In this document: piece by piece, positions 1 through 64,000 of the stretch | Layout of the letters: every line of letters begins with the position of its first letter | How positions within the stretch are numbered: position 1 is the first letter of the stretch | DNA from: a virus | DNA length: 64,000 nt | Strand: one strand, 5' to 3' | Virus genome (UHGV): UHGV-1370141 | Notes under the pieces: generated by a model | Seen by the model: the letters and a program-made list of their open reading frames with translations, nothing else | Databases searched by the model: none | Told to the model about the DNA's origin: nothing | Made by a program: the position numbers and the translations under genes

Positions 1-711
1 CCTAAAGGAATAATATATTTATAAATAAATATATTATACTATACGTGTGCGCACGCACACGCGTATAAGGAAGAGATCTTGAGATCAGGTTTTTGAGAGA
101 GTTAAATTTTTAAGATCGATCCGAGAGACTTGAGGTCTCTCGAGAGTATTTAAAAAACCAAGCAAGATAACTACTCAACTTGAATCTTCAGTGTGTGAAG
201 ATTCAAAACGTTGATCCAATCACTTGATCCGTTAGTACGCGAAGCGTGAATGTTTTTTTGATCGGCACGGCGGCTGGCCGTCGGGTGGCAGGGTCGGGTC
301 TCACCCACCCCCGGCAAGGGGTCGTACGCTTTCTCAATCGCTCCACATCGCGCTAAACGGGGTCAGGTAACCCAAGTGTACTGGGTAGGGGTAAAAACCG
401 CGTTAAAATCGTTTCTAGAGCGTTTTACGAAATCCGGTTAAAAAATCACCAACCGGATAGGGTTTCCAGAGACAATCCAGCACCCGGTTTTGGGGTTTGT
501 TGCGGTTTGGGTTAAAATAAATTCTTCGACAGGGAATAAAACCCCGTCAAATTCTTCCTGAGAAGCTCTCTAACGAGAAAAACTCACCCAGGGTATACGA
601 ACGTACCACCTCGACCTAAAAATGCGTTAGAATCGCTCTGAGGAGGTCGAAGTTTTTTTGGCAAAAAAAAAATAAAAAAAAACAGGTGGCCGAAGCCACC
701 CGATATTTTTT
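1..711. other. non-coding leader region with no ORF >=60 aa; AT-rich 5' part, 28-nt alternating purine-pyrimidine tract (approx 40..67), several short inverted repeats, GC-rich centre
   Basis: No ORF in six-frame track before 712; palindromes e.g. gagagac-ttgag-gtctctc (approx 123..141) and tgaatcttca-gtgtg-tgaagattca (approx 181..205). Confidence 0.5.
662..700 (-). terminator. intrinsic terminator for minus-strand transcripts (hairpin ggtggc-cgaa-gccacc followed on the minus strand by a long U-run)
   Basis: Stem approx 685..700; A-run 662..682 on plus strand is a T-run on minus; lies just downstream of the stop of CDS 712..1836. Confidence 0.5.
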
Positions 712-1836
712 TTACGGACAGACCTGTTCTTTCTGAGGGTAGTGCAGTTTTACCTCCAACAGGCTGTAGCCCGTGGCGTAGAAAATCTGACTCCCCACTG
801 AAGCCACAAAGCCTTCAGGGTCAATCACCTCAACGGAGAAATCCGATTCGAAAAGCCAGGTTTCTTGCTTACCGTCTCGTTCGAATACCGCTGCATAGCG
901 ACCGTACTCCGCACCCCGTCGGAAGCGGAAAAGCGTTAACCCTGTTTCACGTTCGTAACCGGAAATCACACCCCCTTCCTCGAAAATCTCGGCACGGTTA
1001 CAGCGGGTAACGGTCAATAACGCCGGTCGTTGTGTTGGAATGGTTTTGAACGGGGAAGGCCCTTCGTATGTCGTTGAGACCCAGTCTCCCATGTTGTCCA
1101 GCGCTAACGCTCGGTATGCGATAGGGGACTTGTAATTACACAGCCGATTCCCTTCCGTGTACATCGTGTATTCGATACGTAACGTCGTACCGACGATGTC
1201 TTCCAGGGAAAGTTTGTAGTGTTCTAACTGTGCCTGAATACGTCGTGAGAGTATCGTGCACAGGAAGGTGTGTCCTTCGGAAGAACGACAAACGATTCCG
1301 TAATCCGTTACGGCCAAAAGCGTCGCATCGGTTTTACGGACAGGTTCTAATCGGAATGTGTGTTCACCCGTTTCGATGATAAACTGGGAAACGGCTTGGT
1401 TACGGGATTTGACTTTAATCATGTCAAATACGTCACCGGCTTTTACGATTAATGGCTCAACAACGTTCACCTGGAAAGGCAAGGGTTTCGTGGGATACTG
1501 GCCTAGTGTGGTAATCGTTACCGAACTGAGTTCGGGGTCTGATGCGTCAGGGTCACTAGACAGCCAGTACGTTAACCACTTAGACAGCGTTTGTGGGATA
1601 ACACGGGTGGTGTAAAATAACACCTCGCCTTGTAACCCTGCTTCCGCCAGTTCTCGTGCTAAGAACGAGTTGACGGCGTCGTAAGTACCGTTACGCAGGA
1701 TGTCCATCCCACCGACTCTGTCCAGGTCACAAATCACGCCGTGAGGAAGCACCCACATCTTGACTTGTTGTTCGCGGTCGATGGTACCTTCACGCAACAT
1801 CTTGTGCCAAGCAGGTTTGCGCAGATAATTTCTCAT
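712..1836 (-). CDS. hypothetical protein (374 aa); ORF track gives 712..1869 from a GTG, but the ATG at 1836 has an AAAGGAG SD 8 nt upstream
   Basis: Long ORF; stop tta at 712..714; in-frame ATG (residue 12 of track ORF) preceded by AAAGGAG. Confidence 0.6.
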   Translation of the reverse strand: MRNYLRKPAWHKMLREGTIDREQQVKMWVLPHGVICDLDRVGGMDILRNGTYDAVNSFLARELAEAGLQGEVLFYTTRVIPQTLSKWLTYWLSSDPDASDPELSSVTITTLGQYPTKPLPFQVNVVEPLIVKAGDVFDMIKVKSRNQAVSQFIIETGEHTFRLEPVRKTDATLLAVTDYGIVCRSSEGHTFLCTILSRRIQAQLEHYKLSLEDIVGTTLRIEYTMYTEGNRLCNYKSPIAYRALALDNMGDWVSTTYEGPSPFKTIPTQRPALLTVTRCNRAEIFEEGGVISGYERETGLTLFRFRRGAEYGRYAAVFERDGKQETWLFESDFSVEVIDPEGFVASVGSQIFYATGYSLLEVKLHYPQKEQVCP

Positions 1837-1872
1837 GGTAAAAACTCCTTTAGGTAATAAGACTCTCACTAG

Positions 1873-1885
1873 GATAATATCTATC
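1873..1885 (-). promoter_or_regulatory. conserved AT-rich motif (plus-strand ATAATATCTATC), candidate phage promoter about 38 nt upstream of the minus gene start at 1836 and divergent to plus gene 1909
   Basis: Same 12-13 nt motif recurs at 46527..46539 and 55124..55136, related copy at 16661..16675, each 28-62 nt upstream of a minus-strand start codon. Confidence 0.3.
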
Positions 1886-1908
1886 CGTAATAATTTCGAG
1901 GTTCACTG

Positions 1909-3285
1909 ATGGCTGAACTGGTTTATGATTTTACCTCCGGTTGTTATCAAACCACCGGAACCCGCGTTGCTCAGGAATCGTTCGGTCACGACCCGTACTT
2001 CGACGACGCGGAAACCTCACCGGGTTTGTACTACGACTACGGTTTTGGTGGCTACGTACCGATGGGATTCTCCGTCGCTCACGAAGCCCGTCACGACGAC
2101 CGTTTACGTAAAGCGTTTGACAGCGTGTTTAACAAACTCGTGATTGATCGCAAGCTGGCGTCTAAGCTGCGTCACTACGTAAGCGGGATACTCTCTCGTG
2201 AAGGCAACGTGGAGTGGTTAGGGTCGAACCTCCTCGGTGTCCACAGCATTCGTTTTTTCGATTCTGACCGTAACCGTCTGTTCGATGAGGTGATTAACAT
2301 CGACGAAGACTATCTGTCAGAGTTGATTAAAGAGTCGCATTCCATCAATACCGATTGGCAGGTGGCGGGTGACACGTATAACCTGACCATCGTGTATCTG
2401 TTGCACCTGATGATTCCGAAGTTCGGTGACAAAGAGATTCTCGCTGCGGCTATCGACCTGGTGACGATTCTTCAGTTCAAATTTTACTCGAGTATTTACT
2501 ACCACTTCTTCCCGAAGCCGGTAGACTTACCTGCTGCCGAAGCCGCGTACTCGATGTTGTCGATGAAATTCGATATTCGTCGTTTAGGGAACTGGGGGTT
2601 GCACATGGCAGAACGTGCAACGTATTTCTGTTCTCCGGAATACCCTAACTACGATGCGGTAAAACGTTTCGATGCGCCGGATATGGTGTTGCGTTATATC
2701 ACCGACCTGAATACCCGTACGAAGCAAACCGTGAAAGACTACTACGCGGTGCTCGACCGTGTACGTCGTGAGAACGCTCGTGTGGTCAGCCAGTCGGCAC
2801 GTGTGGAATTAGACGGACAGTCGGTGATTCGTGACAAAGTCGGTGCGTTGGAAATCGCAAAACAGAACCTGTTTGATGCGTCTTACGATATCAACAATTT
2901 GTACAAAGAAGAGTTGGCGCGTGTGGTGCTGGAGATGGTACCGAAAGCGTCACCTGCGGCACTGAAAACGTTGCTGACGTATATCGCAGGACTCCCCATC
3001 GGGAAGAAACGTGATGAAGTTAACAGCATCATGGAAGACACGTTGTCTCACGCTTTTGACGAAATCGTTACCAACCGAATTAACTTCAATGATGCGGTCA
3101 CGGTATTACAGCGTATGCGTGCGTTGTACCAGGCGTCGAAATCGCCTAACCCGTATGTGTTGTCGTTGCGTTCTCGCATTGAGAAACTGGCAGCGAAAGA
3201 GACACACATTCGCCACGAGTCTGCGTTAGCTGCACTGCGTAACGCGCTACTGCTTTACTTCCTGATTCGTTCGTTACAGAAATAA
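1909..3285 (+). CDS. hypothetical protein (458 aa)
   Basis: Long ORF, ATG with GAGG SD about 6 nt upstream, followed by terminator hairpin. Confidence 0.65.
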   Translation: MAELVYDFTSGCYQTTGTRVAQESFGHDPYFDDAETSPGLYYDYGFGGYVPMGFSVAHEARHDDRLRKAFDSVFNKLVIDRKLASKLRHYVSGILSREGNVEWLGSNLLGVHSIRFFDSDRNRLFDEVINIDEDYLSELIKESHSINTDWQVAGDTYNLTIVYLLHLMIPKFGDKEILAAAIDLVTILQFKFYSSIYYHFFPKPVDLPAAEAAYSMLSMKFDIRRLGNWGLHMAERATYFCSPEYPNYDAVKRFDAPDMVLRYITDLNTRTKQTVKDYYAVLDRVRRENARVVSQSARVELDGQSVIRDKVGALEIAKQNLFDASYDINNLYKEELARVVLEMVPKASPAALKTLLTYIAGLPIGKKRDEVNSIMEDTLSHAFDEIVTNRINFNDAVTVLQRMRALYQASKSPNPYVLSLRSRIEKLAAKETHIRHESALAALRNALLLYFLIRSLQK

Positions 3286-3295
3286 AAAAAGAGTT

Positions 3296-3333
3296 AGCCT
3301 GAGACCCCGGTGGGTCTCAGGCTAGTTTATTTT
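3296..3333. terminator. bidirectional intrinsic terminator (stem agcctgagaccc / gggtctcaggct, loop cggt, A-run before and T-run after)
   Basis: 12-bp perfect stem between convergent genes 1909..3285 (+) and 3342..3581 (-). Confidence 0.6.
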
Positions 3334-3341
3334 AAAAGGCT

Positions 3342-3581
3342 TCAATGGGCCCCGGATACCGCTAATAGGTGGATGGTGTACACCAAGTTTAGAGCGTAAG
3401 TCGTTGATGTCCCTGCCACCATTAATCCGAATACTGCTACCGCCTGCGCATACCGCGTCGTACGATGACACACACCGTGCGATGCACCGTATCGTTCTAT
3501 CGATTGGTAACTGTGTCTAATCATTTTGTACGTCGCGATCCACGAAAAGAACACGAGCAAATAGTAAATTGGAGCCATCAC
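3342..3581 (-). CDS. small membrane protein (79 aa, two hydrophobic segments), translationally coupled to the upstream terminase gene
   Basis: ATG overlaps terminase stop (ATGA); hydrophobic stretches APIYYLLVFFSWIATY and AVAVFGLMVAGTSTTYALNLV. Confidence 0.45.
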   Translation of the reverse strand: MMAPIYYLLVFFSWIATYKMIRHSYQSIERYGASHGVCHRTTRYAQAVAVFGLMVAGTSTTYALNLVYTIHLLAVSGAH

Positions 3582-5686
3582 TTCATCCTCTGGCGTTGGA
3601 GAAGCTCTCTCAAGCTTTCCATTGACGCCACGTTTTGTGTATCAGTGTTAAGTTGAGAGATGAGGGCCTGAAGTCGGTTACGAGCGGCCATTGCTTGAAC
3701 CGGGTCGAGTAACCCGTGAGTCGTTCTCACTAACTGCTCAATTTCCCCCATCAGTTTTTGCTGTCGCGCTTCCTCTTCGAGCTGTAACTCTTCGTCCACC
3801 CCTTCCCGGTTTTCTGCCAAGTTACGATTACGCATCATCAATCGGCTGTTGTTGATCTCGTAATGTCCTAAGTTATTCCCAAGTAGCAATAACCACATCG
3901 CAAGTAACCAAGAAATCACAAGGTCATCGTGACCGGATGCTTTGTGGTCGATACGACCATTTTTCTCCACGAGGTTAAGAATTTGGTCGATGAGCTCTCC
4001 ACAACGGAGTTTATCGGCAGACAAGCGCAACGCGGTGGTGAATACCTCACCGTACAGTTTACGACGTTTCTCCTGGTCGGTTGAGAACCCGATGTATTTG
4101 CGGAATTTATTCCAGAATTTCTCTGCGCTCCCCACTGGGCCACGGTGATACTCTTTGTAGAGATCGTCCGTACGCGAGTAGTCCTGGGTGATTCGCACAA
4201 ACAAACGACGGTGTAAATCGGGTACCCGTGATTGCAATTGCAGGATAACCGCATCTGCAACGGATGAGCCTGTTGAGCGTCGTTCCAGAATCAGTACCGT
4301 GTTCGGATATCGCACCATAAAATCCGCTAAATGGATCGCGAACGAAATAACGTTGGATTCATTAACGGTAAGCTTACCGGCGTACTCGGCCGTGACTGAG
4401 TTGACGATGGACATGGCGATCGCATCTCGACCTACGGCTTCGGAGGTATCCAAACCGATGACATGACGATCTTTGAGTTTCATCATCATTTCTTCTTCGG
4501 TGTAGTACCAGTCGGTAACGTAGTTTTGTGGCGAGATATCTTTGAACACTGCACGCATTCGTGAAGCATTCATACGATCTGCATCTTCCGCTGAGAACGG
4601 CTTGTTCAGACCACCGGTCGTCCATTCGCCACCGAAGTCACGACGGATCTGGTCAGGGGTACCTTTGGCGTTCGCAATCATTGCCGCTAACTGTTCATCT
4701 GTGGTCCCGAGCTGACGGTGGTTGTACTTCACGTAGAACATGATACGTGGGACTTCTGCCGTGGAGTTAGAACGGATGATGTCAATGAGCTGTTTACGGG
4801 TTGGAATGTCGATATAGCGCTCATCCCACATAATCCCTGACGTCATCAGCTCGTACATGTACTTGCCTTCTTCCGTCGCTAAGTCACCAGGGGTTGTTGC
4901 GAATACGTTACCGTAAGGAACACCTTCCGCTTCGTTAATACGACGTGCCGCTGTACCGGATGCCAGCGCTGCCGGTAGAATGTGGTGTACGTTTTTGGTA
5001 AAGGGGCCTTCGTCCGAGAACAGACGACCAGCAGTAAGTCCACGACCGATACCGTTAGCGGACTCTGGGTCGTTTTGGCCGATACCTGTAATCAGTTTAT
5101 TACCCTGAGCTAAACACGCAAAGGTTTCTCGGTTATCTGGGTCATCAGGATGCGCTGGCCAGAGGTAACTCGGTAAACCGTTACGAAGTTGTTTCAGTTT
5201 GTTGATAGTTTCTTCACGCAGTGCCGGGCCTTTTGTGATAAGAATTGTTCGGGAGTTTTCTAAGAAACGAATCAACCACAGCAGTAAACCACTCATCCCG
5301 ACGGTTTTACCGTGCTGACGCAAGAACTCGACAGCAACGTCGATGTTGTTAAAGAAAATCCAGTACATCGAGAAGTTACCACGGTCGATACGGAACGGGG
5401 AACCGTACTTCATACCGTCCGCAGGCACCCTGACACATTCCCTGAACCAGTACCACGGGTTCTCAGCACATTCGATGGCGATGTATGCCTTCATCTGTTC
5501 TGAAAGGTTTTCATCGAACGGGTCTACGCCCTGCAACAGTGGGTTATGCAACGCCAGGTGAATATACCAGTGTTTGACACCCAGTTTTTTCAGTAAGTTA
5601 GCAAACTTGATAAAGGATTTGTTTGTTGTTTTATCGTCAACAATAGCGCCTGGATAATAACGCCAGTCCGATTCACGTAGTATCAT
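3578..5686 (-). CDS. terminase large subunit (ATPase plus nuclease), 702 aa
   Basis: Walker A-like FLRQHGKT; C-terminal RNase H-like nuclease motifs VIGLDTSEAVGRD and GHDDLVISW; ATG with AGGAG SD. Confidence 0.6.
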   Translation of the reverse strand: MILRESDWRYYPGAIVDDKTTNKSFIKFANLLKKLGVKHWYIHLALHNPLLQGVDPFDENLSEQMKAYIAIECAENPWYWFRECVRVPADGMKYGSPFRIDRGNFSMYWIFFNNIDVAVEFLRQHGKTVGMSGLLLWLIRFLENSRTILITKGPALREETINKLKQLRNGLPSYLWPAHPDDPDNRETFACLAQGNKLITGIGQNDPESANGIGRGLTAGRLFSDEGPFTKNVHHILPAALASGTAARRINEAEGVPYGNVFATTPGDLATEEGKYMYELMTSGIMWDERYIDIPTRKQLIDIIRSNSTAEVPRIMFYVKYNHRQLGTTDEQLAAMIANAKGTPDQIRRDFGGEWTTGGLNKPFSAEDADRMNASRMRAVFKDISPQNYVTDWYYTEEEMMMKLKDRHVIGLDTSEAVGRDAIAMSIVNSVTAEYAGKLTVNESNVISFAIHLADFMVRYPNTVLILERRSTGSSVADAVILQLQSRVPDLHRRLFVRITQDYSRTDDLYKEYHRGPVGSAEKFWNKFRKYIGFSTDQEKRRKLYGEVFTTALRLSADKLRCGELIDQILNLVEKNGRIDHKASGHDDLVISWLLAMWLLLLGNNLGHYEINNSRLMMRNRNLAENREGVDEELQLEEEARQQKLMGEIEQLVRTTHGLLDPVQAMAARNRLQALISQLNTDTQNVASMESLRELLQRQRMK

Positions 5687-5698
5687 ACAGACTCCTAA

Positions 5699-5722
5699 CC
5701 TCCTACCCTTGCGGGTAGGAGG
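5699..5722 (+). other. GC-rich stem-loop (cctcctaccc / gggtaggagg, loop ttgc) with T-run only on the plus strand; sits just 5' of the terminase SD on the minus strand
   Basis: 10-bp perfect inverted repeat between minus genes 5734..7374 and 3578..5686. Confidence 0.4.
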
Positions 5723-5733
5723 TCTTTTATTTT

Positions 5734-7374
5734 TTATTCGATGTGATGCGCAAGCATCGGTGACGCTGCAAGGTTAAGCGTATCGGTTGGAGTACGACGA
5801 ATCCAACGGATCACCAACGGTGCGTCTAACGGGACGCGGTAATCGATAACTTTCTTATCTAACCACTCGTCCACGCTGTAGGTGTAAACTTTACCCCCAA
5901 CGTGAATTTCGAAATGGGTAGGTTCAGGCGGTTCCGATTCGTTACGGCGATCGTACAACGGATAAATCGGTTCGTACAGCAGTTTAAGCCACTCTGCTTT
6001 CGAGCTGACTTTGTTACTGACGTCGATTTCCGAGTAGTTAACGTTGGAGTATTTGAATTCCGCCCATACGTTTTCACCGTATTTCTCACCGTCAGGCAGA
6101 TACTCCAGAATGAAGTTGGTGTTCAGTTCGTTACCTGGATTTACCAGTGTAATCGCAAAGGACTGCGACTGGATAAACGCACGGAACTTACTGTCTACCT
6201 TGCTGATGTCAACCTGGACGTTTAGACGCTGTTTCACACCCATCAATAGCGGGTCAAACGTGGTGCCCGTTGTGTAGTTGACGTGTGCTGTTGCATCGTA
6301 AACCTTACCACGCGTCAGGTTATACAACAGGAAGTCCAGACGATAACCACGGGTAGCATCCAACCATCTCGGTACCACAAACAGTTTCATGGAGTAAGCC
6401 CCATCAACCTGTTCGGTGACAGCGGTGTAGTTCTTCACGATGGTGTCACCAACGATATCCGTACCACCGTAAGTTTCCCCTTTCGAGAGTTTGTAACTCA
6501 GTACGCAAGGGAGACTGTTACCGGCGTTAGACGCGATGTAGAAGGTGTCATGAGAACCGGCGTTACGTAAACCGTTGAATTTCACACGCGCCTGGTCTAT
6601 CGGTAAACGTTTGGTACCGTCACTGTAAATCACATCACACCACAACGGAATAGAGTCGATAGGCATGTTGATAGGCAGTGTCAGCGTGGTACCGTCGTTG
6701 TCCACCAAGAACGGAGAAACCAGCTTAATGCCCAATACTGTACGAGCCGGTGTTTCCTGTGCCATCACCAGGTTGGTTTTGATGATGTGGGCATGGCCGA
6801 TTTGTACCACGTTACCTACGTCCGAGTACACGGCAAACATACACGCTTCACCGTTCTCAACGTCGGCTAAGCACGCGCCAGGTAGCGTTTGTTTAACAAC
6901 ACGTTCAGCGCCTTCCACCGAGATGGTCTGTACGGGCAGGTACGTGTATTTGAGTTTACCGTCTTTGTAATACCCCGACAGGATTTCTGCGTGGTCATCT
7001 ACGGTGCTCCCACGGAAGACACGTACACCGTCTACGTCAGGTCCTTCAAACGTCAACGCGTTATCCAAGACCATCGTTGCAGGCAGTTTTGAACTGTCCA
7101 CGTAGACACGGTATTTGTCACTTCGTAATGGGTAGTGGCCATTCAGACGTCCGTCCTGGTTGGCAACACCCACCCCACCCCACGGTTCAGTTTCCCACGA
7201 GGGTTTCGCGTAGTTAACGCTTACGACGATATCAAAACCAGAGGTGATATCGTTAACGATCAGATCTTTCGGGTTCGGTACGTAACCGGTAGGTCGTTCC
7301 GCCGCGTAAAGCTCCTCAGGACGCCATACACGGAAACCGCGATCCTTGTTGATAATGTCAGTTGTTAAGGCCAT
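5734..7374 (-). CDS. hypothetical protein (546 aa), possibly virion structural
   Basis: Long ORF in the terminase-proximal cluster; no recognisable motif. Confidence 0.6.
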   Translation of the reverse strand: MALTTDIINKDRGFRVWRPEELYAAERPTGYVPNPKDLIVNDITSGFDIVVSVNYAKPSWETEPWGGVGVANQDGRLNGHYPLRSDKYRVYVDSSKLPATMVLDNALTFEGPDVDGVRVFRGSTVDDHAEILSGYYKDGKLKYTYLPVQTISVEGAERVVKQTLPGACLADVENGEACMFAVYSDVGNVVQIGHAHIIKTNLVMAQETPARTVLGIKLVSPFLVDNDGTTLTLPINMPIDSIPLWCDVIYSDGTKRLPIDQARVKFNGLRNAGSHDTFYIASNAGNSLPCVLSYKLSKGETYGGTDIVGDTIVKNYTAVTEQVDGAYSMKLFVVPRWLDATRGYRLDFLLYNLTRGKVYDATAHVNYTTGTTFDPLLMGVKQRLNVQVDISKVDSKFRAFIQSQSFAITLVNPGNELNTNFILEYLPDGEKYGENVWAEFKYSNVNYSEIDVSNKVSSKAEWLKLLYEPIYPLYDRRNESEPPEPTHFEIHVGGKVYTYSVDEWLDKKVIDYRVPLDAPLVIRWIRRTPTDTLNLAASPMLAHHIE

Positions 7375-7376
7375 GA

Positions 7377-9893
7377 TTAACCCTTGATTTTCAGATACTG
7401 GTTCAGCTGAACTTCACCGTTCAGGTACCGTTCGTTTACGCGGTCTAAGAACGCAAAACCGAGTTCGTTGATTTCCACCGTCTCGTATTTGACGTGTGGG
7501 TGGAGTTTGACGAACGCTTTATCGTAGCCGATATACGCCGGGTCGAAGGGAAGCAGATCTTTGTAACGTTCCATGATCTCATCCAACTGAGTCGTTGAGA
7601 TACGGTAGTCAGGATCGTCTTCTCGCAGGATTAAAATACCGTTTAGGTAATCCCACATGATTTTGTTCAGTGTCGGCGAATACAGGTGGTATAAGTGCGG
7701 TAGCGGTACCGGGTTTTCAGGCGGTGGTGTTGGGAACCAGTGTGTCATGTAATTCTCAACACGCGTGTCCAGGTCTCGGGCAACGTCACGCAATTCGTAC
7801 GTGTCCCCGGTGACCATCGTCAGTAACGGGATAGTCGGGTCGTCAACCGAGTACGGATAACCGTCGTCAACGATATTGACCCCAACGGTGTTGTCTTCAC
7901 GGAACACCACTTCATCACGCAGCAGTAAAGAACCGCCAGCCACAACACGAATGACTTTGTCATCACGACAATCGAATTGGCTGTTGTTAGACAGTAAGCC
8001 ACTGGAGACAAACCCGTGTTTCGGTATACGCAGCATACCCGTTACTCCACGGCAGCGTACGGCGATATGGTTGTCTTCGTCGTCACTTACCCAGGACTTA
8101 CACACCACGACGATTTCAGGCCAAATAACGTGATAGTCGATACCGTGTACCAGCGGGTGGCCGTTTAACCACACTTCAACGGTTTCCATCGGAATCCACA
8201 GCGTACGCTGGTTCCCTTCCTGGTTACGTGCCATAATCGGAATACGGATTTCCCCTTCCCGTACTGCAAAGGTGGTCTCGAAGAACAGATGACGGTCGTC
8301 GTAAATCACCGTTGGATGACGTCGCGTTCTGTCTACCGACCAGGTAATCTTGTTCCCGTCCCGTTCGTAGTCCGTCCCTTCTACCGCTTCGATATACTCG
8401 TCACGAGGAATATCGTCAATGACTTTACGTAACCAGAGGTTAACGTTTTCACCTTCGTTAATCACGAAGTCATCGGCGTTATCGACAATGGTCACCGCGT
8501 CGTCTTTTGCCCCCGCAATCGCTTCGATAATGCGTGCGTTGGGATTACGAGCTTGGTAAACGTCATAACCTGTGTTTTGATGCGCCTCTAACAGTAAACC
8601 ATCACCGTCGTATTCGTATACGGTGGAGTTAACCGCCAGTAACGCAGGGAGCGTTGCACGATAACCACCTTCGGTTAAGGTCAGGCGCTGCGGTGTGTCA
8701 GCTGCGTAACGCGTAACGGCATTATAACCGTAAGCGTCAGTGCACAGGTCACGGTTAATGTTTTCCAGCTTAGCCGCAGCCAAACGGTTAAACGCAGCCT
8801 GTTCTAAGTTAGCCGCTTGCCACTCCGTTACGTTGGCGTTAGCGCCAATCATCGCGTCGATAATCAGCTCGTCAGTGAGACGATACAAATCGTGGACGTG
8901 GGACGAGTTATACAGCGGCGTAATGTCCAGATAGTCGTCACGGATAATAAGACGAATGACCAGTTCATCTAAGTCGGTGATAGACTCGTTAAAGACATTA
9001 CGGTATTTCGCAATGCGTTCAGTCGGGATTGCCAAATCGTTCCACGTTAGCTGACGCATCGCCTGGTGACGATGACGGTGGTAATAACGACCGCGACCTT
9101 TCCAGAACAGCTGAATTTCGGCGTCGTTGTTGAAAATCCAAATCCCGTCTTTTTTCGGAATGTGGAGCAAATACTTACGCTTGCTGTCGAGCGTAGACAT
9201 AAACGTCGGTAAGTCGCCACAACGGAATTCAACGATGCGGCGTACACGACCGTCAACACGAATGTCGATGTCGTCCCAGACTTTAATGTCTTGCGTTTTC
9301 GGTGAGTCGATTAATTCACCGTTTAACCAGAACTCAACGTAACCTTTATTCTGTTGCTTAAGTAGGTTATACCGATCGACGACTCTCTGAACCTGTTCGC
9401 GGTTAGGCGGTGAGAAATACTCAACGGTGGTTGGGTTAATATACGGTGCGTTTTCACCCCCACTGTAACCCGGATAAATTCGCAGGTAGCAGATGTCTTC
9501 TTCTAACCAGCTATAGCGATCGGATTGTGGGATAGCCATGTAAACCATCCCAGAGCTGGTGCGGTAAAAGTAGACGTACTCAGAGGGGATCGAAACTCCG
9601 CTCTCGTTGTAGACCAGCATCCAGGTACTGAAGCCGTTCACACACGTTGAAAGCTTCTTCCAACGGTTTAGGGGGATGGCTAAGTTCCCCCAGTTTACGT
9701 GAAGTTTATCAATAGCGAATGCGTGCCACCAGGTATTTTCTTTCGGTAGCGCTACCGGTGTCCGACCGTGTTTGAAAAAGCCGATCGCCCCGGTCTTGGG
9801 TGAAAGACGGAAGGGTGCAATGTTCAACACCCCGTCGAGATATGGACGCTGCCACGCTTTTTGGATGGCGTGGGCGACCAGCCAGTTCTCCAT
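7377..9893 (-). CDS. hypothetical protein (838 aa), possibly virion structural
   Basis: Long ORF tightly packed with neighbours. Confidence 0.6.
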   Translation of the reverse strand: MENWLVAHAIQKAWQRPYLDGVLNIAPFRLSPKTGAIGFFKHGRTPVALPKENTWWHAFAIDKLHVNWGNLAIPLNRWKKLSTCVNGFSTWMLVYNESGVSIPSEYVYFYRTSSGMVYMAIPQSDRYSWLEEDICYLRIYPGYSGGENAPYINPTTVEYFSPPNREQVQRVVDRYNLLKQQNKGYVEFWLNGELIDSPKTQDIKVWDDIDIRVDGRVRRIVEFRCGDLPTFMSTLDSKRKYLLHIPKKDGIWIFNNDAEIQLFWKGRGRYYHRHRHQAMRQLTWNDLAIPTERIAKYRNVFNESITDLDELVIRLIIRDDYLDITPLYNSSHVHDLYRLTDELIIDAMIGANANVTEWQAANLEQAAFNRLAAAKLENINRDLCTDAYGYNAVTRYAADTPQRLTLTEGGYRATLPALLAVNSTVYEYDGDGLLLEAHQNTGYDVYQARNPNARIIEAIAGAKDDAVTIVDNADDFVINEGENVNLWLRKVIDDIPRDEYIEAVEGTDYERDGNKITWSVDRTRRHPTVIYDDRHLFFETTFAVREGEIRIPIMARNQEGNQRTLWIPMETVEVWLNGHPLVHGIDYHVIWPEIVVVCKSWVSDDEDNHIAVRCRGVTGMLRIPKHGFVSSGLLSNNSQFDCRDDKVIRVVAGGSLLLRDEVVFREDNTVGVNIVDDGYPYSVDDPTIPLLTMVTGDTYELRDVARDLDTRVENYMTHWFPTPPPENPVPLPHLYHLYSPTLNKIMWDYLNGILILREDDPDYRISTTQLDEIMERYKDLLPFDPAYIGYDKAFVKLHPHVKYETVEINELGFAFLDRVNERYLNGEVQLNQYLKIKG

Positions 9894-9903
9894 AGTGGAC
9901 CTC

Positions 9904-10809
9904 TTACTGGATATTTAAGGGTTTGGTATTCTGGTTCAGTAATGTATCGTAAGCGATGGTAAACGCATCTTTACGTTTTGCTACGTCACATTTCTTAATC
10001 AGCCCACCCAAACGTGAACGGTTGAACACCGAGTTTTCTAAACAGGTGCGGACAATCACAAACAGCGATGGCGGATATTCGATGGCGCTCGTTACCAACT
10101 GGCGGTCGTAGCTGATGTAGCTGCCTAAGCTGGTCGCCAGCATTGACTGCAAGCTAACCACGCTCAGTTCATTAAGACGTGGGATGCCTGCTGCTTTAAC
10201 CATCTCAACGAATTCACCGATATTACGCGGGAACAGAAACTCGGTATTACCGGTGACGGTTTCGAAAAACTGTGGCGAAAGTCGCAGTTCACGTTCCAAC
10301 TGCTGCTGCATACGCAGCATTTTTACTTCATCTTCGAAGTTGTTATAGAACTGTCCTACGGAAAACAGCGCTGCGAGTGCCTTGACTTGACCGCTTTGAT
10401 ATGGAGCAAGTGCATAGGTGTGTTCAATCGCATCGCTAATCCACCTGCTGAAGATCTCATGGTGATAAGACATTCGGGCCATCAACGCACCGAGCTTATC
10501 ATTGTTCCGTTTCCACACTAATTCCCAACGTGCTTCGTCTAGACGTAATTGGTGCTCAATGGGGTTACGAATTTTTAACTCGCCGTTTTTATCGAGCGTC
10601 GTAAAAGTTCGTGCGTCAACGTACACGTCATCACCAATGACGATAGGTAACGGGAACGGTTTTACATCGGCTGTTTCGATAACGTAATGGACTTCTTCAG
10701 ACTGAGCAACAGTTTGGTTAACCTTACGAGCCAATTCCAAGTCCGCGTGTAAGCGGGTAAGGTCTATGGTATTAAAGGGAGTGCCGTTGTAAGCGTTTTT
10801 GAGTGCCAT
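9904..10809 (-). CDS. hypothetical protein (301 aa)
   Basis: ORF with ATG start; divergent from 10872 (+). Confidence 0.55.
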   Translation of the reverse strand: MALKNAYNGTPFNTIDLTRLHADLELARKVNQTVAQSEEVHYVIETADVKPFPLPIVIGDDVYVDARTFTTLDKNGELKIRNPIEHQLRLDEARWELVWKRNNDKLGALMARMSYHHEIFSRWISDAIEHTYALAPYQSGQVKALAALFSVGQFYNNFEDEVKMLRMQQQLERELRLSPQFFETVTGNTEFLFPRNIGEFVEMVKAAGIPRLNELSVVSLQSMLATSLGSYISYDRQLVTSAIEYPPSLFVIVRTCLENSVFNRSRLGGLIKKCDVAKRKDAFTIAYDTLLNQNTKPLNIQ

Positions 10810-10871
10810 GAGTATGATACCTTAGTATGACCCTTTTTCAAGGTCTTAAAGACTGAATATGGAGACGTTCC

Positions 10872-12929
10872 ATGAGTTTTATTCCACGAAACGGCGCGCC
10901 GTTGAATAACAAGCAGGGGTGGCAGGACAATTCTGTCCCTGAGCTTGTTCGGACCCCCACGGGTGATCCGATTCATAAGCCGCTGATCTTCACCTTTGCT
11001 TCACGCGGGGTAGACGACGAGGCGTTCCCGTTATCCGGGGATAATGCATTGTCTCTGCTTGGTCGCGATCTGTTCGACCTGCGTGGCGATTACGCGACGT
11101 TTAACACACCTTTCCAGGCGATGTTCAACGCTAACGGTAACGATTGCATGTATCAGCGCCTGGTACCGGATGATGCGAAAACCGCAGCTATCCGTCTGGT
11201 TGCTGACGTACTGGAAACGAAAGTTCCCGCTTATGAGCGTGTGAACGGCGTGATTCAGTACGACGTAAGCGGTAAGCCGAAAGTCAGAGAACAGGTAGAC
11301 GGTCTGAAAATCGTCTTCCGACTGTCCGTCATCGAAGATGTCAGCAACGTAAAAGCGGGCACCGTCACCGAAGGTACGATGACTGATACCGAGACTCAGG
11401 CGAAATCAAAACTCTATCCGATTTTTGATATCAAAGGTCCGTACGCGGGTGCTGATGTCAACGGATTTGGTTTCAAACTGGTTCCGCTGAACGAAAAATC
11501 CAGCCCGTCTATTGCGTCTGCTTATCAGACGAATGTAGGCGGACGTATGTACGCACTGCAATGGTTTGAGACCTTAGCAGGGGTAACATCACCGGTGATT
11601 TGGAAGACCCTCAAAGGTCTTAGCAGCATCAATGTTAGCTTCAAGCCCGATGCATACTATCAGCCGATGAGCACCCAGCTGGACTTCGAAGTCGTCGTTC
11701 CAGATGCGTATCGTCAGACGATGCCGGATATCGGTGGTCTGCCGGATTACGGCCCGTTCGAAGAGTTTTACATCTACCGCGAAAACCTGGAAACGGTGCT
11801 GAAACTGGCCCAATCTAAGATTCAAAACGCAAAACCGGCAATTACCGATCCGTATATGGTCGATATTTTCGGTGGCGTTGACTTAACCGGTCAGCTCTAC
11901 GACGGTTTACAAGTTAACCCGTCTGAAGAAGTAGGTAAAATTGTTTTCTCTGCTTCGAATATCCACTACCTGCAAGGCGGTAGTAACGGGACCATGAACA
12001 ACGATGTTTACGACGAACTGGTTCGCCGTGAAATGTCTCTGTTCCCGGACGGTGGTAAAGTCCGCTACGATAACGAACTGAAATACTCTCTGGGTTGCTT
12101 CTGGGACTCCGGCTTCAGCATGGATACCAAGAAAGCCCTGACGAACTTCATCGGTCGTTCTCGTAACACGTTCCTGACTCTTTGCACTCACGTTTACAAC
12201 CAAGGTCGTAACGATCTGCAAACGGAAGAGAACGTGAAGACAGCGCTGATCGAAATGATCACGTCTGTACCTGAATCGTCTTATTACGGTACCCCAGCGT
12301 GCCGTGGGATGATTTGTGGTCAGGACGCCTACATCCGTAACTCCTCTTACAAGAAACCGGTTCCGATGTGTTACAGCATCGCGAACTTCTTCTCGAAGTA
12401 TCTGGGTTCCGGTGAAGGTCGCGCTAAACCTGCTTATCGCTTCAGCCGTGGTGAAGAGACGATTATCGAAGATCTGTACGATCTGAGTATGCCGTGGAAA
12501 GGTAACGAGATTTACGCATCCGACTGGGATGTGTCACTGGTTACTGCACGTTCCCGCGACTACTATCGTTTGTTCATCCCAGCACTTCAGTCCATCTATA
12601 GCGAAGAACGTTCAGTGCTGAATAACGCACTGTTTAACTTCATCATGACCTACGTTTATCGTGTCAGTGATCAAGTTTGGGCAGATATGTCCGGTGAGAG
12701 CCGTATGACGGACGACGAACGCGCGAAAATGATTGAGAACAAAATCACCGAGCGTTTGGAAGGTCGCCTGGATAGTATTGCCAACATTACTCCGAGTGCG
12801 TACATGACAGCGGATGACAAAGCTAACGGCTATTCCATCACGCTGGACATTAAAGCTGAAGGCGGTGTACTGTTGACGCAGTTCAACACGACGATCAAAG
12901 TTTATCGTCGCGACAGTACGGAGAGCTAA
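10872..12929 (+). CDS. hypothetical structural protein (685 aa); tail sheath is a tentative guess from size and order only
   Basis: ATG with GGAG SD 7 nt upstream; followed 3 nt later by a 291-aa ORF and a strong terminator. Confidence 0.55.
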   Translation: MSFIPRNGAPLNNKQGWQDNSVPELVRTPTGDPIHKPLIFTFASRGVDDEAFPLSGDNALSLLGRDLFDLRGDYATFNTPFQAMFNANGNDCMYQRLVPDDAKTAAIRLVADVLETKVPAYERVNGVIQYDVSGKPKVREQVDGLKIVFRLSVIEDVSNVKAGTVTEGTMTDTETQAKSKLYPIFDIKGPYAGADVNGFGFKLVPLNEKSSPSIASAYQTNVGGRMYALQWFETLAGVTSPVIWKTLKGLSSINVSFKPDAYYQPMSTQLDFEVVVPDAYRQTMPDIGGLPDYGPFEEFYIYRENLETVLKLAQSKIQNAKPAITDPYMVDIFGGVDLTGQLYDGLQVNPSEEVGKIVFSASNIHYLQGGSNGTMNNDVYDELVRREMSLFPDGGKVRYDNELKYSLGCFWDSGFSMDTKKALTNFIGRSRNTFLTLCTHVYNQGRNDLQTEENVKTALIEMITSVPESSYYGTPACRGMICGQDAYIRNSSYKKPVPMCYSIANFFSKYLGSGEGRAKPAYRFSRGEETIIEDLYDLSMPWKGNEIYASDWDVSLVTARSRDYYRLFIPALQSIYSEERSVLNNALFNFIMTYVYRVSDQVWADMSGESRMTDDERAKMIENKITERLEGRLDSIANITPSAYMTADDKANGYSITLDIKAEGGVLLTQFNTTIKVYRRDSTES

Positions 12930-12932
12930 TAG

Positions 12933-13808
12933 ATGTCCATCAAAGAACGCATGATTTTACCTGACCAGGGCTTGCATGTTGACGGTGGTCAGTACGACAT
13001 GGTCAACCCGTTCAGCTCGGGTCAAAACGGTCCGGTCGGACAGGTTGGTAAGTTTGTTACCAACGCCCACCGTCTGCGTCGTAACGTAATCGCCCGTGTG
13101 ATGGAATTCCCTCGCTGGGTTGATTACATGCCGAACCCACAATTGTGGCGTCAGGCAATCAAATCGTTTATCGAGGTTCACACCACGATTACCGGTTTGG
13201 ATAAATCCCTGAGTGCTGAGTACGTGCAGACCCAACAGGGTCGTAACAACCGCGTCCAGTATGAAGCTGGTCTGGTAACGGAAGCTCTGTCTTCTGTTAC
13301 GCACACTACCCCGGATAAACTGGGTAAAGTGTATCAGAACATGCTCTGGGCGTGGCTGGTATACGGTGTTTGTGACCCGCACACAGGCCACCCTGGTCTG
13401 GCGGCAATCAACCCGAACGTTCCTGACCACCTGCCGGATATGTATAGCATGACTGTGCTGTACTTCGAACCGGATGCGTATCAGCGTAAACCGCAGAACG
13501 CATGGTGGCTGACCAACATGGCTCCTGAGTCTAACGGTCAGGATATCGGTGAACGTGACCCGAACACTGGTCCGCAAACTAACGAACTGTCCATCACCTT
13601 TACCTCCCAGCAATGGACAGGTTGGGGCCCGATGCAGGCAGCGCAGAAGGAACTGGAACGTATGAAACTGTACGGTCTGCGTCCTTACGAGCGCAAACTG
13701 TGGCTCACTCCGTCTCAACAGACCGACGGTATCAACCCAGACGTCGATGCTACGGCTGGCGGTTATCGTTCTGTGTCCGACGAGCAGATGGCCAATCAGC
13801 TTCGTTAA
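12933..13808 (+). CDS. hypothetical structural protein (291 aa); tail tube is a tentative guess
   Basis: Co-directional and adjacent to the 685-aa ORF; terminator downstream. Confidence 0.5.
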   Translation: MSIKERMILPDQGLHVDGGQYDMVNPFSSGQNGPVGQVGKFVTNAHRLRRNVIARVMEFPRWVDYMPNPQLWRQAIKSFIEVHTTITGLDKSLSAEYVQTQQGRNNRVQYEAGLVTEALSSVTHTTPDKLGKVYQNMLWAWLVYGVCDPHTGHPGLAAINPNVPDHLPDMYSMTVLYFEPDAYQRKPQNAWWLTNMAPESNGQDIGERDPNTGPQTNELSITFTSQQWTGWGPMQAAQKELERMKLYGLRPYERKLWLTPSQQTDGINPDVDATAGGYRSVSDEQMANQLR

Positions 13809-13824
13809 GAAAAAAAAATAAGTT

Positions 13825-13860
13825 TACCTACCTCCGTAAAGGAGGTAGGTACTTTTTTAT
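13825..13860. terminator. bidirectional intrinsic terminator (stem tacctacctcc / ggaggtaggta, loop gtaaa, flanked by A-run and T-run)
   Basis: 11-bp perfect stem between convergent genes; same stem reused at 37529..37553. Confidence 0.65.
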
Positions 13861-14417
13861 TTTTCTTCCGTTCCCAGGACTTTCGATGCGGATGCACGGA
13901 TGATTAAGTTTTTCATTTGCATCAACAACAGGAAGGTTGAAATTAAATCGTAAGTGGTCGGTGGGGTGTTGGTGATATCGTCAGGATAAGCGAGTTTCCA
14001 CAGCGTTAATTCGTTGGAACCCTCACCTTTTTCGTTACGTACGATTTCGTTGTCGTGTAACGAAACCAGTTCACGTTCAAGGGAATCGATAACATCTTTA
14101 CCGAATTCGATTAACAGTAACTGTTTGAAACGAATAACAAAACCGGCGATAACGTTACCTGAAGCCGTTGATCTGATTTCAGTTAGGAAACGTTGATATC
14201 CGTTGATGGTGTGGGGGATGGTTTCAGCAGGCCAGCCTGCAATGTGTGGGAACGCATCTTCCAACACAGATTTCATTGACAGCGTAAAGACTTCACCGAT
14301 TTGGTTTAGGCGATTAATAACCTCAGTGCGCGTCATGACGTTAGGTAACGGTTTTACATCATCGACAATCTGATGTCCTGGTGTAACAGGCCCACCAAAA
14401 AGGTTAGGATTTGACAT
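13857..14417 (-). CDS. hypothetical protein (186 aa)
   Basis: ATG at 14417 preceded by AGGAG SD. Confidence 0.55.
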   Translation of the reverse strand: MSNPNLFGGPVTPGHQIVDDVKPLPNVMTRTEVINRLNQIGEVFTLSMKSVLEDAFPHIAGWPAETIPHTINGYQRFLTEIRSTASGNVIAGFVIRFKQLLLIEFGKDVIDSLERELVSLHDNEIVRNEKGEGSNELTLWKLAYPDDITNTPPTTYDLISTFLLLMQMKNLIIRASASKVLGTEEK

Positions 14418-14443
14418 TTTATATCTCCTGAGATCAAAAAAAT

Positions 14444-14480
14444 AAGGCGGTCATAAAACCGCCTTAACTTTTATTTTCTC
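14444..14480. terminator. intrinsic terminator hairpin (aaggcggt / accgcctt) with flanking A- and T-runs
   Basis: 8-bp stem inside the 200-bp non-coding gap 14418..14621. Confidence 0.5.
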
Positions 14481-14621
14481 CGTCGATGCGACAGATACAC
14501 CAAACCGTCAATCGGTTTAGGTAACCCTAACGTTCTGGAGAGTGGGTTCTGCCAGGCCGTAGGGTTAATCGGTGTAGGAGGGATATAGGTACGTTTTACC
14601 TTCCCTCCGAGTATCGCAACC

Positions 14622-15104
14622 TTATTCGTCGTCTTCGTCATCGGAAGCCATCATGTCCGCAGCGAATTGCTTACGAAGTTTGCCTTCCAGTGCTTTAGAC
14701 TTCGGCACACCGTAACCGAAACCGATGGATGCAGCCCATTCTTTCTGGCTGATGGTGTCCCCGGTCGGGCGAGAGAACACCGTGGAGAACGATGCGTTGC
14801 CGATTTCGGTGGTGATGTTCATCGCGGCCAACTCAGCATCGGCTTTCGCTTTTTCCACAATCAGACCAGAAGCGACTTTCCCGTACACTTCCAGGAAGTT
14901 AGCATCGTGTTGACGAACCGCGTCGGCGTCTTTCAGCGTTAAGCGATAGTCAGTATCGTTAACTTTGATAACCGGCAGCGTTTCTTCATAAATTTTTACC
15001 ATCGGGTCAGCGTTGACCACCAGGTCGTCGTTCATGGTCATTGCCGGAGTTTCCAGTGCATCGATCATTGCAGCCAGGTCTTTGATAGAAGTTACTTTAG
15101 CCAT
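14622..15104 (-). CDS. hypothetical protein (160 aa) with strongly acidic C-terminal tail (ASDDEDDE)
   Basis: ORF; acidic tail seen in some phage SSB or scaffold proteins, function not assigned. Confidence 0.55.
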   Translation of the reverse strand: MAKVTSIKDLAAMIDALETPAMTMNDDLVVNADPMVKIYEETLPVIKVNDTDYRLTLKDADAVRQHDANFLEVYGKVASGLIVEKAKADAELAAMNITTEIGNASFSTVFSRPTGDTISQKEWAASIGFGYGVPKSKALEGKLRKQFAADMMASDDEDDE

Positions 15105-15125
15105 TAGTTTTATTCCTTCAGGTTA

Positions 15126-15797
15126 TTACTGGTTTTGGATACGACTTTCTAAGTCGTTGGTGATTTCAAAAGTAAAGTGCTCGAGGCTGAGCATCTCTAC
15201 GTACTCTTGACGTTCCAGAATCTCTTTCGCGAAGAGTTTCTCGTACCACTCTGGAACGCGAGATTTGCCATTACGACCGAACTTTTCTTGTACGTGACGA
15301 ATCGCATGGAACTTCGAATCGGTAACGGATTTTCCATGGTCACGTGCGTATAAGTAAGAGCGGTACATGTAATTTTTCACTTCATCGATAGAAGGGATAC
15401 CACGATCCGCAGCCGCGACAATTTCGGATACGATAGAGTTGTACCCGCCTTTGTGTGAACTGCGATGTTCTAGTACCGCGTAAGCTATCTCGGTAACGTC
15501 ATCACAGGTAAGCTTAAAGCGACGTTTTAGAATCGGTGCAGAATCCAGAACGTAGTTGAAGGCTTTGATGTGATGGGAAGCACGATCGGCTTTAGTTGAG
15601 AAAATGTCATGTGCTGCCACAGCGACCAGGATATTTTTAAGGTGCTTAGACTCACCCAGCAGATAAGCAATGCGAATGGCATTAGACTTCACTGACTGGA
15701 TGTGGTCGATACGGTGGGCGCTGTCTGTGTAGCGATAGAAATCGCGGAATTGAGCAATGACTTGTTCCCAGAATTTGTTAATTTCGATAGCTTCCAT
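15126..15797 (-). CDS. HD-domain phosphohydrolase-like protein (223 aa)
   Basis: H..H then HD spacing (HRIDHIQSV ... VAAHDIFS), consistent with HD superfamily metal-binding motif. Confidence 0.4.
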   Translation of the reverse strand: MEAIEINKFWEQVIAQFRDFYRYTDSAHRIDHIQSVKSNAIRIAYLLGESKHLKNILVAVAAHDIFSTKADRASHHIKAFNYVLDSAPILKRRFKLTCDDVTEIAYAVLEHRSSHKGGYNSIVSEIVAAADRGIPSIDEVKNYMYRSYLYARDHGKSVTDSKFHAIRHVQEKFGRNGKSRVPEWYEKLFAKEILERQEYVEMLSLEHFTFEITNDLESRIQNQ

Positions 15798-15818
15798 TTA
15801 TAAAACCTTACATGTCGA

Positions 15819-16208
15819 TTAGGAGAATGTGAACTGGCAGCGGATTAACATCAGACGTAAGTCGTGCCAACTGTCAGGTTGTTGAATGATATTCCGATAG
15901 AGCAGATGGTCAGAACTCACCGCTCGGGCAAGTTCTTGTACCATGTCTGCTAACGTCGGTGCCTTTAACCGATGTGTTTTACGCCACGTAGGAGACATCA
16001 TACGGACATAAAACGCATCAGCTGGTTCTAGGGTATTACTTTCCTCTTTAAGCGTCTCTAAACGCGTCTCCTCACGTTTTACGTGATTGCTCAACGCTTG
16101 TGGGTCTTTGACGAAAGTATAGAATCTGTCGTCTCGCCGTAGGCTGCACAGCAACCACAGTGTGAACGGGTCACGACAGACCTCGATAAGTTCTTTTGAC
16201 CATTTCAT
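15819..16208 (-). CDS. hypothetical protein (129 aa)
   Basis: ORF in co-directional gene string. Confidence 0.5.
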   Translation of the reverse strand: MKWSKELIEVCRDPFTLWLLCSLRRDDRFYTFVKDPQALSNHVKREETRLETLKEESNTLEPADAFYVRMMSPTWRKTHRLKAPTLADMVQELARAVSSDHLLYRNIIQQPDSWHDLRLMLIRCQFTFS

Positions 16209-16209
16209 C

Positions 16210-16599
16210 TTAGCTACCTACGCTAGAAAGCATCCAATTGTTTCTGATGGCGTTAATTTGTTTAACGGATTCCCGAATACCTTCAAATAGTTCGATGCGT
16301 TCCGATGTGGAAAGACACTGTTTAAGATCTTTATCGAGAGAGAACAGCATCGCCAGTTTTGCAAGCGAAACACTCAAGATATCAGACAATTCATTGTTTC
16401 TACGCCACTCGGGATTACGGAAGATAGTCACCAGACGTCCGATGCTTTCGCAAGGACATTCTTTGTTCAGTAGTTTGTCACGTTGCTCGCACAGATAAGC
16501 CTCATCTGTAATTAATCGTTCCAGGTCATCTGGACGCATGATTGCACGAGTAGAAATCATTAGTACAACAAACGGGTCTTTGAATAATTCGTTTTTCAT
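16210..16599 (-). CDS. hypothetical protein (129 aa)
   Basis: ORF; AAAGGAG SD upstream of ATG. Confidence 0.55.
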   Translation of the reverse strand: MKNELFKDPFVVLMISTRAIMRPDDLERLITDEAYLCEQRDKLLNKECPCESIGRLVTIFRNPEWRRNNELSDILSVSLAKLAMLFSLDKDLKQCLSTSERIELFEGIRESVKQINAIRNNWMLSSVGS

Positions 16600-16660
16600 C
16601 TTTAATACTCCTTTAGGTTAACAAGTCGAATAGCGTGTAATTCTACAACGCTCACCTAAG

Positions 16661-16675
16661 TAATATATATCTAAG
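16661..16675 (-). promoter_or_regulatory. AT-rich promoter-like motif (plus-strand TAATATATATCTAAG; minus strand reads CTTAGATATATATTA) about 62 nt upstream of the minus gene start at 16599
   Basis: Related to the ATAATATCTATC motif at three other sites. Confidence 0.25.
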
Positions 16676-16689
16676 ATATTTTTCAATAG

Positions 16690-16733
16690 GGCTAAAAATA
16701 AGTAGGGTAGTCTATCCAATGGATAGACTACCC
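16690..16733 (-). terminator. intrinsic terminator (stem gggtagtctatcc / ggatagactaccc, loop aat, U-run on minus strand)
   Basis: 13-bp perfect stem directly downstream of minus gene 16742..17293. Confidence 0.6.
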
Positions 16734-16741
16734 GAGAGGTT

Positions 16742-17293
16742 TTACTGCACGCACAAAATTTGACCTGAGTATTCTAAGGGACTTTCTGCAAACGTCCTGA
16801 TTTGTCGGCAAATCACATCGACTTCAGGTTCGTTCGTCCGCGTATAAATTGCGGTCCCGCCCTTTAACACCCACTCACGGCAATTACGACCATAATCGTC
16901 AACCAACAATCTTCCCTTCTCCGCGTAGGTCGCTTTCTCCGCAGAGGAAGTTGTCACGATGACTTTATGGCCAGGGATACCGAAGTGTTTTTCGAAGAAT
17001 AATTTTTTGCTTTCTACAACACGGTCGTGGTCGAAATGATCTTCTGAACCTGACGTTAAAATCGCCCAACATTCTCCCAGACTTTCTACTGTTTCGAGGA
17101 TTTTAACGGCCTCGGGTATCGGGTCTAGTTTATAAAAAAGATCCGGGTCGTTTAAATAGATTTCCCGCATCAAAGCACGACGATGCAACTCTGGCATTCC
17201 GTGAAATTCTTCTATACTCATTCCTTTAAGGTGGTGTTCCAAAACGTAACCACGCCAGTTTGCGAAAACGCCGTCGCTGTCTAAATTAAACAT
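16742..17293 (-). CDS. HAD-superfamily 5'(3')-deoxyribonucleotidase-like protein (183 aa)
   Basis: N-terminal HAD motif I (LDSDGV = DxDGV), later LTSGS and LLVDD motifs. Confidence 0.45.
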   Translation of the reverse strand: MFNLDSDGVFANWRGYVLEHHLKGMSIEEFHGMPELHRRALMREIYLNDPDLFYKLDPIPEAVKILETVESLGECWAILTSGSEDHFDHDRVVESKKLFFEKHFGIPGHKVIVTTSSAEKATYAEKGRLLVDDYGRNCREWVLKGGTAIYTRTNEPEVDVICRQIRTFAESPLEYSGQILCVQ

Positions 17294-17350
17294 ATTTGGT
17301 TATCCTTTGTAATTTTCCTCCGACACAGTAAACGGTAGAAATTGTAAAAA

Positions 17351-17650
17351 TTAAGACTGCTTAATCGAAAGAATGAACCGACAAGGTTCAGTTAACAAGA
17401 GATACGTACGCGCAAAGTCGATTTCGGTTCCAGCTTTACGGACGTCGCAATAAAATTTTGCGATATCTTGTTGTGAAATACCTGCGACAATGTTGTTTAC
17501 TTTACGTTTGGTGTCGAAACGTTCAGCGAGTATTTCGGAAAGCACCTCCTTTCCTGCACGTCCTTGGACGGCAAAGATTGTTAGTGCTTTCAATTCCTCA
17601 GGCGTTAAAGTTTGCAAAGTCGGAGGTATGGCAATGTTAACCACTTTCAT
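17351..17650 (-). CDS. hypothetical protein (99 aa)
   Basis: ORF. Confidence 0.45.
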   Translation of the reverse strand: MKVVNIAIPPTLQTLTPEELKALTIFAVQGRAGKEVLSEILAERFDTKRKVNNIVAGISQQDIAKFYCDVRKAGTEIDFARTYLLLTEPCRFILSIKQS

Positions 17651-17699
17651 GCTTCCCTCACAATCGACAAATTCGGGTTGCAGACCATGAACTGGGCGA

Positions 17700-18338
17700 T
17701 TATGGAGTTACAGTGTATTCGTTTAACGCAGCGTCAAAAATACCACGCGAGATTTCTGTCGCATCACTAACAGCAATCAGCGGTTCCCGTTCAGAGATAG
17801 TCACCGTGATTTCGTAAAACTTACCTGCCTTTAACAGCTGGTTATTGTTTAAACGAACGTCTTCGTGTAACGCAACAGCGAGTGTGTGTTTATATCCGTT
17901 ATCTGCTAATCGAACTAGGCGCAACTCACCGATAACGGTGGGTTTGATTTCCCAGTTCGATAAACGATGTGGAACAATCCAAACCTCGTTCGCACGGAAA
18001 GGTTCACTTGAGAGTTCTACCGATGGTTGAACAACGTCACGCTCATCAAATGCATGAAGATAGTAACGGTGTCTCAGGTCCTCATAAGGACTCGGTACGA
18101 AGTAACGTCGAACGCCGCGCAAACATTTTTCTAAATCGACAGAACAACAAATACGAGGAACCGTTTTGTCTTCGTCGCTGTAAACGCTATGAGGAATCCT
18201 GGGCGTAAAGACCGGGATTTTTTTATCGCTGATGTGGAGTGGAGCGGTATCCAGTTTTTTCAACGAAACTTTTTTCGCGGTACGTGGCAACTGTTGCTCC
18301 AACCACTTTACCAGCGAAGGTTCGACATTATCAGCCAT
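17700..18338 (-). CDS. hypothetical protein (212 aa)
   Basis: ORF. Confidence 0.5.
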   Translation of the reverse strand: MADNVEPSLVKWLEQQLPRTAKKVSLKKLDTAPLHISDKKIPVFTPRIPHSVYSDEDKTVPRICCSVDLEKCLRGVRRYFVPSPYEDLRHRYYLHAFDERDVVQPSVELSSEPFRANEVWIVPHRLSNWEIKPTVIGELRLVRLADNGYKHTLAVALHEDVRLNNNQLLKAGKFYEITVTISEREPLIAVSDATEISRGIFDAALNEYTVTP

Positions 18339-19142
18339 TTACCACTTCCCGTTCCCTAAGCCCATAACACGCAGGTTGGTGCGTTTGTTGGCAATTGCCA
18401 GATACTCCTGAGCTAAAGCACGGACTTCACCACGACGGGATTCCGTTGCGATAGTTGAAGTGGTGTTTGGATTACGCAGGATGTCTTCCAGCGCCTGAAG
18501 CGACACACGGCGGTCCAGCAGGACACGGGTAGATTCCTGAGCCACTTTGCTACCACGCTGAATCGCGGAGTATTTGTTGCAAATCTGAAGCCCATCTTCG
18601 ATAACCCAGTCGAAGGTGACCAGACGATCCAGACGACGCGTTTTCACCCCACCAACATACCCTTCACGTACGATAGCACGCAGAGAGAAGCAAACGTTTT
18701 GATGTGGATTCTCTAACGCTTCTGCCAGATACGGACCACGTTCACGGTTCGGTTTAATCCAGCCCCAGATTTCCATTACCGGCAAACCATTACAGGTCTG
18801 GTCGGTCGGAATAACTTCAACTTCACGAATGTGCATACAGACGTTTTTCGTCTCAATCCATTCGTTACGGTCAATCCACTGCGCTTCGGTCATTCCCGGT
18901 TCTGGTGCAGGGTGGTCTTCTTCCCCGAACAGGTTACCGGCTTTTACTTTACGCATGAAAATGTTAGAGCGTTCGAATACGTGCTTAGACTCGTTATAGG
19001 CGTAGAAAATCCCTTCCGAGTTAAAAATATTCAGAGCACCCAATAATACGCGGTAATAACCATCCGCGTCTTTCTCCAGAGTAGCTGGAGCATTAACACC
19101 GGCTAACGCTACGCAATTGTAACGTAGGGTCAAGTTGTCCAT
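18339..19142 (-). CDS. hypothetical protein (267 aa)
   Basis: ORF abutting 17700..18338. Confidence 0.5.
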   Translation of the reverse strand: MDNLTLRYNCVALAGVNAPATLEKDADGYYRVLLGALNIFNSEGIFYAYNESKHVFERSNIFMRKVKAGNLFGEEDHPAPEPGMTEAQWIDRNEWIETKNVCMHIREVEVIPTDQTCNGLPVMEIWGWIKPNRERGPYLAEALENPHQNVCFSLRAIVREGYVGGVKTRRLDRLVTFDWVIEDGLQICNKYSAIQRGSKVAQESTRVLLDRRVSLQALEDILRNPNTTSTIATESRRGEVRALAQEYLAIANKRTNLRVMGLGNGKW

Positions 19143-19173
19143 TGTTTTCCCCGAGTGAAAGTAAAAAGGTAAA

Positions 19174-19908
19174 TTACCTCATAAACAAATCTTCGAGCGG
19201 TTCGGCACGTACCGGGTCAACTTGTAGCGCAGAACGAATACCACGTTTCAGTTCTACGTCAGCAAGCTTCGCCAGTCTCGACGTTTTGTTAAGAGACCCA
19301 CTACGTAGTGGGATGAATTGGACAGGGTTGTTTAAGTCACTGTCTTTTTTCAGTGTATAACGGAAAAACGTTTTTGGATCACCCACTTTACGCTGCGTGT
19401 GTGCAGCATAAACGTCAGCGGTAATCTGGTCGGCAAATACAGTAAAACCGTTCCATCGCTTTACCTTATCCGGTGCTAATAGTTCAGCATCGTCGTAAGC
19501 GGTAAACCAGAAAGGACGGTTACCAAAGTCGTAAATATACGACGCAATGTTGTATATCGGTGCGGACAACACCTGTAAATTGCGGTTGGGGAAAACCACT
19601 GTGCCGGGGTCAAAACGAAATTCGTAATAAGGGACGCCAAAGACGTCAATCTCTTCAAACGCCGTTGGGGTAATCTCAATCAGTGTTGTGACACTGGAAA
19701 CCCCGTAAGTTTTACGGTCCGTTGAGATAGCAAAAATACCTACAATCGTTACCGTAGAAGAAATAACCGCCAACTCTTTCGCCACAAACCCAACGGGGAT
19801 GTAAATGTAACATCCCCCTTTGGTAGTGGTGACCGTGCCGTTATTTACCAAGTCCGCATGAATCTTAGTGGGATCACGACGGGCTGTTTCAATCGCACTC
19901 ACGATCAC
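19174..19908 (-). CDS. hypothetical protein (244 aa), possibly structural
   Basis: ORF. Confidence 0.5.
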   Translation of the reverse strand: MIVSAIETARRDPTKIHADLVNNGTVTTTKGGCYIYIPVGFVAKELAVISSTVTIVGIFAISTDRKTYGVSSVTTLIEITPTAFEEIDVFGVPYYEFRFDPGTVVFPNRNLQVLSAPIYNIASYIYDFGNRPFWFTAYDDAELLAPDKVKRWNGFTVFADQITADVYAAHTQRKVGDPKTFFRYTLKKDSDLNNPVQFIPLRSGSLNKTSRLAKLADVELKRGIRSALQVDPVRAEPLEDLFMR

Positions 19909-19919
19909 CTCCTATTGCA

Positions 19920-21380
19920 TTAGAGTTTGTCAACAAACACAGAACCTGAAATCCAGTCCAGAACGTAGTCAATCATCCAACTGGTTGCTGCTTGTGACGG
20001 GTCTTGATTATCCACCATCGCCTGGTGAATCGTCCGCATCAGTGGGGCAATTTCCCATACGCGGAACACGTCATTACACGCGGTCTGGATAATAAAGAGC
20101 GTGATGTCATCATCAGCACTGCTAAAGAAGGCGTCACAGCTTGCCATGACCCAACGTTTCACGTCTTCACGCGTACGCTGGTCTTCTCCGTTATCGAAGT
20201 AGCCCTGATCGAGTTGGTCAATAGCCAGTGAGAACGCCGTTTTCAGTGACTGACGGTTACGTGTTACCCAGTCCTGTTCGTTTTTCTTCTGCGTGATAAT
20301 CGCACGACGGTTATAAGCGTCGACGTACGCATTCTGGTTTTCCAGCAGTGCAGGAACACGTGCAGAAACGTTATAGTCGCCTTCGTCCATCAGATAGATA
20401 GCGCCCAGAAGACCTTCAACGATACCACCTTTAGACAGATAGTCATCCATCGTTTCCTGACAGATGTACACGTCTTTCTTATCGGTGTCGTAGCTGTAAA
20501 TAATGTTACCTGTCGCGACACGGTTCAGGATTTCTTTTTCGAAACCGTAAACCCAACCGATAGAGGTGTAGTAAGCACGACCCATCTCTGCTTTCCACTT
20601 CAACGCGTCAACGCCAGAGTCAGGCCAAGGACGTTCGATGTAGTAGGAAGACAGCAGCAGAACCAGCACACGCTCTTTCAGAATCATCGGTGCGTTGCTT
20701 GCAACCGGTACGGTGTTGTTACCGGCCAGGATCAGTTTAGCCGCATCGTAAATGCTAATGCCTAAATCGTTAAGCAGGCTACGTACTAACTCGTCGTACG
20801 CCTTAACACCGGTTTCTGGGATTTCGATGTTGGTTGGAACGTCGAAATTAATCGGGTCGTAAGTCGTCCCGTTGCCCATCGGGTTAGCGATTTCCTGAAT
20901 CAGTGCCTGGACAACTGGAGAATCAACACAGCTGTCGATACCCACCGGAATCAGGTTCCAGTCTTCTACCAACGGTTTAACTTCGTCGATAACGTTGTTC
21001 TGAATAACCAACTGAACGAACGGTTGCACCACGTTACGGGCGAAATCAAGCATCCCGTTGCAGCGTTGAATTGCCATGTTCTTCAGTTCGAACAGCGTAG
21101 TTTCATGATCGTCAACACGCAGCGCTTCTGGCTCAATGGCACCGTCACGGATAACGGACGCTTCTGACGTTGCCTCCGTCGGACGTTTCAGCTGAGTGAT
21201 TGCTGGCAGTTCCTGGAAGAACTGTTCGTCAGTAATGGTGGTATCAAAAACACGAGATGGATCTACCGCACGGTTCAGCAGGTCAACCGGAGAGTCAACG
21301 TCGGTGCCGAGTTGAATGTTGTGCTGTTTGCACAGCTTCATGGCGTTGGTAACTGCGTTCAGCGAGTATAAACTGATCAT
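19920..21380 (-). CDS. hypothetical protein (486 aa), possibly structural
   Basis: ORF. Confidence 0.55.
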   Translation of the reverse strand: MISLYSLNAVTNAMKLCKQHNIQLGTDVDSPVDLLNRAVDPSRVFDTTITDEQFFQELPAITQLKRPTEATSEASVIRDGAIEPEALRVDDHETTLFELKNMAIQRCNGMLDFARNVVQPFVQLVIQNNVIDEVKPLVEDWNLIPVGIDSCVDSPVVQALIQEIANPMGNGTTYDPINFDVPTNIEIPETGVKAYDELVRSLLNDLGISIYDAAKLILAGNNTVPVASNAPMILKERVLVLLLSSYYIERPWPDSGVDALKWKAEMGRAYYTSIGWVYGFEKEILNRVATGNIIYSYDTDKKDVYICQETMDDYLSKGGIVEGLLGAIYLMDEGDYNVSARVPALLENQNAYVDAYNRRAIITQKKNEQDWVTRNRQSLKTAFSLAIDQLDQGYFDNGEDQRTREDVKRWVMASCDAFFSSADDDITLFIIQTACNDVFRVWEIAPLMRTIHQAMVDNQDPSQAATSWMIDYVLDWISGSVFVDKL

Positions 21381-21670
21381 TGTTTAACCTCATTATTGGT
21401 GGTGATGGCGTCCTGAAGCTTCGTGTACAAACGAGCTCCCACCAGGTCAGCGATATCGCGTTTCAGCAGTTTCTGATCGCCGATACGGTCAGACATTCCA
21501 GAATTGCCACGAATCAATCCGTGCACGATTTCGGTCGTCAGTTCAACCGTGTTGCCCAAAGACACGTAGTTAGTACGTTGGATAGGGCTATAGCCTTCCA
21601 CGCTTTGCTGGGTAATATTTTTCCCAGTCGGAATACCGTGTCGCTGTTTGATTTTATCTAAAATAGACAT
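21377..21670 (-). CDS. hypothetical protein (97 aa)
   Basis: ORF overlapping downstream gene by 4 nt; GGAG SD after a hairpin. Confidence 0.5.
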   Translation of the reverse strand: MSILDKIKQRHGIPTGKNITQQSVEGYSPIQRTNYVSLGNTVELTTEIVHGLIRGNSGMSDRIGDQKLLKRDIADLVGARLYTKLQDAITTNNEVKQ

Positions 21671-21692
21671 TCTCTACTCCGGAGTTTATCAG

Positions 21693-21711
21693 GGTGGGAG
21701 CGACCCACCCC
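21693..21711 (-). other. GC stem-loop (gggtggg / cccaccc) between the 1388-aa gene stop and the next SD; no U-run
   Basis: 7-bp perfect inverted repeat. Confidence 0.35.
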
Positions 21712-21717
21712 TTGAGA

Positions 21718-24700
21718 TTATTTAAGTGTCGCTGGTAACTCAGGCACGGACTCGCCGTCGAGGATACGACCGATAAGAATCCCTGCTTGTTCACCCACAG
21801 CATTTGCGGTACCGATTCGTTGGATAGAACCTACGATACGTGCGTCGACAGAATCACGACCGAACAAAATGTCAATGTCATCGCCATCTTCTGTTTTGTT
21901 TTCCCCGTACATCACTTCTTGTACAGTGGTTTTCAGCTGGTTAGCAATAACCATCTTATCCGCTGCGGCCATTTCCACTTCGTGCGTAATAAAGAATCGA
22001 ACACAAAGCGAGTTAAAGGCTAACGGTACACCCTCTACACGGTAATCCCCATTAACACTCCCTGATACCGGATCGCCACGATTAACAGCCAATGCTGCTT
22101 TACGACGAATGCGATCGTATTTACGTACCAGTTCTGCCAGTGAAGGCGTCATGTCTTCGGTTTCACCGTGATATACGACTTCGATTTTATCCACGATACC
22201 ACGAACCCCAGCACGAGGCGCGTACGAACTTAAACTTTGCAACGTTTGTGCTGCTTCCTTACTAAAGGTACTCATATCCCCCGTAAGGTCGTCAGTAAAT
22301 GTGCATAGGATTGTGTCGACGTCAACGTGTTCCCCTTCGTTAACGATTTCCAGGAGCATCTGGTTGCTGTTAATCACCACTTCTTTCAGCTTAGTAACCT
22401 GCCCAACCATTTTCTTCGCGAACCGTTCAGAAATAGCATTGGAGTCTTCGATTACTTCTTCAGCTTCGATTAGAGCGACGGTAGCCAGCACCCCGTTTTT
22501 CCAGGAAACCTGAGTAGGGTCGTAGATATCGGGTTCAAAGTGTTGCTCGTTATAGGTGATGACTGCCCCGGCCGGGAGTTTGTCACCGGCTTTCCAGCGA
22601 GTCACCAGGGTGTGCGGATAGAAGGTACCTTCGTGGGGGCCGAACCAGCGCCCTAGAGGAAAGGCTTCTTTACTTCCATCTTCGTACGTAATTTCGATAT
22701 GGTCTTTAGACAGACCGGTGATTTTACCTGCTTTATCAATAACGCGTGCGTGTTTCACCGATGTACGGTGAGCGACAAATTTCTCCTGTTCGGTACGATA
22801 AGGGGTAGTGGTAGCGCCGTTGCAACTGGTGGCAGAACCTAACTGAATCCCAACGAAGTTTTGACGTTTAGCGTCGTCCATCAGGGTATCCGGCACGAGA
22901 CCGTCAATAAATGACAGAGTGTCGCTCGGCTTCAGTTTCTTTTCATCCCGTTTATAGGTTGTGCCGTCAACGGTATCAAAACGCGGGTTGTTGGTGGCGA
23001 AAGCAGTAATACCTACGTCACCGTTATCCACCGTGTTACCGGATACAATACCCAGGTCACTCGGTTGGAACTCACGCGTGTGATAAACCATTGTTTTACG
23101 GTTACGGCCACCCGTACCACCCATGGTGATAACGTCTTTCTCTTTAATCGACTGGATAGGGTTAGCACCCGGCGCTAACAGAACAGACGGGTCGGAGTTA
23201 ATTGCGCCCCAAATCATGTCCTGAGTAAGCTCGAACTTACGGTTACTGTTCGGTGCGTTGTTGTAGTTACGCATCGCCCTGACCATCGCAGTGTAGATGT
23301 GGTAGGAAATACGTTGGTTCCCTAAGAACATCATTTCATCACCGTTAATCTCCGGTAAAGAGTGGTCGGTTTGTAACAGTTCGTTAGAACGTTCCAATAG
23401 CCCGATAAAGGTTTCCGGTTCACCCATTTTCCTGAGGATACGTGCGTGCATGTCATCAACAAACGCGGCCCGCATTTGTTTCAGCTCGTTGATGTAGCGT
23501 GGAGTTAGCCCATCTGCATCACGTATTAAGTTCAGGTAAATGTCTTCGCGGTCGACTTCGGACTCGGTATAAGCTACCAGGTGTTTCAGGTACTTATCCA
23601 GACCGTGTAGAATCATTCGTTGCTGATCGTTATCACACGTTACCAGGAACTTACTGTCCTGGAGACGAATAATAGAATCGTACGTGCTCTTATCTACACG
23701 TTGGCCAACAGGGACGATTTCGTACTGAATACCGAAATGTTTAAGCATCCCTTGCAGACCTAAATAGAACGAGAAGATGAAGCCCAGTGAGAGCGATTTG
23801 CCCATCAGTGAAAGCTCGGTCATTTCTCTTGGCGCTTTCTGGCTACTGAAGCCAAGCACTTCCGAGATGGTACCCAGTGGTGTACACTCTTTACCCTTAA
23901 CGGTATAGAGCATGGACTTGGTATCCATCACCACAATAACTTCACTGCGCGGACGTTTCGCAACCGGCAACATCTCAACGTTGTTTGCGTCAGTAAGCTG
24001 TTCGTCATTAAAGAAGTTAACCGCTTCTTTATAATCGAAGTTCCACATATACCCGCCTGCATTGAAGCTGGCGATACGGCGTGCAATCTCCGTGTACTGA
24101 CGAGGAAGTTTCTCTGTAGGATCGAAAACGTTCGCGAGACGTGCGTCGGTGATCTCCGTGTTGGTCGGGTCTACGGCACGCGTGATAATCGCGTTCGTTA
24201 ACCAACGGCCGTAGTCGTTTGCGACTTTGTCACTACGACGTACGAAGTTTTTACCGTAAGCGGTAGTTAACGCTACGGTGTCTGGGGCGACCTTACGAAT
24301 CGGAACGTCTACACGCTGACGACGCATGGTGTATTCAACACCGTTTGCTACCCAGGTACCGTCTTCGGTTAAACCAGGGATAGAGAAACGCACTGTCGTC
24401 GGTTCACCACCAATCGGTTGAACACGCAGGGTGTGGTGTTCGATAGTTCCCGTAACGGAAACCTCTTTCTCGATCGTGTGGTTGTGAATAGCTAAACCAA
24501 GACGCTGCGAGCTGGCGACTGCTGCCAGCACGTCTTTACTCATCATGGTCTGGTTGTATTGTTTCACCATTTGGTCGGTGACGTTTTCTGCCCAACCTTC
24601 ATCCGTAACCAGTCGCTGGACTTTCTTCGGTTCCGCTTTCACGGCAATGTCTTTTTCGTGAATGGTTAATGCTTCACCGTAAGTCTCTTTCGGGTTGTAC

Positions 24701-25884
24701 GGGTTTGGTAACTGAACGAAACGTTTGGTCGAATCAGACAGGAATTGATACGCTTTGGAGCTTAAGCGGCCCGCCTCAGCCAGTTTCTGCGCTTCCTGTT
24801 TGATAATGTCATCGTGAGCAATCGTTTTTTCGATAACGATAGTCGTCGGCTTAACGTCTTCTTTCGGCTCCTCAATAACGAGGTCTTCTTTTTCATCGAA
24901 AGCGTTATCCGATTCAACCACAGCGTCGTTAACAACGTCTGTATCGTCAACGACGTCAACGGTATCCTCTTCGATGTCCTTAACAAAGATACGTTCATCA
25001 CCTTCCGGTGTCAGGAATTCAGCTTCGTAAGCATTAGACGGTGCTTGAGTCATTACACGCACTAACGTACGATAGAACATCCTGGCCATCTGGTCGTCAC
25101 TTAAACGGCCACCGGACGATTTACGCATCTTCTCCACGACACCCATGTTCATCGACGTAAAGCCGCCGTTGTGGGTGAAGATGAAGTTCATTCGAGACAG
25201 TTGCGTTAAGTCCATTCCCGCAAACAGAGAATCGGACTGTTTACCGTACGCCCAAGCGAACAGTTCCAATAACCACAGCAGGTTAAAATCCTGGAACTTT
25301 TCAATCTTGCTTTTAACACGATCGTTATACGTCGTTTGGAACTTCTGGAAAGACGGTAACGTTGACCCCAGCTCAATCACGAAGTAGTTCTGACGCATGT
25401 ATTCTTGCGTGTCGTATTTGAACTGGTTAGTCATTAACAGCTGGATGTTACGCAGTCTGTCGTACCAGGCTAGTTGAGTGTCTGGATAATAGTAGTGCGA
25501 TAACATCGGTGTATAGTTCTCAATAAGGAGAACTTTTAAGTCTTTACGAATCAGGTCATCTGAAGTCAGACGACGAATTGGACGGTTAGCGCGATGATAC
25601 GCAAAGATAGCACGTTCTTGCCCCTGCACAGGTTTGTTACGTGGATGCCCACTGATCCCTTCTTCGGGAAGTTTAAAGTGGTGGCGAATTTGTGCAGGTT
25701 TTTCCAACGGCTGGATGATTTCCAGCGTAGCAGGTGGCGCTAAGACCACCTGATCGAGATCCACGACGTGCAGTATGGAGCCTCGTGGTATCTGGAGCTT
25801 CTCGAGCGGGATAATCCTCGGATTACCAAACTCGTCTGTTTTACGCACAGAGAAGCGTTGGTTAAACTGTTTAATGAGCAGCAT
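21718..25884 (-). CDS. large protein (1388 aa) immediately downstream of the RNAP beta'-N gene; tentative second RNAP subunit, subunit assignment uncertain
   Basis: Adjacent and co-transcribed with 25888..27513; C-terminal block DKMVIANQLKTT...EVMYGENKTEDGDDIDILFG loosely resembles the beta-subunit GDKM...[20 protein letters not shown] region; acidic linker in middle. Confidence 0.3.
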   Translation of the reverse strand: MLLIKQFNQRFSVRKTDEFGNPRIIPLEKLQIPRGSILHVVDLDQVVLAPPATLEIIQPLEKPAQIRHHFKLPEEGISGHPRNKPVQGQERAIFAYHRANRPIRRLTSDDLIRKDLKVLLIENYTPMLSHYYYPDTQLAWYDRLRNIQLLMTNQFKYDTQEYMRQNYFVIELGSTLPSFQKFQTTYNDRVKSKIEKFQDFNLLWLLELFAWAYGKQSDSLFAGMDLTQLSRMNFIFTHNGGFTSMNMGVVEKMRKSSGGRLSDDQMARMFYRTLVRVMTQAPSNAYEAEFLTPEGDERIFVKDIEEDTVDVVDDTDVVNDAVVESDNAFDEKEDLVIEEPKEDVKPTTIVIEKTIAHDDIIKQEAQKLAEAGRLSSKAYQFLSDSTKRFVQLPNPYNPKETYGEALTIHEKDIAVKAEPKKVQRLVTDEGWAENVTDQMVKQYNQTMMSKDVLAAVASSQRLGLAIHNHTIEKEVSVTGTIEHHTLRVQPIGGEPTTVRFSIPGLTEDGTWVANGVEYTMRRQRVDVPIRKVAPDTVALTTAYGKNFVRRSDKVANDYGRWLTNAIITRAVDPTNTEITDARLANVFDPTEKLPRQYTEIARRIASFNAGGYMWNFDYKEAVNFFNDEQLTDANNVEMLPVAKRPRSEVIVVMDTKSMLYTVKGKECTPLGTISEVLGFSSQKAPREMTELSLMGKSLSLGFIFSFYLGLQGMLKHFGIQYEIVPVGQRVDKSTYDSIIRLQDSKFLVTCDNDQQRMILHGLDKYLKHLVAYTESEVDREDIYLNLIRDADGLTPRYINELKQMRAAFVDDMHARILRKMGEPETFIGLLERSNELLQTDHSLPEINGDEMMFLGNQRISYHIYTAMVRAMRNYNNAPNSNRKFELTQDMIWGAINSDPSVLLAPGANPIQSIKEKDVITMGGTGGRNRKTMVYHTREFQPSDLGIVSGNTVDNGDVGITAFATNNPRFDTVDGTTYKRDEKKLKPSDTLSFIDGLVPDTLMDDAKRQNFVGIQLGSATSCNGATTTPYRTEQEKFVAHRTSVKHARVIDKAGKITGLSKDHIEITYEDGSKEAFPLGRWFGPHEGTFYPHTLVTRWKAGDKLPAGAVITYNEQHFEPDIYDPTQVSWKNGVLATVALIEAEEVIEDSNAISERFAKKMVGQVTKLKEVVINSNQMLLEIVNEGEHVDVDTILCTFTDDLTGDMSTFSKEAAQTLQSLSSYAPRAGVRGIVDKIEVVYHGETEDMTPSLAELVRKYDRIRRKAALAVNRGDPVSGSVNGDYRVEGVPLAFNSLCVRFFITHEVEMAAADKMVIANQLKTTVQEVMYGENKTEDGDDIDILFGRDSVDARIVGSIQRIGTANAVGEQAGILIGRILDGESVPELPATLK

Positions 25885-25887
25885 TGA

Positions 25888-27513
25888 TTAGCCTTTTGGA
25901 TTCTTTAATAACGCTTGCGTCGCACGTTTAATCACGTTGTTGACAGGATTGATTTTGAAATTCCCGTCTGAATCGAACCAGTAGTTCTTCGAGTGTATCC
26001 AGTTACGGTTTTCCTCGAGTGCTTCTTGCGACATAGGCGCGTTAAGTGAACCGGTGTCACCATCGTAGTCACCCCCTAAGCCACCCAATCGTGACGGGTG
26101 CGGTGCCATCGACTCGACAAAGGTTGGAACCGACCTGTCAGGATAACTGATAGCTCCGTGTGGCTTTTCAGTCTCCCAGTCATCTTCCAGTTCTTTTAGG
26201 TATAAAGATGACGTGGTGGTCTCCAATCTTATGGTCGATGAGTACGTCGAGCCTCGACCGGTGACGGGATAACGTGTAACGAAACCGAAATAATTGTTCC
26301 ACAGTTCGTAACCCGATAAATAGAGTAATTCTACCAGGGTCATTCCGTGGACGTTTTTACGGTCAAACGTTTTAGGCAGTTCGTCGATATCGTAGAACAC
26401 CTTAAAATGTTTGTTGTCTTGGTAGACCAGTGCGACATAATGGGTATCGTTAATCATTAACGGTTGATGACGAAGCTCGCGAGCTTCCATCCGGTTAATT
26501 AATGTTTCGATGCCATCGTCCGTGGTAAAGGTGTCGTAAACACGACCCCCAACCTCCAAGAACTCACGTTTAAGCGTTTTGGTGTTCACGCCATAAAGGT
26601 TGCCATCGCCAGCACGAATGTTACCGAGGTAACGTTCACGTATCTGGTATTGCGCAACAGGTAGCAACGCTTTCAGACCCTGATACAAACCAATTTTGGT
26701 GTCGGTCGGTCGAATCGCATCCTCACGTCCCATGCATTTAGAGCCTGTGGAGAATGAGGACAACACGTTACGTGTCCCGTTCATCAGTTTACGCGACGTC
26801 ACTTTACGACGTTGGAAACCTCCTTTACCGTCCTGGATGTTAAAGAAGTACATCCAGATTTCGTTAAAGGTTTGTTGGAGTTTCCATCGTACAGGGTTCG
26901 TTAATTCAACCCGTGTAGCACGGTCAGGAATCGCCCTGGCCAAAGAAATCAAACGACGATATAACCCACCGATTTCCTCTTCCTGTTCCCTACCGTCTTG
27001 TCTAACCACCAAATCACGTAAACCCGCGGGTAATACGAGAACATAGCGGCTAAGACTCACGGGACGGAACTTCTCGAAGAAATCCACCGTTTCGTCACGT
27101 TGTAACGATTCGTTACGTCCGGGTTTTAAGTCGTTGTAGTGACTAAGGAAAAAGTTAAAACCGGTATCTGCGCCAGCGTCGCCAGGCAAAGCCGGTTCAA
27201 AATCTTTTTCTTTTTCGCTCCAGGTTGCGTAGCGTTTTCCAGAACAAATTTCTTCGTAGAGTTGTTTTAGTTGGAATAACGCCAAACACACCGTCGGCGA
27301 AATGATATCTAATTTAATATCAATGTAAGAAAACGTTGAGTCTCGGGCTTCACTTCCCGTAAGACCGAATATCTCCGTGGAGTACAACCCTTCAGGGTGA
27401 AAGTTTTTTGTCAACCCTTGAAAAGTATCTGTGGTCGTGACGGGTCGTAATCGCGACACAAGAGACTTGTTTACATTGAGCAGATAAAAGTCAACCCAAT
27501 TAAGTTTATTCAC
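25888..27513 (-). CDS. multisubunit RNA polymerase beta' subunit, N-terminal fragment (541 aa, split beta' as in phiKZ-like phages)
   Basis: Ordered beta' hallmark blocks: EIFG...ISP; VLVLPAGLRDLV...GGLYRRLI; GGFQRRKVTSRKLMNGTRNV; TRYPVTGRGS; catalytic GGDYDGD followed by NAPMSQEALEENR; GTG start with AGGAG SD. Confidence 0.75.
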   Translation of the reverse strand: MNKLNWVDFYLLNVNKSLVSRLRPVTTTDTFQGLTKNFHPEGLYSTEIFGLTGSEARDSTFSYIDIKLDIISPTVCLALFQLKQLYEEICSGKRYATWSEKEKDFEPALPGDAGADTGFNFFLSHYNDLKPGRNESLQRDETVDFFEKFRPVSLSRYVLVLPAGLRDLVVRQDGREQEEEIGGLYRRLISLARAIPDRATRVELTNPVRWKLQQTFNEIWMYFFNIQDGKGGFQRRKVTSRKLMNGTRNVLSSFSTGSKCMGREDAIRPTDTKIGLYQGLKALLPVAQYQIRERYLGNIRAGDGNLYGVNTKTLKREFLEVGGRVYDTFTTDDGIETLINRMEARELRHQPLMINDTHYVALVYQDNKHFKVFYDIDELPKTFDRKNVHGMTLVELLYLSGYELWNNYFGFVTRYPVTGRGSTYSSTIRLETTTSSLYLKELEDDWETEKPHGAISYPDRSVPTFVESMAPHPSRLGGLGGDYDGDTGSLNAPMSQEALEENRNWIHSKNYWFDSDGNFKINPVNNVIKRATQALLKNPKG

Positions 27514-27542
27514 GCTAAATCTCCTGATACGGATTAAACGTT

Positions 27543-30500
27543 ATGGCTAAAAAAGGTAAAGACGATTTCGATGAAATCGATCTTGATAACATGGACGACT
27601 GGGACGATTTTGATGAGCCCCCTCGTCAACAAGACCAATCGCGTAACCCGGTCATGGACACATTTCGTGCTGCCCGTAAGTCGGCATTGTCGACTATCTG
27701 GCCCGAAAATAAACGTGATCAGGTCATTTTAAAAGGAATGCCAAAACCGGCGTCTGACGCTTATGAAGGTTATAAGAACGTCAAAGCCGCAGGTCAAGAC
27801 ATTCTGGCCCATACGAAAGACGAGATTGAAAAGACCTCCCGCGTGGTGAAGGCACAAGCTCGTCAATTAGGCCCAACCCTAAAACGGTATTTGCCTGACA
27901 GCGTAACCCGTAAGATCGATAAATGGGCGAAAAGCGACCAGTACGATTACGGGAATTACGATCCTAAACAAGCATTAATGGATCGTGAGTTAGACACTGT
28001 TTTTGCAGGTACCCCACAAACACCTGAACAACAACGTGAAGTTCAGGAAGGAATGGTAGAAGACCGTCTTCGTGACACCATCAAGGACATGAAGTCTGAT
28101 GCGCTGTTCCAGACGGTTATCGGTATTGCGAAAGACGTTAACCTGACGACCAGTTTAAGTCGTGGGGTGATGCTTAACGTTCAGCGTAAACAGTTAGAAC
28201 TGCAATACCGTACGTTATTCGCGTTGCAAGATATTGCTAAACTTAAACAGGATGAGTTTAGCCGTAACACCCCGGCACTTGAAGCGATTGTTAAAAACAC
28301 CGCGTTGCCGGACTACGCAAAAGAGGAATTCTCTGAAGTTCGTTGGGCTAACGTAAAACGTAAAGCTGCCGAATGGATGAACCCCTTGCGTTACGCGGAT
28401 AACTTTATTGATCAGATTCGTGAGAACGCGAAGAAAAAGATTTCGAATATCTTCAGCGACGGACGCGGGATATTAGAACAAGTTCTGTCAATGGGTCAGG
28501 AAGACGACTTTGGCATGGATGACAGTTCTACACTGTCGCCAGAACGTCGTCGTACGAATAGCCGAGGTAAAGTCGCAGGGTTTGCCGGTGGTTGGTTAGC
28601 AAAACGATTCTTACAACCGCAAGTAGAACGTTTACAGAACTGGACACGCAGTGAGTTAGAAAAGAACCCTGAAGTCATGAAACGGCTTCAGTTGGCACGC
28701 TACGGGTTCGGTAACTTATCTTCTATCTCTAACTCGGCGATTGCTGGTGAGATAGACGGCCCACTGGCCACCGTCTTCCGTTTAATGCACGAGTTGGGGT
28801 TAGTGACACCGCTGCGTCGTGAGGGATTAGCTTTAGAAGAACGTTCAGCAGAAGCGTTATCCGCTGCCGCGAAGTTCGACCGTAAAGCGTATCTTAGCAT
28901 CACGGAAGTCATCCCGACTTTGCTGACGGAGATTAACAAATCTATTCGTCGCGGGTACGGCGAACACCACGACCAGGTGTACGATTTAACCACGCGTGGG
29001 ATGATTGACCGTAAAGTCATCGGTAACCGTGTCCGTAAAGCGGTTGCGAACGATGAACAGCGGAAGCGTTTACAGCAGTACATTAACGAAACCGTTGACT
29101 TTATCGACAAAGACAAAACCCTGGATTCGAAAACTCGCCAGGCGCTGGCGGACTATATCGAATCCCGTGCGTCTGAAGGTAAGGCATTCGACGTAGGCAG
29201 TCTGCTGAAAGACCCGATGCACATGTATCGTTACATGAATGCAAACGCGGTAGAAGCGATTCAGGCGGTCTTAGAAGCACGGTCTTCAGAACTGACAGGC
29301 GGTCATCACGAACTTAGCAATGAGATTGCTAGTAAGATTTCAGCCATTCAGTCAACGATACGTGCACGTCAAAACACGGTAGACGAAGCTTCAATTATCT
29401 ACGGTGAGAATGCGTTACGTGACGCAGGTATCTTTAAGTACGATGCGAAGAACGATCGGTTTGATGTAGATAAAGACATTAACGATCCGTATACGCTATA
29501 CAACGACCTGGCCATGGGGAAAACCCGTTCCGGTCGTTCGTTAACGCGTGAACAAGAAATCCAGCGCAAACTGAAAAACGGTTCTGCGCTAGGTGACTAC
29601 TTACGTCGTTTAGGGGTAGACGCTTCCGTAACCGGTGACGAGTCGACTATTGACACCGTTAAAGGTAAAGGTGGACGTGGTGGTCGTGGGCTGTCGGCAC
29701 GACAACTTGCTGCTGTCCTCTACGGTGAAAAATCCACCAACTTTGTTGAACTGTTAAGCGAACGGCCTGACACTAATGCGGGTTTAGAGCAACAGTTTGA
29801 TAGAATCGTTGATGCTATCCGTAACAAATCCGAATCCAACACCGTGCAGGAAATTCTGAAACATGTTAAGAACATGGATGAGGAAGGCATCCTGCTGGCC
29901 AGCTTAGGTGGTGGTCGTGACGGTGAGGGTGACGCATCTGAAGACGCGGGTAGTACCGGTAACAAACGCAAACGTAAGCGCATTGTGCTTGGTGAAAGTG
30001 GGCTGTTCCGTCGTTGGGCGGGCGTACTTTGGGACACCGGTACGGGTGCTGGTCGTTTTGCGAAGAACATGTTCCTGAGAGGAAAAGGGCGTTTACAGTC
30101 ACTGGGCAGTTTTATCCGTGGGAAGTTCTCCGGTGGGTCTTCTGACGGTCCAGGTGTTTTTGAACGACTGAAAGGTTTAGTTACTGGTACGCTGTCCACA
30201 GGCTGGAATTCAGCAGTAGCGTTCGGGAAAGGCGTTCTTGGTGTTCGAGACATCTACGACGAGAAAGGCAATGTTGTTTTACAAGGTAGCCGTTTAGAGG
30301 CAGGTGAGTATTATCAGGCTGACCCTAAAACCAACAAGTTGGTACAACTCCGCTCGTTAGACGACATTAAGCTGGGTCGTGATATTGTTGACGAAGCCGG
30401 GAACTTGATTCTCGCAGCGGCGGACTTAGCGGCTGCGGGTAAACTGCGCTTCTATAAAGGTGGTAAGCTCCAGGCCCTGTTCCAGTATATCTCTGGTAAA

Positions 30501-33500
30501 GCAGGTACAGCGGTAAACAAAGCTGTTAACTTACCGAAGAAACTGATTGGTCTAATCTCACCAAGAGCAGCGTCTATCTTCGAGAAAGCACGTGAGTGGC
30601 TTAACGAGATTCCCGAGGGTAGTGAGAAAACGCGTTTACAAAGCATGATTTCTCGCGTAACCGGAATGCCTGCTCGTTTGTGGAACAATGCAAAACGCGG
30701 CTTTGAGAAATTCAAAGAGTTAGCGACTGACAACCCACTTACCCGGTGGTGGCAGAATCGTAAGGACGGTGGTTCTGGCGGCGGTTTCAGCATGTTCTCC
30801 TGGTCGAATGGCCGTAAGACCAACCATATCCTGATTCGTATCTATAAACTCCTTAACCGTCGTTTAGACGGTGAGCCTGAAGATGAATCCTGGACGGAGC
30901 AACTGGAGAAAAACGTTGGCTCGAAATCTATCAAAGGGATGCTTAACCGTGTTAAGGATTTCCGCGATGGGTTTAAAGACTATTTCCAGAATTTCCGGGA
31001 TTGGCGAGGCAGACAACGTGACCGGTTCTCGCGTTTCCGTCATGGTGTTGGCGATAGACTGTCACGTTGGGGTGCTGCGGGTAAAGGGTGGTTTGACCGT
31101 TTCCGTGGACGCTTTGGCGAAACGGTAGATAGCTTCCGCGATCCACGCTACGACATTGCCACACGTTATCGGACGGAGTCTCGTTTAGCAGGTCGTGACG
31201 ATGACGTTGCTGAGTTTTACCGTCAACACTTATACGCCCGTGGTAAGGTTTCTCCAACACGCGTGATTAACGCAGCGAAGGAGGATTTCGAAACCGCAAC
31301 GGATAGCGCAGGACGCGTTATCAACAAAGGTAAGCAGAAAGCGAAGAGTGTTGGTTCAGCATTACTGGAACGTTTAAACCGGATGGTTAACCTCCAGGAA
31401 ATGTCCTGGTTTAACACCATGCGTGACTCTGCGGAACGTGCTGGTGCGCCAGATGGCTTGATTCGTACGATGTTCAGTAAATTCGGACAACGTAACAAAC
31501 CGGCAGCCAATGATGAAAAACGCGACTACTTCCAATTCTTCCGTCGTCGTAGACGTTCTAAGGAAGAAGAGAAAGCCAAGAAATCCGCCGAACAGAAAGG
31601 ACGTAAAGGCGGGGTGATGGACTTCCTCAAAGGGCTACCGTTAGTAGGACCAATCGTGAGTATCTTAGGTACGGTGGGTTCCATACTGGGTAAAGTTGCG
31701 AAGTGGGGTATTTTTAAACCTACCGGGTTCCTTGGTAAAGCAGTGTGGAACGTTGGTAAGTTTGCCGTCCAGCGTTTAGCGGTTCCGGCGGTGACTGCGG
31801 TAGCCTCGGCTGCGTCTACGGTGGTAGCAGCGGTGGGATGGCCCGCAATTGTGATCGGTGCGACTGCCGCCGGTCTGGGTTATTGGGCGTATAAATGCGC
31901 TACCCGTGTGAAAGCACAGTACCTCGACTATATGCGTCTGGCACAATACGGTTTCCGTGACTACGACCAGTGGTCTTCTGAAGACGGTATGAAAGCCCGT
32001 TATTTAGAAGACGCTTTGAAACCTTACGTCTCGTATACCGAAGGGGGTGAAGCACAATTACGTGGCTTGTCTTCCGAGGACGTGAAGAAACTCGCAGAAG
32101 GGTTCGGTGTAAACTTAGAAGAACGTGGTGAGATGTTAGCATTTACTGCGTTTATGCTACAACGTTTCGCACCGATTTACCTCCGTTGGATTTCAGCACT
32201 GAAGTCTATGGATAACGATATCGCTTTGGCAGATGTCGGTGATCCGAAGAAAGTGTCGAAAGCGGATATGATTACCCTCTACAACAAAATGAAGATGGGT
32301 AAAGATTCTGTGGAATTCCGTTCGTTGACTGACCCGCGTAAAGTTAACCAGGGTTGGTTCTCTAAAGCGTGGGATTTCGTTACCTTTACACCGGCAGAGT
32401 TCTTGTCAGGGGAAGAGGTTGTCGAAGCACAGGAACGTGTGTGGCGGTCAATCAACATGCGTACCGACGACAAACGGAAACAACGTTCGGGTATGCGTGA
32501 TGCCGTCGAAGGCCACAAAGTTGCGTCCGTTGCTGAAACCAGTCAGGTACTGGCGAATGCGGATGCTGAACGTAACGAGAAAGTTGCGAAGGTTGAAGGT
32601 TGGGAAGACGGAACTGAACAGGTTCAAATCCAAGTTGACTGGCATTCGTTACCGAAGAAAAGCGATTTGGAAGACCTGGAATCGGTCAGGTGGAAAACCT
32701 ACGGTGCGGTTACTATCAACCAAACAACGCGTAATCTTTTCACGCTGTTAGAGAAGAACGTGTTGAAAGACATTGATGTGAAGAACTGTACCTATAAAGG
32801 CAACTGGAAAGAAGCCATTGCGGTTATCTCGCCTGACCTGATAGGTGGTCCTAAAGAGGAGCGTTGTAAGAACTGGTTCTACAACCGTTTCTTACCGGCG
32901 TATATGACCTACGTCGTTGGTCTGAAACGTTACATTCCGCAAGCAGACCCTACCGAATTGAAAGTATCCGGTGGGTTCATGTACGAATTAGCGTTGATGA
33001 TTCGTGGCGCTTACAACATGAAGGGCGGTATTCGTCAGTCCGTGTGGGAGATTCCATTCAACCCGCTGGGTGAGGAAGCAAACACTGACGCAGGTTCTGT
33101 TGCTACTGAACTTGCCAACCTGAAAGAACTGTCAAAAGAACCTGACCTGGCTGTTCGTAACACCCTGCGCTCTACACCCGCAGCAGGAAAACGTGCGAAG
33201 TGGCAGAAAGCCGATCGTGCGACGAGAATGTATCAAACCGACGAAGATACCAAAGATCGTTTCAAAGGTGTCGTTGATTGGGGTACAGCGTCTAACGATG
33301 GGTACTTGCCAAACGGTGGGTCGTCTTACGGTACACCGGGCGATCTGACTCAAGTTGTGGGTGAGATGGGCATCAGCAATTACGCGAAGTTCTCTACGGG
33401 CCAATCCGGGATTAAACTCGGGGACGTCAAAGAAGGTGATTACAAAACCTTGGCTGAGAAGTATCCAATCAGCAAACTGGGTGATGGTAAATCACCTAAC

Positions 33501-34676
33501 GTAGAAGGCGTTAAAGCGATGATTGCGGATGTCGCAAATACCTTAGGTGTTCCGCCTGCGGTCGCGATTGCGATGGCGAAAGCCGAATCTGATTTCAAAT
33601 ACGGTGTCAAGAACCCAGGTGCGTCAGCAGCAGGGTTGTTCCAGTTCATTGACAAAACGTGGTCTGGAATGATGAAAGGGTATTCTCGTCGGTACGGTAT
33701 ACCGCAAGTAAACCAGTATGACCCGTGGGCAAATACCATCCTCGGGGTACAGTTTATTCGTGACAATATCATGCAGGCGCAGAAAGACTTGGGTGGTGTA
33801 GAACCGCCTCCGGCTGTTGCGTATCTGTATCACTTCTTGGGTCCAGGCGGTGGTAAGAAGTTCCTTAATGCGTGGCGTCAGAATCCGAACATGCCAGCCG
33901 ACAAAGCAGAAGGCATTACTCCTCAAATCCTTAGAGGTAATAAGGGGGTCTTCTACGAAATGCGTGGCAAACAGATTGTTCGTATTCGTACTGTTGGCGA
34001 AGTTATTAATGAACTGAACCGCCGTATGGGTGCTGTGGCGACAAACGAAATTGCGGCTAACCCAGCTTCAACGAAAGACATGGTGAAAGGGCTAACGCCT
34101 GCGGTTGCCTCCTCTCCGGCGGTAGCAGCAGGGGCAGCTAACGATCCATCAATTTCTGGAGCGACGGATAACTTGCCTGCGTCCAATGCGGCGCGTCGTG
34201 ACGATGCGTTAGCAGAGAAAGGTGCAATGAGTGCAGACAACGTCAAAGCCGCAACCAGTGGTGGTCCGGCAGTACCGTCACCTGGCGGTAGTAGTGCAGG
34301 CGGCGACGCCTCTATGATTGGGGAGACCGTTGCAGCCGGAGCCAGAAACGAAGGGTTGCCTGAAGAAGATGTCGAGAAGGTGAAAGAAGGTGCTATGCAG
34401 CGCGTAGCAGCGACGAGTAAACCGGCACCTGCGGTTACTTCTGATGCACAAAACGGGCCTACACTCAGTAATGGTGATCCGATTAGTGTTCAGCAGTTGG
34501 CTGTTGCGAAAGAATCGGCGGGCTATCTCAAAGAGATTGTCACGATCCTTAAACAACGCCCGCAGCCGGTTCAAAACACTGTATCGTCTAAACCTACGGC
34601 ACCAGCAGGTTCAGCATCACGACAAATGTCCGTTGAACAGCCAGCACGACAGCTTAACGTTAGACGTGCAGGTTAA
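27543..34676 (+). CDS. giant virion-type protein (2377 aa) with hydrophobic segment and C-terminal lytic transglycosylase (SLT) domain; likely injected cell-wall-degrading protein
   Basis: SLT motifs AESDFKYGV (ES), GLFQF, AYLYHFLGPGG around residues 1950-2050; hydrophobic stretch near residue 1400; Ala/Pro/Ser-rich C-terminal tail. Confidence 0.7.
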   Translation: MAKKGKDDFDEIDLDNMDDWDDFDEPPRQQDQSRNPVMDTFRAARKSALSTIWPENKRDQVILKGMPKPASDAYEGYKNVKAAGQDILAHTKDEIEKTSRVVKAQARQLGPTLKRYLPDSVTRKIDKWAKSDQYDYGNYDPKQALMDRELDTVFAGTPQTPEQQREVQEGMVEDRLRDTIKDMKSDALFQTVIGIAKDVNLTTSLSRGVMLNVQRKQLELQYRTLFALQDIAKLKQDEFSRNTPALEAIVKNTALPDYAKEEFSEVRWANVKRKAAEWMNPLRYADNFIDQIRENAKKKISNIFSDGRGILEQVLSMGQEDDFGMDDSSTLSPERRRTNSRGKVAGFAGGWLAKRFLQPQVERLQNWTRSELEKNPEVMKRLQLARYGFGNLSSISNSAIAGEIDGPLATVFRLMHELGLVTPLRREGLALEERSAEALSAAAKFDRKAYLSITEVIPTLLTEINKSIRRGYGEHHDQVYDLTTRGMIDRKVIGNRVRKAVANDEQRKRLQQYINETVDFIDKDKTLDSKTRQALADYIESRASEGKAFDVGSLLKDPMHMYRYMNANAVEAIQAVLEARSSELTGGHHELSNEIASKISAIQSTIRARQNTVDEASIIYGENALRDAGIFKYDAKNDRFDVDKDINDPYTLYNDLAMGKTRSGRSLTREQEIQRKLKNGSALGDYLRRLGVDASVTGDESTIDTVKGKGGRGGRGLSARQLAAVLYGEKSTNFVELLSERPDTNAGLEQQFDRIVDAIRNKSESNTVQEILKHVKNMDEEGILLASLGGGRDGEGDASEDAGSTGNKRKRKRIVLGESGLFRRWAGVLWDTGTGAGRFAKNMFLRGKGRLQSLGSFIRGKFSGGSSDGPGVFERLKGLVTGTLSTGWNSAVAFGKGVLGVRDIYDEKGNVVLQGSRLEAGEYYQADPKTNKLVQLRSLDDIKLGRDIVDEAGNLILAAADLAAAGKLRFYKGGKLQALFQYISGKAGTAVNKAVNLPKKLIGLISPRAASIFEKAREWLNEIPEGSEKTRLQSMISRVTGMPARLWNNAKRGFEKFKELATDNPLTRWWQNRKDGGSGGGFSMFSWSNGRKTNHILIRIYKLLNRRLDGEPEDESWTEQLEKNVGSKSIKGMLNRVKDFRDGFKDYFQNFRDWRGRQRDRFSRFRHGVGDRLSRWGAAGKGWFDRFRGRFGETVDSFRDPRYDIATRYRTESRLAGRDDDVAEFYRQHLYARGKVSPTRVINAAKEDFETATDSAGRVINKGKQKAKSVGSALLERLNRMVNLQEMSWFNTMRDSAERAGAPDGLIRTMFSKFGQRNKPAANDEKRDYFQFFRRRRRSKEEEKAKKSAEQKGRKGGVMDFLKGLPLVGPIVSILGTVGSILGKVAKWGIFKPTGFLGKAVWNVGKFAVQRLAVPAVTAVASAASTVVAAVGWPAIVIGATAAGLGYWAYKCATRVKAQYLDYMRLAQYGFRDYDQWSSEDGMKARYLEDALKPYVSYTEGGEAQLRGLSSEDVKKLAEGFGVNLEERGEMLAFTAFMLQRFAPIYLRWISALKSMDNDIALADVGDPKKVSKADMITLYNKMKMGKDSVEFRSLTDPRKVNQGWFSKAWDFVTFTPAEFLSGEEVVEAQERVWRSINMRTDDKRKQRSGMRDAVEGHKVASVAETSQVLANADAERNEKVAKVEGWEDGTEQVQIQVDWHSLPKKSDLEDLESVRWKTYGAVTINQTTRNLFTLLEKNVLKDIDVKNCTYKGNWKEAIAVISPDLIGGPKEERCKNWFYNRFLPAYMTYVVGLKRYIPQADPTELKVSGGFMYELALMIRGAYNMKGGIRQSVWEIPFNPLGEEANTDAGSVATELANLKELSKEPDLAVRNTLRSTPAAGKRAKWQKADRATRMYQTDEDTKDRFKGVVDWGTASNDGYLPNGGSSYGTPGDLTQVVGEMGISNYAKFSTGQSGIKLGDVKEGDYKTLAEKYPISKLGDGKSPNVEGVKAMIADVANTLGVPPAVAIAMAKAESDFKYGVKNPGASAAGLFQFIDKTWSGMMKGYSRRYGIPQVNQYDPWANTILGVQFIRDNIMQAQKDLGGVEPPPAVAYLYHFLGPGGGKKFLNAWRQNPNMPADKAEGITPQILRGNKGVFYEMRGKQIVRIRTVGEVINELNRRMGAVATNEIAANPASTKDMVKGLTPAVASSPAVAAGAANDPSISGATDNLPASNAARRDDALAEKGAMSADNVKAATSGGPAVPSPGGSSAGGDASMIGETVAAGARNEGLPEEDVEKVKEGAMQRVAATSKPAPAVTSDAQNGPTLSNGDPISVQQLAVAKESAGYLKEIVTILKQRPQPVQNTVSSKPTAPAGSASRQMSVEQPARQLNVRRAG

Positions 34677-34689
34677 TACATACGGGGGT

Positions 34690-34710
34690 GGGAAACCACC
34701 CCCATCTTAA
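34690..34710 (+). other. GC stem-loop (gggggtgg / ccaccccc, loop gaaa) between the 2377-aa gene and the next gene; no T-run
   Basis: 8-bp perfect stem. Confidence 0.35.
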
Positions 34711-34721
34711 AGAGGTAGAAA

Positions 34722-36923
34722 GTGGACGCTAGAACAGTTAACGACTCAAGCTGGGTCAAAAACCTATTTAATGGCGCAGTCGATGGCCGAGATGAACGTT
34801 TCCTGGCCTTGCGCCGCTATTCCGGTGGTATGATGTCGTTTGAAGACACCACAGTTGGTGGTAGTAAAGCGATTAACACACCGCCCCAGTTTACACTTTT
34901 TGCAGACCCTTCCTCAACAGGCGCGTTTGCACAACCCGACGCGACTAAGAGCGGTACCGAGTCCCTTTATAATTCCTCAGCCGCAGGGTCTTATCGCTTA
35001 GGGACGTATTACTACGAAAGTATCAGCCAGAACTCATTTTACGTTCATTGCCGTTTCGGTAAACCGAAGTATCTGGGTATGGCTTCGTTCTTTGCGAACA
35101 TGTACGACTCTAACCTGGCGTATCTTGCACGTACAGGTGACTATCCAGGAATTATTCGAACAGCGGCATCGTATATCGGTGCGGCTGCTATTTGGGCGAC
35201 GGTGGGTACTGTGGCATTCGCGGTGATTCTGATTACACCGAGGATTCTTTCGGCAGCGCTGAATAAAGAAACGTCAAGATACTATTACGTTAAGCCCACA
35301 ATGCATCTGTACTTACGTGCAGTGCAAAACATCCTGAACACCCAGCTAATTTATCGTCGTTTAGTACCAACGGGTGTGTTAGGGACTTTTGCGTTGGGTT
35401 ACGATACCGAAAGTAAAGAAAATAGTTACCATAAAGATCGTAAAGAGTGGTATGAATCTTTGCCCGAAGTCTGGAAAGCGAACGGTGAGTTTGACATTTA
35501 CCGAATGATTAACCGTTACCAGACCTTGGCGAACTACCAGGCTAAAACTATCGACGCGATTCGTGTAGAATCCGGTGACGATGAAGAATTGTTTGCCAGT
35601 CGCTTACGTGCGTTTTACTATAATGCTACTTACAGCGATAACGTACGTCTAAAAGCAGAACAGTTCGAAGTCTCACTATACAACTTGGAAAAAGTTGCCA
35701 GAAGTGAAAAGGGGGGTTACGCTTCTCCGATACAGGATATTGACAGCCAGGAAGACGAACTCATCGGACAGATGAGTAATAGCCTGGTGGTGGGTGGTAC
35801 CGCTAATGAACTGCAAGAGCAAGCTGCACAAATCCAGTCAGAGCAGGAAAAAACCCGTCAGGCTATGGAGAAACGTGCGGCAGCTGCTAAGCAGTTGAAC
35901 TCTACGTTGGATGAAAAGAACCCGGAGGATCTTACTGAGGGCGATATTGTCGAAGTTCAAGATTGGATGAACAAAGGTAAAGATGAATCCAAAGTAGGAA
36001 CGTTCTTTAAAGAGTTTACCGATATGGTTGCGGATGTTGGCGATAACGTCCTGTCAGAGATTAAGAACGGTTCACAATGGGTTACTTGGCGTATTGACGG
36101 TAAAGACACCGTTTCGCGTTCGTTCTCTAACTCCACGAAAGAACCTGAGATTTCCGGGATGGTAAACTCCGCAACAGCAAAAGCGCGTTCGTTGGAGGTT
36201 AACCTGTCGGGTGGACAAACCGGTTTTAGTGCGGTCGATGCTTTAGTTTCCGGTATTAAGTCAGCGATGCGAGGCGTTGCAGACACCCTACATTTGACAG
36301 GGATAATGTCGTTGTACAACTCCTCGGTGATAGACTTCCCAGAAGTCTGGGATAGTTCTGACGCATCAGGAGACGACATTACTTTAACCATTCCTTTACG
36401 TTGTTGGTCGGGTAACGACCTGGATATTTTCCAGGATTTGTTAGTTCCGCTTTCGTTTTGGATTGCAGCAGTGTGTCCTCTGGCTACAGGTAAACAATCT
36501 TTTACTCACCCGTTCTATTTAGAGTGTTATTCACAAGGACGTTTTTCTTTCCGTAACGCGATGGTGACGTCGATGTCGTTACAGTTCGGTGTGGGTGGTT
36601 TAGGTTGGCGGCCAGGTGATTCCGTCCCACTGTCTTGCGACATCTCTGTTACTATTCGTGATTTGACTCGCGTTATGTACATGCCCATTGTTACTGACAC
36701 AGGTGTGTGGGATGATGATAACAAATTCAGTGAATTTATGGCGTGTTTAGGTGGTGCTACGTTGTACGAACGTACTAACGGTATTGCGCGTGCCAAGATT
36801 AATGCGAGCATCTGGGCACAAAACTGGGCATCTGCATGGTCACAGGGTAGTTTTATTAACTCGGCACTGGATGTTATCCCAGCACGCCAGATCGCGAACA
36901 TCTTCCTGCCGCAAGCACGTTAA
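34722..36923 (+). CDS. hypothetical virion protein (733 aa) with a hydrophobic segment
   Basis: GTG start with AAGAGG SD; hydrophobic IGAAAIWATVGTVAFAVILIT. Confidence 0.55.
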   Translation: MDARTVNDSSWVKNLFNGAVDGRDERFLALRRYSGGMMSFEDTTVGGSKAINTPPQFTLFADPSSTGAFAQPDATKSGTESLYNSSAAGSYRLGTYYYESISQNSFYVHCRFGKPKYLGMASFFANMYDSNLAYLARTGDYPGIIRTAASYIGAAAIWATVGTVAFAVILITPRILSAALNKETSRYYYVKPTMHLYLRAVQNILNTQLIYRRLVPTGVLGTFALGYDTESKENSYHKDRKEWYESLPEVWKANGEFDIYRMINRYQTLANYQAKTIDAIRVESGDDEELFASRLRAFYYNATYSDNVRLKAEQFEVSLYNLEKVARSEKGGYASPIQDIDSQEDELIGQMSNSLVVGGTANELQEQAAQIQSEQEKTRQAMEKRAAAAKQLNSTLDEKNPEDLTEGDIVEVQDWMNKGKDESKVGTFFKEFTDMVADVGDNVLSEIKNGSQWVTWRIDGKDTVSRSFSNSTKEPEISGMVNSATAKARSLEVNLSGGQTGFSAVDALVSGIKSAMRGVADTLHLTGIMSLYNSSVIDFPEVWDSSDASGDDITLTIPLRCWSGNDLDIFQDLLVPLSFWIAAVCPLATGKQSFTHPFYLECYSQGRFSFRNAMVTSMSLQFGVGGLGWRPGDSVPLSCDISVTIRDLTRVMYMPIVTDTGVWDDDNKFSEFMACLGGATLYERTNGIARAKINASIWAQNWASAWSQGSFINSALDVIPARQIANIFLPQAR

Positions 36924-36939
36924 TGTTTGAGAGGAAATA

Positions 36940-37503
36940 ATGGCTAATACGCTATTAGGTAAATCAGGAAAACAACTGGTTTATGAGTTATTAGTAAAAA
37001 AGAATCCAGGTTTGGTAGAGAAAGGTATTACAATCGATAAATTGAATTTCGGCACGCCGTCACATATTCCTGCGGTAGAAACACCAGAAACTCAATTTAC
37101 GCGATTAAATACTCAACTTAGCGTCCAGGGTATCATCGAGCAGAAAACATTTGGTAAAATTGACGTTATTTATCGTCGGTTGGATTTAGAGCACCTGTTA
37201 GGTGACTTTGTAGTTTCTGTTGCGGGTGTTAATGCGGCTACGGTATCTGAGGTACTACAGCTTTTTCGCACTAAGTACAATTTGCAGATTACGGATGACG
37301 AAGTTGAGAACCCAACAGCTGCACCAGACAGCAGAGATAAAACCATCATTATCATGAACGGGAGATCTTTGGCTTGGACAGGTCAGTTGGAAGTGTACTT
37401 AACTGAACTGCCATCTGACGGTAAGGATATTTCGAAGCTGATTAAAGTTACCGAACTTGACGGTTTGACGTATATCTCTTCTGGAATTGTTCCTGGCGCT
37501 TAA
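36940..37503 (+). CDS. hypothetical protein (187 aa)
   Basis: ATG with GAGAGG SD; terminator downstream. Confidence 0.55.
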   Translation: MANTLLGKSGKQLVYELLVKKNPGLVEKGITIDKLNFGTPSHIPAVETPETQFTRLNTQLSVQGIIEQKTFGKIDVIYRRLDLEHLLGDFVVSVAGVNAATVSEVLQLFRTKYNLQITDDEVENPTAAPDSRDKTIIIMNGRSLAWTGQLEVYLTELPSDGKDISKLIKVTELDGLTYISSGIVPGA

Positions 37504-37528
37504 AAAAAGAAAAAAAATAAGAAAGTTA

Positions 37529-37560
37529 ACCTACCTCCTTTCGGAGGTAGGTACTTTTAT
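37529..37560. terminator. bidirectional intrinsic terminator (stem acctacctcc / ggaggtaggt, loop tttcg)
   Basis: Same stem sequence as terminator at 13825..13851; flanking A- and T-runs. Confidence 0.65.
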
Positions 37561-38391
37561 TTATTTCGCCAAATCTGCTTCTTTTACAAAAATACCGTCA
37601 GCGTTCAGATAGCCTTTACGGTCTTTGATTTCGTGCCAGGCTAAAGAGAAGCAATGGCGAATGTCAAGACGATAGTAGAGAGCCAGTTTTGCAAGACGGT
37701 ACAAAGCCCAGTTAAGCTGATCGAAACCAGCATCGGAGCGAATAAATGCGGTAGCGAAGATTTCGGTAGCGTGGAGATACAGATGGTGCGGATACCCGTT
37801 GTCATCAAAATGTTCTTCAACGTCAGCGACATCATCCACCTGTAGCTGTAAACCGTGCTCGATGATCTCGGTGGTTGACATTTCTCCAGACAGTTTGTCT
37901 TTACCCAGTTCCAGGATGTTTACCAGAACCACTAACGCATCACCGATACCATCCATGATCAGTTCAGGTTTGTTTTTACTGATACCTGTTGCGATTTCAC
38001 CAAACTCTTCAAAGAATTTCGTGATTTGGGTTTCCAGTTTACCGTTATCGAGGATGCCGCGTTCTTTAGACCAGCCTTTAACATGTTCTGCACAGTTCGC
38101 AATAGAATAGACCGGAACCGATACGGTGTGCATTACTGTACCGTTATATTCGGCACCTGTAAGTTTAAGCGGCGCTTCAATCGTTTCGATGTCCAGTTCC
38201 TGATTACCGGTGTGGCGTTTACCTTCTACGCGAACACGGTTAGTACCAGGATTTACCCCGATGGTGTAGATAGCATCAAACTGAATCGCTTTCTCGTCCA
38301 TAGCGCGTAGTTGTGTGTTAACTTCGTCCAGGAAGTTACCTGGGTTAAGAACGATGTTGTAGATAGCGTTGATGTTAAAACGTTCGCCCAT
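37561..38391 (-). CDS. MazG-like nucleotide pyrophosphohydrolase domain protein (276 aa)
   Basis: C-terminal half has MazG-like helical pattern (EEFGEIATGISKNKPELIMDGIGDALVVLVNILELGKD) with acidic metal-binding residues. Confidence 0.4.
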   Translation of the reverse strand: MGERFNINAIYNIVLNPGNFLDEVNTQLRAMDEKAIQFDAIYTIGVNPGTNRVRVEGKRHTGNQELDIETIEAPLKLTGAEYNGTVMHTVSVPVYSIANCAEHVKGWSKERGILDNGKLETQITKFFEEFGEIATGISKNKPELIMDGIGDALVVLVNILELGKDKLSGEMSTTEIIEHGLQLQVDDVADVEEHFDDNGYPHHLYLHATEIFATAFIRSDAGFDQLNWALYRLAKLALYYRLDIRHCFSLAWHEIKDRKGYLNADGIFVKEADLAK

Positions 38392-38419
38392 TTTAAAACT
38401 CCATTAGATTAAACAAAAA

Positions 38420-38454
38420 AAGAATAAAGATTAGGGGTGCTACATAAGCACCCC
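38420..38454 (-). terminator. intrinsic terminator (stem ggggtgct / agcacccc, U-run on minus strand)
   Basis: 8-bp stem directly downstream of small ORF 38463..38606. Confidence 0.5.
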
Positions 38455-38462
38455 GTGAACTG

Positions 38463-38606
38463 TTAAATTTTGCAAGCCCCGCCTGAGCAGTTATCGTCTT
38501 CCGTAGTTGGGTCAGCACCCTTCTCTACGGTAGCTTCCGGGTCTAAGCCAGGGATTGCAAATTCGTCAGTTTCTTTAACGGTTTCTACTTTAACTTCTTC
38601 AGTCAT
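38463..38606 (-). CDS. small acidic peptide (47 aa) ending in Cys-containing CSGGACKI; translationally coupled to upstream small ORF
   Basis: Hand translation MTEEVKVETVKETDEFAIPGLDPEATVEKGADPTTEDDNCSGGACKI; ATG overlaps upstream TGA (ATGA); terminator follows. Confidence 0.35.
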   Translation of the reverse strand: MTEEVKVETVKETDEFAIPGLDPEATVEKGADPTTEDDNCSGGACKI

Positions 38607-38827
38607 TTTTTAGTTTCCAAATTTCTTACAAAGGGGTTAATAGTTTTGATTTTAAGGTTAGCGAACGGCGACAGAAGTTTCACCATCGGTGCTAGACCTG
38701 GCGGCGTCTCTTTATATCGCACGATGCGCACTTTCGATTTACCAGGACCCTTACGTACACGGTTGTAGCCAATAAAATATAGAGCACCTGTAAAGAATCT
38801 CAGGCTGTGAAATCGTGGTTTTTTCAT
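38603..38827 (-). CDS. small basic protein (74 aa)
   Basis: In ORF track; start overlaps stop of upstream 49-aa ORF (TGATG); shares RKGP.K motif with it. Confidence 0.4.
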   Translation of the reverse strand: MKKPRFHSLRFFTGALYFIGYNRVRKGPGKSKVRIVRYKETPPGLAPMVKLLSPFANLKIKTINPFVRNLETKK

Positions 38828-38976
38828 CAGACATCCCCAAAAGCCAGAAAGCGTTTACGACCCTTGTGTGGTCCTTTACGCCAGCGACTAGCGATAGTTT
38901 TACGATTTACTTTGCAACGGATTCTCTTATTCAGATTGATATACTTTATAGTAACTTTAATGACATCATTCGTCAT
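38827..38976 (-). CDS. small basic protein (49 aa; MTNDVIKVTIKYINLNKRIRCKVNRKTIASRWRKGPHKGRKRFLAFGDV)
   Basis: Hand translation; below 60-aa track threshold; GAGGG SD upstream; coupled to the 74-aa ORF. Confidence 0.35.
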   Translation of the reverse strand: MTNDVIKVTIKYINLNKRIRCKVNRKTIASRWRKGPHKGRKRFLAFGDV

Positions 38977-38997
38977 AAAGAATTCCCTCATCATTAA

Positions 38998-39444
38998 TTA
39001 ACCCATTAAATGGATTACAACGTCTTTAGTTACTGAGTTTGCAAGTAAGCGGAAGAACTTCATGTAACGGAACATGCTAAAGAAAACCCCAGCGTCATCT
39101 ACAATGACAAGGCTGTATTTTTCCTTTTCTGTACCCATTTGGTAACCGCTGATTTGTGTGATGTTTTCCGGTAAGTCTTCGAGACCCAAACGGAATAGCA
39201 CATCGTCCTCTAAGAACCCTTTTGGGCTAACGAACAACACTTTCCCTTTATGGTTCTTAGCTAACTCGACACCAAAGTCTGTAAGCCCCATCTGCCTACC
39301 TGTACCGTAGCGGATAGTACGAAATTCAGATAAGGCATTGGGACCATAACGATCGGTAAACGGATTATCTTTAGAATCCAGATCGGTTAAACCTTTTGAT
39401 AATTCTTCTACTACGATGTTATAGTTAACATGAGTTTTAGACAT
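38998..39444 (-). CDS. hypothetical protein (148 aa)
   Basis: ORF directly downstream of thymidylate synthase gene. Confidence 0.5.
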   Translation of the reverse strand: MSKTHVNYNIVVEELSKGLTDLDSKDNPFTDRYGPNALSEFRTIRYGTGRQMGLTDFGVELAKNHKGKVLFVSPKGFLEDDVLFRLGLEDLPENITQISGYQMGTEKEKYSLVIVDDAGVFFSMFRYMKFFRLLANSVTKDVVIHLMG

Positions 39445-39474
39445 TTTATCATACCTTTTTAATTAGGTGGTAAT

Positions 39475-40515
39475 TTATACTGCGACGGGGGCCGCAATAT
39501 GTGGATGAGCTTGATAACCAACTAATTCGAAGTCTTCGTATTTGTAATCGAAGATAGAATCCGGTTTACGTTTGATAACCAGTTTAGGTAACGGGTAAGG
39601 CTCACGTGTAAGTTGAAGTTTTGCTTGTTCCAGATGGTTAGAATACAGATGAACGTCTACACCACTATAAACCAACTCGTCTGGAACCATGTTCAGTTGT
39701 TGAGCAACGATGTATGTTAACAACGCGTACGAAGCGATGTTGAACGGTAAACCTAAGAATACGTCGTTTGATCGCATCAGGAAGAAACACGAAAGCTTAC
39801 GACGCGGAATACCTTCACGATCTAAAGTTTCATGAAGTCGTTCTTCATCATCAATATCTTCGTGTTTAATAAGCGGTGCGCTCGCAAATTTTTCCGGTTC
39901 GTTTACTTCGTACCATTCCAGTCTCTCAAGCAGTGACATTTCCGTTGTGTAGAATTGGAAGTAGTTGTGACACGGGTTAAGTGCCATATCGTCCAAGTCA
40001 CTTACGTTCCAGGCACTAACAATAATACGGCGGGAGTCAGGGTCTTCGAGAAGTTGTTGGATAACTTTGCTGATCTGGTCGTGAGATTTGCGATAAATAA
40101 CGATACTTTCTTCAGGGTTGTCCTTTGCAATAGTACCAACGTAGCGATAGCCTCGTTCTCTCAATACGTCTTTACTACGCTCGTCCCAAAGATAAACCAG
40201 TTTGGTATCCATCCATTCCCGCCACTGGTGTCCGTAGACAGGTCCTAATTCCCCTTCCGCATTCGCCCACTCGTTCCAGATTCTTACCCCATTCTCTTGC
40301 AGGTACTTCACGTTAGTGTCACCGTTCAAGAACCATAACAGTTCATGAATGATACTTTTCAGGTGAACCTTTTTCGTAGTAACTAATGGGAAACCTTCTT
40401 TCAGGTCAAAACGTAGTTGGCGACCAAATACAGAAAGTGTCCCTACACCTGTACGGTCTTTCTTAACAACGCCGTTATCCAGAATGTCTTGCATTAACGC
40501 TAAATACTGTTTCAT
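39475..40515 (-). CDS. thyA: thymidylate synthase (ThyA family) with two insertions, 346 aa
   Basis: MKQYL...[12 protein letters not shown]...FPLVTTKK...[12 protein letters not shown]; [13 protein letters not shown]; active-site [10 protein letters not shown]; [16 protein letters not shown]; [30 protein letters not shown]. Confidence 0.9.
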
Positions 40516-40823
40516 TAGATTTTGTCCTTTTCGAGTTCAGTTAAAATTTCAAATAGGTCTGCGTTGGATTGCAGTACGACTTCACTGCCTTCTGCTACAA
40601 CGGTAATTGAAGGCTTCTTACCACGTAGCAAGAACTCCCAACGCATTGTTCTTACGTGGCTGTCGAGTAACTGCTTTAATTTGTGGTTAACTTCGACTTC
40701 CAATTTGCCCAGTAACTGTGGTGTAATAGCTTCGCCTGAGTTTTTGTTATAAAGCGTACGCACTAAAGAACGTAAAGAATAGCCAATGCATTGCGAAATT
40801 GCCCAACCCGAATAGTTTTCCAT
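40515..40823 (-). CDS. hypothetical protein (102 aa)
   Basis: ORF overlapping thyA start by 1 nt. Confidence 0.5.
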
Positions 40824-40824
40824 G

Positions 40825-41370
40825 TTAATCCTTCAAAATGTCTTTAAGCTTTAGTTTTGTATAGAACGGAGAACCGCTTAGTTCTTCTGTCCAACTTATA
40901 CGTCCGTTCTGTAGAACCCGGTCGAAGATTAGGCCGTACATCTTTACAATTCTGGCCAATTGATAAAAGAGCGTCGTGAGGTGTAACCGACGCTCCATTT
41001 GTGCACGGGCGGTACAACTGCGCACCGCTTTGATAGCAAGTACCGCTTCTGGCATCAACGTAAGCGCGATTGACTCAGGATGTTCATTTTTCCATTTCTT
41101 AATGGCTAGTAGTCGGTGTAAAGATTTTTCAAGGGGACGTAAATCCCCGTTATTCATCACGTAAACCAAAGCAGCAATATCCCACAAGGCAATACCTACT
41201 GCTTTAGCAACAAACAACCCGTCCTGTGTTGTCGTGGACTCACAGACTTTGCCAATACTTCCGTAAACACGTGCAGTCCATGCGTCTGTCTGTTCGCCAG
41301 GTTTTATACCCGCGTTATCCAGAAAGTGTTTAAACGCATTAACATGATCAGTTAACTGTATTTGTTTCAT
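40825..41370 (-). CDS. hypothetical protein (181 aa)
   Basis: ORF. Confidence 0.5.
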   Translation of the reverse strand: MKQIQLTDHVNAFKHFLDNAGIKPGEQTDAWTARVYGSIGKVCESTTTQDGLFVAKAVGIALWDIAALVYVMNNGDLRPLEKSLHRLLAIKKWKNEHPESIALTLMPEAVLAIKAVRSCTARAQMERRLHLTTLFYQLARIVKMYGLIFDRVLQNGRISWTEELSGSPFYTKLKLKDILKD

Positions 41371-41384
41371 TTCCGATACCCGAT

Positions 41385-41849
41385 TTAGTCACGAGACTTT
41401 ATTTTAAGGTACGCAACCGCAGCTCCCATGATTGCAATACCGGCACCCCAACCTATCCTTTCTATTACACTCATATCGTCCCATCTTTTCTCTTCGTTAC
41501 GTCGTTTGGCCTCGTCTGCCCGTTCTCTCCACATCGCTTCGCGTTCCAGACAGCTGGGATTTATTTCCTCTTCACAACGACGTTTCCGTTCTTCTTCCCC
41601 AATCAGTTCTTCTAAATAGAGTCTCGTTTCTTCCACAGCTTGCTCATAGACGTCTATGCGATCGGGAAGAATTCTCCTGTGAGAGGCTTTGTTGCGAACG
41701 GAAGCAATCATGTGGAGTTTCCGTTCGTATTTTGGTTCGAGAAGATAGGCTATGCTTTTGGTCTTCTCATGAAGTCCACGACCAGTACCGCCGAGTTTTT
41801 CCACAAGTTCTTCTACAGAAATTGCAAGATCGAGAATATATCCACGCAT
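41385..41849 (-). CDS. hypothetical protein with C-terminal transmembrane helix (154 aa from ATG; track ORF 41385..41900 starts at a TTG)
   Basis: ATG at 41849 has GGAG SD 8 nt upstream; C-terminal IGWGAGIAIMGAAVAYL hydrophobic. Confidence 0.5.
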   Translation of the reverse strand: MRGYILDLAISVEELVEKLGGTGRGLHEKTKSIAYLLEPKYERKLHMIASVRNKASHRRILPDRIDVYEQAVEETRLYLEELIGEEERKRRCEEEINPSCLEREAMWRERADEAKRRNEEKRWDDMSVIERIGWGAGIAIMGAAVAYLKIKSRD

Positions 41850-41909
41850 AATTGTTTCTCCGCTTAAACGCAGTCTTGGGAGACATAAGTTTGTTCCCAA
41901 CTGTAAAAA

Positions 41910-42278
41910 TCATTTCAACAAAACAAGATGAATTTGGTATTCGTCATCCGCAGGAGAAGAATAGTCGCCGGTTTCAGGAAACGATAAATCCCCTAGTAGA
42001 CTGTGGAAGGATAATCCGTGTACAGCTTCAACTTTTCGTACAAGCGGAAAACCTGTTCTTTTAATCCAATTGTAATCGACAAACAAAACACCACCAGGAC
42101 TTCCCGAACCTGACCACACGCGAATGTCCACAGTCTTTCCTGAGAAGTTGGCAAGTACAGTGCGCAGTCCTAATAGCACATAACGGGGGAAGGGTACTTC
42201 AATAACTTGTTTTGGTAAAACAAATTCAGGGAATTTAAAACCGAAACCGTTGGGGGTATTAAAAAATTGAGCTTGCAT
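41910..42278 (-). CDS. hypothetical protein (122 aa)
   Basis: ORF. Confidence 0.5.
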   Translation of the reverse strand: MQAQFFNTPNGFGFKFPEFVLPKQVIEVPFPRYVLLGLRTVLANFSGKTVDIRVWSGSGSPGGVLFVDYNWIKRTGFPLVRKVEAVHGLSFHSLLGDLSFPETGDYSSPADDEYQIHLVLLK

Positions 42279-42299
42279 GGTAATTCTCCTTTAGGGTAA

Positions 42300-42336
42300 A
42301 AAATAAAAATACCCTACTCCCAGACAGGAGTAGGGT
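42300..42336 (-). terminator. intrinsic terminator (stem accctactcc / ggagtagggt, loop cagaca, U-run on minus strand)
   Basis: 10-bp perfect stem downstream of 42342..43001; identical stem reused at 61133..61158 and near 61750. Confidence 0.6.
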
Positions 42337-42341
42337 AGGTG

Positions 42342-43001
42342 TTACATACGGGTAACTGAATCCCAGTAATCACGAAGATATTCTTGGTCTTCAGGATCTT
42401 TTGGCGTAGCCGGAATATGGCCGTCAAACTCAAACGGAATCACGGACAACACATCCGCAATCTCGTAACGCTCGACTTCCAGTTCAACTTTCACCCAGTC
42501 ACCAACGCTGGTGCTACTACGCATCTCGGTGATAAGATCGTTAAAGTCACCTGAAACTTCAATGGCAGGGTGTCCGGTGGTGATTGTGAAAATATCAATA
42601 TCCCAATGCTTAGCCCCTTTATCGGCTAATTCACCCGGCTCTAAGTGAATACGTTTCACCAGGTGTGCCAAATAACCGTCTTTGTAAAAAGAGAGTGCGG
42701 AACTAATCCCGATATCCGAATTCTCTTCAACCTTTCCGTCCAGGAATTTACGCTTAAGCGTTAGCTGTGCCGTTCCGTCTTCTTTAATACGGATACGACG
42801 ACGCCCACCTTCTATCGGCATGAGAATGTCCATGAACATCTTGGCTTCTTGTGCGTGGAGCCAATCCCATCCCGCTTGCGTCGGTTTTACCCAAACGCAG
42901 TATTCCTTTTCGACTTCGTGTTTAATGGACTCACCAGCAACACGAATGATTTCTTCTTCCTGCGCTTTATCCAGCCGCGCTAGGGTATCGAACAATCCCA
43001 T
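42342..43001 (-). CDS. hypothetical protein (219 aa)
   Basis: ORF; start coupled to upstream stop. Confidence 0.55.
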   Translation of the reverse strand: MGLFDTLARLDKAQEEEIIRVAGESIKHEVEKEYCVWVKPTQAGWDWLHAQEAKMFMDILMPIEGGRRRIRIKEDGTAQLTLKRKFLDGKVEENSDIGISSALSFYKDGYLAHLVKRIHLEPGELADKGAKHWDIDIFTITTGHPAIEVSGDFNDLITEMRSSTSVGDWVKVELEVERYEIADVLSVIPFEFDGHIPATPKDPEDQEYLRDYWDSVTRM

Positions 43002-43822
43002 TAGATTAATCCCATACGTTCACTGACGTCCGTAATATCGAACGTCGAGTCGTTATAGTCGATGTTTTCTACAATAGAAATCACCAGATTAGGAAGCCAT
43101 TCAGAATGTAGTGGTGTAATCACCCGACCGTTCATGACGTAATAATGCAAGAACGGAAGATTCATCGAATGGCAGTAAGACAGGGTATTACCTAAACAAG
43201 ACCCGTCGTATTGCAATAGGTGCAACTTACGCAGCAGTGCATTCTTAAATGCACCAGTCGCGTAGCTACTAAACTCACCGGGACGGTAATCCGTTTTCCC
43301 GTAAATTGCCGCTTTTAATCGACGACCTAACTGAATACATTCCGTACCCGTTAACGTACGTAAACGAAGAATATCAGGAAATTCAGTCTCCAGACGTCCC
43401 ATCGTTTTAATCGAGTAACCCATGTGTAACATGTAGTCAACGATACGCAAGTAGTGATAGTAACCTTCCAACGTCAGGAACTGACCGTGTATCGTGTCAA
43501 ATTTTGACCCGTCGGGTTTCGCGTAGAAGTTACTGATCATCTTACCCACGGTAGTACGACCGTTGGAGTAAAAGTTGATGTGGTTCACCCCATCGGTAAA
43601 CGGGAGTTGTTCAGGTAAAGCACAAACATAGCCTAACCGTCTCAGGTATAGGACATAAGCAAGGCGCTCATCAGGCGTGAGTACAATGCTTGACGCGTTC
43701 ACGTAGGATTTAGAACGTAAATCGCCCGGCGCATAACCGAGCGTTAAAGCCAATGATTGAATGTCTTCACTTTGACTTTTGATTTTCTTTAATACGGAGC
43801 GCAGTAATTGTGGTTCGGACAT
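43001..43822 (-). CDS. hypothetical protein (273 aa from ATG at 43822; track ORF extends to 43864)
   Basis: In-frame ATG (residue 15) has AAGAGG SD overlapping upstream stop; upstream ATG lacks SD and overlaps the previous gene. Confidence 0.5.
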   Translation of the reverse strand: MSEPQLLRSVLKKIKSQSEDIQSLALTLGYAPGDLRSKSYVNASSIVLTPDERLAYVLYLRRLGYVCALPEQLPFTDGVNHINFYSNGRTTVGKMISNFYAKPDGSKFDTIHGQFLTLEGYYHYLRIVDYMLHMGYSIKTMGRLETEFPDILRLRTLTGTECIQLGRRLKAAIYGKTDYRPGEFSSYATGAFKNALLRKLHLLQYDGSCLGNTLSYCHSMNLPFLHYYVMNGRVITPLHSEWLPNLVISIVENIDYNDSTFDITDVSERMGLI

Positions 43823-43832
43823 ATCCGGCCTC

Positions 43833-45107
43833 TTAGATTGCAAAGTAGTCTTCCACGATTTCATCGGTAGACTGATAACTTACACTACCTGCCGCTAAAA
43901 CGTAGTTACGTTTTTCGGTGGTCATCAGCGCTTGTATCGCGTTAGCGCCTGCGTAAGTATAAAGTTTCAGTTCAGTGGTTTCGGGAGTAACGTTTTTCGT
44001 TTTATCCCATTTGGCATCCAGTGCTTTAAACAACGCTAACATTCGTGTCCCGTACGTACTAAAGCTCGTGCCGGTTTCCACACGCAAGTTAGCCATGATG
44101 TTTTGAATCACGGTTTCCGCAATCTGTTTGCCCTGACCTTCCTGAAGTTTGCCCAGGTAATACTCTGTTGAGTCCAAGTTGCCGGTAGCAGCAGCTTGAA
44201 TCATCAACTCCCCGTAAAGCGCCTCTTTTGCTTGATCGTCACTGATAGCCTGAATCATCGGGTCGATTTTTGCAGGCAATCCGTAACTGTTAAGTTTCGT
44301 AGACAGACCGTAGATCAACGCAGACGACGTGTTAATGTCTAACGCTGAAAAACTGTCACTGCCTTTGAAACTGTTAATCAAGTTGTCGATGGCTAAGAAA
44401 TCGTCAAGGTCTTTATAGCTGTCAAACGTGTGTTGTACGTCATCAATAACTGAGGTTATCTGGTAACGCATACTGTTGACTTCAGACATAAAGTTGTTGA
44501 CTTCATGACTGATTTCTGAAGGAAGCTTAGCCAGTTGACCTGCGATATTCAGCGTTCCTTCGAGACGCTTCTTCACGGAGGAGAAGTCAGTACCGATTCC
44601 TGACAGAAAAGAATCACTCAGCGACGAAAGGCTGTCCCAACCTTTGCCCAGTAAACTTCCTGAGTCACCGGGTGACAGATACCCTAGTGCTTTAAGCCCT
44701 TCCTCATTAACCTTTTTGAAAGGTTCTGAAACATCACGCTTCTGCGGATCGAGAACAGGTAGTGTCTCTTTAGTGTTAGAAGCAAACCCAGGAACTTTTT
44801 GTCCTGGGGAAACACCGGAGGTGGAGCTGCCTGCTGTTTTGGTACCCCCTACGCTGGCAATGTCACTACCACCGAACAGGTTACCGATTTTTGAGGTCAG
44901 TTCACTTCCACCGCTGATGAGTTTGTTAAAGGTTTCACCAGCACGATCGGAAAGCTGACTGACTTTATCTACGGTATTCTGAATGCCACGTTCGGCGTTC
45001 TCTACCGTAGATTGTACTCGGTTAACCGCATTCTTCGCGGTATTAACCGAGTTGTCGATAGCCGATTGACCTTTGTTAATCTGGCCGGTTATCTGATCGA
45101 GTTTCAT
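43833..45107 (-). CDS. hypothetical protein (424 aa), Ser/Gly-rich with predicted coiled-coil N-terminus; possibly structural
   Basis: ORF; low-complexity S/G-rich segments. Confidence 0.55.
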   Translation of the reverse strand: MKLDQITGQINKGQSAIDNSVNTAKNAVNRVQSTVENAERGIQNTVDKVSQLSDRAGETFNKLISGGSELTSKIGNLFGGSDIASVGGTKTAGSSTSGVSPGQKVPGFASNTKETLPVLDPQKRDVSEPFKKVNEEGLKALGYLSPGDSGSLLGKGWDSLSSLSDSFLSGIGTDFSSVKKRLEGTLNIAGQLAKLPSEISHEVNNFMSEVNSMRYQITSVIDDVQHTFDSYKDLDDFLAIDNLINSFKGSDSFSALDINTSSALIYGLSTKLNSYGLPAKIDPMIQAISDDQAKEALYGELMIQAAATGNLDSTEYYLGKLQEGQGKQIAETVIQNIMANLRVETGTSFSTYGTRMLALFKALDAKWDKTKNVTPETTELKLYTYAGANAIQALMTTEKRNYVLAAGSVSYQSTDEIVEDYFAI

Positions 45108-45919
45108 TCTGTACTCCGAAATTGATAAGCCTCGAGGTCAACCGTGTGAACGACTTCGTAAATCTTGTTGTCGTTTTTGCGTTTTAACGTCAACAGAATG
45201 TCGAATTTCTTCACATCAATCGCCTTGAGTATCCTCATAAACCATTTCCAAGACAGCTTCTTTTTCAGTCGCATGTTGTGCTGCATATTGTGCCGCATGT
45301 CGTTGCGTTTAGAAGCGATAGGAAGACAGTTCTCTGGATTATTAACATAGTTCGTTGAAAGTCGATGCCACCAATCCGAAGTCATTTTGATATTCGCAAA
45401 GATTGTCCACAGGAGTCTCGAAAGGGGGTGTTCCATCGTCTTTGCTGTCCCCGCACAATCTCGGAAGAAACGATTTAATTCCGTACTGGCACTGGCCGTC
45501 GGTTTCTCGTTACAGTCTTCAAAATCGTAGCGGATAAGATCGTCACGCACTCGTGTGGTGACTTCAGAAATGGTTTTTGTCTGGAAACGTCCACGGTAAG
45601 TCGTTATACAGATTCTTAACGATTCTACTCCGGTAATCACTAACCCTTCCGTGAAACCTCGCCACGTAAGGTCAACTGGTAAGTCACGGTTGTTACCTGA
45701 GGTAAGTTTCGTTGAGATGCGTTGTACTCGATCTTCGAGAACGGCCTTCGAACGTGTGCGGAAATCAGGGGACAGGATGTGTCTTGCAACTGCAAGCTTA
45801 TAATCTTTAGGTTCCCACCCAATCTGAGTTTTATATTCCCAGTAAAGTTTTTGCAACGGTTTACCCGCACGTTCTTCTTCGTCTCGTTGCAGTTTTGCTT
45901 TTGCTTCGTTATCCATCAC
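45104..45919 (-). CDS. hypothetical protein (271 aa)
   Basis: ORF with 4-nt overlap to downstream gene. Confidence 0.5.
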   Translation of the reverse strand: MMDNEAKAKLQRDEEERAGKPLQKLYWEYKTQIGWEPKDYKLAVARHILSPDFRTRSKAVLEDRVQRISTKLTSGNNRDLPVDLTWRGFTEGLVITGVESLRICITTYRGRFQTKTISEVTTRVRDDLIRYDFEDCNEKPTASASTELNRFFRDCAGTAKTMEHPLSRLLWTIFANIKMTSDWWHRLSTNYVNNPENCLPIASKRNDMRHNMQHNMRLKKKLSWKWFMRILKAIDVKKFDILLTLKRKNDNKIYEVVHTVDLEAYQFRSTE

Positions 45920-45949
45920 TTCACCTTGTTACAAGGGGTTAACTGATTA

Positions 45950-46498
45950 TTAAACAGGTCGGTTTAAAAGGTAGTGTTCGATGAGTACCTCCATTTCACG
46001 AAACAAATGTGCACAGTGATTTACCAATGCCCGATCTTCATCGGTCTTGGGCTTTAAGAAAATATCTTCGTAAGGTTCGATAAGCTCGAGTAACTGCGTT
46101 AGCTTATAATAGGCAACCGCCGGATTGGACGTCCCAAAATAAGTGTCTAACCAGCGGTTTTCTGATGAGTCTTTTTGTTTACTTAACGACTCTGGCAATG
46201 ATAACCACTCGATAGAGGTTCCATTAATCGTGCGTTGGTATTCGTTGATATAAAAAGCAAGACGTTGGTAAAGAATATCGAGATTAGCGATACGTAACTC
46301 GAGATTACCACGTAAGCTGGGGTGGTAGGGTTCGGTATCTACGTTTATAGGCAACGTAAGCAACCGTAAGCCGCTAAACGTTCTCACGTAGGGGTTATGG
46401 ATGTTCTTATGAAACTCCTGCCTTAGAGACTCTCTGAGAGCCTGTAAACGCTTTTGCTGTAGACGTTTCTTAAAACGTGTTATTAATCCTGTAAACAT
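45950..46498 (-). CDS. hypothetical protein (182 aa)
   Basis: ATG with GGAG SD; AT-rich motif 29 nt upstream. Confidence 0.55.
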   Translation of the reverse strand: MFTGLITRFKKRLQQKRLQALRESLRQEFHKNIHNPYVRTFSGLRLLTLPINVDTEPYHPSLRGNLELRIANLDILYQRLAFYINEYQRTINGTSIEWLSLPESLSKQKDSSENRWLDTYFGTSNPAVAYYKLTQLLELIEPYEDIFLKPKTDEDRALVNHCAHLFREMEVLIEHYLLNRPV

Positions 46499-46526
46499 AA
46501 TTCACTCCGAAAGAATGTCTCACGTA

Positions 46527-46539
46527 AATAATATCTGTC
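46527..46539 (-). promoter_or_regulatory. conserved AT-rich motif (plus-strand AATAATATCTGTC), candidate promoter in divergent region
   Basis: 29 nt upstream of minus gene start 46498; about 32 nt upstream of plus gene start 46571. Confidence 0.3.
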
Positions 46540-46570
46540 TGACTTCTTTTTGAAAATGAGGTGGTTTTAA

Positions 46571-47035
46571 ATGGCTGAAGAAGAAGTGAAATACCAGGCG
46601 TTAGATGGTGAAGTAGACGACGAAGAATCGCTTCTCCGCCAAACGCAACAAGCCCGTGTCAGAATTGTCAATCTAATCTTAGACGATCCTAATGCTCACA
46701 AAGACTTAAAGACCGTGGATCGTATCGGGACGTTATTAAACGACCTAGATAAGCAGATCATTTCTAAACGTCGTGTTGCCGCTGCCCAGAAAAACAGTGA
46801 AGCGAACCAAGACTTGGCTAACGCACTGAATACAATTCTGATGCAACGCGGTAACGTGAAAATAAAACGTCACGATGAAGAACCTGATGAAAATAATGGT
46901 TACCAACCCACCCTTCCAGACATTCCTAACGTAGAAATCTCGGAAGGGGAGTTGGCTCCGGTTGGCGAACAAATTGACGTGAAGTCCATTATGACTGCGG
47001 CGTTTGCGCGTCCTTCTTCGGACGAGCCAGACTAA
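46571..47035 (+). CDS. hypothetical acidic protein (154 aa)
   Basis: ATG with GAGGTGG SD; 3' end overlaps convergent gene by 47 nt. Confidence 0.5.
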   Translation: MAEEEVKYQALDGEVDDEESLLRQTQQARVRIVNLILDDPNAHKDLKTVDRIGTLLNDLDKQIISKRRVAAAQKNSEANQDLANALNTILMQRGNVKIKRHDEEPDENNGYQPTLPDIPNVEISEGELAPVGEQIDVKSIMTAAFARPSSDEPD

Positions 47036-47711
47036 ATAGCGCAGAATCACGTGGGTCGACACCGACCCACTCTGCCATAAACCGGATGTGTTCCTTGAAC
47101 GGATTCACACCATCGCGTTTAAGCTGCTCTACCGTCTCTTTTGTAAGTTCCGGCGTTAGCAGGGCAGGGTGCGTAATGGTAAAGCTAGGGATAGGCTTTT
47201 TCAGATGTTTCGCATTGAGTTCAATCCAAGCGAACCAATCGTACATTATCCAACAATCCCAAGCTGTCGCTAAACGACCCGGCGTAAGTTCCGAATGCGG
47301 CCACGACACTAACTCAACCTGCACCATATCGTAATAGATACGGAACATCTGCAAGAACGTTTGCATTTCTTGGTCAGTAAGATCAGTATACGGCCAGGTG
47401 TTAATTGTCAGCGTCGGTTTTTCGATAGGCGAATGCATCTCGATTTCGAGTAACATACATTCGAACTCGTTCTTCATCGTCAACAACAGTTCGGTGGGTT
47501 CTGCATTCATCAACGCGCGTTTATCGCGTTTCTGATATTCCTCTTTCCAATTCTCAAACCCCAAGACAGTCGCCCATTCCTCCGTAAAACGACGACGATA
47601 AACGTCGTAATCCATAATTTCCAATCTTTCAGGTTTGATGGCTTTGACCCAACCGATTCGGGTGTCAAACAACGCATCGATATCAATCAAAAAACGTCGA
47701 GAAAATCTCAT
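46989..47711 (-). CDS. hypothetical protein (240 aa)
   Basis: ORF. Confidence 0.5.
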   Translation of the reverse strand: MRFSRRFLIDIDALFDTRIGWVKAIKPERLEIMDYDVYRRRFTEEWATVLGFENWKEEYQKRDKRALMNAEPTELLLTMKNEFECMLLEIEMHSPIEKPTLTINTWPYTDLTDQEMQTFLQMFRIYYDMVQVELVSWPHSELTPGRLATAWDCWIMYDWFAWIELNAKHLKKPIPSFTITHPALLTPELTKETVEQLKRDGVNPFKEHIRFMAEWVGVDPRDSALFSLARPKKDAQTPQS

Positions 47712-48376
47712 GACGGATGGCCTATGTTGTTACCAATGTGCATCGCTTTCAGATACGCAGACCAGGTACGTGTTGCTTTCGAACTGGTACGTTCTGCTCC
47801 CGGCAGGTCAATACGTCCCTTACCGGTTTGACGTAACGATTGATAGAACGCACGTTGTAAAGCTTCGTTACCCCCACGCGCCCACAGAAACTCTTTCAGT
47901 GTCCAGTCGTGACCATCGGAGTACATGATGTACGCTTCTGGGAAAGATACACCAGATGCTTTAGAAGGACCAACAACTTGACCGGAGAGTTTATCACGAA
48001 CTTTGTCGTTCTTCGCTACTGCCATTTTCTTTTCTTGCATCTGCGTTTGACGACGCGCAGGCAAGCGCAATACCAGATGTGGGTAGCGGGTACGATGGAA
48101 AACACCCGTTTTCGGCTCAGTTAACCACAATCGCTGTTCCAGGTTCAAACCTAAAACACGACATAGCTTAACGTTTCGCATGTGGTCGATTTTAACTTTA
48201 CTGCCGACCGGGTTGTAAATCGGTAAGCCTTCACGAAGACGATTAAACTGTTCGTCCGTCATTCGAGCAAAGGCTTTCTTTGCTGCCTCTGCGTTAATCC
48301 CAGAGGGGTCAACCAGGCTTAAGATTTGTAAGGCGTAAGCTTCTGCTTTTTTACGCCGCGCTGGATCGAGTTTCAT
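47708..48376 (-). CDS. hypothetical protein (222 aa)
   Basis: ORF. Confidence 0.5.
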   Translation of the reverse strand: MKLDPARRKKAEAYALQILSLVDPSGINAEAAKKAFARMTDEQFNRLREGLPIYNPVGSKVKIDHMRNVKLCRVLGLNLEQRLWLTEPKTGVFHRTRYPHLVLRLPARRQTQMQEKKMAVAKNDKVRDKLSGQVVGPSKASGVSFPEAYIMYSDGHDWTLKEFLWARGGNEALQRAFYQSLRQTGKGRIDLPGAERTSSKATRTWSAYLKAMHIGNNIGHPS

Positions 48377-48650
48377 TTTCTACCGCCTTACGCAAGTTGG
48401 AAAGTGTCCCTGCTTCGAGGGTTTCAATCCAATAACTGATGTCGTCGGTGTTTTCAGGTACGTCGAATTTCACCGGCGGGTAACCGTAGTGTTCGAGTAA
48501 CTTGGAATAATATTCACCGACCTTTAAACAAAAAGATTCACGATCGGGAAAGAAAGTAGCGAAAGTCTCACGAAATGCCGCTGCTGTTTCCAGACTGACG
48601 CTGGCTAAACCTTCGCTTAAGCGCTCCACAATCTCCGTTTGATAACGCAT
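48351..48650 (-). CDS. hypothetical protein (99 aa)
   Basis: ATG with AAGGAG SD immediately after a hairpin. Confidence 0.5.
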   Translation of the reverse strand: MRYQTEIVERLSEGLASVSLETAAAFRETFATFFPDRESFCLKVGEYYSKLLEHYGYPPVKFDVPENTDDISYWIETLEAGTLSNLRKAVENETRSSAA

Positions 48651-48665
48651 AACGACTCCTTAGCT

Positions 48666-48705
48666 AGGGTAGGGGATTACCCTACCCTAACGCTTTTATT
48701 TCTTT
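48666..48705 (+). other. stem-loop (agggtaggg / ccctaccct, loop gatta) with T-run only on the plus strand, inside a minus-strand gene string
   Basis: 9-bp perfect stem; oriented as a terminator for antisense (plus-strand) transcription. Confidence 0.4.
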
Positions 48706-50192
48706 TTGGTGAGGAACTTCGGTTCCAGGCCGTCCACGGCCATACCCAGAATCGTACGGGCAGTTAACGTGCGTTTACCACCTTTCGTTTCTTGGTCTTT
48801 AAACATCCAGTATTCTACGGTGTTCTCCAGAATCTCATTCCAATCCCATTTCTCATCAATGAGTTTGTAGATTTCTTCCATCGTGAGGTGGTATTTAACC
48901 TCTAAACGATGGTAGTTGTTCTGCATGTACGCAATCGCGGCCGTGATTTCTAATGCCCGACGCAGTTTCGGGTTATCGTCGATCATGTCGCGAATCGTCG
49001 TACGCTGGAATTTAACACCAGGCAGAATCTGGAGTTCTTTAATGGAACCACCGCTACCGCTGGATGTAAATCCAAATTCGGATTTTTTCAGAGTGTCACT
49101 CAGGTAATGCCACAGGCTCAGGTGATACAGTAGACCCATCTCTTGCGAGAAGATCATCTGGAACTTCACGCCCGTGTGACCGCCTTTAGCACGGTACTGC
49201 GTAAAGGTGATAACTTTCAGGTCGTTAACCGACGCGTTCATGGCTTTTGAACGTGCGGTTGGGTAAAGTTCTTCGTTAACACCGGTCTGGGCGTTATAAC
49301 TCTGGTCTTTTTTCAGCTCGCCTGATTTTGTCGCAACAATAAACGAGTTAGTCAAGAAACTTAATTGACGACGAGGAATCCCTGCGAATTTGAGATCGTC
49401 GTTCGCATCGTCCAGCAGTTTCGCGTTTGCTTTCTGTCCTTGACGACCGCCCGCCATCGCCTTACCGGAGTCATCGGCCATCTGTGCAACAAAGCCCATG
49501 TAGAAACCACCACGGGCAAACGCAGACGGCCAACGGCTCATCATGTTCGATTTCTGTAAGGCGTCGTGGGCGTTGAGGATGTTCTGATCGGAATCACCGA
49601 TATCCGTTTTAGCGTGCTTGTCTTCCAGAGAAGACGAGTGCCACTCCGACAGGGAGTCGATAGAATACAGCCACGGGTCAAGGATTTCTTTTTGCTTACG
49701 ACGAACCGGGTCAAGGAACGGCGTTACACGCGTTTTACCAGACATATACTGCTTGAAGCGTTTTTCCACTTCATCACGAATATAGTCACTGTAATATTGT
49801 TCCCCTGGCATCACGTCAGAACCAACGAGGTTATAACGACCTTCGTGAATAAGTTCCAGTACCGAAGTTCCATCGTCAATACCGTTGGCGTGCATGGCAG
49901 AAATATAACCGGTCTCTAAGCGATCGAGGGCAGCAGACACTTCGGTATCGTATTTCGAACCCCACTCCGCTTTATAGCGTTGCAGGATTTGGAAGATACA
50001 GAAATCCAACAGTGTGGATTTGAAGGTGTTACCACGACCCGCGAAACCCATGATGTGGGCAAAACCACCGTTAAGGTAGTATAAACCATCTTCGCCTCTT
50101 TCGTAGTTGCCTAAGGCGTGGTCCATGATGGTATAAACGTTAAAACGAGGACGAATTACTTCACCGATAACTTGCTTAGTTGGGCCTGCCAT
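48696..50192 (-). CDS. possible RecA/UvsX-like ATPase (498 aa), degenerate P-loop
   Basis: GFAGRGNTFKSTLL resembles the UvsX-type Walker A (GPSKSFKS-like); otherwise unassigned. Confidence 0.3.
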   Translation of the reverse strand: MAGPTKQVIGEVIRPRFNVYTIMDHALGNYERGEDGLYYLNGGFAHIMGFAGRGNTFKSTLLDFCIFQILQRYKAEWGSKYDTEVSAALDRLETGYISAMHANGIDDGTSVLELIHEGRYNLVGSDVMPGEQYYSDYIRDEVEKRFKQYMSGKTRVTPFLDPVRRKQKEILDPWLYSIDSLSEWHSSSLEDKHAKTDIGDSDQNILNAHDALQKSNMMSRWPSAFARGGFYMGFVAQMADDSGKAMAGGRQGQKANAKLLDDANDDLKFAGIPRRQLSFLTNSFIVATKSGELKKDQSYNAQTGVNEELYPTARSKAMNASVNDLKVITFTQYRAKGGHTGVKFQMIFSQEMGLLYHLSLWHYLSDTLKKSEFGFTSSGSGGSIKELQILPGVKFQRTTIRDMIDDNPKLRRALEITAAIAYMQNNYHRLEVKYHLTMEEIYKLIDEKWDWNEILENTVEYWMFKDQETKGGKRTLTARTILGMAVDGLEPKFLTKKK

Positions 50193-50207
50193 TTAGCGCT
50201 CCAATAA

Positions 50208-50507
50208 TTAACGATTCTTGGTCGGAAGAAGAAGACGGCGTTTGTGCCAGAATTCAAAGTAGGTCTCTACCCACTCGGTGACTTCTTCCGATTTTTCAGG
50301 ATAGGGGTTCTCAATAGACTCGAAACGACGTTTGTTGCGCTCGTCGATTTCTAATTCCATCACGCGCTTACCGTTAGGTAAAGAGGTCACGCTAAGAATC
50401 TTACCTACTTGAATAGGCTTACCTTCTTTGTCTTTTTTCACCGGGGTAAGATAGATTTCCGGTTCCAGACGAGGCGTGGTGTTTCGAGTCAGTAATTTGA
50501 TTTTCAT
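50208..50507 (-). CDS. hypothetical protein (99 aa)
   Basis: ORF. Confidence 0.45.
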   Translation of the reverse strand: MKIKLLTRNTTPRLEPEIYLTPVKKDKEGKPIQVGKILSVTSLPNGKRVMELEIDERNKRRFESIENPYPEKSEEVTEWVETYFEFWHKRRLLLPTKNR

Positions 50508-50604
50508 CGAGCTTTACCTTTATGAGATAATCTCGGTCATAAGTTCAGGATGAACTGTAAAAAGACTTTACTATGTAACCCTGACTTATAATCCGAGGTT
50601 TTAA

Positions 50605-51360
50605 ATGAACGTAAATCCACTTGCAGCGTTAACTAGCTTTGCCGCTAAAGCGTCTGCAATCTTACCCAAAGGGTTCAGTGGCCCTCAACAAGAGATTGCA
50701 TTAACCACTTACGACGACATGTCAGACGTTTCCAAGTGGATGCAACAGGAAAAATTCTTACACTTTGCAGGCATGTTGGTTATTGTACCGCCAGGCTTCA
50801 ATACCTACGTAATGGATCACATTAACCGCTTAGAATCGGTGTGGAGTTCATTACAGAAGATCTACGACGGTGTCCTTTTACCTGTTGAGTTGCAACTTTC
50901 CGCCCTTACACATGATGTGGGCGTACTGTCATTACCTATCGGTTTCCGTTATAAAAACGTTAACATTCCGTTACGTAACGTGAATCCGAAAGACCTGGTT
51001 AACCAGTTGGCTAAGTCTTACACCAACAACGTTATTGACCAGCGTCCGATTGAGAAAACGTATCACAGTGCTACGGAGATCGATATTGCGTTTAACCGTG
51101 CAAAAGCACTGAACGTTGAAATCACGAAGAAACTTCGTACGAACATCGATAAATCCATCGAGTCCATCAAAGCCTCTGCAACGATTCTGTCTGAACAAAA
51201 CATTCATCCTAACGTGGCAAAAGAACTGACAGCGATGTTAGACTTTGCATCCGATTGGGTTGAACTGTTTGGTTTGTTCATGAAACAGGTGAACGAATTG
51301 ATTGAATGTCTGAACGTGACGGCTGAACGCCTGAAAGCGCTGAAGGCAAACAAAAAATAA
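50605..51360 (+). CDS. hypothetical protein (251 aa)
   Basis: ATG with GAGG SD; terminator downstream. Confidence 0.55.
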   Translation: MNVNPLAALTSFAAKASAILPKGFSGPQQEIALTTYDDMSDVSKWMQQEKFLHFAGMLVIVPPGFNTYVMDHINRLESVWSSLQKIYDGVLLPVELQLSALTHDVGVLSLPIGFRYKNVNIPLRNVNPKDLVNQLAKSYTNNVIDQRPIEKTYHSATEIDIAFNRAKALNVEITKKLRTNIDKSIESIKASATILSEQNIHPNVAKELTAMLDFASDWVELFGLFMKQVNELIECLNVTAERLKALKANKK

Positions 51361-51372
51361 AAAGTAAAAGCT

Positions 51373-51410
51373 ACCCCTAGACCACAAGGTCTAGGGGTAA
51401 TCTTTATTTT
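51373..51410. terminator. bidirectional intrinsic terminator (stem acccctagacc / ggtctaggggt, loop acaa)
   Basis: 11-bp perfect stem with flanking A- and T-runs between convergent genes. Confidence 0.65.
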
Positions 51411-51414
51411 CACG

Positions 51415-52299
51415 CTAAAAACCAGATATAAAGGTGGGCGCAATCCATCGCCACTCCTGCCAGCGTGGTCCTGTCATTGGCCCACACCAGACCCGTTTCC
51501 AATGTGCCCTGCGTATGTGCGCTGCGCGATGAGGCGTTAAACAGATTCTCCTGCCTTCCCTGCGTTGTTTTTCTAAGTCTTCGCGTTGTACTGGACTTAC
51601 GTCAACAACGACAGGTTCTCTCCGTGGGAGGATTTCTGTATCAGGTACGTAACGTGTCGTTCTACCACGGTATTCCCGTCTCTCGCGTTCCGATTTCTTC
51701 ACCCGCGAGGAAAGATATAAACCGATATGTACCTCATCCAGAAGTTCCTCGTCCTTTGACTCGTTAGCAAAGTAAGGCTCTAAACTAACAAAGTCATCTG
51801 CCTTTCTGTTGAACCGATAAATCTTGGTTGTCCAACAGTGCCGCTGATTTATCTCCACCCATCGTAAAACGAACAATACTTCTTCACCTTCGAATTTACG
51901 ACGACCGATAAAGAGCGTAGCAGGAAGTTCGTTAATCTTGACAGTCACGGAAAAGGTGAATGAAGGGATGGCTTCAATCCACGCGTACGGAATATCCGTT
52001 AAACGTTCTGTGTCTGCAAGTAATCCCATCAGCTCTTTATCAGAGATAATTTCAATACCTGCGTATTGCCAACCCAAACCTAACGACTGACGAATAGAAT
52101 ACGGCACCTGTTTGGTGGTGCCGAACTCACGGTACGTTGGGTCGTTAACGGGCAGAAAGGTTACGGGAAGTTGTCTCTTGTGTTCCCTGACAAACGTTAG
52201 AAAACGATCTTCTTTCAGACCAAACAAGTCTTTGTGTGCAGTCTCTATAGCTTCACTAATACGTCGAAGCGTGTCTCCATAAATTCTGCGTCTTAACAT
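51415..52299 (-). CDS. hypothetical protein, member of tandem paralog pair (294 aa from ATG at 52299; track ORF extends to 52422)
   Basis: ATG with AGGAG SD 7 nt upstream; C-terminal motif AAHIRRAHWKRVWCGP...WIAPTF shared with 52310..53242. Confidence 0.55.
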   Translation of the reverse strand: MLRRRIYGDTLRRISEAIETAHKDLFGLKEDRFLTFVREHKRQLPVTFLPVNDPTYREFGTTKQVPYSIRQSLGLGWQYAGIEIISDKELMGLLADTERLTDIPYAWIEAIPSFTFSVTVKINELPATLFIGRRKFEGEEVLFVLRWVEINQRHCWTTKIYRFNRKADDFVSLEPYFANESKDEELLDEVHIGLYLSSRVKKSERERREYRGRTTRYVPDTEILPRREPVVVDVSPVQREDLEKQRREGRRICLTPHRAAHIRRAHWKRVWCGPMTGPRWQEWRWIAPTFISGF

Positions 52300-52309
52300 T
52301 ATAATTCTC

Positions 52310-53242
52310 CTAGTCTTGCGTGTGGGGTACGTAGCCTCGGACAAATGTCGGTGGAATCCAGCAAAGTTTTCTTTTTCTTTCACCGTTTCTTGGGCCAACC
52401 CAGTATCTACGCCAGTGTGCACGACGTATATGTGCAGCTTTGGCGTGTTTGATACCCTGCATGGCTTTCAAGTCGGTGTTAAATCCTTTTAGATATTTTA
52501 CTTGTCCTGGTGTGATATCAACCTTAACATCACGTTCTCGCGGTTTAACGTCGTAACTAATACTACCGTTCTTTTTGATTTCCCTGAACTTAATATCATT
52601 AAAAGACTCCCTGTAATTAGGCGGGATTAGCGTGCACAGAAATATCATCGAAGTGGCGGCTTTGGCCAGAGATAACCATAACATCTTCTCTTCTTCGGTC
52701 TGTACGCCAGTTGTATAATCAATTTCAACAAGCCCGTTTCCTACACTACGAAGCTCTAACGAACAAGTGGCAATTGTGGTAACTCCTTCTGTTAACCCGT
52801 AATCAGTATTTGTAGCGATTATAATAAACCTTTTCTTCCCATTTTTTCGATAGCCGAGAAAGAAAGTCTCATCCTCTTTACCTACGTCGATTGCCACAGT
52901 CCATGCGGGTATAAAGTCCAACCATTCTTCAGGGAATTTACTGGGCATCTCAGTCTCGAAAACAAGTTCTCTAAGTGCTTGGTTGGATATTAAGGAAACC
53001 CCGCCATATAGCCACCCGATTGCCAACGTTTGTGCGTGAAGGGAACGTGGATCTTTGAGACCTAACTCAGTGTCGTAGGGTATAAAGGAATTGGTTAAAT
53101 GGTTACGATTCTTTTTTATCCATTTCGAGACAGGATTTTCTTTTGTTTGGTTTTCTTCCATGACATTTTCTAGATGCTGACTCCCCATTTGTCTAAGACA
53201 GTCTTTAATACCTTTTACTTTTTTACTTTTGTACAAATACAT
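52310..53242 (-). CDS. hypothetical protein, member of tandem paralog pair (310 aa)
   Basis: ATG with AGGAG SD; C-terminal AAHIRRAHWRRYWVGP...WIPPTF and internal GWLYGGVSLIS blocks shared with 51415..52299. Confidence 0.55.
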   Translation of the reverse strand: MYLYKSKKVKGIKDCLRQMGSQHLENVMEENQTKENPVSKWIKKNRNHLTNSFIPYDTELGLKDPRSLHAQTLAIGWLYGGVSLISNQALRELVFETEMPSKFPEEWLDFIPAWTVAIDVGKEDETFFLGYRKNGKKRFIIIATNTDYGLTEGVTTIATCSLELRSVGNGLVEIDYTTGVQTEEEKMLWLSLAKAATSMIFLCTLIPPNYRESFNDIKFREIKKNGSISYDVKPRERDVKVDITPGQVKYLKGFNTDLKAMQGIKHAKAAHIRRAHWRRYWVGPRNGERKRKLCWIPPTFVRGYVPHTQD

Positions 53243-53260
53243 GGTATATGCTCCTAAAAT

Positions 53261-53295
53261 GGTTAAAATAAAGCAACCCTAGCCGAAGCTAGGGT
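53261..53295 (-). terminator. intrinsic terminator (stem accctagc / gctagggt, loop cgaa, U-run on minus strand)
   Basis: 8-bp stem downstream of 53301..53789. Confidence 0.5.
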
Positions 53296-53300
53296 GTATG

Positions 53301-53789
53301 TTAGTCGATCTTGACGTAATTTGGGTAATTAGCTTTCAACCACTCCCACAGGTGTAATGCGAGCATACCTTGGTCGTAGCTAATAATATCCACAATACCG
53401 TGTGAGTGTGCTTCATTACCCCAAATTTGACTATAGAAACGACGCCACTCACCTTCTGCATATGGTGGTACAATTGCTGGGATAAAACCGTTATGGTATT
53501 CGTTAATTAGTGATTGTAAAGTTTCAATACGGATTCCGTATAACCGTCTATCGATGAACGATTTTGTGATCCCACCAAAGAAACCAACAAAGAAATCATC
53601 CAGACTCGTTATAAGTCGGGCTCTGTAATTATTTTCGATGTAGTCGGCGGCAACGCCAGCCATCCACGGAGTATCGACGACCATTGGCGCGAGTTTATTT
53701 CTGATCGTGGCATGTACACGGTCGGTATGGTTGAGGAATTCATGAATAATGTCGGAATTTTTCAAAGCGATAATTTGATTTAAATTCAT
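53301..53789 (-). CDS. hypothetical protein (162 aa)
   Basis: ORF. Confidence 0.5.
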   Translation of the reverse strand: MNLNQIIALKNSDIIHEFLNHTDRVHATIRNKLAPMVVDTPWMAGVAADYIENNYRARLITSLDDFFVGFFGGITKSFIDRRLYGIRIETLQSLINEYHNGFIPAIVPPYAEGEWRRFYSQIWGNEAHSHGIVDIISYDQGMLALHLWEWLKANYPNYVKID

Positions 53790-53806
53790 GTTTTAATCTC
53801 CTTAAG

Positions 53807-54355
53807 TTAAACGGTGCTTGTCTTAGCGGGTTGAAGTTTTGATGATAAATAAATAATCTCGGAACTACACACCCTTTTTACTAATGCCAAATTTTCAATA
53901 AAGATATCTCGAATGCGAGACGTGGTTTCATTAGTAAGAATATCGCTCCAGCATACAGTATCGACTATGTTGGTTTCAGCATTCTGTTGCTGTATAACAC
54001 CAACGTAAATCGTTTCGAAATCGTCTGGGGAATGGTTTTGTAAATAGTGTGCTGCGTCGACGAACGCCTTTTCCAGTATTGATTCTACCGTAGTGTCTGG
54101 GTCGGTTACACGAACCAGGTAGGGTCGCTCTATCACTGCGTGAATCCGCCTTTCTAACACGTCTACCAGAAAATCCACCATCGCTTTAGCATCTAAGATT
54201 ACCACGGTTTCCCCGTTGTTCTCTTTTGTTAGCTTTCTCTCGTACACCGCTATCGCGTCGTGCAGTTCTAACGTCACTTTATTTCGCATTTCGGTAAGTA
54301 TTTTATTTAGCCTGTCTCGTGACGAGCTCAGAGAGAAATCAATAAGTAATTTCAT
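53807..54355 (-). CDS. hypothetical protein (182 aa)
   Basis: ORF. Confidence 0.5.
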   Translation of the reverse strand: MKLLIDFSLSSSRDRLNKILTEMRNKVTLELHDAIAVYERKLTKENNGETVVILDAKAMVDFLVDVLERRIHAVIERPYLVRVTDPDTTVESILEKAFVDAAHYLQNHSPDDFETIYVGVIQQQNAETNIVDTVCWSDILTNETTSRIRDIFIENLALVKRVCSSEIIYLSSKLQPAKTSTV

Positions 54356-54356
54356 G

Positions 54357-55094
54357 TTAATAATCCTGATAAATGACGTCAGCCCGGTCTTTACGTAACT
54401 GGCAGTATGTCACATCCGCACCGTTAGGGATTCGCACACCGGTGTCTTCAAGATAGATAACACCAGTCTGATTACAGAAATAAAAAGACCACAAATACGG
54501 ATCGCCATGACACCCATTTTCGTAATGATTGAACGGCCAATAACCACGATGTAATTCATCAAAATCATCGCGCTCGATACCGTAAGCAATCATTTCTTTT
54601 TCCCACAACTTACATTCAGCGTCATAAGTCGAATACCAGAAACCAACGAGATTCTTTGTTCGTTTGACGTTCATTAAGTCGTTATAAATGGGAAAGAGCG
54701 CTTTATTGTAATTTTCTAACATGTTCGAGGAAAGTAGAAAATTCACGTAGTATTCTAGCCATTGATAAACGGCCTCCCAGACATCTTCAGAGGAGAAATG
54801 TTCGAATACGGCGTCATCACAATCGTAGTTATCGAAGATCGCTGAGAGATCTATTATGACGTCACGAAGGTCAAAGTTTCGGTTGGTGTTGACAGCGTCA
54901 ATAACCTCAGAGACGAGGTGGGTAAAGACATTTGTACAGGCTGATTGTGCGGTGTAAAAGAATTCTCCTTGGACAGTTGACCATTTTGGGTCTTTCAGGC
55001 GTTCATTGAAGTATTGTGGCCAAATTTTATAAAAGAGTCCCTCGAACAACGAGGGATTAATACGTTGTAATTGAGGGACATAAACTTTCAACAT
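54357..55094 (-). CDS. hypothetical protein (245 aa)
   Basis: ATG with GGAG SD; AT-rich motif 30 nt upstream. Confidence 0.55.
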   Translation of the reverse strand: MLKVYVPQLQRINPSLFEGLFYKIWPQYFNERLKDPKWSTVQGEFFYTAQSACTNVFTHLVSEVIDAVNTNRNFDLRDVIIDLSAIFDNYDCDDAVFEHFSSEDVWEAVYQWLEYYVNFLLSSNMLENYNKALFPIYNDLMNVKRTKNLVGFWYSTYDAECKLWEKEMIAYGIERDDFDELHRGYWPFNHYENGCHGDPYLWSFYFCNQTGVIYLEDTGVRIPNGADVTYCQLRKDRADVIYQDY

Positions 55095-55123
55095 GGTGAC
55101 TAACTCCGAGGGTTCTACACCTG

Positions 55124-55136
55124 AATAATATCTATC
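55124..55136 (-). promoter_or_regulatory. conserved AT-rich motif (plus-strand AATAATATCTATC), candidate promoter 30 nt upstream of minus gene start 55094
   Basis: Third exact copy of the ATAATATCT core. Confidence 0.3.
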
Positions 55137-55803
55137 TAAGAAAGTTTTTAGCGAAATAGGGATCGATGTGAAACGCTTTCACGAGAGAATCATAGCCGGA
55201 GTGAATCTGATCGGAGTTGAGCAGGAAACGGTCTAGATCGTGAGGCAATATCCAGGCGTCACCTTGTTTGAAAATAGTGTGACCTACAGTTTCTGGAGAA
55301 AATCGAATTTCTTCCGGGAAGGGATACGTTTGCTTCAAATCGAGGTCGGTGGGTTTTAAGGTAACTAAACGAACGGGTCGTTTACTGGCCACCTCCTTAA
55401 CGAATTGGTTACGATCAAACCAGATAATCTTTTCAGGGTAGCTTTCCAGCTCACTCCAGACCTTGTTAATCACCAGATTAAAGTTCTGTTGCAGTTCCCC
55501 GGATTGGTTAGCGTAACCTAAGCACTCTTCTACCAAAGCTGGATTACCGTAAGTGTTAGTAATAACCTGTGCAATCACACGTTGTGGGAAACAATCTTTC
55601 GGTATATCACAACCTGCATTGTACAATGCAATGATTTCCCACAATGAGCGTAAGGCAAGTTCAAGTGACACTTCCCCGAGTGTATAGTGGTCGTCAGAAT
55701 AGGGGGCTTTAAAGCCCCACTGCTGACGCGCAATTGCTGAAAAGCGTATCTGGATATAACTCGGTGCCATCGATAACGCTTGACTAAAAACAATCAGCAT
55801 CAA
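55132..55803 (-). CDS. hypothetical protein (223 aa)
   Basis: ORF, 4-nt overlap with upstream gene. Confidence 0.5.
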   Translation of the reverse strand: MMLIVFSQALSMAPSYIQIRFSAIARQQWGFKAPYSDDHYTLGEVSLELALRSLWEIIALYNAGCDIPKDCFPQRVIAQVITNTYGNPALVEECLGYANQSGELQQNFNLVINKVWSELESYPEKIIWFDRNQFVKEVASKRPVRLVTLKPTDLDLKQTYPFPEEIRFSPETVGHTIFKQGDAWILPHDLDRFLLNSDQIHSGYDSLVKAFHIDPYFAKNFLR

Positions 55804-57311
55804 AGTTCCTTATCGGTCAATATTCGTTTGTTTGAATAATAACCACACCATAGACCATGATACTTCTCACCGATATACACTAACGCGTATTCAATATACT
55901 GACGTTCTGGACGACGTACGGCAATGTAGAATCGCCCGTTTGGTTCTTTGATACGGTTGATTTCCGTACGCGTCGGTATGTCGATAGCACGCGTAAGAAT
56001 AGTTTTAACGTCAACCTTCCCGTTAGGGATTTTAATGGAAACGTCAAACCCTTTATCCACGTTTCGGTAAAAGTCTTTGGTGGGTTTACCTTTTTCGTCA
56101 TAAAGCAAATCGGTAATATCATTTAAGACAACGTTCGATTTGCCTTCCAAACAGTCACGCAGCCACTCTGCCAGTTCATCACGAATGGTTACGCAGCGGT
56201 ATGACAATAACGCGGGACGCAGAATACGACTGATAGACAAGTCTTCGTACATCCACAGGTTTTTGTCTTCGCTAAAGTGCATTTTGTCAACCGGGATACC
56301 GTTAGCCGCAGCTTCCGCAAACTTCTTACGTTTTACGAACAGGTTGAACACAACAGCGATAGGGTCAAACTGACGCAAACGTGGTACGCCCTCCCAGGCT
56401 TTAGCAGCGTGGGCGTTAACCAAATCATAAACGTTCGTCCACGGCTCACGTGTAAACATCACACAAAACTGCGCATCAGGGATGTATTTTCCGACGAAGA
56501 CAATATCGTCCTTCTGTTTTGCGTGGTTACCCCCGAACATGTAATAGAGATTTTCACCGTTTACTTTAACTGTAGGGTGTTGCTCATTTACCATCGGGTA
56601 GCAGAACTTGGTTACGCAAATATCAGGAAACGCGGCAACGTTAACGCCTTCACTGACGATTTCTTCCTGCTGTTCTTCCGGGATTTCGTCTGCTGACCAG
56701 TACGCCTGATAATCTAAACCTTCTCCGTGCGCAGAGATGGATGATCCTTTTCGTGCCAGCCCGTCAGCTCGTTCGTTACCGTAGTGACCAGAGTGTCCTT
56801 TGATTTTAAGAACACGAATCCCTTTTCCTTCTTTCTTCAGACGTTTCTTAATTTCCCACATCCGTTGAACCAGCTCAAGGTTCGCGATAGGGGTTCCATC
56901 AGCCCGTCGCCAGTCCCGCTTAGCCCAACCGTCAATCCAATCGTTAAACGTATTCACAACGTAAGACGCGTCGATATAGATAACGTAGTTTTTTGCAACG
57001 AACGGTGCTTTTTCGAAAACGGTTAAAAAAGCAACAATCTCTGCAACATCGGAGTGGTGGTGTTTCGGTACCGGAATAACACAGTCTACGAACTCAACAG
57101 AGTCCGGTAGCGCAGGAAGTTTTTCCTCTTTGTTAATCTGGCGATAACCAGAGGTCGTAATCCCTTCGGGAATGGTAGGGTGGCGATAAACGCCACCGTC
57201 AACAATCTCTTCCTTGTTAAACAGGTAGCCGTGAATCCCACCGCCTGTTCCCATCGGTGAGGTTAAATGGCTACCGTCGGTATAAAGTACAGCAACATCA
57301 ACGTTCTTCAT
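55800..57311 (-). CDS. ribonuclease H domain protein (N-terminal RNase HI-like domain plus about 300-aa C-terminal domain of unknown function), 503 aa
   Basis: RNase HI motifs LYTDGS, EIVAF, YIDASY, KIKGHSGHYGNERADGLAR. Confidence 0.8.
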   Translation of the reverse strand: MKNVDVAVLYTDGSHLTSPMGTGGGIHGYLFNKEEIVDGGVYRHPTIPEGITTSGYRQINKEEKLPALPDSVEFVDCVIPVPKHHHSDVAEIVAFLTVFEKAPFVAKNYVIYIDASYVVNTFNDWIDGWAKRDWRRADGTPIANLELVQRMWEIKKRLKKEGKGIRVLKIKGHSGHYGNERADGLARKGSSISAHGEGLDYQAYWSADEIPEEQQEEIVSEGVNVAAFPDICVTKFCYPMVNEQHPTVKVNGENLYYMFGGNHAKQKDDIVFVGKYIPDAQFCVMFTREPWTNVYDLVNAHAAKAWEGVPRLRQFDPIAVVFNLFVKRKKFAEAAANGIPVDKMHFSEDKNLWMYEDLSISRILRPALLSYRCVTIRDELAEWLRDCLEGKSNVVLNDITDLLYDEKGKPTKDFYRNVDKGFDVSIKIPNGKVDVKTILTRAIDIPTRTEINRIKEPNGRFYIAVRRPERQYIEYALVYIGEKYHGLWCGYYSNKRILTDKEL

Positions 57312-57313
57312 TC

Positions 57314-58048
57314 TTAATCCCTGGTTAACTGATCACGAATCTGTGGTGGAATATACTCACCGGTTTTCAGTTCTTCGTGACAGGCTTTAGCACGTTCGTA
57401 CCCATACTCGCGAGTAATCAGTGCAAGGTGATAAATACGTGCGGTGGTATAAGCTTCTTTCGCGGCATCCCACAAAGCATGGTGTTCAAATGCCGGTTTA
57501 CCCCGCGTCCAGTAAACTTGCTCAACGGTCAAGTCAGGCTCAAAACCAAACGCCAGCGCTAAACGTTCTGCGGTGCGGTCACTGTCTAACGCGCTGAACT
57601 TACGGAATTTACCTGGAGGGACGTCACATTGTGCGAACGCGTTCATGAAAATCGGCGAATCGAAATCCGGACCACGCATGGTGATAACAAAATTGTGTTT
57701 ACCGGTGATTTCGTCTAACCACTTACGCATCGCCCACAGCGCTTCCGGCATAGGAGTTGTACCGCCCCATGCTTCCGTGTAGGCTTCACGAGACGGTGCG
57801 TATTCAGGTTCCCCTTTACCTTCCCACCATCCTACGGTCTGTGGGTCTTCGTGGAACACAGCTTTTGCTTTAGGGTCGTTAGGATCAATACGCATATACG
57901 ACGACCCCACCATTTTTAAAGTCGGTACGTCAAAGGCAACTAAGCCCGTGGTTAACAGATACGCATCAGGACGCAGTGATTTAGTTTCTGCGTCGGCACC
58001 GATTACCAACGTCGGTAAGGTGGGTTGAATCGTTTTCGGGTATGTCAT
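57314..58048 (-). CDS. DEDDh-type 3'-5' exonuclease (DnaQ-like), 244 aa
   Basis: Exo I-like GADAET, C-terminal HHALWDA (H-x4-D) motif. Confidence 0.55.
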   Translation of the reverse strand: MTYPKTIQPTLPTLVIGADAETKSLRPDAYLLTTGLVAFDVPTLKMVGSSYMRIDPNDPKAKAVFHEDPQTVGWWEGKGEPEYAPSREAYTEAWGGTTPMPEALWAMRKWLDEITGKHNFVITMRGPDFDSPIFMNAFAQCDVPPGKFRKFSALDSDRTAERLALAFGFEPDLTVEQVYWTRGKPAFEHHALWDAAKEAYTTARIYHLALITREYGYERAKACHEELKTGEYIPPQIRDQLTRD

Positions 58049-58084
58049 GTTAAGCTCCTTTCTCTATACATTAGAAGGGGGTTA

Positions 58085-58130
58085 AACGTTAAAAAGAAAA
58101 TACCTCCTGTACCCCGAAGGATACAGGAGG
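58085..58130 (-). terminator. intrinsic terminator (stem cctcctgta / tacaggagg, U-run on minus strand)
   Basis: 9-bp stem downstream of 58136..58591. Confidence 0.5.
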
Positions 58131-58135
58131 CGTTG

Positions 58136-58591
58136 TCAGTTCAAACACATTGTCAGATACTGATCGTAGGCGTCTAATAAAGCTTGCCGGTCAGAGCGAT
58201 AATTCCACAACAACGAATTCAGTTTACGTGATAAATCCCGACTGATTTCTTGTGGCGTTAACGCTTTGTCGTCTAATAACATCTTTTCTGGAACGGAATG
58301 TAATTTAGGAATTTCAAATCGTTCGCAGATAGGTGCTAACATCGGTGGATTCCACCCGCGTTTGACTGCTTGTTGATTTAAGTTTCGTGTGTAAAGATAA
58401 ACGTAATAAGCGTATGTATTCACATCCGCAACATATTCCCGCATCGCGTCTTTATCAATTTTCCAATTTAGCATGATAGGCGGCGCTGGCGGAGGTTGTA
58501 ACGCAGTATAGGATGGCCGTTTACCGGGTTCTCCATAGCCATTACTCACCAAACCCACGCACAAAATCATGATGAATAACAGCGATTTCAT
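58136..58591 (-). CDS. secreted, Pro-rich protein with N-terminal signal peptide (151 aa); possible spanin-like partner of the upstream membrane protein
   Basis: N-terminal MKSLLFIMILCVGLVSNGYG hydrophobic signal; Pro-rich mature N-terminus. Confidence 0.45.
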   Translation of the reverse strand: MKSLLFIMILCVGLVSNGYGEPGKRPSYTALQPPPAPPIMLNWKIDKDAMREYVADVNTYAYYVYLYTRNLNQQAVKRGWNPPMLAPICERFEIPKLHSVPEKMLLDDKALTPQEISRDLSRKLNSLLWNYRSDRQALLDAYDQYLTMCLN

Positions 58592-58594
58592 CAG

Positions 58595-59098
58595 TTACTC
58601 CTTAGGTGAGGATAACGTCTTTATGATCTCCTGACGGAAACTGTTAGCGTTTTGACTACCAACAGGTCGCGCCGAAGCTTCTTTGCGTTGTTCTGGTGTT
58701 GAAGCTGGGCTAACAGGAGTTTCTGGTTTCTTAGGTGTTAAATCTTTGGTAGAGTTGTCTTCTTTTACCGTGCTGTACCCACTTTCATATGGCGGTTTCT
58801 GGCCGAGGCAAATAAAGAGCTTGTCGTATAATCTACCATTATCATCTTTCAGTTTGTCACGATCTTGCTTCATCTCTTGGTAAGATTGCGACATGTATTG
58901 ATCATGAGATTGTACGGTAACGAGCTTGTGAAACTGCACTACGTACGCATAGGAGACGAAAGCCGAGTAGGATAACAAGACCGTGATGATTAAAGTCATT
59001 ATCTTGTTTGCTCTTGATACGTTTTCTCCTTCTCCTGGTTTAAATGCTTCCATCAACATCTGAATGAAGAACGGAAGCACTTTAAGAAATGAACCCAT
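58595..59098 (-). CDS. membrane protein with single TM helix, coiled-coil and Pro-rich C-terminus (167 aa); possible i-spanin-like
   Basis: TM IMTLIITVLLSYSAFVSYAYVV; ATG with GAGGTG SD. Confidence 0.45.
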   Translation of the reverse strand: MGSFLKVLPFFIQMLMEAFKPGEGENVSRANKIMTLIITVLLSYSAFVSYAYVVQFHKLVTVQSHDQYMSQSYQEMKQDRDKLKDDNGRLYDKLFICLGQKPPYESGYSTVKEDNSTKDLTPKKPETPVSPASTPEQRKEASARPVGSQNANSFRQEIIKTLSSPKE

Positions 59099-59123
59099 TG
59101 CTCACCTCGGAGTATTTTTAATT

Positions 59124-60497
59124 ATGTTAGACTTACAAGGTTTTATTCAGATACCGGCTCTGTTTGACAATCAGGACGGCGTCACCGCTCCGGTAGGTGA
59201 GCTGTCTGATCTGACCCTCTCGTACGCGAAGAGTAAACAGACGTTTACTAAATCCAATCTGCAAGTGCAGTTGGTGACATTTACGTCTAAACGAGAAAAA
59301 CAGACGGTTGTTGTTCCAGCCGAGTTTTCTGATCATATTCTAACCGTTTCTCAATGGATTTACCAGCAAGCCATCTTGGGGAATCTGAGAAATGACGAAC
59401 TTGAATTCCAGCGCCTATTATTAGGTCAATTCCAAACAACCATTTCCGGTGTCCAGTCCGGTGCGATGATCCAGACGAACAGTAATTGGTTCCCACGTTG
59501 GGTGAGCTGGAAATATGAAGCAACTGCAGATCAAGTACAAGATGACACTGATGTAGATAACCAAATCATAGTTTGGTTCTCGGATGAAGACTTCGACCAG
59601 GACTACACGGGTTTTGAAATCGAAGTACAGATGCCGATTGAGCCAATCGACACATTCTTGGCCACAAAGTCAGTCGTTGAAAAAGCGATGGAAGGGTTTA
59701 ACCTTACCGAACACCATAAGAAAATCAACGAGTTAATGGCAGGGTTCCCGTATACTGCCATCCAAACTAACTACTACACCTGGCATGACCAAGAAAACTA
59801 CGAGTCAACACTGGTTATTCCAATGTCGGTTATCATTTACGGACGTGCAGGAAAAAACCCAACGAAAATAAAGCAAGCGTTGCGTGAACATATTCTTGCA
59901 AACTCCAGCTTTACGGTTCCGATCGGGGTGAAGGTATTCCCTGAGATCTTTACCACTACGAAATTCACAATGGTTCCGGGGTGGAAAATCCGTGGTATAC
60001 CGAATGAGGAAGACGTGGCGGCTCTCTATTCCCCCATCCTTCCATATGATTTCTGGGTCAAAGCCATTACAAAGTTTGGGGAATGGTCTGATCAGTCTGT
60101 TGCGGAAAGAAATAGTAAAACGGTAAGCAAACCGACGACGGATGTTACCGATTTACCGACCGTGTACAAATCACTGAACATGGTGGTTATCAGTGGTCCT
60201 GAAAACGACACTCGTAAGAATACCTTACACGAAACGTTACCAGACTACGCACTGATTGCAACAACAAACCCAGACATTGCACGAATGTCGAAATCCACCA
60301 CAGAATGGTTAGCGTTGTTCTTCCAGGCGTTAATAGCAGCGGAAGAATACCATCCGTATCAGACCAGTCTGGATGTCGTGAAACTCGTTGATGAAGCCGA
60401 TCCAGATAACTATTTCTGGGTGTTCGAATACGATAACGTCGAATATCGCATACTGTCTCGTAAATCGAAATGGTACACTGAAATCGACGAGGAGTAA
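59124..60497 (+). CDS. hypothetical protein (457 aa from ATG at 59124; track ORF starts at 59064)
   Basis: ATG at 59124 preceded by GGAG; the upstream extension would overlap the divergent gene start. Confidence 0.55.
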   Translation: MLDLQGFIQIPALFDNQDGVTAPVGELSDLTLSYAKSKQTFTKSNLQVQLVTFTSKREKQTVVVPAEFSDHILTVSQWIYQQAILGNLRNDELEFQRLLLGQFQTTISGVQSGAMIQTNSNWFPRWVSWKYEATADQVQDDTDVDNQIIVWFSDEDFDQDYTGFEIEVQMPIEPIDTFLATKSVVEKAMEGFNLTEHHKKINELMAGFPYTAIQTNYYTWHDQENYESTLVIPMSVIIYGRAGKNPTKIKQALREHILANSSFTVPIGVKVFPEIFTTTKFTMVPGWKIRGIPNEEDVAALYSPILPYDFWVKAITKFGEWSDQSVAERNSKTVSKPTTDVTDLPTVYKSLNMVVISGPENDTRKNTLHETLPDYALIATTNPDIARMSKSTTEWLALFFQALIAAEEYHPYQTSLDVVKLVDEADPDNYFWVFEYDNVEYRILSRKSKWYTEIDEE

Positions 60498-60500
60498 TGA

Positions 60501-61124
60501 ATGGCTACGCGTTTACCTCTTTTGGTTCCCGTTAACACAACGGGTTTATTTAAGGTAAAAACACCGTTTACGTTAGCCGAAACGGTTATCTTCACGGTGG
60601 AGGCATCACGTACCTTCCCAGATTTAGTACGTCAGAATATTGATGTTTACAACGAGTATTACAAGCCCGTTGGGTTGGAGCGAGAAGAATATCTTGCTGA
60701 TGCTACCGTTAACGCGTCTATTCTTACGTTTAAATCACGCGATGGTCAAGTCGTTTATATCCCCGACACTTACGTAGAATCGTGCCCCGGTTTATCGGGA
60801 ATCGCGTACCAGCGTAATGTGATGGTGGTGGACTTATCGTTTGTACCGGATTATGTAGATGTGTCGGTGATGACTAAAGACGTTTCGGATATTCTTACCC
60901 GTACGTTGGGTATCGACCCGAAAGTCGAAATCACGACCATGGAGTATGAAGGGAAAGTGACGGAGGAGCAACACCTGCAAATGGAAGCGGCTCGGAAAAG
61001 GAAAATTCGAGAGGCTATTCCGTTGTCAGAACAGGTTACTTCGTTGACAAACGAAAACAAAAAATTAAAAGAGTTAAACAACCAGATGTTAGAGATTCTT
61101 AAAGCTAACGGGTTAGTTAACTAA
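60501..61124 (+). CDS. hypothetical protein (207 aa) with C-terminal coiled-coil
   Basis: ORF 3 nt after upstream gene; terminator downstream. Confidence 0.55.
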   Translation: MATRLPLLVPVNTTGLFKVKTPFTLAETVIFTVEASRTFPDLVRQNIDVYNEYYKPVGLEREEYLADATVNASILTFKSRDGQVVYIPDTYVESCPGLSGIAYQRNVMVVDLSFVPDYVDVSVMTKDVSDILTRTLGIDPKVEITTMEYEGKVTEEQHLQMEAARKRKIREAIPLSEQVTSLTNENKKLKELNNQMLEILKANGLVN

Positions 61125-61132
61125 AAGAAATT

Positions 61133-61170
61133 ACCCTACTCCTTTTCGGGAGTAGGGTAGCTTTTATTTT
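61133..61170. terminator. bidirectional intrinsic terminator (stem accctactcc / ggagtagggt, loop ttttcg)
   Basis: Same 10-bp stem as 42311..42336; T-run follows. Confidence 0.65.
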
Positions 61171-61717
61171 AAATGTCGACTTCTAGTTTACGGTAATCAA
61201 TGACGCCTTGAGCAATCATAGCAGCAACATCGTTCCAAGTACGAAAAATGAAGTAAACGGTATCCCCGTTTAAAAAGATATTGGATTCTTTATCCGGGAA
61301 ATCATTTTCGCTGAGGTAGTAGTAGGGTTTGTCGAATGGGAAGTCACGCTCATCAGAGGAACCAAGTACCGCATAACGATTGCCACAGTCGAACAGAATC
61401 TTCCAACCTGATACTTCACTATTAACATCAACACGATCGACGATTTCAACAGTAATCGGAGAATGGTCAAGAAAACTGATCGTGATTCCCTCGCAATACC
61501 GTTTGAATCGCCAAATATCTGTGGGTACAATTTCAGACGCTGCTATAAGGGAATAAAGTTGTGTTGTGGTGATCTTTTTGTAAACGCTATTGCCGTCTCC
61601 CAAACGGTCAAATAAGAAATTAGCCAGGAAATTTATATCCTTTAAACGTGTACGGAAAACAGAACCACGGCGAATACCATAAGCCAGGTGGGTTAAATAT
61701 TCAGATGATGGAAACAT
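61169..61717 (-). CDS. hypothetical protein, member of second tandem paralog pair (182 aa)
   Basis: Shares MFPSSEYLTHLAYGIRR and LNGDTVYFIFRTWNDVA blocks with 61780..62712. Confidence 0.55.
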   Translation of the reverse strand: MFPSSEYLTHLAYGIRRGSVFRTRLKDINFLANFLFDRLGDGNSVYKKITTTQLYSLIAASEIVPTDIWRFKRYCEGITISFLDHSPITVEIVDRVDVNSEVSGWKILFDCGNRYAVLGSSDERDFPFDKPYYYLSENDFPDKESNIFLNGDTVYFIFRTWNDVAAMIAQGVIDYRKLEVDI

Positions 61718-61729
61718 TTTAATACTCCT

Positions 61730-61772
61730 AAGATGGAAAAAAGAATTAACCCTACTCCCGGAGGAGTAGGGG
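61730..61772 (-). terminator. intrinsic terminator (stem ccctactcc / ggagtaggg, loop cggag, U-run on minus strand) between the two paralogs
   Basis: 9-bp stem followed on minus strand by T-run, then AGGAG SD of 61169..61717. Confidence 0.5.
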
Positions 61773-61779
61773 ACTTAAA

Positions 61780-62712
61780 TTACTTTTTGGCTTGACCCAG
61801 GTTTTCAAGAACCAGTTCACGAATGTACTTTTGAGTACGTTTCTTCGGCGGTAAAGCCATAAGGGTGTCAACAATTTCCTGACCGCCGATAACCTTGCTG
61901 ACGAGTTGTTGAACTTGGAAGAGTTCCGCTTCTTCGTCACTGATCTCATTAGCTTGGTCTTTCTGACACAGCGCTTCTACCAGGTCAGCTACGGATATTT
62001 CTTTTTCGTCACCAGGGAAATCCAGGTTTAACGATTCGAAAACATCACGTTTAACGAGCACAGATTTCAGATCATCGTAGTCTTCGCAAACGGCGACTTC
62101 TGTACCAGGGACGGTTTCTTCTTCGTCTTGATCTTCATTCTCAGCGGAGAGGTAATTTACTTCTGTTGCGTGGAACGTTGCGTCAGCTTTTCTCAGGACG
62201 TAGCTCACATGCGCCCAGTTGCTCAGGATGAAGTAGACGACGCCCCCATTTAATCCGATATTGCCTTGGCGAAGCTCGAGAGCAATTTCCAGGCGGCGCG
62301 AAATCTGCCCCAAGTCAAAGAAAGACTCGTCGCGTGCCGCAACAACTTCGTACTGATTCACCCCTTGTTCTACAACAACGAACCAGTTATCCGGGAGAGG
62401 ATATGGGTTGGGCATGAGAGAATGTTCGATCCCTACGCTTGGGTCAACAGTAACGGATGTATGCCGCATTCCCATGGAGAAGTTGAACATATCCCCATTT
62501 TGAACCGCAATTGCATTGTCGATTGGAAGAATTTTGGTGGTACGATCGATAGAGAAAATCACTTCTTGCGTAATTGAAGACTGATTACTGCCTAGGAAAT
62601 GGTTGCGCAGAAAGGCAGCGGTTGCACCTACGCTGGTTTGCAGCATATGGTAGTTATAACGACGACGTAGAGTGTTAGCCAGTTCGTAAATTACTTCAGA
62701 TGGAAAAGTCAT
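61780..62712 (-). CDS. hypothetical protein, member of second tandem paralog pair (310 aa)
   Basis: Shares MTFPSEVIYELANTLRR and LNGGVVYFILSNWAHVS blocks with 61169..61717. Confidence 0.55.
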   Translation of the reverse strand: MTFPSEVIYELANTLRRRYNYHMLQTSVGATAAFLRNHFLGSNQSSITQEVIFSIDRTTKILPIDNAIAVQNGDMFNFSMGMRHTSVTVDPSVGIEHSLMPNPYPLPDNWFVVVEQGVNQYEVVAARDESFFDLGQISRRLEIALELRQGNIGLNGGVVYFILSNWAHVSYVLRKADATFHATEVNYLSAENEDQDEEETVPGTEVAVCEDYDDLKSVLVKRDVFESLNLDFPGDEKEISVADLVEALCQKDQANEISDEEAELFQVQQLVSKVIGGQEIVDTLMALPPKKRTQKYIRELVLENLGQAKK

Positions 62713-62765
62713 TTTAATAGTCCTCTTTAGGTTTGTTCAAATCAACTAAGGGTTTTGTAAAAAAG

Positions 62766-63245
62766 TTAAAAGAGTGGGAGGTTACGCCATTGACCTACGG
62801 AATAGAAAGCCTTCGGATGTTTACGAATATAGTCCTTCGCTTCTTTCGGTAACCAGCGTTGACCTGCACGTTTCTGCTGGGCAACAATAACAGCCAGCAG
62901 CAAATAAGGATTCTTTGACCCAGGGAATTTTGCATTCGTTTCTAGCGCAATATCCAACATCGATTCCCATCCCAGTGTTTTAGACTGAGCGGGTAAACGG
63001 TCTTCGATATACATCAACCAGTTCATGATTTCTCTGGGTTTAAATGGACAGGTGTAGTTCGCCCAGCTTATCATGAAAAACTTAATAATCTTTGCAAATA
63101 CCCACAACGGTATAGCTACGAATACACAGAAAATCACCATTTGTTTCGTAGGGGCGTTTACGAACGTCACTAACAGTAGAACGGTGATTACCTCTAATAC
63201 CACGAACCAAAAGCGGGTTGGGTAACGCCAGATAAACTTCAACAT
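62766..63245 (-). CDS. integral membrane protein (159 aa, two to three N-terminal TM helices)
   Basis: Hydrophobic FWFVVLEVITVLLLVTFV and VIFCVFVAIPLWVFAKII. Confidence 0.5.
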   Translation of the reverse strand: MLKFIWRYPTRFWFVVLEVITVLLLVTFVNAPTKQMVIFCVFVAIPLWVFAKIIKFFMISWANYTCPFKPREIMNWLMYIEDRLPAQSKTLGWESMLDIALETNAKFPGSKNPYLLLAVIVAQQKRAGQRWLPKEAKDYIRKHPKAFYSVGQWRNLPLF

Positions 63246-63264
63246 ACCTTTGCTCCTTTAGGGG

Positions 63265-63302
63265 AATAAATAAAAGTACCCCTAATCCGATTGGATTAGG
63301 GG
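63265..63302 (-). terminator. intrinsic terminator (stem cccctaatcc / ggattagggg, loop gatt, U-run on minus strand)
   Basis: 10-bp perfect stem downstream of 63309..63818. Confidence 0.6.
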
Positions 63303-63308
63303 CAAGTA

Positions 63309-63818
63309 TTAGAAGAACGGTTGGTTTGGAATCACAGCAAATTCCAGAACGAAGATGTGTTCAGGGGCACCTGCCTGACGCCAGATTTTGTGCGTAGTCG
63401 CCAGTTTCTCCAGAATCGTCAGGAAGCTACGCTGGCAGTAGGTGTTCTCACCCAACAGCAAATTCTGTAACTCTACAGTGGCTTCCATATACGCTTCTTT
63501 AAAGACCTGATTCGGATTGTATTTACCGGTATGATGCCACAACAGAACTTTCCCTTGCTCTGTGTCTCTCACGGCCGGACGTAACCCGCAAATCCACAAC
63601 AAGGCAAGGTTGACGTTCCAGTCAAACTCTAAGCCTTCTTCTTCGTCATCACCGAAAGCCGTTTTAAGGGCATCGTAAAACTCATGTCGCGTTGCAAAGT
63701 CTTCGTCGGACTTTATCTGGTCTTCGTTACTGCTACGAACGATACTGTACACGTCCTGGGCAGTAATTTGGGTAGCCTTAGTGATACCTTTATACCAATC
63801 GGTTACAACGATGCTCAA
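63309..63818 (-). CDS. hypothetical protein (169 aa), TTG start
   Basis: TTG start with AAGGAG SD 7 nt upstream; overlaps stop of small upstream ORF. Confidence 0.5.
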   Translation of the reverse strand: MSIVVTDWYKGITKATQITAQDVYSIVRSSNEDQIKSDEDFATRHEFYDALKTAFGDDEEEGLEFDWNVNLALLWICGLRPAVRDTEQGKVLLWHHTGKYNPNQVFKEAYMEATVELQNLLLGENTYCQRSFLTILEKLATTHKIWRQAGAPEHIFVLEFAVIPNQPFF

Positions 63819-63991
63819 AGGGTGACTCCTTGTTTAAATGGAAAACTGGTGTTTATCGTATCCCAAATTCGGTTAACTTCTGCCAACTGAATCTGGCGTT
63901 CTGGTTTCTTCGCAAACGCAAGCTGACGAGATGCTACAGGCTTGTTGATTTTCGCACTGTAGAACGTTGCATCTTTCATAAAGCTCGCCAT
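63815..63991 (-). CDS. small hypothetical protein (58 aa) translationally coupled to 63309..63818
   Basis: Hand translation MASFMKDATFYSAKINKPVASRQLAFAKKPERQIQLAEVNRIWDTINTSFPFKQGVTL; below track threshold; close to window end. Confidence 0.3.
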   Translation of the reverse strand: MASFMKDATFYSAKINKPVASRQLAFAKKPERQIQLAEVNRIWDTINTSFPFKQGVTL

Positions 63992-64000
63992 TTCTCGTTG

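Follow-up and report, generated by a model that had tools for sequence, protein, structure and literature searches.

The closest described relatives of the protein studied here are the UvsX/RecA homologs of nucleus-forming jumbo phages. In phiKZ, gp152 was named Nlp1 and recognized as a UvsX/RecA homolog that carries fused cargo into the phage nucleus; its import requires Imp1 and Imp2, and the import adaptor Imp2 has been reported in Pseudomonas phages only (10.1101/2024.03.27.586873). Phage deleted for nlp1 replicated more slowly, formed small plaques, had a competitive index of 0.05 and was sensitive to the CBASS nuclease NucC; Nlp1 was described as a recombinase that confers fitness and is required for NucC resistance (PMC12676376). 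GFP-tagged Asesino gp238 localizes inside the phage nucleus (PMC11724907), the UvsX of RAY (gp150) is nuclear (10.1101/2023.02.24.529968) and that of PCH45 (gp72) is nuclear and non-essential (10.64898/2025.12.19.695335). In the ATPase sites of UvsX and RecA, UvsX E92 and RecA E96 are the water-activating Glu, while RecA K248/K250 and UvsX K246/R248 are trans-acting basic bridges of the filament ATPase site (PMC3016280). In the literature searched, we found no published ATPase, filament or strand-exchange assay on a protein of this clade.

The gene, its orthologs and its neighborhood

The DNA analyzed, here called the window, is a stretch of 64,000 nucleotides in which the original prediction had placed a 498-aa protein at 48696-50192 without stating its strand. 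The reading frame proved real and lies on the minus strand, as do all protein features given below. The ORF list and translation show a single long and complete ORF that starts with ATG, runs for 498 codons and ends in TAA, and the plus-strand frame of the same interval is broken by many stops. A GGAG Shine-Dalgarno sequence is located ~7 nt 5' of the ATG. By tblastn, matches were found in 278 phage records, nearly all of them from phiKZ-like jumbo phages of Pseudomonas, Erwinia, Salmonella, Vibrio, Serratia, Aeromonas, Klebsiella and Ralstonia, and many of the records label the gene 'putative UvsX' or 'UvsX-like recombinase'. The top matches (SPN3US, Proteus phage 7, phiEaH2, Asesino and Stratton) have 77-81% amino-acid identity. 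An exhaustive profile search of a library of 1.84 billion proteins returned at least 876 cluster representatives (50% clustering, E ≤ 1e-3) with a typical length of 460-530 aa, and a metagenomic protein (P0001, 123 member sequences) was 96% identical to the query. Matches in these numbers, 278 records and 876 representatives, together with the 96% identity to a metagenomic protein, put the gene far beyond chance.

Asesino gp238, annotated as UvsX, is 81% identical to the query over the full length, contains the identical P-loop GFAGRGNTFKSTL and is flanked by the same gene order; the ~19% of residues that differ mark no functional distinction between the two. SPN3US, phiEaH2 and Stratton have orthologs of the same kind. 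More distantly, phiKZ gp152 (Nlp1) is a full-length homolog with 28% identity (E = 2e-46), is syntenic beside a split RNAP-beta gene and has in common with the query the motifs N-x-F-K-[ST], YDTE, IDS, AH, R-x-K and SQ. Full-length homology to both gp152 and gp238, combined with the conserved neighborhood, identifies the query as an ortholog of chimallivirus UvsX/Nlp1. The protein family is therefore already known, and the window adds a new ortholog with 81% identity to characterized members.

Downstream of the recombinase gene, the minus strand encodes a 99-aa ORF (48351-48650) and a split RNA-polymerase beta fragment; upstream are another 99-aa ORF and then an opposite-strand gene. This order matches Asesino gp240-gp236 and phiKZ gp149-gp153. 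The polymerase fragment (47708-48376, 222 aa) has phrog_3233 'RNA polymerase beta subunit' as its match (2e-93) and phiKZ gp149 and Asesino gp240 as its syntenic counterparts; its start overlaps the end of the 99-aa ORF 48351-48650 by 26 nt. It is a piece of the split multisubunit RNA polymerase typical of phiKZ-like phages.

A perfect hairpin with a 10-bp stem, TAGGGTAGGG-taatc-CCCTACCCTA, occupies 48665-48689, within the 45-nt gap from the recombinase stop codon to the AAGGAG ribosome-binding site of the next gene. Because the T-run that follows it is found only on the non-coding (+) strand, the hairpin as transcribed does not qualify as a canonical intrinsic terminator; it may affect stability or processing, or act as a terminator of a phage type. 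A scan for promoter and terminator consensus sequences around the recombinase gene yielded no more matches than the shuffled expectation. Further upstream, the window contains two tandem, diverged paralogs on the minus strand (51415-52422 and 52310-53242; 25% identity, E = 1e-24) where Asesino has the single gp235. Both match phrog_6160 (unknown function), neither matches Pfam, and they have a common C-terminal motif, AAHIRRAHW[KR]R.W.GP..G.R....WI.PTF. As listed, with a GTG start, the downstream paralog shares 113 nt with the upstream ORF, so that its true start is probably further in.

At the DNA level, the region shares ~74% identity with the genomes of Asesino, phiEaH2 and SPN3US, and for the window (1-64000) the closest sequenced isolates reach only ~74% identity in DNA and 81% in protein. 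Given this low identity to sequenced isolates and the 96% identity to the metagenomic protein P0001, the window appears to derive from a relative of the Seoulvirus/Erskinevirus group that is uncultured or unsequenced.

Several relatives depart from the common length. A metagenomic protein of 773 aa (P0180) consists of an N-terminal ATP-dependent DNA ligase (PF01068 and PF14743, aa 11-261) fused to a UvsX-like recombinase (aa 285-759), which is a Rosetta-stone hint of a role in DNA repair unless the fusion is a gene-calling artefact. Five others, P0021-P0024 (635 aa) and P0195 (716 aa), are ~52% identical to the query and carry N-terminal extensions of 155-250 aa. No Pfam model matches these extensions, nor do they resemble the upstream 99-aa gene of the window; a fusion with that gene as the origin of the 155-aa extension of the 635-aa relatives was rejected on the same comparison. 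Homologs from Salmonella phages SPFM1-15 (P0030, P0031, P0033, P0037 and P0038) are 280-477 aa long and combine high HMM scores with BLAST query coverage of only 4-12%; in those assemblies the same gene is apparently frameshifted or mis-called.

Relationship to RecA and UvsX

The query matches phrog_97 'UvsX-like recombinase' at 1e-54 (aa 10-468, profile positions 43-351), the family to which T4 UvsX, taken from the T4 record, also belongs (9.4e-105, profile positions 20-355). T4 UvsX (PDB 3IO5) is in addition detected by Pfam RecA (PF00154) and T4_UVSX_C (PF21134), whereas the query is not: neither the query nor any of 30 relatives reached the gathering thresholds of these two models. Searches of Pfam, NCBIfam and PDB sequences with the single sequence or the 30-sequence profile gave no meaningful match, and weak matches to Esterase_PHB, urease-gamma and cellulase were dismissed as noise. 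The adjective 'divergent' in the original prediction is thus fair, as no sequence model of Pfam, NCBIfam or PDB recognizes the query or any of the 30 relatives. Bacterial RecA (PDB 3CMU, 8AMD and 7JY6) is only 13-15% identical to the query.

For finer comparison, 194 family representatives drawn from the 876 of the profile search were aligned, and this alignment is the basis of all conservation counts below. By hhalign, the 30-sequence profile aligned weakly to the single T4 UvsX sequence, and only over the segment from Walker A to the catalytic Glu. The result improved against the UvsX family and was convincing only with the 194-sequence profile, which aligned to the T4-type UvsX family alignment with 84% probability and an E value of 7.4e-6 (query 7-246, T4 26-204). 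A forced long alignment obtained at very low mact was discarded, Walker B being mis-registered in it. The profile alignment between the C-terminal halves of the query and UvsX was not significant, nor was that of the family profile to the single E. coli RecA sequence, in which the motif register was nonetheless consistent.

Structural comparison places the query in the same family. The AF2 model contains the RecA-fold alpha/beta ATPase core, and RecA and UvsX top the fold searches made with it, followed by DnaB (17.3), RadA helicase (17.1), KaiC (16.7) and Sak4 (11). A fold search of viral models returned, in order, family members (TM 0.8-0.88, one of them named UvsX), phage RecA/UvsX proteins and helicases. 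The original prediction had named the lack of any RecA-fold match as the outcome that would speak against a recombinase, and that outcome did not arise because the fold searches are led by RecA and UvsX. Together with the membership of phrog_97, this ranking bears out the proposed RecA/UvsX-like recombinase. It also disfavors the alternative offered at the time, a distinct ATPase, since recombinases outrank helicases, KaiC and other RecA-fold ATPases. Readings as a helicase (DnaB/RadA), as KaiC or as Sak4 were rejected on the same ranking.

A broader form of that alternative is that the protein is a RecA-fold ATPase working outside strand exchange, such as a helicase or translocase, a mediator or Rad51-paralog-like factor, or a Sak4-type ssDNA-annealing protein, and that the name UvsX in so many records is a mere habit of annotation. 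The structural ranking, the conservation pattern described below and the genetics of phiKZ make this unlikely.

A UvsX-type Walker A motif

The segment GFAGRGNTFKSTLL (aa 49-62, 50007-50048) runs from the last part of core strand beta1 through the P-loop into the beginning of helix A; the AF2 model has a strand at residues 47-52 and then a helix at 58-72. Within it, Walker A reads GRGNTFKS (aa 52-59, 50016-50039) and is in register with GPSKSFKS of T4 UvsX in the hhalign alignment. The canonical GxxxxGK[ST] is literally absent, as had been noted from the sequence, because position 57 of G52-R-G-N-T-F57-K58-S59 is Phe where the second Gly is expected. Describing the loop as degenerate, on the other hand, does not hold. 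The pattern GxxxxFK[ST] is common to the query (AGRGNTFKS) and to the active ATPase T4 UvsX (AGPSKSFKS), and F65 and K66 of the T4 protein are invariant in the UvsX family alignment. Across the 194 representatives, K58 and S/T59 are each kept in 193 and N55 in 189, while position 57 is Phe in 134, Tyr in 30 and Gly in 16. The full GxxxxFK[ST] is present in 123 members and the fully canonical GxxxxGK[ST] in 13. Because K58, S/T59 and N55 are kept while position 57 varies among Phe, Tyr and Gly, the alignment argues that the Walker A of the family is functional and that in this lineage its second Gly can give way to an aromatic residue, rather than the site decaying. The odd-looking ATP-binding loop is a normal, conserved version of the UvsX type; Phe in place of Gly is a hallmark of the lineage, common to T4 UvsX, and is not to be taken as degeneration.

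A pseudo-ATPase, in which the P-loop no longer binds or hydrolyzes ATP and the protein serves the phage nucleus as a structural component or cargo adaptor, would fit the failure of the motif to match the textbook GxxxxGK[ST]. It would also fit phiKZ gp152, whose P-loop ASRPNNFKT lacks both glycines, even the first, while keeping N-x-F-K-T, and the fact that orthologs have been used experimentally mainly as import tags. The same GxxxxFK[ST] is, however, present in T4 UvsX, annotated as a DNA-dependent ATPase in the T4 record, and 13 family members have the canonical Gly. Lys58 and Ser/Thr59 (193/194 each) are accompanied by Glu84 (191/194), Asp179 (194/194) and R334 and K336 (193/194 each), a degree of conservation that is not expected of a dead site in a family diverging to <30% identity. 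With the structural ranking and the phiKZ genetics also against it, we consider a pseudo-ATPase very improbable and retain the reading of a UvsX-type ATP-binding site.

Further catalytic and candidate DNA-binding elements

The remaining elements of a RecA-type ATPase site were located by alignment and in the model. YDTE (aa 81-84, 49941-49952) aligns with YDSE of T4, so that E84, at the position of UvsX E92 and RecA E96, is the presumed catalytic Glu; its spacing of 26 from the Walker A Lys is that of UvsX. The Walker B strand WLYSIDS (aa 174-180, 49653-49673) contains D179, with WLYSIDSL aligned to VVVFIDSL of T4 and a model strand at 174-178; S180 is kept in 190 of the 194 representatives. 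The core strand FYMGFVAQ (aa 230-237, 49482-49505) ends in Q237, which aligns with T4 H195 and is presumed from this alignment to be the allosteric switch residue, the counterpart of RecA Q194 and UvsX H195. The family uses His (162/194) or Gln (29/194) at this position, the choices of UvsX and RecA, respectively; phiKZ gp152 has His where the query has Gln. The catalytic set of Lys58/Ser59, Glu84, Asp179 and Gln237 is conserved under strong purifying selection.

Two candidate DNA-binding loops flank the switch strand. The L1-like region DIGDSDQNILNAHDALQK (aa 198-215, 49548-49601) contains IGDS, resembling EIGDSHMG of RecA L1, and has the length of the RecA loop, longer than L1 of T4 UvsX. 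G199, N204 and K214 are kept in 182, 174 and 187 of the 194 representatives, and K214 aligns with UvsX K173 within the significant hhalign segment, whereas the register of IGDS with RecA L1 was seen only in a non-significant alignment. Directly after the switch residue, as L2 is in RecA and UvsX, lies a putative L2-like loop (aa 238-266, 49395-49481) with conserved K258 and L260. Model pLDDT falls below 50 only at 242-258, inside this loop, as expected for L2 without DNA.

R334-A-K336 (49185-49193), at the tip of a beta-hairpin formed by strands 325-335 and 343-349 in the AF2 model, is a candidate for the trans-acting basic bridge, as suggested by conservation and spacing: 17 residues separate the basic residues from the next invariant Gly in RecA, UvsX and the query. 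R334 and K336 are likened to RecA K248/K250 and UvsX K246/R248, in a half of the protein whose profile alignment is not significant. The L1 and basic-bridge assignments are accordingly given as candidates because the profile alignments behind them are non-significant.

Departures from RecA and UvsX

The protein is enlarged at three places. Between the catalytic Glu and Walker B, spacing and hhalign gaps place a first insertion of ~45 aa in the region aa 99-172 (49677-49898), which also holds a beta-hairpin (154-171); from Glu to Walker B the query has a spacing of 95 residues, versus 48 in RecA and 51 in UvsX. A second insertion of ~45 aa, placed by spacing at aa ~293-324 (49221-49316), separates L2 from the basic hairpin, with 97 residues from the switch residue to the first basic residue versus 54 in RecA and 51 in UvsX. 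The C-terminal domain (aa 354-498, 48699-49133) is mostly helical in the AF2 model, with pLDDT of ~90 or more, and is also enlarged: 145 residues follow the invariant Gly in the query, 85 in RecA and 126 in UvsX. The phrog_97 match extends into this domain, to aa 468. The two insertions and the larger C-terminal domain have no known counterpart.

At the other end, the query is shorter. RecA and UvsX polymerize through an N-terminal helix packed on the neighboring subunit. Compared with T4 UvsX, the query is without the ~22 N-terminal residues that contain this polymerization helix, and has the two insertions and a longer C-terminal domain in addition; bacterial RecA has a canonical GPESSGKT P-loop and the N-terminal helix and is without the insertions of the query. 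Query residue 7 aligns with T4 UvsX residue 26, and the family has a median of 14 residues ahead of the first core strand, versus 36 in T4 UvsX. No helix is predicted in aa 1-20 of the AF2 model. Judged from alignment and model, the family lacks the N-terminal polymerization helix of RecA and UvsX, and because this helix is absent, homology does not explain any filament formation by the clade.

Proposed function and implications

We conclude that the ORF very probably encodes an ATP-dependent strand-exchange recombinase of the UvsX/RecA family from a nucleus-forming jumbo phage (phiKZ-like, SPN3US/Asesino group), the ortholog of phiKZ Nlp1 and Asesino gp238. The orthology, the RecA-fold core and the conserved catalytic set are observed directly; recombinase activity would follow from homology and from genetic work on distant orthologs (28% identity). 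By analogy with RecA and T4 UvsX, ATP would be bound in the P-loop at the subunit interface, where R334/K336 of the neighboring subunit would complete the ATPase site. The protein would polymerize on single-stranded DNA through the L1-like (IGDS...) and L2-like (aa 238-266) loops, and the filament would perform homology search and strand exchange, which may serve recombination-dependent repair and replication of the phage genome inside the phage nucleus. As for its published orthologs, the protein would be synthesized in the cytoplasm and then taken up into the proteinaceous phage nucleus; nuclear import of the query is inferred from its 81% identity to gp238. Since Imp2 is reported only in Pseudomonas phages, its import route may differ from that of Nlp1. 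In phiKZ, loss of the ortholog slows replication and sensitizes the phage to NucC (PMC12676376).

As a discovery, the gene itself carries little weight: its orthologs are annotated UvsX, serve as routine nuclear-import tags and have published knockout phenotypes. The clade is of greater interest, being large (at least 876 representatives at 50% clustering), escaping Pfam and NCBIfam models and being without the canonical N-terminal filament-forming helix. Tentatively, and with the odds against it, the chimallivirus UvsX/Nlp1 clade could be a structurally distinct branch of recombinases that, in the absence of the N-terminal helix, assembles on DNA through another interface, perhaps the insertions or the enlarged C-terminal domain, and the same surfaces might be determinants of nuclear import. 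Because the clade escapes these models and is without the helix, a structure of its filament would be informative for the evolution of recombinases and for cargo recognition by the phage nucleus.

Follow-up and report, generated by a model that had tools for sequence, protein, structure and literature searches.

What are the two adjacent minus-strand genes of this phage locus, and what might they do for the phage? The genes, here called A and B, lie in a 64,000-nucleotide stretch of the virus genome UHGV-1370141 (the window), and the original prediction described them as diverged tandem paralogs from a family that it did not recognise. Both genes were found at the coordinates, strand and lengths that it gave, and each has its own AGGAG Shine-Dalgarno sequence, as proposed. 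The features that define the locus are as follows.

52310–53242, minus strand: gene A, AcrVA2/FinQ-family protein, 310 aa, 35.8 kDa, pI 9.4
51415–52299, minus strand: gene B, AcrVA2/FinQ-family paralog, 294 aa from ATG, 35.1 kDa, pI 9.5
53251–53255, minus strand: Shine-Dalgarno AGGAG of A, kept in the relatives L001 and L004 and spaced 8 nt from the ATG that follows
52307–52311, minus strand: Shine-Dalgarno AGGAG of B, spaced 7 nt from its ATG and overlapping the stop codon of A (TAG)
53266–53295, minus strand: terminator-like hairpin, ACCCTAGC-TTCG-GCTAGGGT with a T-rich tail, lying between A and the gene upstream
51371–51400, no strand assigned: bidirectional terminator hairpin after B with a 13-bp stem, common to the convergent plus-strand gene at 50605–51360

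A and B thus form a two-gene unit bounded by hairpin terminators within an accessory locus, and translation of the two is likely coupled, since the Shine-Dalgarno sequence of B overlaps the stop codon of A immediately before the start of B. The list of open reading frames also offered a longer, GTG-started B (335 aa, reaching 52422), which we rejected on three grounds: a 113-nt overlap with A, the presence of a Shine-Dalgarno sequence in front of the ATG at 52299 and the length of 294 aa in homolog cluster P0004. In Escherichia phage vB_EcoM_EC001 (EC001), a hairpin is likewise kept before the equivalent of A, with a different stem sequence and followed by the invariant TTTTATTTTAA. The gene upstream of A is hypervariable, and Pfam, PADLOC and PHROG scans of it and of other neighbours gave no informative match.

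The window derives from a Seoulvirus-like (Chimalliviridae), SPN3US-like jumbo phage of Enterobacteriaceae. Its closest genome is near-identical and is recorded as a 'plasmid' of Enterobacter ludwigii that is really the phage; this Enterobacter entry was the sole match in a tblastn search of A against 72,556 plasmids. A megablast of positions 50500–54500 against 50,697 phage records gave no match, and relatives in that set were found at the protein level only. At the same genomic site, SPN3US carries no copy of the gene, EC001 carries one and this phage carries two. This variation in copy number, together with the variable N-terminal module and conflicting allele groupings of A described below, points to an accessory locus of a conflict type.

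The pair are tandem diverged paralogs, as had been proposed. Their pairwise alignment (BLASTP) spans about 300 residues at 26% identity (E = 3e-23), so the similarity is full length, far above chance and extends beyond the short motif, and hmmsearch of all open reading frames revealed no further family copies in the 64-kb window. A recent tandem duplication was rejected because A and B are only 22–26% identical. The two stand as far apart as either does from the single-copy homologs of other jumbo phages, and A is, if anything, closer to those homologs (67% bootstrap) than to B. Judged from these sequence comparisons, the duplication is old, which is a new finding.

Both proteins almost certainly belong to the AcrVA2/FinQ family (Pfam PF26125 'AcrVA2-like', PDB 7CI1), an assignment based on sequence profile, fold and conservation of the residues that have been mutationally tested in AcrVA2. 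A alone matched 7ci1_A in a phmmer search (E = 8.9e-5, over a C-terminal stretch), and a profile built from the 129 relatives that A and B had recruited as search seeds matched residues 8–318 of its 323 (E = 1.2e-46). Searched by itself against the PDB with phmmer, B had no match; it is tied to the family by its homology to A and by the profile. Tested against the AcrVA2 crystal structure, A and B have the same fold; a Foldseek search of the PDB returned no match, and the predicted model of B has low confidence in its N-terminal 60 residues. Local Pfam-A, NCBIfam and PADLOC libraries yielded nothing usable for either protein, while PF26125 is the precomputed label that close homologs and the two genes of a syntenic contig carry. 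A word-indexed homolog search recovered only six relatives and an exhaustive HMMER search reached the wider family, with relatives encoded on 297 viral contigs. Within it, the phrog_6160 proteins of other jumbo phages form one subclade with A and B. The pair are carried by a mobile genetic element, as is expected of the family, whose members were already described from plasmids and huge phages. A and B are therefore new members of a family that already has a name, a solved structure and a partial characterisation, an outcome that the original prediction had itself listed as counting against it.

The internal block and C-terminal motif that had been noticed in both proteins are present as quoted, at the following positions.

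52961–53017, minus strand: A residues 76–94, GWLYGGVSLISNQALRELV, with the W77...N87 block equivalent to AcrVA2 W79...D89
52018–52074, minus strand: B residues 76–94, GWQYAGIEIISDKELMGLL, with the W77...D87 block equivalent to AcrVA2 W79...D89
52331–52438, minus strand: A C-terminal motif, residues 269–304, AAHIRRAHWRRYWVGPRNGERKRKLCWIPPTFVRGY, aligned to AcrVA2 PHIRRGHWHGYWQG...RWQPAVFV
51418–51525, minus strand: B C-terminal motif, residues 259–294, AAHIRRAHWKRVWCGPMTGPRWQEWRWIAPTFISGF

On alignment of AcrVA2 into the family, both motifs correspond to its functionally tested residues. AcrVA2 H286, R288 and H291 map to H271, R273 and H276 in A and to H261, R263 and H266 in B, and the three columns are nearly invariant among family members (H in 128 of 129, R in 129 of 129 and H in 129 of 129). 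In AcrVA2, the substitutions H286A, R288A and H291A abolish down-regulation of both mRNA and protein with target binding kept, making this basic C-terminal motif the part required for mRNA down-regulation; such His/Arg mutants of AcrVA2 trapped Cas12a. The internal block has the consensus WxxxKxxYxFD; AcrVA2 W79 maps to W77 in both A and B, and D89 to D87 in B and N87 in the window's A, with D in other A alleles (P0002 and P0003). This column holds D in 87 and N in 6 of the 129 family members, at a spacing of ten residues from the W. The substitutions W79A and D89A reduce AcrVA2 function.

Comparison of A with its closest relatives divides the gene into two parts.

52628–53242, minus strand: variable N-terminal module of A, codons 1–205, with at least three allele classes that recombine
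52310–52627, minus strand: conserved C-terminal module of A, codons 206–310, containing H271-I-R273-R-A-H276-W

The conserved part begins at the family motif IFLCT (residues 200–204). Relative to L001 and L004, the N-terminal module has 58–80% nucleotide identity between flanks of 95–100%, and allele classes share 56–60% amino acid identity over codons 1–205; the C-terminal module retains 94–95% nucleotide and 97–98% amino acid identity (dN/dS about 0.04). Alleles grouped by codons 1–205 conflict with those grouped by codons 206–310, and dS is saturated in codons 1–215 (0.8–1.9) against 0.19–0.30 in codons 216–310. Positive selection as the sole source of this divergence was rejected on these two grounds. 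The high dS that accompanies high dN indicates recombination and exchange of old alleles rather than proven positive selection. The first ~205 codons of A thus behave as a hypervariable cassette that recombines and is attached to a conserved C-terminal module, a second new finding. Among the five closest genomes, B is 97–100% conserved. Purifying selection acts on both genes (dN/dS 0.02–0.5), with both reading frames intact in all relatives.

AcrVA2 silences Cas12a by a route in which Cas12a mRNA is destroyed during translation, according to evidence that comes mainly from one preprint. The effect needs the start codon and amino acid sequence of the target, and synonymous recoding has no effect. 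Since A and B are only about 15–17% identical to AcrVA2, transfer of this mechanism rests on a handful of conserved residues, and we lean only slightly towards its applying here. In such a scheme, the variable N-terminal two-thirds of A or B would bind a specific target polypeptide, probably while it emerges from the ribosome, and the conserved basic C-terminal module (H-I-R-R-A-H-W...W-I-P-P-T-F) would then trigger loss of the mRNA encoding that target, shutting off its new synthesis. By analogy, we infer that the N-terminal module of A is the part that recognises the target, and its recombining hypervariability suggests that the target varies between host strains or competitors.

The targets themselves are probably, and with good confidence, proteins other than Cas12a. 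AcrVA2 homologs are 'typically' found without Cas12a (Marino et al. raise the question of what the roughly 1,800 in Cas12a-less bacteria target), the homolog FinQ lowers F-plasmid tra mRNA, and the carrier here is a Chimalliviridae phage whose nearest genome is assigned to Enterobacter ludwigii. Protein-specific mRNA silencing of non-Cas12a targets is therefore, by analogy with these systems, the likely function of the pair. The targets of A and B would differ; host immunity proteins and products of competing mobile elements are the likelier candidates. Taken as a whole, the reading of A and B as old AcrVA2/FinQ paralogs that silence specific non-Cas12a targets is one that we marginally favour. 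The original suggestion of an anti-defence role fits the only characterised family member, and its alternative of a host-range factor found no support; its third suggestion, a nucleic-acid-binding factor, may apply. A further, rather doubtful extension is that the jumbo-phage AcrVA2 scaffold is a modular, retargetable silencer, in which an HxRxxH effector would be combined with N-terminal cassettes swapped at an (I/L)(F/Y)LC(T/S) junction, and hypervariable A and stable B would silence different non-Cas12a proteins; candidate targets would include inducible host defence proteins and early proteins of co-infecting phages or plasmids.

Other readings differ on the mode of action or the target. 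The pair might belong to the family yet act without translation-coupled mRNA decay, either on transcription in the style of FinQ (Rho-independent premature termination) or by stoichiometric sequestration of a mature target. FinQ has historically been read as terminating tra-operon transcription at multiple sites, and AcrVA2 binds mature apo-Cas12a as well as a peptide of residues 620–636 in a crystal. However, mature Cas12a bound by AcrVA2 is not inhibited in vitro and the effect depends on translation; moreover, A and B strictly conserve the HxR..H residues, which mRNA loss requires but binding does not. That conservation argues for an activity beyond binding and leaves this mode fairly unlikely. 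We also consider it unlikely, to a somewhat greater degree, that the pair serve the phage's own programme, by shutting off host housekeeping genes or timing phage genes. Such a role would suit the near-invariance of B and a locus set within nucleic-acid-metabolism genes (a UvsX-like recombinase, an RNase H fusion, an exonuclease and an RNAP beta fragment, alongside proteins of unknown function), but the locus is dispensable, with no copy in SPN3US and a single one in the same-species EC001, and a hypervariable, recombining N-terminal module is typical of conflict genes and not of core regulators.

That A and B are true anti-CRISPRs against type V-A Cas12a, which would recognise its N-terminal LSKT polypeptide, is very improbable, even though they belong to the family and huge-phage proteins clustering with AcrVA2 have been proposed as possible anti-CRISPRs. 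Family members occur mostly in the absence of Cas12a, and the nearest genome comes from Enterobacter. Enterobacteriaceae generally carry type I-E or I-F systems rather than V-A. Chimalliviridae shield their own DNA from DNA-targeting CRISPR-Cas, the N-terminal parts of A and B are unrelated in sequence to that of AcrVA2 beyond the fold (about 16% identity), and scans of the neighbouring genes (PHROGs, Pfam and PADLOC) found no aca-type HTH or Acr neighbour. Equally hard to sustain is the notion that one copy is a decaying, non-functional duplicate. The Asn of A at the D89 equivalent and the poorly modelled N terminus of B would fit decay; against it, both reading frames are intact in every related contig with dN/dS well below 1, and both genes retain all three C-terminal residues, the Trp and their own Shine-Dalgarno sequence.

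The preferred reading, of paralogs that silence specific non-Cas12a proteins, can be pursued at this locus, which offers a practical handle on the targets of AcrVA2 homologs in culturable phages of Enterobacteriaceae. SPN3US, EC001 and this lineage form a natural series of zero, one and two copies at one site, phages that are otherwise near-identical are set apart almost solely by the N-terminal module of A, and it can be predicted which residues to mutate in order to trap targets. Should that module prove to be a swappable specificity cassette, it could guide the engineering of protein-specific gene silencers, and the modular reading, if true, would represent the first natural cassette-style reprogramming of a polypeptide-guided mRNA-decay factor. 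Dozens of jumbo-phage 'hypothetical proteins' (phrog_6160) can now be annotated as AcrVA2/FinQ-family.

Among known systems, AcrVA2 itself is a Moraxella bovoculi prophage protein (PDB 7CI1/7CI2), whereas the carrier of A and B is a lytic jumbo phage of the nucleus-forming type. A and B also differ from it as diverged tandem copies without a neighbouring AcrVA1, in the Asn of A noted above and in a host range that probably lacks Cas12a. FinQ, a fertility inhibition protein of IncI1/F-like plasmids (for example, R820a), is an AcrVA2 homolog with a conserved HxR motif according to Marino et al.; it acts on another mobile element, lowering specific mRNAs in bacteria without Cas12a, and so provides a precedent for non-CRISPR targets in Enterobacteriaceae, although it is plasmid-borne and its target is the F tra operon. 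Closest in setting are the single-copy homologs of Escherichia phage vB_EcoM_EC001 (MGA_211), Salmonella phages SaP7 and JN03, Erwinia phages Asesino and ChrisDB and Dickeya AD1, which belong to the same PHROG (phrog_6160) and are 21–30% identical to A over 74–90% of its length. MGA_211 occupies exactly the same locus as A and B; the jumbo-phage homologs occur as one copy each, all annotated 'hypothetical protein', whereas the lineage described here has two.

Genes A and B are new members of the AcrVA2 family, which is named, structurally solved and partly characterised, and the original prediction's reading of an unrecognised family is therefore refuted, on its own terms, by a clear match to a named family. 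Queried singly with phmmer, A matched 7ci1_A, a chain of the AcrVA2 crystal structure, through its C-terminal motif (E 8.9e-5), and B had no match in the PDB. A, B and five close relatives served as seeds for an exhaustive HMMER search, which recovered 641 representatives (E <= 1e-3), mostly 300-380 aa long with the motif near the C-terminus. A profile built from 129 full-length members gave a collinear match to 7ci1_A at residues 8-318 of 323 (E 1.2e-46), its only one in the PDB. Family membership and fold are both established. Both proteins match phrog_6160 (unknown function), their close homologs in a large protein collection carry the precomputed Pfam label PF26125, and both genes of a syntenic 224-kb contig are labelled PF26125 'AcrVA2-like'. 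Local library scans of A and B with Pfam-A, NCBIfam and PADLOC gave no match; A, B and three of the close homologs (P0001, P0004 and P0006) had no Pfam-A family by local hmmscan even at E 10, despite the precomputed PF26125. The local Pfam-A library probably lacks the PF26125 model, so its lack of hits is unreliable for recent families.

The two genes and their signals were found as follows.

52310..53242, minus strand: gene A, ORF of 310 aa
51415..52299, minus strand: gene B, ORF of 294 aa counted from its ATG
53255-53251, minus strand: AGGAG SD of A, 8 nt ahead of its ATG
52311-52307, minus strand: AGGAG SD of B, overlapping the TAG stop of A, 7 nt ahead of the ATG of B
53295-53276 (element 53266-53295), minus strand: terminator-like hairpin with a TTCG tetraloop, separating A from the upstream gene
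51400-51371: 13-bp bidirectional terminator after B
53301..53789, minus strand: upstream gene of 162 aa, directly upstream of A

This anatomy, with an SD for each gene as predicted, is operon-like: the position of the SD of B makes translational coupling to A likely, and the hairpin before A and the terminator after B make the two look like a discrete two-gene unit. In Escherichia phage EC001, the hairpin upstream of the single-copy homolog MGA_211 has a different stem sequence and the same TTCG loop, and TTTTATTTTAA is invariant after the TTCG hairpin in 4/4 phages; together they could be a terminator-plus-putative-promoter cassette typical of these phages.

The proposed tandem paralogy was confirmed by pairwise BLASTP, in which A and B were 26% identical over ~300 residues (E 3e-23), a similarity that spans their full length and extends well past the short shared motif. 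Both genes are under purifying selection, and a family hmmsearch of all ORFs of the window returned no further copy. The shared internal block and C-terminal motif are likewise present in both proteins and correspond to AcrVA2 residues tested by mutation. For this comparison, AcrVA2 residues 8-318 were reconstructed from the HMMER alignment and placed in the family alignment; chain numbering in 7ci1_A is native + 1, and 8/8 published mutated residues agree in type.

AcrVA2 residues and their counterparts in A, B and the 129-member family alignment
W79: A W77; B W77; W in 116/129
D89: A N87 (D in other A alleles); B D87; D in 87/129
H286: A H271; B H261; H in 128/129
R288: A R273; B R263; R in 129/129
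H291: A H276; B H266; H in 129/129

Marino et al. (bioRxiv 10.1101/2022.11.29.518452) found that AcrVA2 carrying H286A, R288A or H291A still binds Cas12a but no longer lowers its mRNA and protein, and that AcrVA2 function is reduced by W79A and D89A. Judged by this residue mapping and the mutant data, the family has two conserved functional patches, namely the GW...S(D/N) internal block and the AAHIRRAHW motif.

Among the products of the window are a split RNA polymerase beta subunit of phiKZ type, a tail sheath, a terminase, a tail fibre/transglycosylase protein of 2,377 aa, an RNase H fusion, an exonuclease and a UvsX-like recombinase, the last 81% identical to its counterpart in Salmonella phage SPN3US, whose genus, Seoulvirus, lies within Chimalliviridae; by this family placement, the phage presumably forms a nucleus. 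The RNase H-domain fusion protein (phrog_3265, 503 aa, 55800-57311, minus strand) is encoded upstream of the pair on the same strand and is adjoined by the gene for the 3'-5' exonuclease-like protein (244 aa, 57314-58048, minus strand). The closest complete genome is NZ_CP134650.1 (L004), a circular, non-mobilizable record of 222,441 bp filed in RefSeq as 'plasmid unnamed1' of Enterobacter ludwigii 51A:C. It shares synteny with the window, its flanks are 95-100% identical, and it carries jumbo-phage genes. The record seems to be the genome of a Seoulvirus-like phage, either in a carrier state or as contaminating phage, and its source, E. ludwigii, is the best hint of a host for the window.

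Genome comparisons show the locus to be accessory and recombining. The pair sits between the equivalents of SPN3US gp213 and gp214, a site with no homolog in SPN3US, one copy (MGA_211, 307 aa) in EC001, which is of the same species, and two in the window and in six related genomes or contigs (L001, L004 and L007-L010). Two copies lie <=4 kb apart in 12 of the 80 best viral-contig loci encoding relatives. These include unrelated viral contigs of ~30-190 kb: IMGVR_UViG_3300007802_000022 (L065) has a full pair at 1226-2308 and 3305-4345, ~1 kb apart, and L067 and six near-identical contigs (seven loci) have a full copy and a ~118-aa fragment. Paired copies are thus not unique to this phage, which suggests that duplication recurs in the family. 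A recent tandem duplication is ruled out here, as A and B are only 22-26% identical and, in a neighbour-joining tree grouping both with single-copy jumbo-phage homologs, A is weakly nearer to the latter than to B (67% bootstrap). On identity and tree position, the pair is either old or built by gain of a second, diverged copy.

The window matches L001 and L004 at 95-100% nucleotide identity on both sides of an island at ~52,600-53,900, including all of gene B, and within the island identity falls to 45-85%. The island holds codons 1-~205 of A, the 162-aa upstream gene and a ~525-bp indel. Identity in the upstream-gene stretch (53301-53900) is 45-65%, versus 95-100% in the flanks, and the stretch does not align in L007, L008 and L010. 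The 162-aa gene had no PHROG, Pfam or PADLOC match, and the indel corresponds to a 174-aa gene present in L001 (8931-9455) and L004 and absent from the window; the site is possibly another rapidly evolving slot for accessory or anti-defence genes. Against the same two genomes, codons 216-310 of A are 94-95% identical in nucleotides (dS 0.23-0.30, dN/dS ~0.04) and codons 1-215 are 58-80% identical (dS 0.8-1.9), with the fastest protein change at codons 131-215 (42-45% amino acid identity, dN/dS ~0.4-0.5).

Across the seven two-copy genomes, the N-terminal part of A falls into three allele classes: window, L007, L008 and L010; L001 and L009; and L004. Identity is 56-60% between the first and either of the others, and 77% between those two. 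A different grouping holds for the C-terminal part, in which L004 and L007 are 100% identical, L008 equals L010 and the window is near L001 and L009 (96%). This conflict shows recombination within A, with a breakpoint near codon 206, directly after the family-conserved (I/L)(F/Y)LC(T/S) motif at residues 200-204. L008 and L010 have the reverse pattern, with flanks 73-82% identical to the window in nucleotides and B present as a 63% allele, but A ~90% identical. The fast-changing segment overlaps the part of A aligned to the AcrVA2 region that touches a Cas12a peptide in 7CI2 (E98, D129 and D195), a contact dispensable in vivo. The old tandem pair, the 0/1/2 copy series at one locus and the cassette-like exchange of the N-terminal module in A are modestly novel.

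AcrVA2 blocks Cas12a by recognising its N-terminal polypeptide (LSKT motif) and causes translation-dependent loss of cas12a mRNA, whatever the promoter or the codons used. By homology, A and B would bind a specific, probably nascent, polypeptide through their variable N-terminal two-thirds, and the conserved C-terminal HxRxxH module would bring about loss of the mRNA for the bound polypeptide. The two could instead act by a different biochemical mode, such as transcription termination or sequestration, or serve a phage-internal regulatory role; one might also be a dead copy, a reading to be set beside the purifying selection on both.

True anti-Cas12a activity is a further, unlikely alternative. 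The ~1,800 orthologs of AcrVA2 are carried by plasmids and 'megaphages', and their bacteria typically lack Cas12a. Chimalliviridae also keep their DNA out of reach of DNA-targeting CRISPR, and type V-A systems are not known to be characteristic of Enterobacteriaceae. From this context, we infer that A and B target proteins other than Cas12a. An inhibitor of biogenesis is of no use against pre-existing proteins and well suited to those made after infection, so inducible defences or early proteins of competing phages or plasmids would be candidate targets.

AcrVA2-clustering huge-phage proteins were already noted in 2020, and a homolog is known from a Shewanella phage. A and B lose their mystery with the family assignment, but their locus is still a convenient entry to asking which targets AcrVA2 homologs have in hosts that lack Cas12a. 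FinQ, an AcrVA2 homolog on E. coli plasmids that reduces F-plasmid tra mRNA, provides a precedent for conflict between mobile elements.

Follow-up and report, generated by a model that had tools for sequence, protein, structure and literature searches.

The window analyzed here is the whole stretch of DNA, 64,000 nucleotides in length, and belongs to an uncultured clade of SPN3US-like jumbo phages. This clade, with genomes of ~222 kb, appears as circular "plasmids" in clinical and animal Enterobacteriaceae assemblies, and a megablast search of the region against cultured phages gave no match. Two adjacent genes, referred to below as the long and the short gene, were found on the minus strand exactly where the original prediction had placed them. 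These genes and the features surrounding them are collected in Table 1.

Table 1. Coordinates of the two paralogous genes and of associated features in the window.
Feature	Position	Strand	Description
Long paralog	61780..62712	-	310 aa, span including the stop codon; syntenic homologue of SPN3US gp201 (PHROG 11818)
Short paralog	61169..61717	-	182 aa; corresponds to the N-terminal domain on its own
Hypervariable cassette (long gene, codons ~12-200)	62113..62679	-	N-terminal alpha/beta domain minus its first 11 residues
Acidic linker, aa 187-207	62092..62154	-	Disorder predicted; net charge -8
Conserved C-terminal helical domain, aa 208-310	61783..62091	-	Acidic; ALPxKKRT motif in its basic tail; domain not present in the short paralog
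Intergenic terminator-like hairpin	61750..61771	-	CCCTACTCC-TCCG-GGAGTAGGG, then UUAAUUCUUUUUU; same stem in relatives
Upstream direct-repeat copy bracketing the short gene	61739..61771	.	Repeat search, two families
Shine-Dalgarno AGGAG	61725..61729	-	7 nt upstream of the ATG of the short gene; read from the sequence
Bidirectional terminator-like hairpin	61132..61159	.	11-bp stem TACCCTACTCC; separates the short gene from the convergent DUF7194 gene; downstream repeat copy
DUF7194 protein gene, synteny anchor	60501..61124	+	Pfam PF23824, E=1.7e-70; homologue of SPN3US gp202 / phiKZ ORF161 (virion protein)

The long and short genes arose by an old tandem duplication within the gp201 family, and the pairwise and profile alignments supported the homology that had been proposed for them. 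Residues 2-181 of the short protein were aligned by BLASTP with residues 3-186 of the long one at 25% identity and 43% positives (E=1e-8). The Smith-Waterman score of the pair was 98, and 2000 shuffles gave a mean of 31.6, a standard deviation of 4.8 and a maximum of 65 (z=13.9). Profile-profile comparison with hhalign yielded a probability of 95.8% and E=7.8e-9 over 171 columns. Additionally, an AlphaFold2 model of the short protein (pLDDT 80.9, pTM 0.79) was obtained, with a predicted globular alpha/beta fold that matched only the N-terminal domains of gp201-family members in a Foldseek search of BFVD (TMq 0.64-0.67). The idea that the similarity is due to chance or composition, or that the short reading frame is not a gene, is virtually untenable: the low identity and the lack of any tblastn match for the short protein among cultured phages would fit it, but it is refuted by the alignment statistics, by the confidently predicted fold shared with the family N-domains, and by the conservation of the short reading frame, which has a ribosome-binding site and is under purifying selection among relatives (dN/dS 0.05-0.25). 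No third copy was detected with a family HMM among all six-frame ORFs of the window.

The long protein consists of an N-terminal alpha/beta domain (~185 aa), an acidic disordered linker and a conserved helical C-terminal domain. The alignment with the short copy stops just before the linker. Both of the sequence blocks noticed originally in the two proteins do align, but the second of them is C-terminal only in the short copy and lies in the middle of the long one (~aa 152-170). By contrast, the acidic stretch of the long copy (aa ~190-213) had been taken for an insertion; it lies beyond the end of the short copy and is in fact the linker that opens a 124-aa C-terminal extension. Residues 177-207 of the long-protein model had pLDDT values below 50, and the C-domain was also modeled with low confidence (pLDDT 43-66). 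The C-domain is 88-100% identical across the clade (entropy 0.15), and A286, L287, K291, R292 and T293 in its tail are invariant across genera. In the N-domain, W110, V159 and W166 are invariant in the family, D128-E129 are nearly so, and the beta core is conserved.

Scans of both proteins and of SPN3US-type gp201 against Pfam, NCBIfam and PADLOC (the latter at E<=1) gave no matches, and a profile search of PDB sequences returned only noise (E>=0.78). Likewise, no counterpart of the N-domain fold was found among solved structures, and its BFVD Foldseek matches were family members only.

The assignment of the long gene to the gp201 family was clear. Its protein matched PHROG 11818, a family of annotated function unknown, with E=6.5e-30, residues 3-307 covering profile positions 2-293 of 295, and the Seoulvirus and Erwinia homologues with an hhalign probability of 99.7% (E=4.6e-27). 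Seoulvirus and Machinavirus homologues were also recovered by tblastn. SPN3US gp201 (SPN3US_0201, 377 aa) is homologous to the long protein over its full length, and further homologues are Erwinia phage ChrisDB gp222, Machina gp212, Wellington gp226 and a 408-aa protein of phiEaH2. Members of the SPN3US gp201 family share with the long copy the N-domain, the acidic linker and the C-domain with its ALPxKKRT tail, while the SPN3US and phiEaH2 versions have an additional middle domain of ~70-100 aa. The family is narrow, with ~15 genuine representatives among 1.84 billion proteins, and on these searches is confined to SPN3US-like jumbo phages. No mention of SPN3US gp201 was found in the literature.

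Three matches from the representative library (P0067, P0070 and P0071) were discarded as artefacts, being repetitive proteins that match many unrelated Pfam families.

A single gp201 copy was found beside gp202 and gp203 in Seoulvirus, Erskinevirus, Machinavirus and Wellingtonvirus, and its position is fixed in every SPN3US-like genus examined. It is the last gene of its operon, in the same orientation throughout, and convergent with the DUF7194 (gp202) and gp203 baseplate genes. The operon, on the strand opposite gp202/gp203, also holds acetyltransferase, macro-domain and transglycosylase genes. gp202 and gp203 are homologues of phiKZ ORF161 and ORF157, respectively, and gp203 is tail-associated and essential. 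The long protein and these gp201 homologues are ~20-30% identical, against 66-82% for the neighboring gp203, and gp201 is the fastest-diverging of four neighboring genes across genera. In the clade of the window, the short copy separates the long gene from the DUF7194 gene; this extra stand-alone N-domain gene occurs only in that clade, the SPN3US-type relatives carrying one copy. A ~190-aa gene upstream of the Machinavirus homologue and a ~88-aa gene upstream of the Seoulvirus homologue were considered as hidden paralogs and both rejected (hhalign probability <1%).

Of the 17 clade loci, counting the window, 15 have the short gene; the two without it, L016 and L029, may represent one lineage. 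Its profile matched the long copies with an hhalign probability of 95.8% and the outgroup homologues with 93.7%, and PHROG 11818 in the N-domain only (E=0.037). The short copy ends at the domain boundary and thus has neither the C-terminal domain nor the ALPxKKRT tail. Since it is without the conserved C-domain, it is a domain-only offshoot of the gp201 family and not a full member.

To characterize the variation of these genes, alleles were compared among 17 related loci, window included; L028 was excluded from the allele tables on account of its frameshifted genes. A contig search with the DUF7194 protein confirmed no locus. Eight allele types of the long N-domain were found reassorted over three backbones, with type A on all three. 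Identity in this domain was 48-100% (median 60%), in the C-domain 88-100%, and in the backbones 80-100%. Between the window and L004, DNA identity fell to 38-70% in the cassette and was 95-100% outside it, with sharp edges, and dS was ~1.5 in the cassette vs ~0.1 in the flanks. The recombination breakpoints in the long gene were sharp and fell at codons ~12 and ~200-208. Homologous recombination exchanges the N-domain, with the conserved first ~11 codons on one side and the conserved C-domain on the other, and the whole two-gene module also moves between backbones. In a comparison with E. coli p98232, no low-identity stretch of the 64-kb window was longer than the block that holds the cassette (62001-62800).

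The variation was not distributed evenly within the domain. Per-residue entropy was high in helix 2, the loops and the last helix, and low in the beta core and residues 1-12. The dN/dS ratio was 0.15-0.44 in the cassette vs 0.0-0.1 in the flanks and was below 1 in every pairwise comparison, a pattern that could reflect old allelic lineages together with relaxed constraint. Moreover, the short-gene alleles assorted independently of those of the long N-domain: short type A was found both with N type A and with N type B, which share 51% identity. This speaks against the long and short proteins forming an obligate, co-evolving complex. The hypervariable, recombining nature of the shared domain had been missed by the original prediction.

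The hairpin with a recurring stem that had been described between the two genes was confirmed. It has a perfect 9-bp stem with six G-C pairs and a 4-nt loop, and its MFE in context was -22.1 kcal/mol (z=-3.4). It has the stable, G+C-rich stem-loop of an intrinsic terminator; its tail, UUAAUUCUUUUUU, is an interrupted U-tract that passes a lenient terminator scan and is not canonical. The exact stem was also found at 42312-42335 and 61134-61157, and a one-mismatch variant at 63280-63301. Allowing at most one mismatch, there were 15 matches to the stem vs 7.5 expected, and no shuffle reached 15. An Rfam scan of positions 60000-64000 found nothing.

The two terminator-like hairpins flanking the short gene form part of a direct repeat. 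The left arm at 61739-61758 pairs with 61123-61142 (20 nt, 90% identical) and the right arm at 61763-61771 with 61149-61157 (9 nt, 100% identical). In L005 the flanking repeats were 22 nt (95%) and 19 nt (89%) long, and in L016 and L029 a single terminator element was found, with no short gene. Repetition of the terminator element would allow the short gene to come and go as a cassette, by loss in L016 and L029 or by gain in the other loci. That it behaves as a present/absent cassette between two terminator copies had been missed by the original prediction.

With regard to expression, only ~30 nt separate the intergenic hairpin from the ATG of the short gene, and no sigma-70-like promoter was found by scanning between them; the short gene would therefore depend on read-through. 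Upstream of the long gene there was a single sigma-70-like site, which overlapped the start codon. The same scan found no promoter-like sites beside the hairpins, and 12 sites in the region vs 13.2 expected. It is plausible, judging from the sequence, that the two genes may be expressed differently, as was originally suggested; the hairpin would probably attenuate read-through, the short gene then being expressed at a lower level than the long one.

A similar arrangement is that of the PeSL (promoter-early stem-loop) cassettes in hyperplastic regions of T4-type phages. In these, repeated stem-loop terminators flank non-essential genes of unknown function, and recombination between the repeats explains the presence or absence of genes among close relatives (Arbiol et al. 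2010, PMC2839356; PMC4122927). The likeness to the PeSL cassettes lies in the short gene bracketed by two terminator copies and in the two relatives with a single element and no gene. By contrast, the strong sigma-70-like early promoter that they join to the stem-loop was not found here, and phages of the phiKZ/SPN3US type, to which this one belongs, have multisubunit RNA polymerases of their own. The main variability is also located inside a gene, as a domain cassette, and not only between genes.

Because the shared domain is the fastest-changing and most often swapped piece of the region, it is likely to be a host-interaction module and not a housekeeping gene. Tentatively, we infer that the long protein is a modular specificity factor, in which a variable binder is joined to a conserved adaptor domain, and that the short gene is a duplicated free binder. 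The N-domain would act as the specificity (binding) module and track a polymorphic target. This would most likely be a host factor that varies between strains, for example a defense or takeover target, and the invariant C-domain would couple the N-domain to a conserved partner. The duplicated free N-domain would provide a second, independently evolving specificity without C-domain coupling. A bolder and rather doubtful extension of this reading is that the gp201 N-domain represents a new fold and the exchangeable specificity cassette of an unrecognized host-interaction (counter-defense or takeover) system of nucleus-forming-type jumbo phages; the conserved C-domain might link the variable binder to conserved machinery of phage or host, the free N-domain peculiar to the clade might be a second, uncoupled binder or a decoy, and the repeated terminators might be the recombination sites that move the cassettes.

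Other functions were weighed against that of a specificity factor. We consider it improbable that the proteins are low-abundance virion or baseplate accessories, or assembly factors of fibers or adhesins, with the hypervariable N-domain setting receptor specificity. The genes do adjoin, and are convergent with, the baseplate/tail genes gp202 and gp203, and allele reassortment with sharp breakpoints is typical of adhesins; the mosaicism of gp38 in T4-type phages is reportedly an example. The adhesin/tail-fiber genes gp38/gp37 of these phages likewise show allele exchange at the level of domains, with conserved flanks as recombination anchors, but they have no sequence or fold similarity to the long and short proteins, which are not known virion components and whose variable part is N-terminal. 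The usual order, a conserved anchor at the N-terminus and a variable tip at the C-terminus, is thus inverted in the long protein, and the short copy has no conserved domain that could anchor it. No fiber-like repeats or beta-helix were predicted in the long or short model, the fold being globular alpha/beta, and the opposite strand and the shared operon described above also speak against a structural role. Finally, the virion mass-spectrometry list of SPN3US (supplement) includes 193, 202, 203 and 214, but not 201. By analogy with this homologue, which is distant (~20-29% identity), the gp201 family is predicted to be non-virion.

It also seems unlikely that the gene has a conserved intracellular role and that its N-domain varies to escape abortive-infection or other immune sensors of the host, without tracking a target. 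This would agree with the maintenance of the gene as a single copy at a fixed position in every SPN3US-like genus examined, with the conservation of the beta core, W110, V159 and W166 across the family, and with dN/dS below 1 together with old alleles, which fits balancing or frequency-dependent selection. However, no such sensor is known, and an extra free copy of the recognized domain would be a liability, yet the short gene is under purifying selection. The present data would fit this reading and that of a specificity factor alike.

It is very unlikely that the genes form part of a cluster for lysis or its timing, where they might, for instance, regulate a holin or endolysin from the cytoplasm. 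Besides an SLT transglycosylase with an endolysin annotation, the same operon encodes a 159-aa protein whose N-terminal segments are hydrophobic, and the genes downstream encode a membrane-like protein (167 aa) and a protein with a signal peptide (151 aa), whose homologues show the lipobox-like motifs LTSC and LVAC (read by eye). This support is positional only, however: no transmembrane or signal segment is present in either paralog, these neighbors have no lysis annotation in PHROGs, and hypervariability is not a known trait of lysis regulators.

To our knowledge, no function is known for the majority of genes in phiKZ/SPN3US-like jumbo phages. As a putative modular specificity factor, the locus is a concrete candidate for a jumbo-phage gene dealing with strain-specific host factors: it is predicted to be non-virion, its N-domain is the most divergent and most exchanged in the 64-kb region, and this domain has been duplicated as a free gene. 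The repeated terminators flanking that gene would offer a simple route to the gain and loss of the cassette. Host-interaction determinants of this clade bear on phage therapy and on the interpretation of the ~222 kb replicons; even with a mundane function, the locus would remain a clear case of mosaicism at the domain level in a jumbo phage.

A further likeness is to the internal proteins IPI-IPIII of T4, which combine a short conserved targeting segment with a highly variable body at a hyperplastic locus, and of which IPI* is an anti-restriction factor. These proteins are packaged and injected, and their conserved N-terminal peptide of ~10 aa is cleaved off. In the long protein, by contrast, the conserved module is the C-terminal domain of ~100 aa, and the protein is predicted to be non-virion.

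The two genes are paralogs. Both were recovered on the minus strand in the ORF listing with exactly the coordinates of the original prediction, and the homology that it had claimed for their products was confirmed. BLASTP aligned residues 2-181 of the short protein with residues 3-186 of the long one (25% identity, E=1e-8), the Smith-Waterman score was 98 against a mean of 31.6 in 2000 shuffles (sd 4.8, maximum 65; z=13.9), and profile-profile alignment, with profiles of the close relatives of each protein, gave a probability of 95.8% and E=7.8e-9 over 171 columns. The two sequence blocks cited as shared could also be aligned with each other. By contrast, the acidic segment (residues ~190-213), previously described as an insertion in the longer copy, is not one: the short protein stops where this segment starts, so the long protein instead carries a 124-aa C-terminal extension formed by the acidic linker and a further domain. 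The long protein is modular. No third copy was found in the window, and the short paralog is restricted to this clade: all its homologues fall in six 90%-clusters of the same phage group.

The short protein received a confident structural model (pLDDT 80.9, pTM 0.79) with four helices, a beta region of eight strands and one final helix; its matches in BFVD were confined to the N-terminal halves of family members (TMq 0.64-0.67). The model of the long protein was weaker (pLDDT 64.9); in it, residues 177-207 form a disordered linker and the C-domain is helical.

The gene content of the window includes split multisubunit RNA polymerase beta subunits, a 2377-aa tail protein, a sheath, a terminase and a UvsX-like recombinase, from PHROG families typical of phiKZ/SPN3US-like jumbo phages. 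No cultured phage matched the window by megablast; the baseplate neighbour was 83% identical to that of Erwinia phage phiEaH2 and 77% to that of SPN3US. The complete assemblies of E. coli 98232 and Enterobacter ludwigii contain the same phage type as circular "plasmids" of ~222 kb, and it is also present on contigs of 220-228 kb, both metagenomic and from Salmonella and Shigella assemblies. Apparently this is an uncultured clade of jumbo phages, related to SPN3US and phiEaH2, whose recording as plasmids stems from a carrier state or contamination. The replicon of E. coli 98232, a strain from human urine (p98232, L030 in the table; NZ_CP173450.1, 221,873 bp, circular, annotated as a plasmid), was 96.8% identical over all 64 kb of the window, and the 222,441-bp E. 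ludwigii "plasmid" 97.7% identical over the 6.5-kb region tested.

Seventeen loci of the clade were collected and compared gene by gene, with the flanking genes defining three backbones. One of them, a 228.6-kb relative (CYGL01000001.1), was left out of the allele tables because its frameshifted genes are probably assembly errors; its long gene, gene g169 and DUF7194 gene are truncated to 194, 105 and 191 aa. The left and right backbone genes were 80-100% identical (medians 84% and 93%) and the C-terminal domain of the long protein 88-100% (median 94%), whereas its N-domain ranged from 48 to 100% (median 60%) and the short gene from 56 to 100% (median 92%). Eight allele types of the N-domain (90% threshold) were reassorted across the three backbones, type A being present on all three and backbone A carrying types A, B and F. 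The DNA breakpoints at the cassette edges were sharp. Compared with one related locus, L004, the window was 95-100% identical as far as codon ~12 of the long gene, 38-70% identical from there to codon ~200, and 96-100% identical again between codon ~208 and the end of the short gene. In mismatched allele pairs dS was saturated within the cassette and low outside it (~1.5 versus ~0.1 for the window and L004), which indicates replacement by recombination and not merely fast point mutation. The dN/dS ratio was 0.15-0.44 in the N-domain, 0.0-0.1 in most flanking genes and never above 1. Variation within the long protein was concentrated in helix 2, the loops at residues 55-108, and the last helix with the linker, while residues 1-12, the beta core (109-165) and the C-domain were conserved. 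The N-domain is a hypervariable, recombining cassette, and its alleles assort independently of those of the short gene. The longest low-identity block between the window and the E. coli 98232 element contains this cassette. Across genera, too, the homologue of the long gene (SPN3US gp201) is always the most diverged of four neighbouring genes (49% identical between SPN3US and SPAsTU, its neighbours 79-91%). The whole module moves too, since in another locus, L027, the upstream backbone gene g159 was only 60-80% identical in DNA to that of the window and the long and short genes together ~86-100%, mostly >90%.

The hairpin reported between the two genes is real; its 9-bp stem is perfect and its folding energy in context is -22.1 kcal/mol (z=-3.4). 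The stem does recur in the window, twice exactly and once with one mismatch. The nine perfect 9-12-bp intergenic hairpins have related stems (TACC(C)TAC..TCC or CCCTA motifs), most with A-rich and T-rich flanks, and form a terminator-like family, seemingly a shared terminator type of this phage. On either side of the short gene lies a direct copy of one such element (left arms 90% identical over 20 nt, right arms identical over 9 nt); the repeats in locus L005 are 22 nt (95%) and 19 nt (89%). Two loci, L016 and L029, lack the short gene, yet have the backbone of L005 and L018 (neighbouring backbone genes 95-100%). Exactly one element lies there between the long gene and the convergent DUF7194 gene, and it joins the sequence of the upstream element to the downstream T-tract, which fits recombination between the two repeats, as loss or gain. 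Between these repeated putative terminators, the short gene is a cassette that is present in some loci and absent from others. This resembles the PeSL-mediated modular shuffling of T4-type phages (PMC2839356), but differs from it in that no sigma-70-like promoter was found accompanying the hairpin upstream of the short gene. This hairpin lies ~30 nt upstream of the ATG (~17 nt before the AGGAG), and UUAAUUCUUUUUU follows it; expression of the short gene therefore most likely requires read-through.

Positions of the genes, hairpins and other features (window coordinates unless stated)
Feature	Position	Strand	Remarks
Long gene	61780..62712	-	310 aa
Short gene	61169..61717	-	182 aa
Hairpin	5698-5723
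Hairpin	13825-13851
Hairpin	37529-37552
Hairpin	42310-42337		exact stem at 42312-42335
Hairpin	48665-48689
Hairpin	51372-51399
Hairpin	61132-61159		exact stem at 61134-61157
Hairpin between long and short genes	61750-61771		arms 61750-61758 / 61763-61771
Hairpin	63279-63302		one-mismatch stem at 63280-63301
Longest low-identity block with p98232	62001-62800
Segment matching both insertion ends	40512-40553		42 nt
Extra gene of p98232	L030 41282-41640		106 aa
Second small indel with p98232	near 41495-41551
Other tandem paralog	51415..52422	-	335 aa
Other tandem paralog	52310..53242	-	310 aa
Candidate lysis-cluster gene(s)	58136-59098	-
Candidate lysis-cluster gene	62766-63245	-
Candidate lysis-cluster gene(s)	L004 4213-4899		in relatives, upstream of the window end
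gp203-homologue ORF	59064-60497	+	477 aa from 59064
Divergent gene overlapping it	58595..59098

The long gene belongs to a phage family that is already catalogued but uncharacterised; its product matched PHROG 11818, of unknown function, along its entire length (E=6.5e-30). Its homologues in other genera are single-copy hypothetical proteins: SPN3US_0201 (377 aa) and that of SPAsTU (302 aa) in Seoulvirus, that of phiEaH2 (408 aa) in Erskinevirus, ChrisDB gp222 and Machina gp212 in Machinavirus, and gp226 in Wellingtonvirus. In every case the gp201 homologue is the last gene of a co-directional run and faces, in convergent orientation, the genes for DUF7194 (SPN3US gp202) and gp203, the latter tail-associated and essential. 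Genes adjoining these homologues were unrelated to the short gene by profile comparison. The family is a narrow one: of the 20 matches that an exhaustive HMMER search obtained among 1.84 billion representatives, ~15 are genuine. Neither protein matched Pfam, NCBIfam, PADLOC or PDB sequences.

The N-domain might serve for binding or specificity, as a module that follows a polymorphic target, which would probably be a host factor variable between strains; the invariant C-domain, whose basic tail has the ALPxKKRT motif, would link this module to a conserved partner. The short protein, as a free N-domain, would then offer a second specificity without the C-domain connection, expressed at a lower level through the hairpin. 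This mechanism as a whole is proposed tentatively, ahead of the rivals below but as somewhat less likely than not. Alternatively, the gene pair may have a virion or adhesin-related role; the supplement to Thomas et al. (2016; PMC5105663) gives SPN3US gp202 and gp203, the homologues of phiKZ ORF161 and ORF157, as virion proteins, and gp201 does not appear in its virion mass-spectrometry table. The long protein could also be a housekeeping protein whose variation represents immune escape. A third rival would make the pair a lysis regulator, and the surrounding genes may, from their predicted products, form a lysis cluster. Phage genomes are already known to undergo tandem duplication and to carry terminator-bounded cassettes; what is new is a domain-only paralog, the demonstration that the N-domain of the gp201 family is a reassorting hypervariable cassette, and the fact that this domain apparently has no relative of solved structure. 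That the locus marks a new host-interaction module of jumbo phages seems rather unlikely.

Additionally, several observations were made on other genes. One gene near the pair encodes an SLT transglycosylase that is annotated in relatives as an endolysin, and another a protein of 159 aa with hydrophobic segments in its N-terminal part. A membrane-like protein of 167 aa, which includes a coiled-coil-like stretch, precedes a signal-peptide protein of 151 aa; homologues of the latter in Seoulvirus and Machinavirus have lipobox-like motifs (LTSC, LVAC), and the two proteins resemble a putative spanin pair. The p98232 element has an extra gene flanked by a 42-nt direct repeat, as one window segment aligns to both ends of the insertion; its origin as a paralog of its neighbour was rejected (E=9.1). 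As listed, the two ORFs of the other tandem paralog pair (25% identity, BLASTP E=1e-24) overlap by ~110 nt, and the downstream one therefore probably starts later than at its called GTG; PGAP gives 885 nt in a relative. The gp203-homologue ORF overlaps a divergent gene, and its start in relatives and in PGAP lies 20 codons downstream (457 aa), at ~59124, which is probably the true start.
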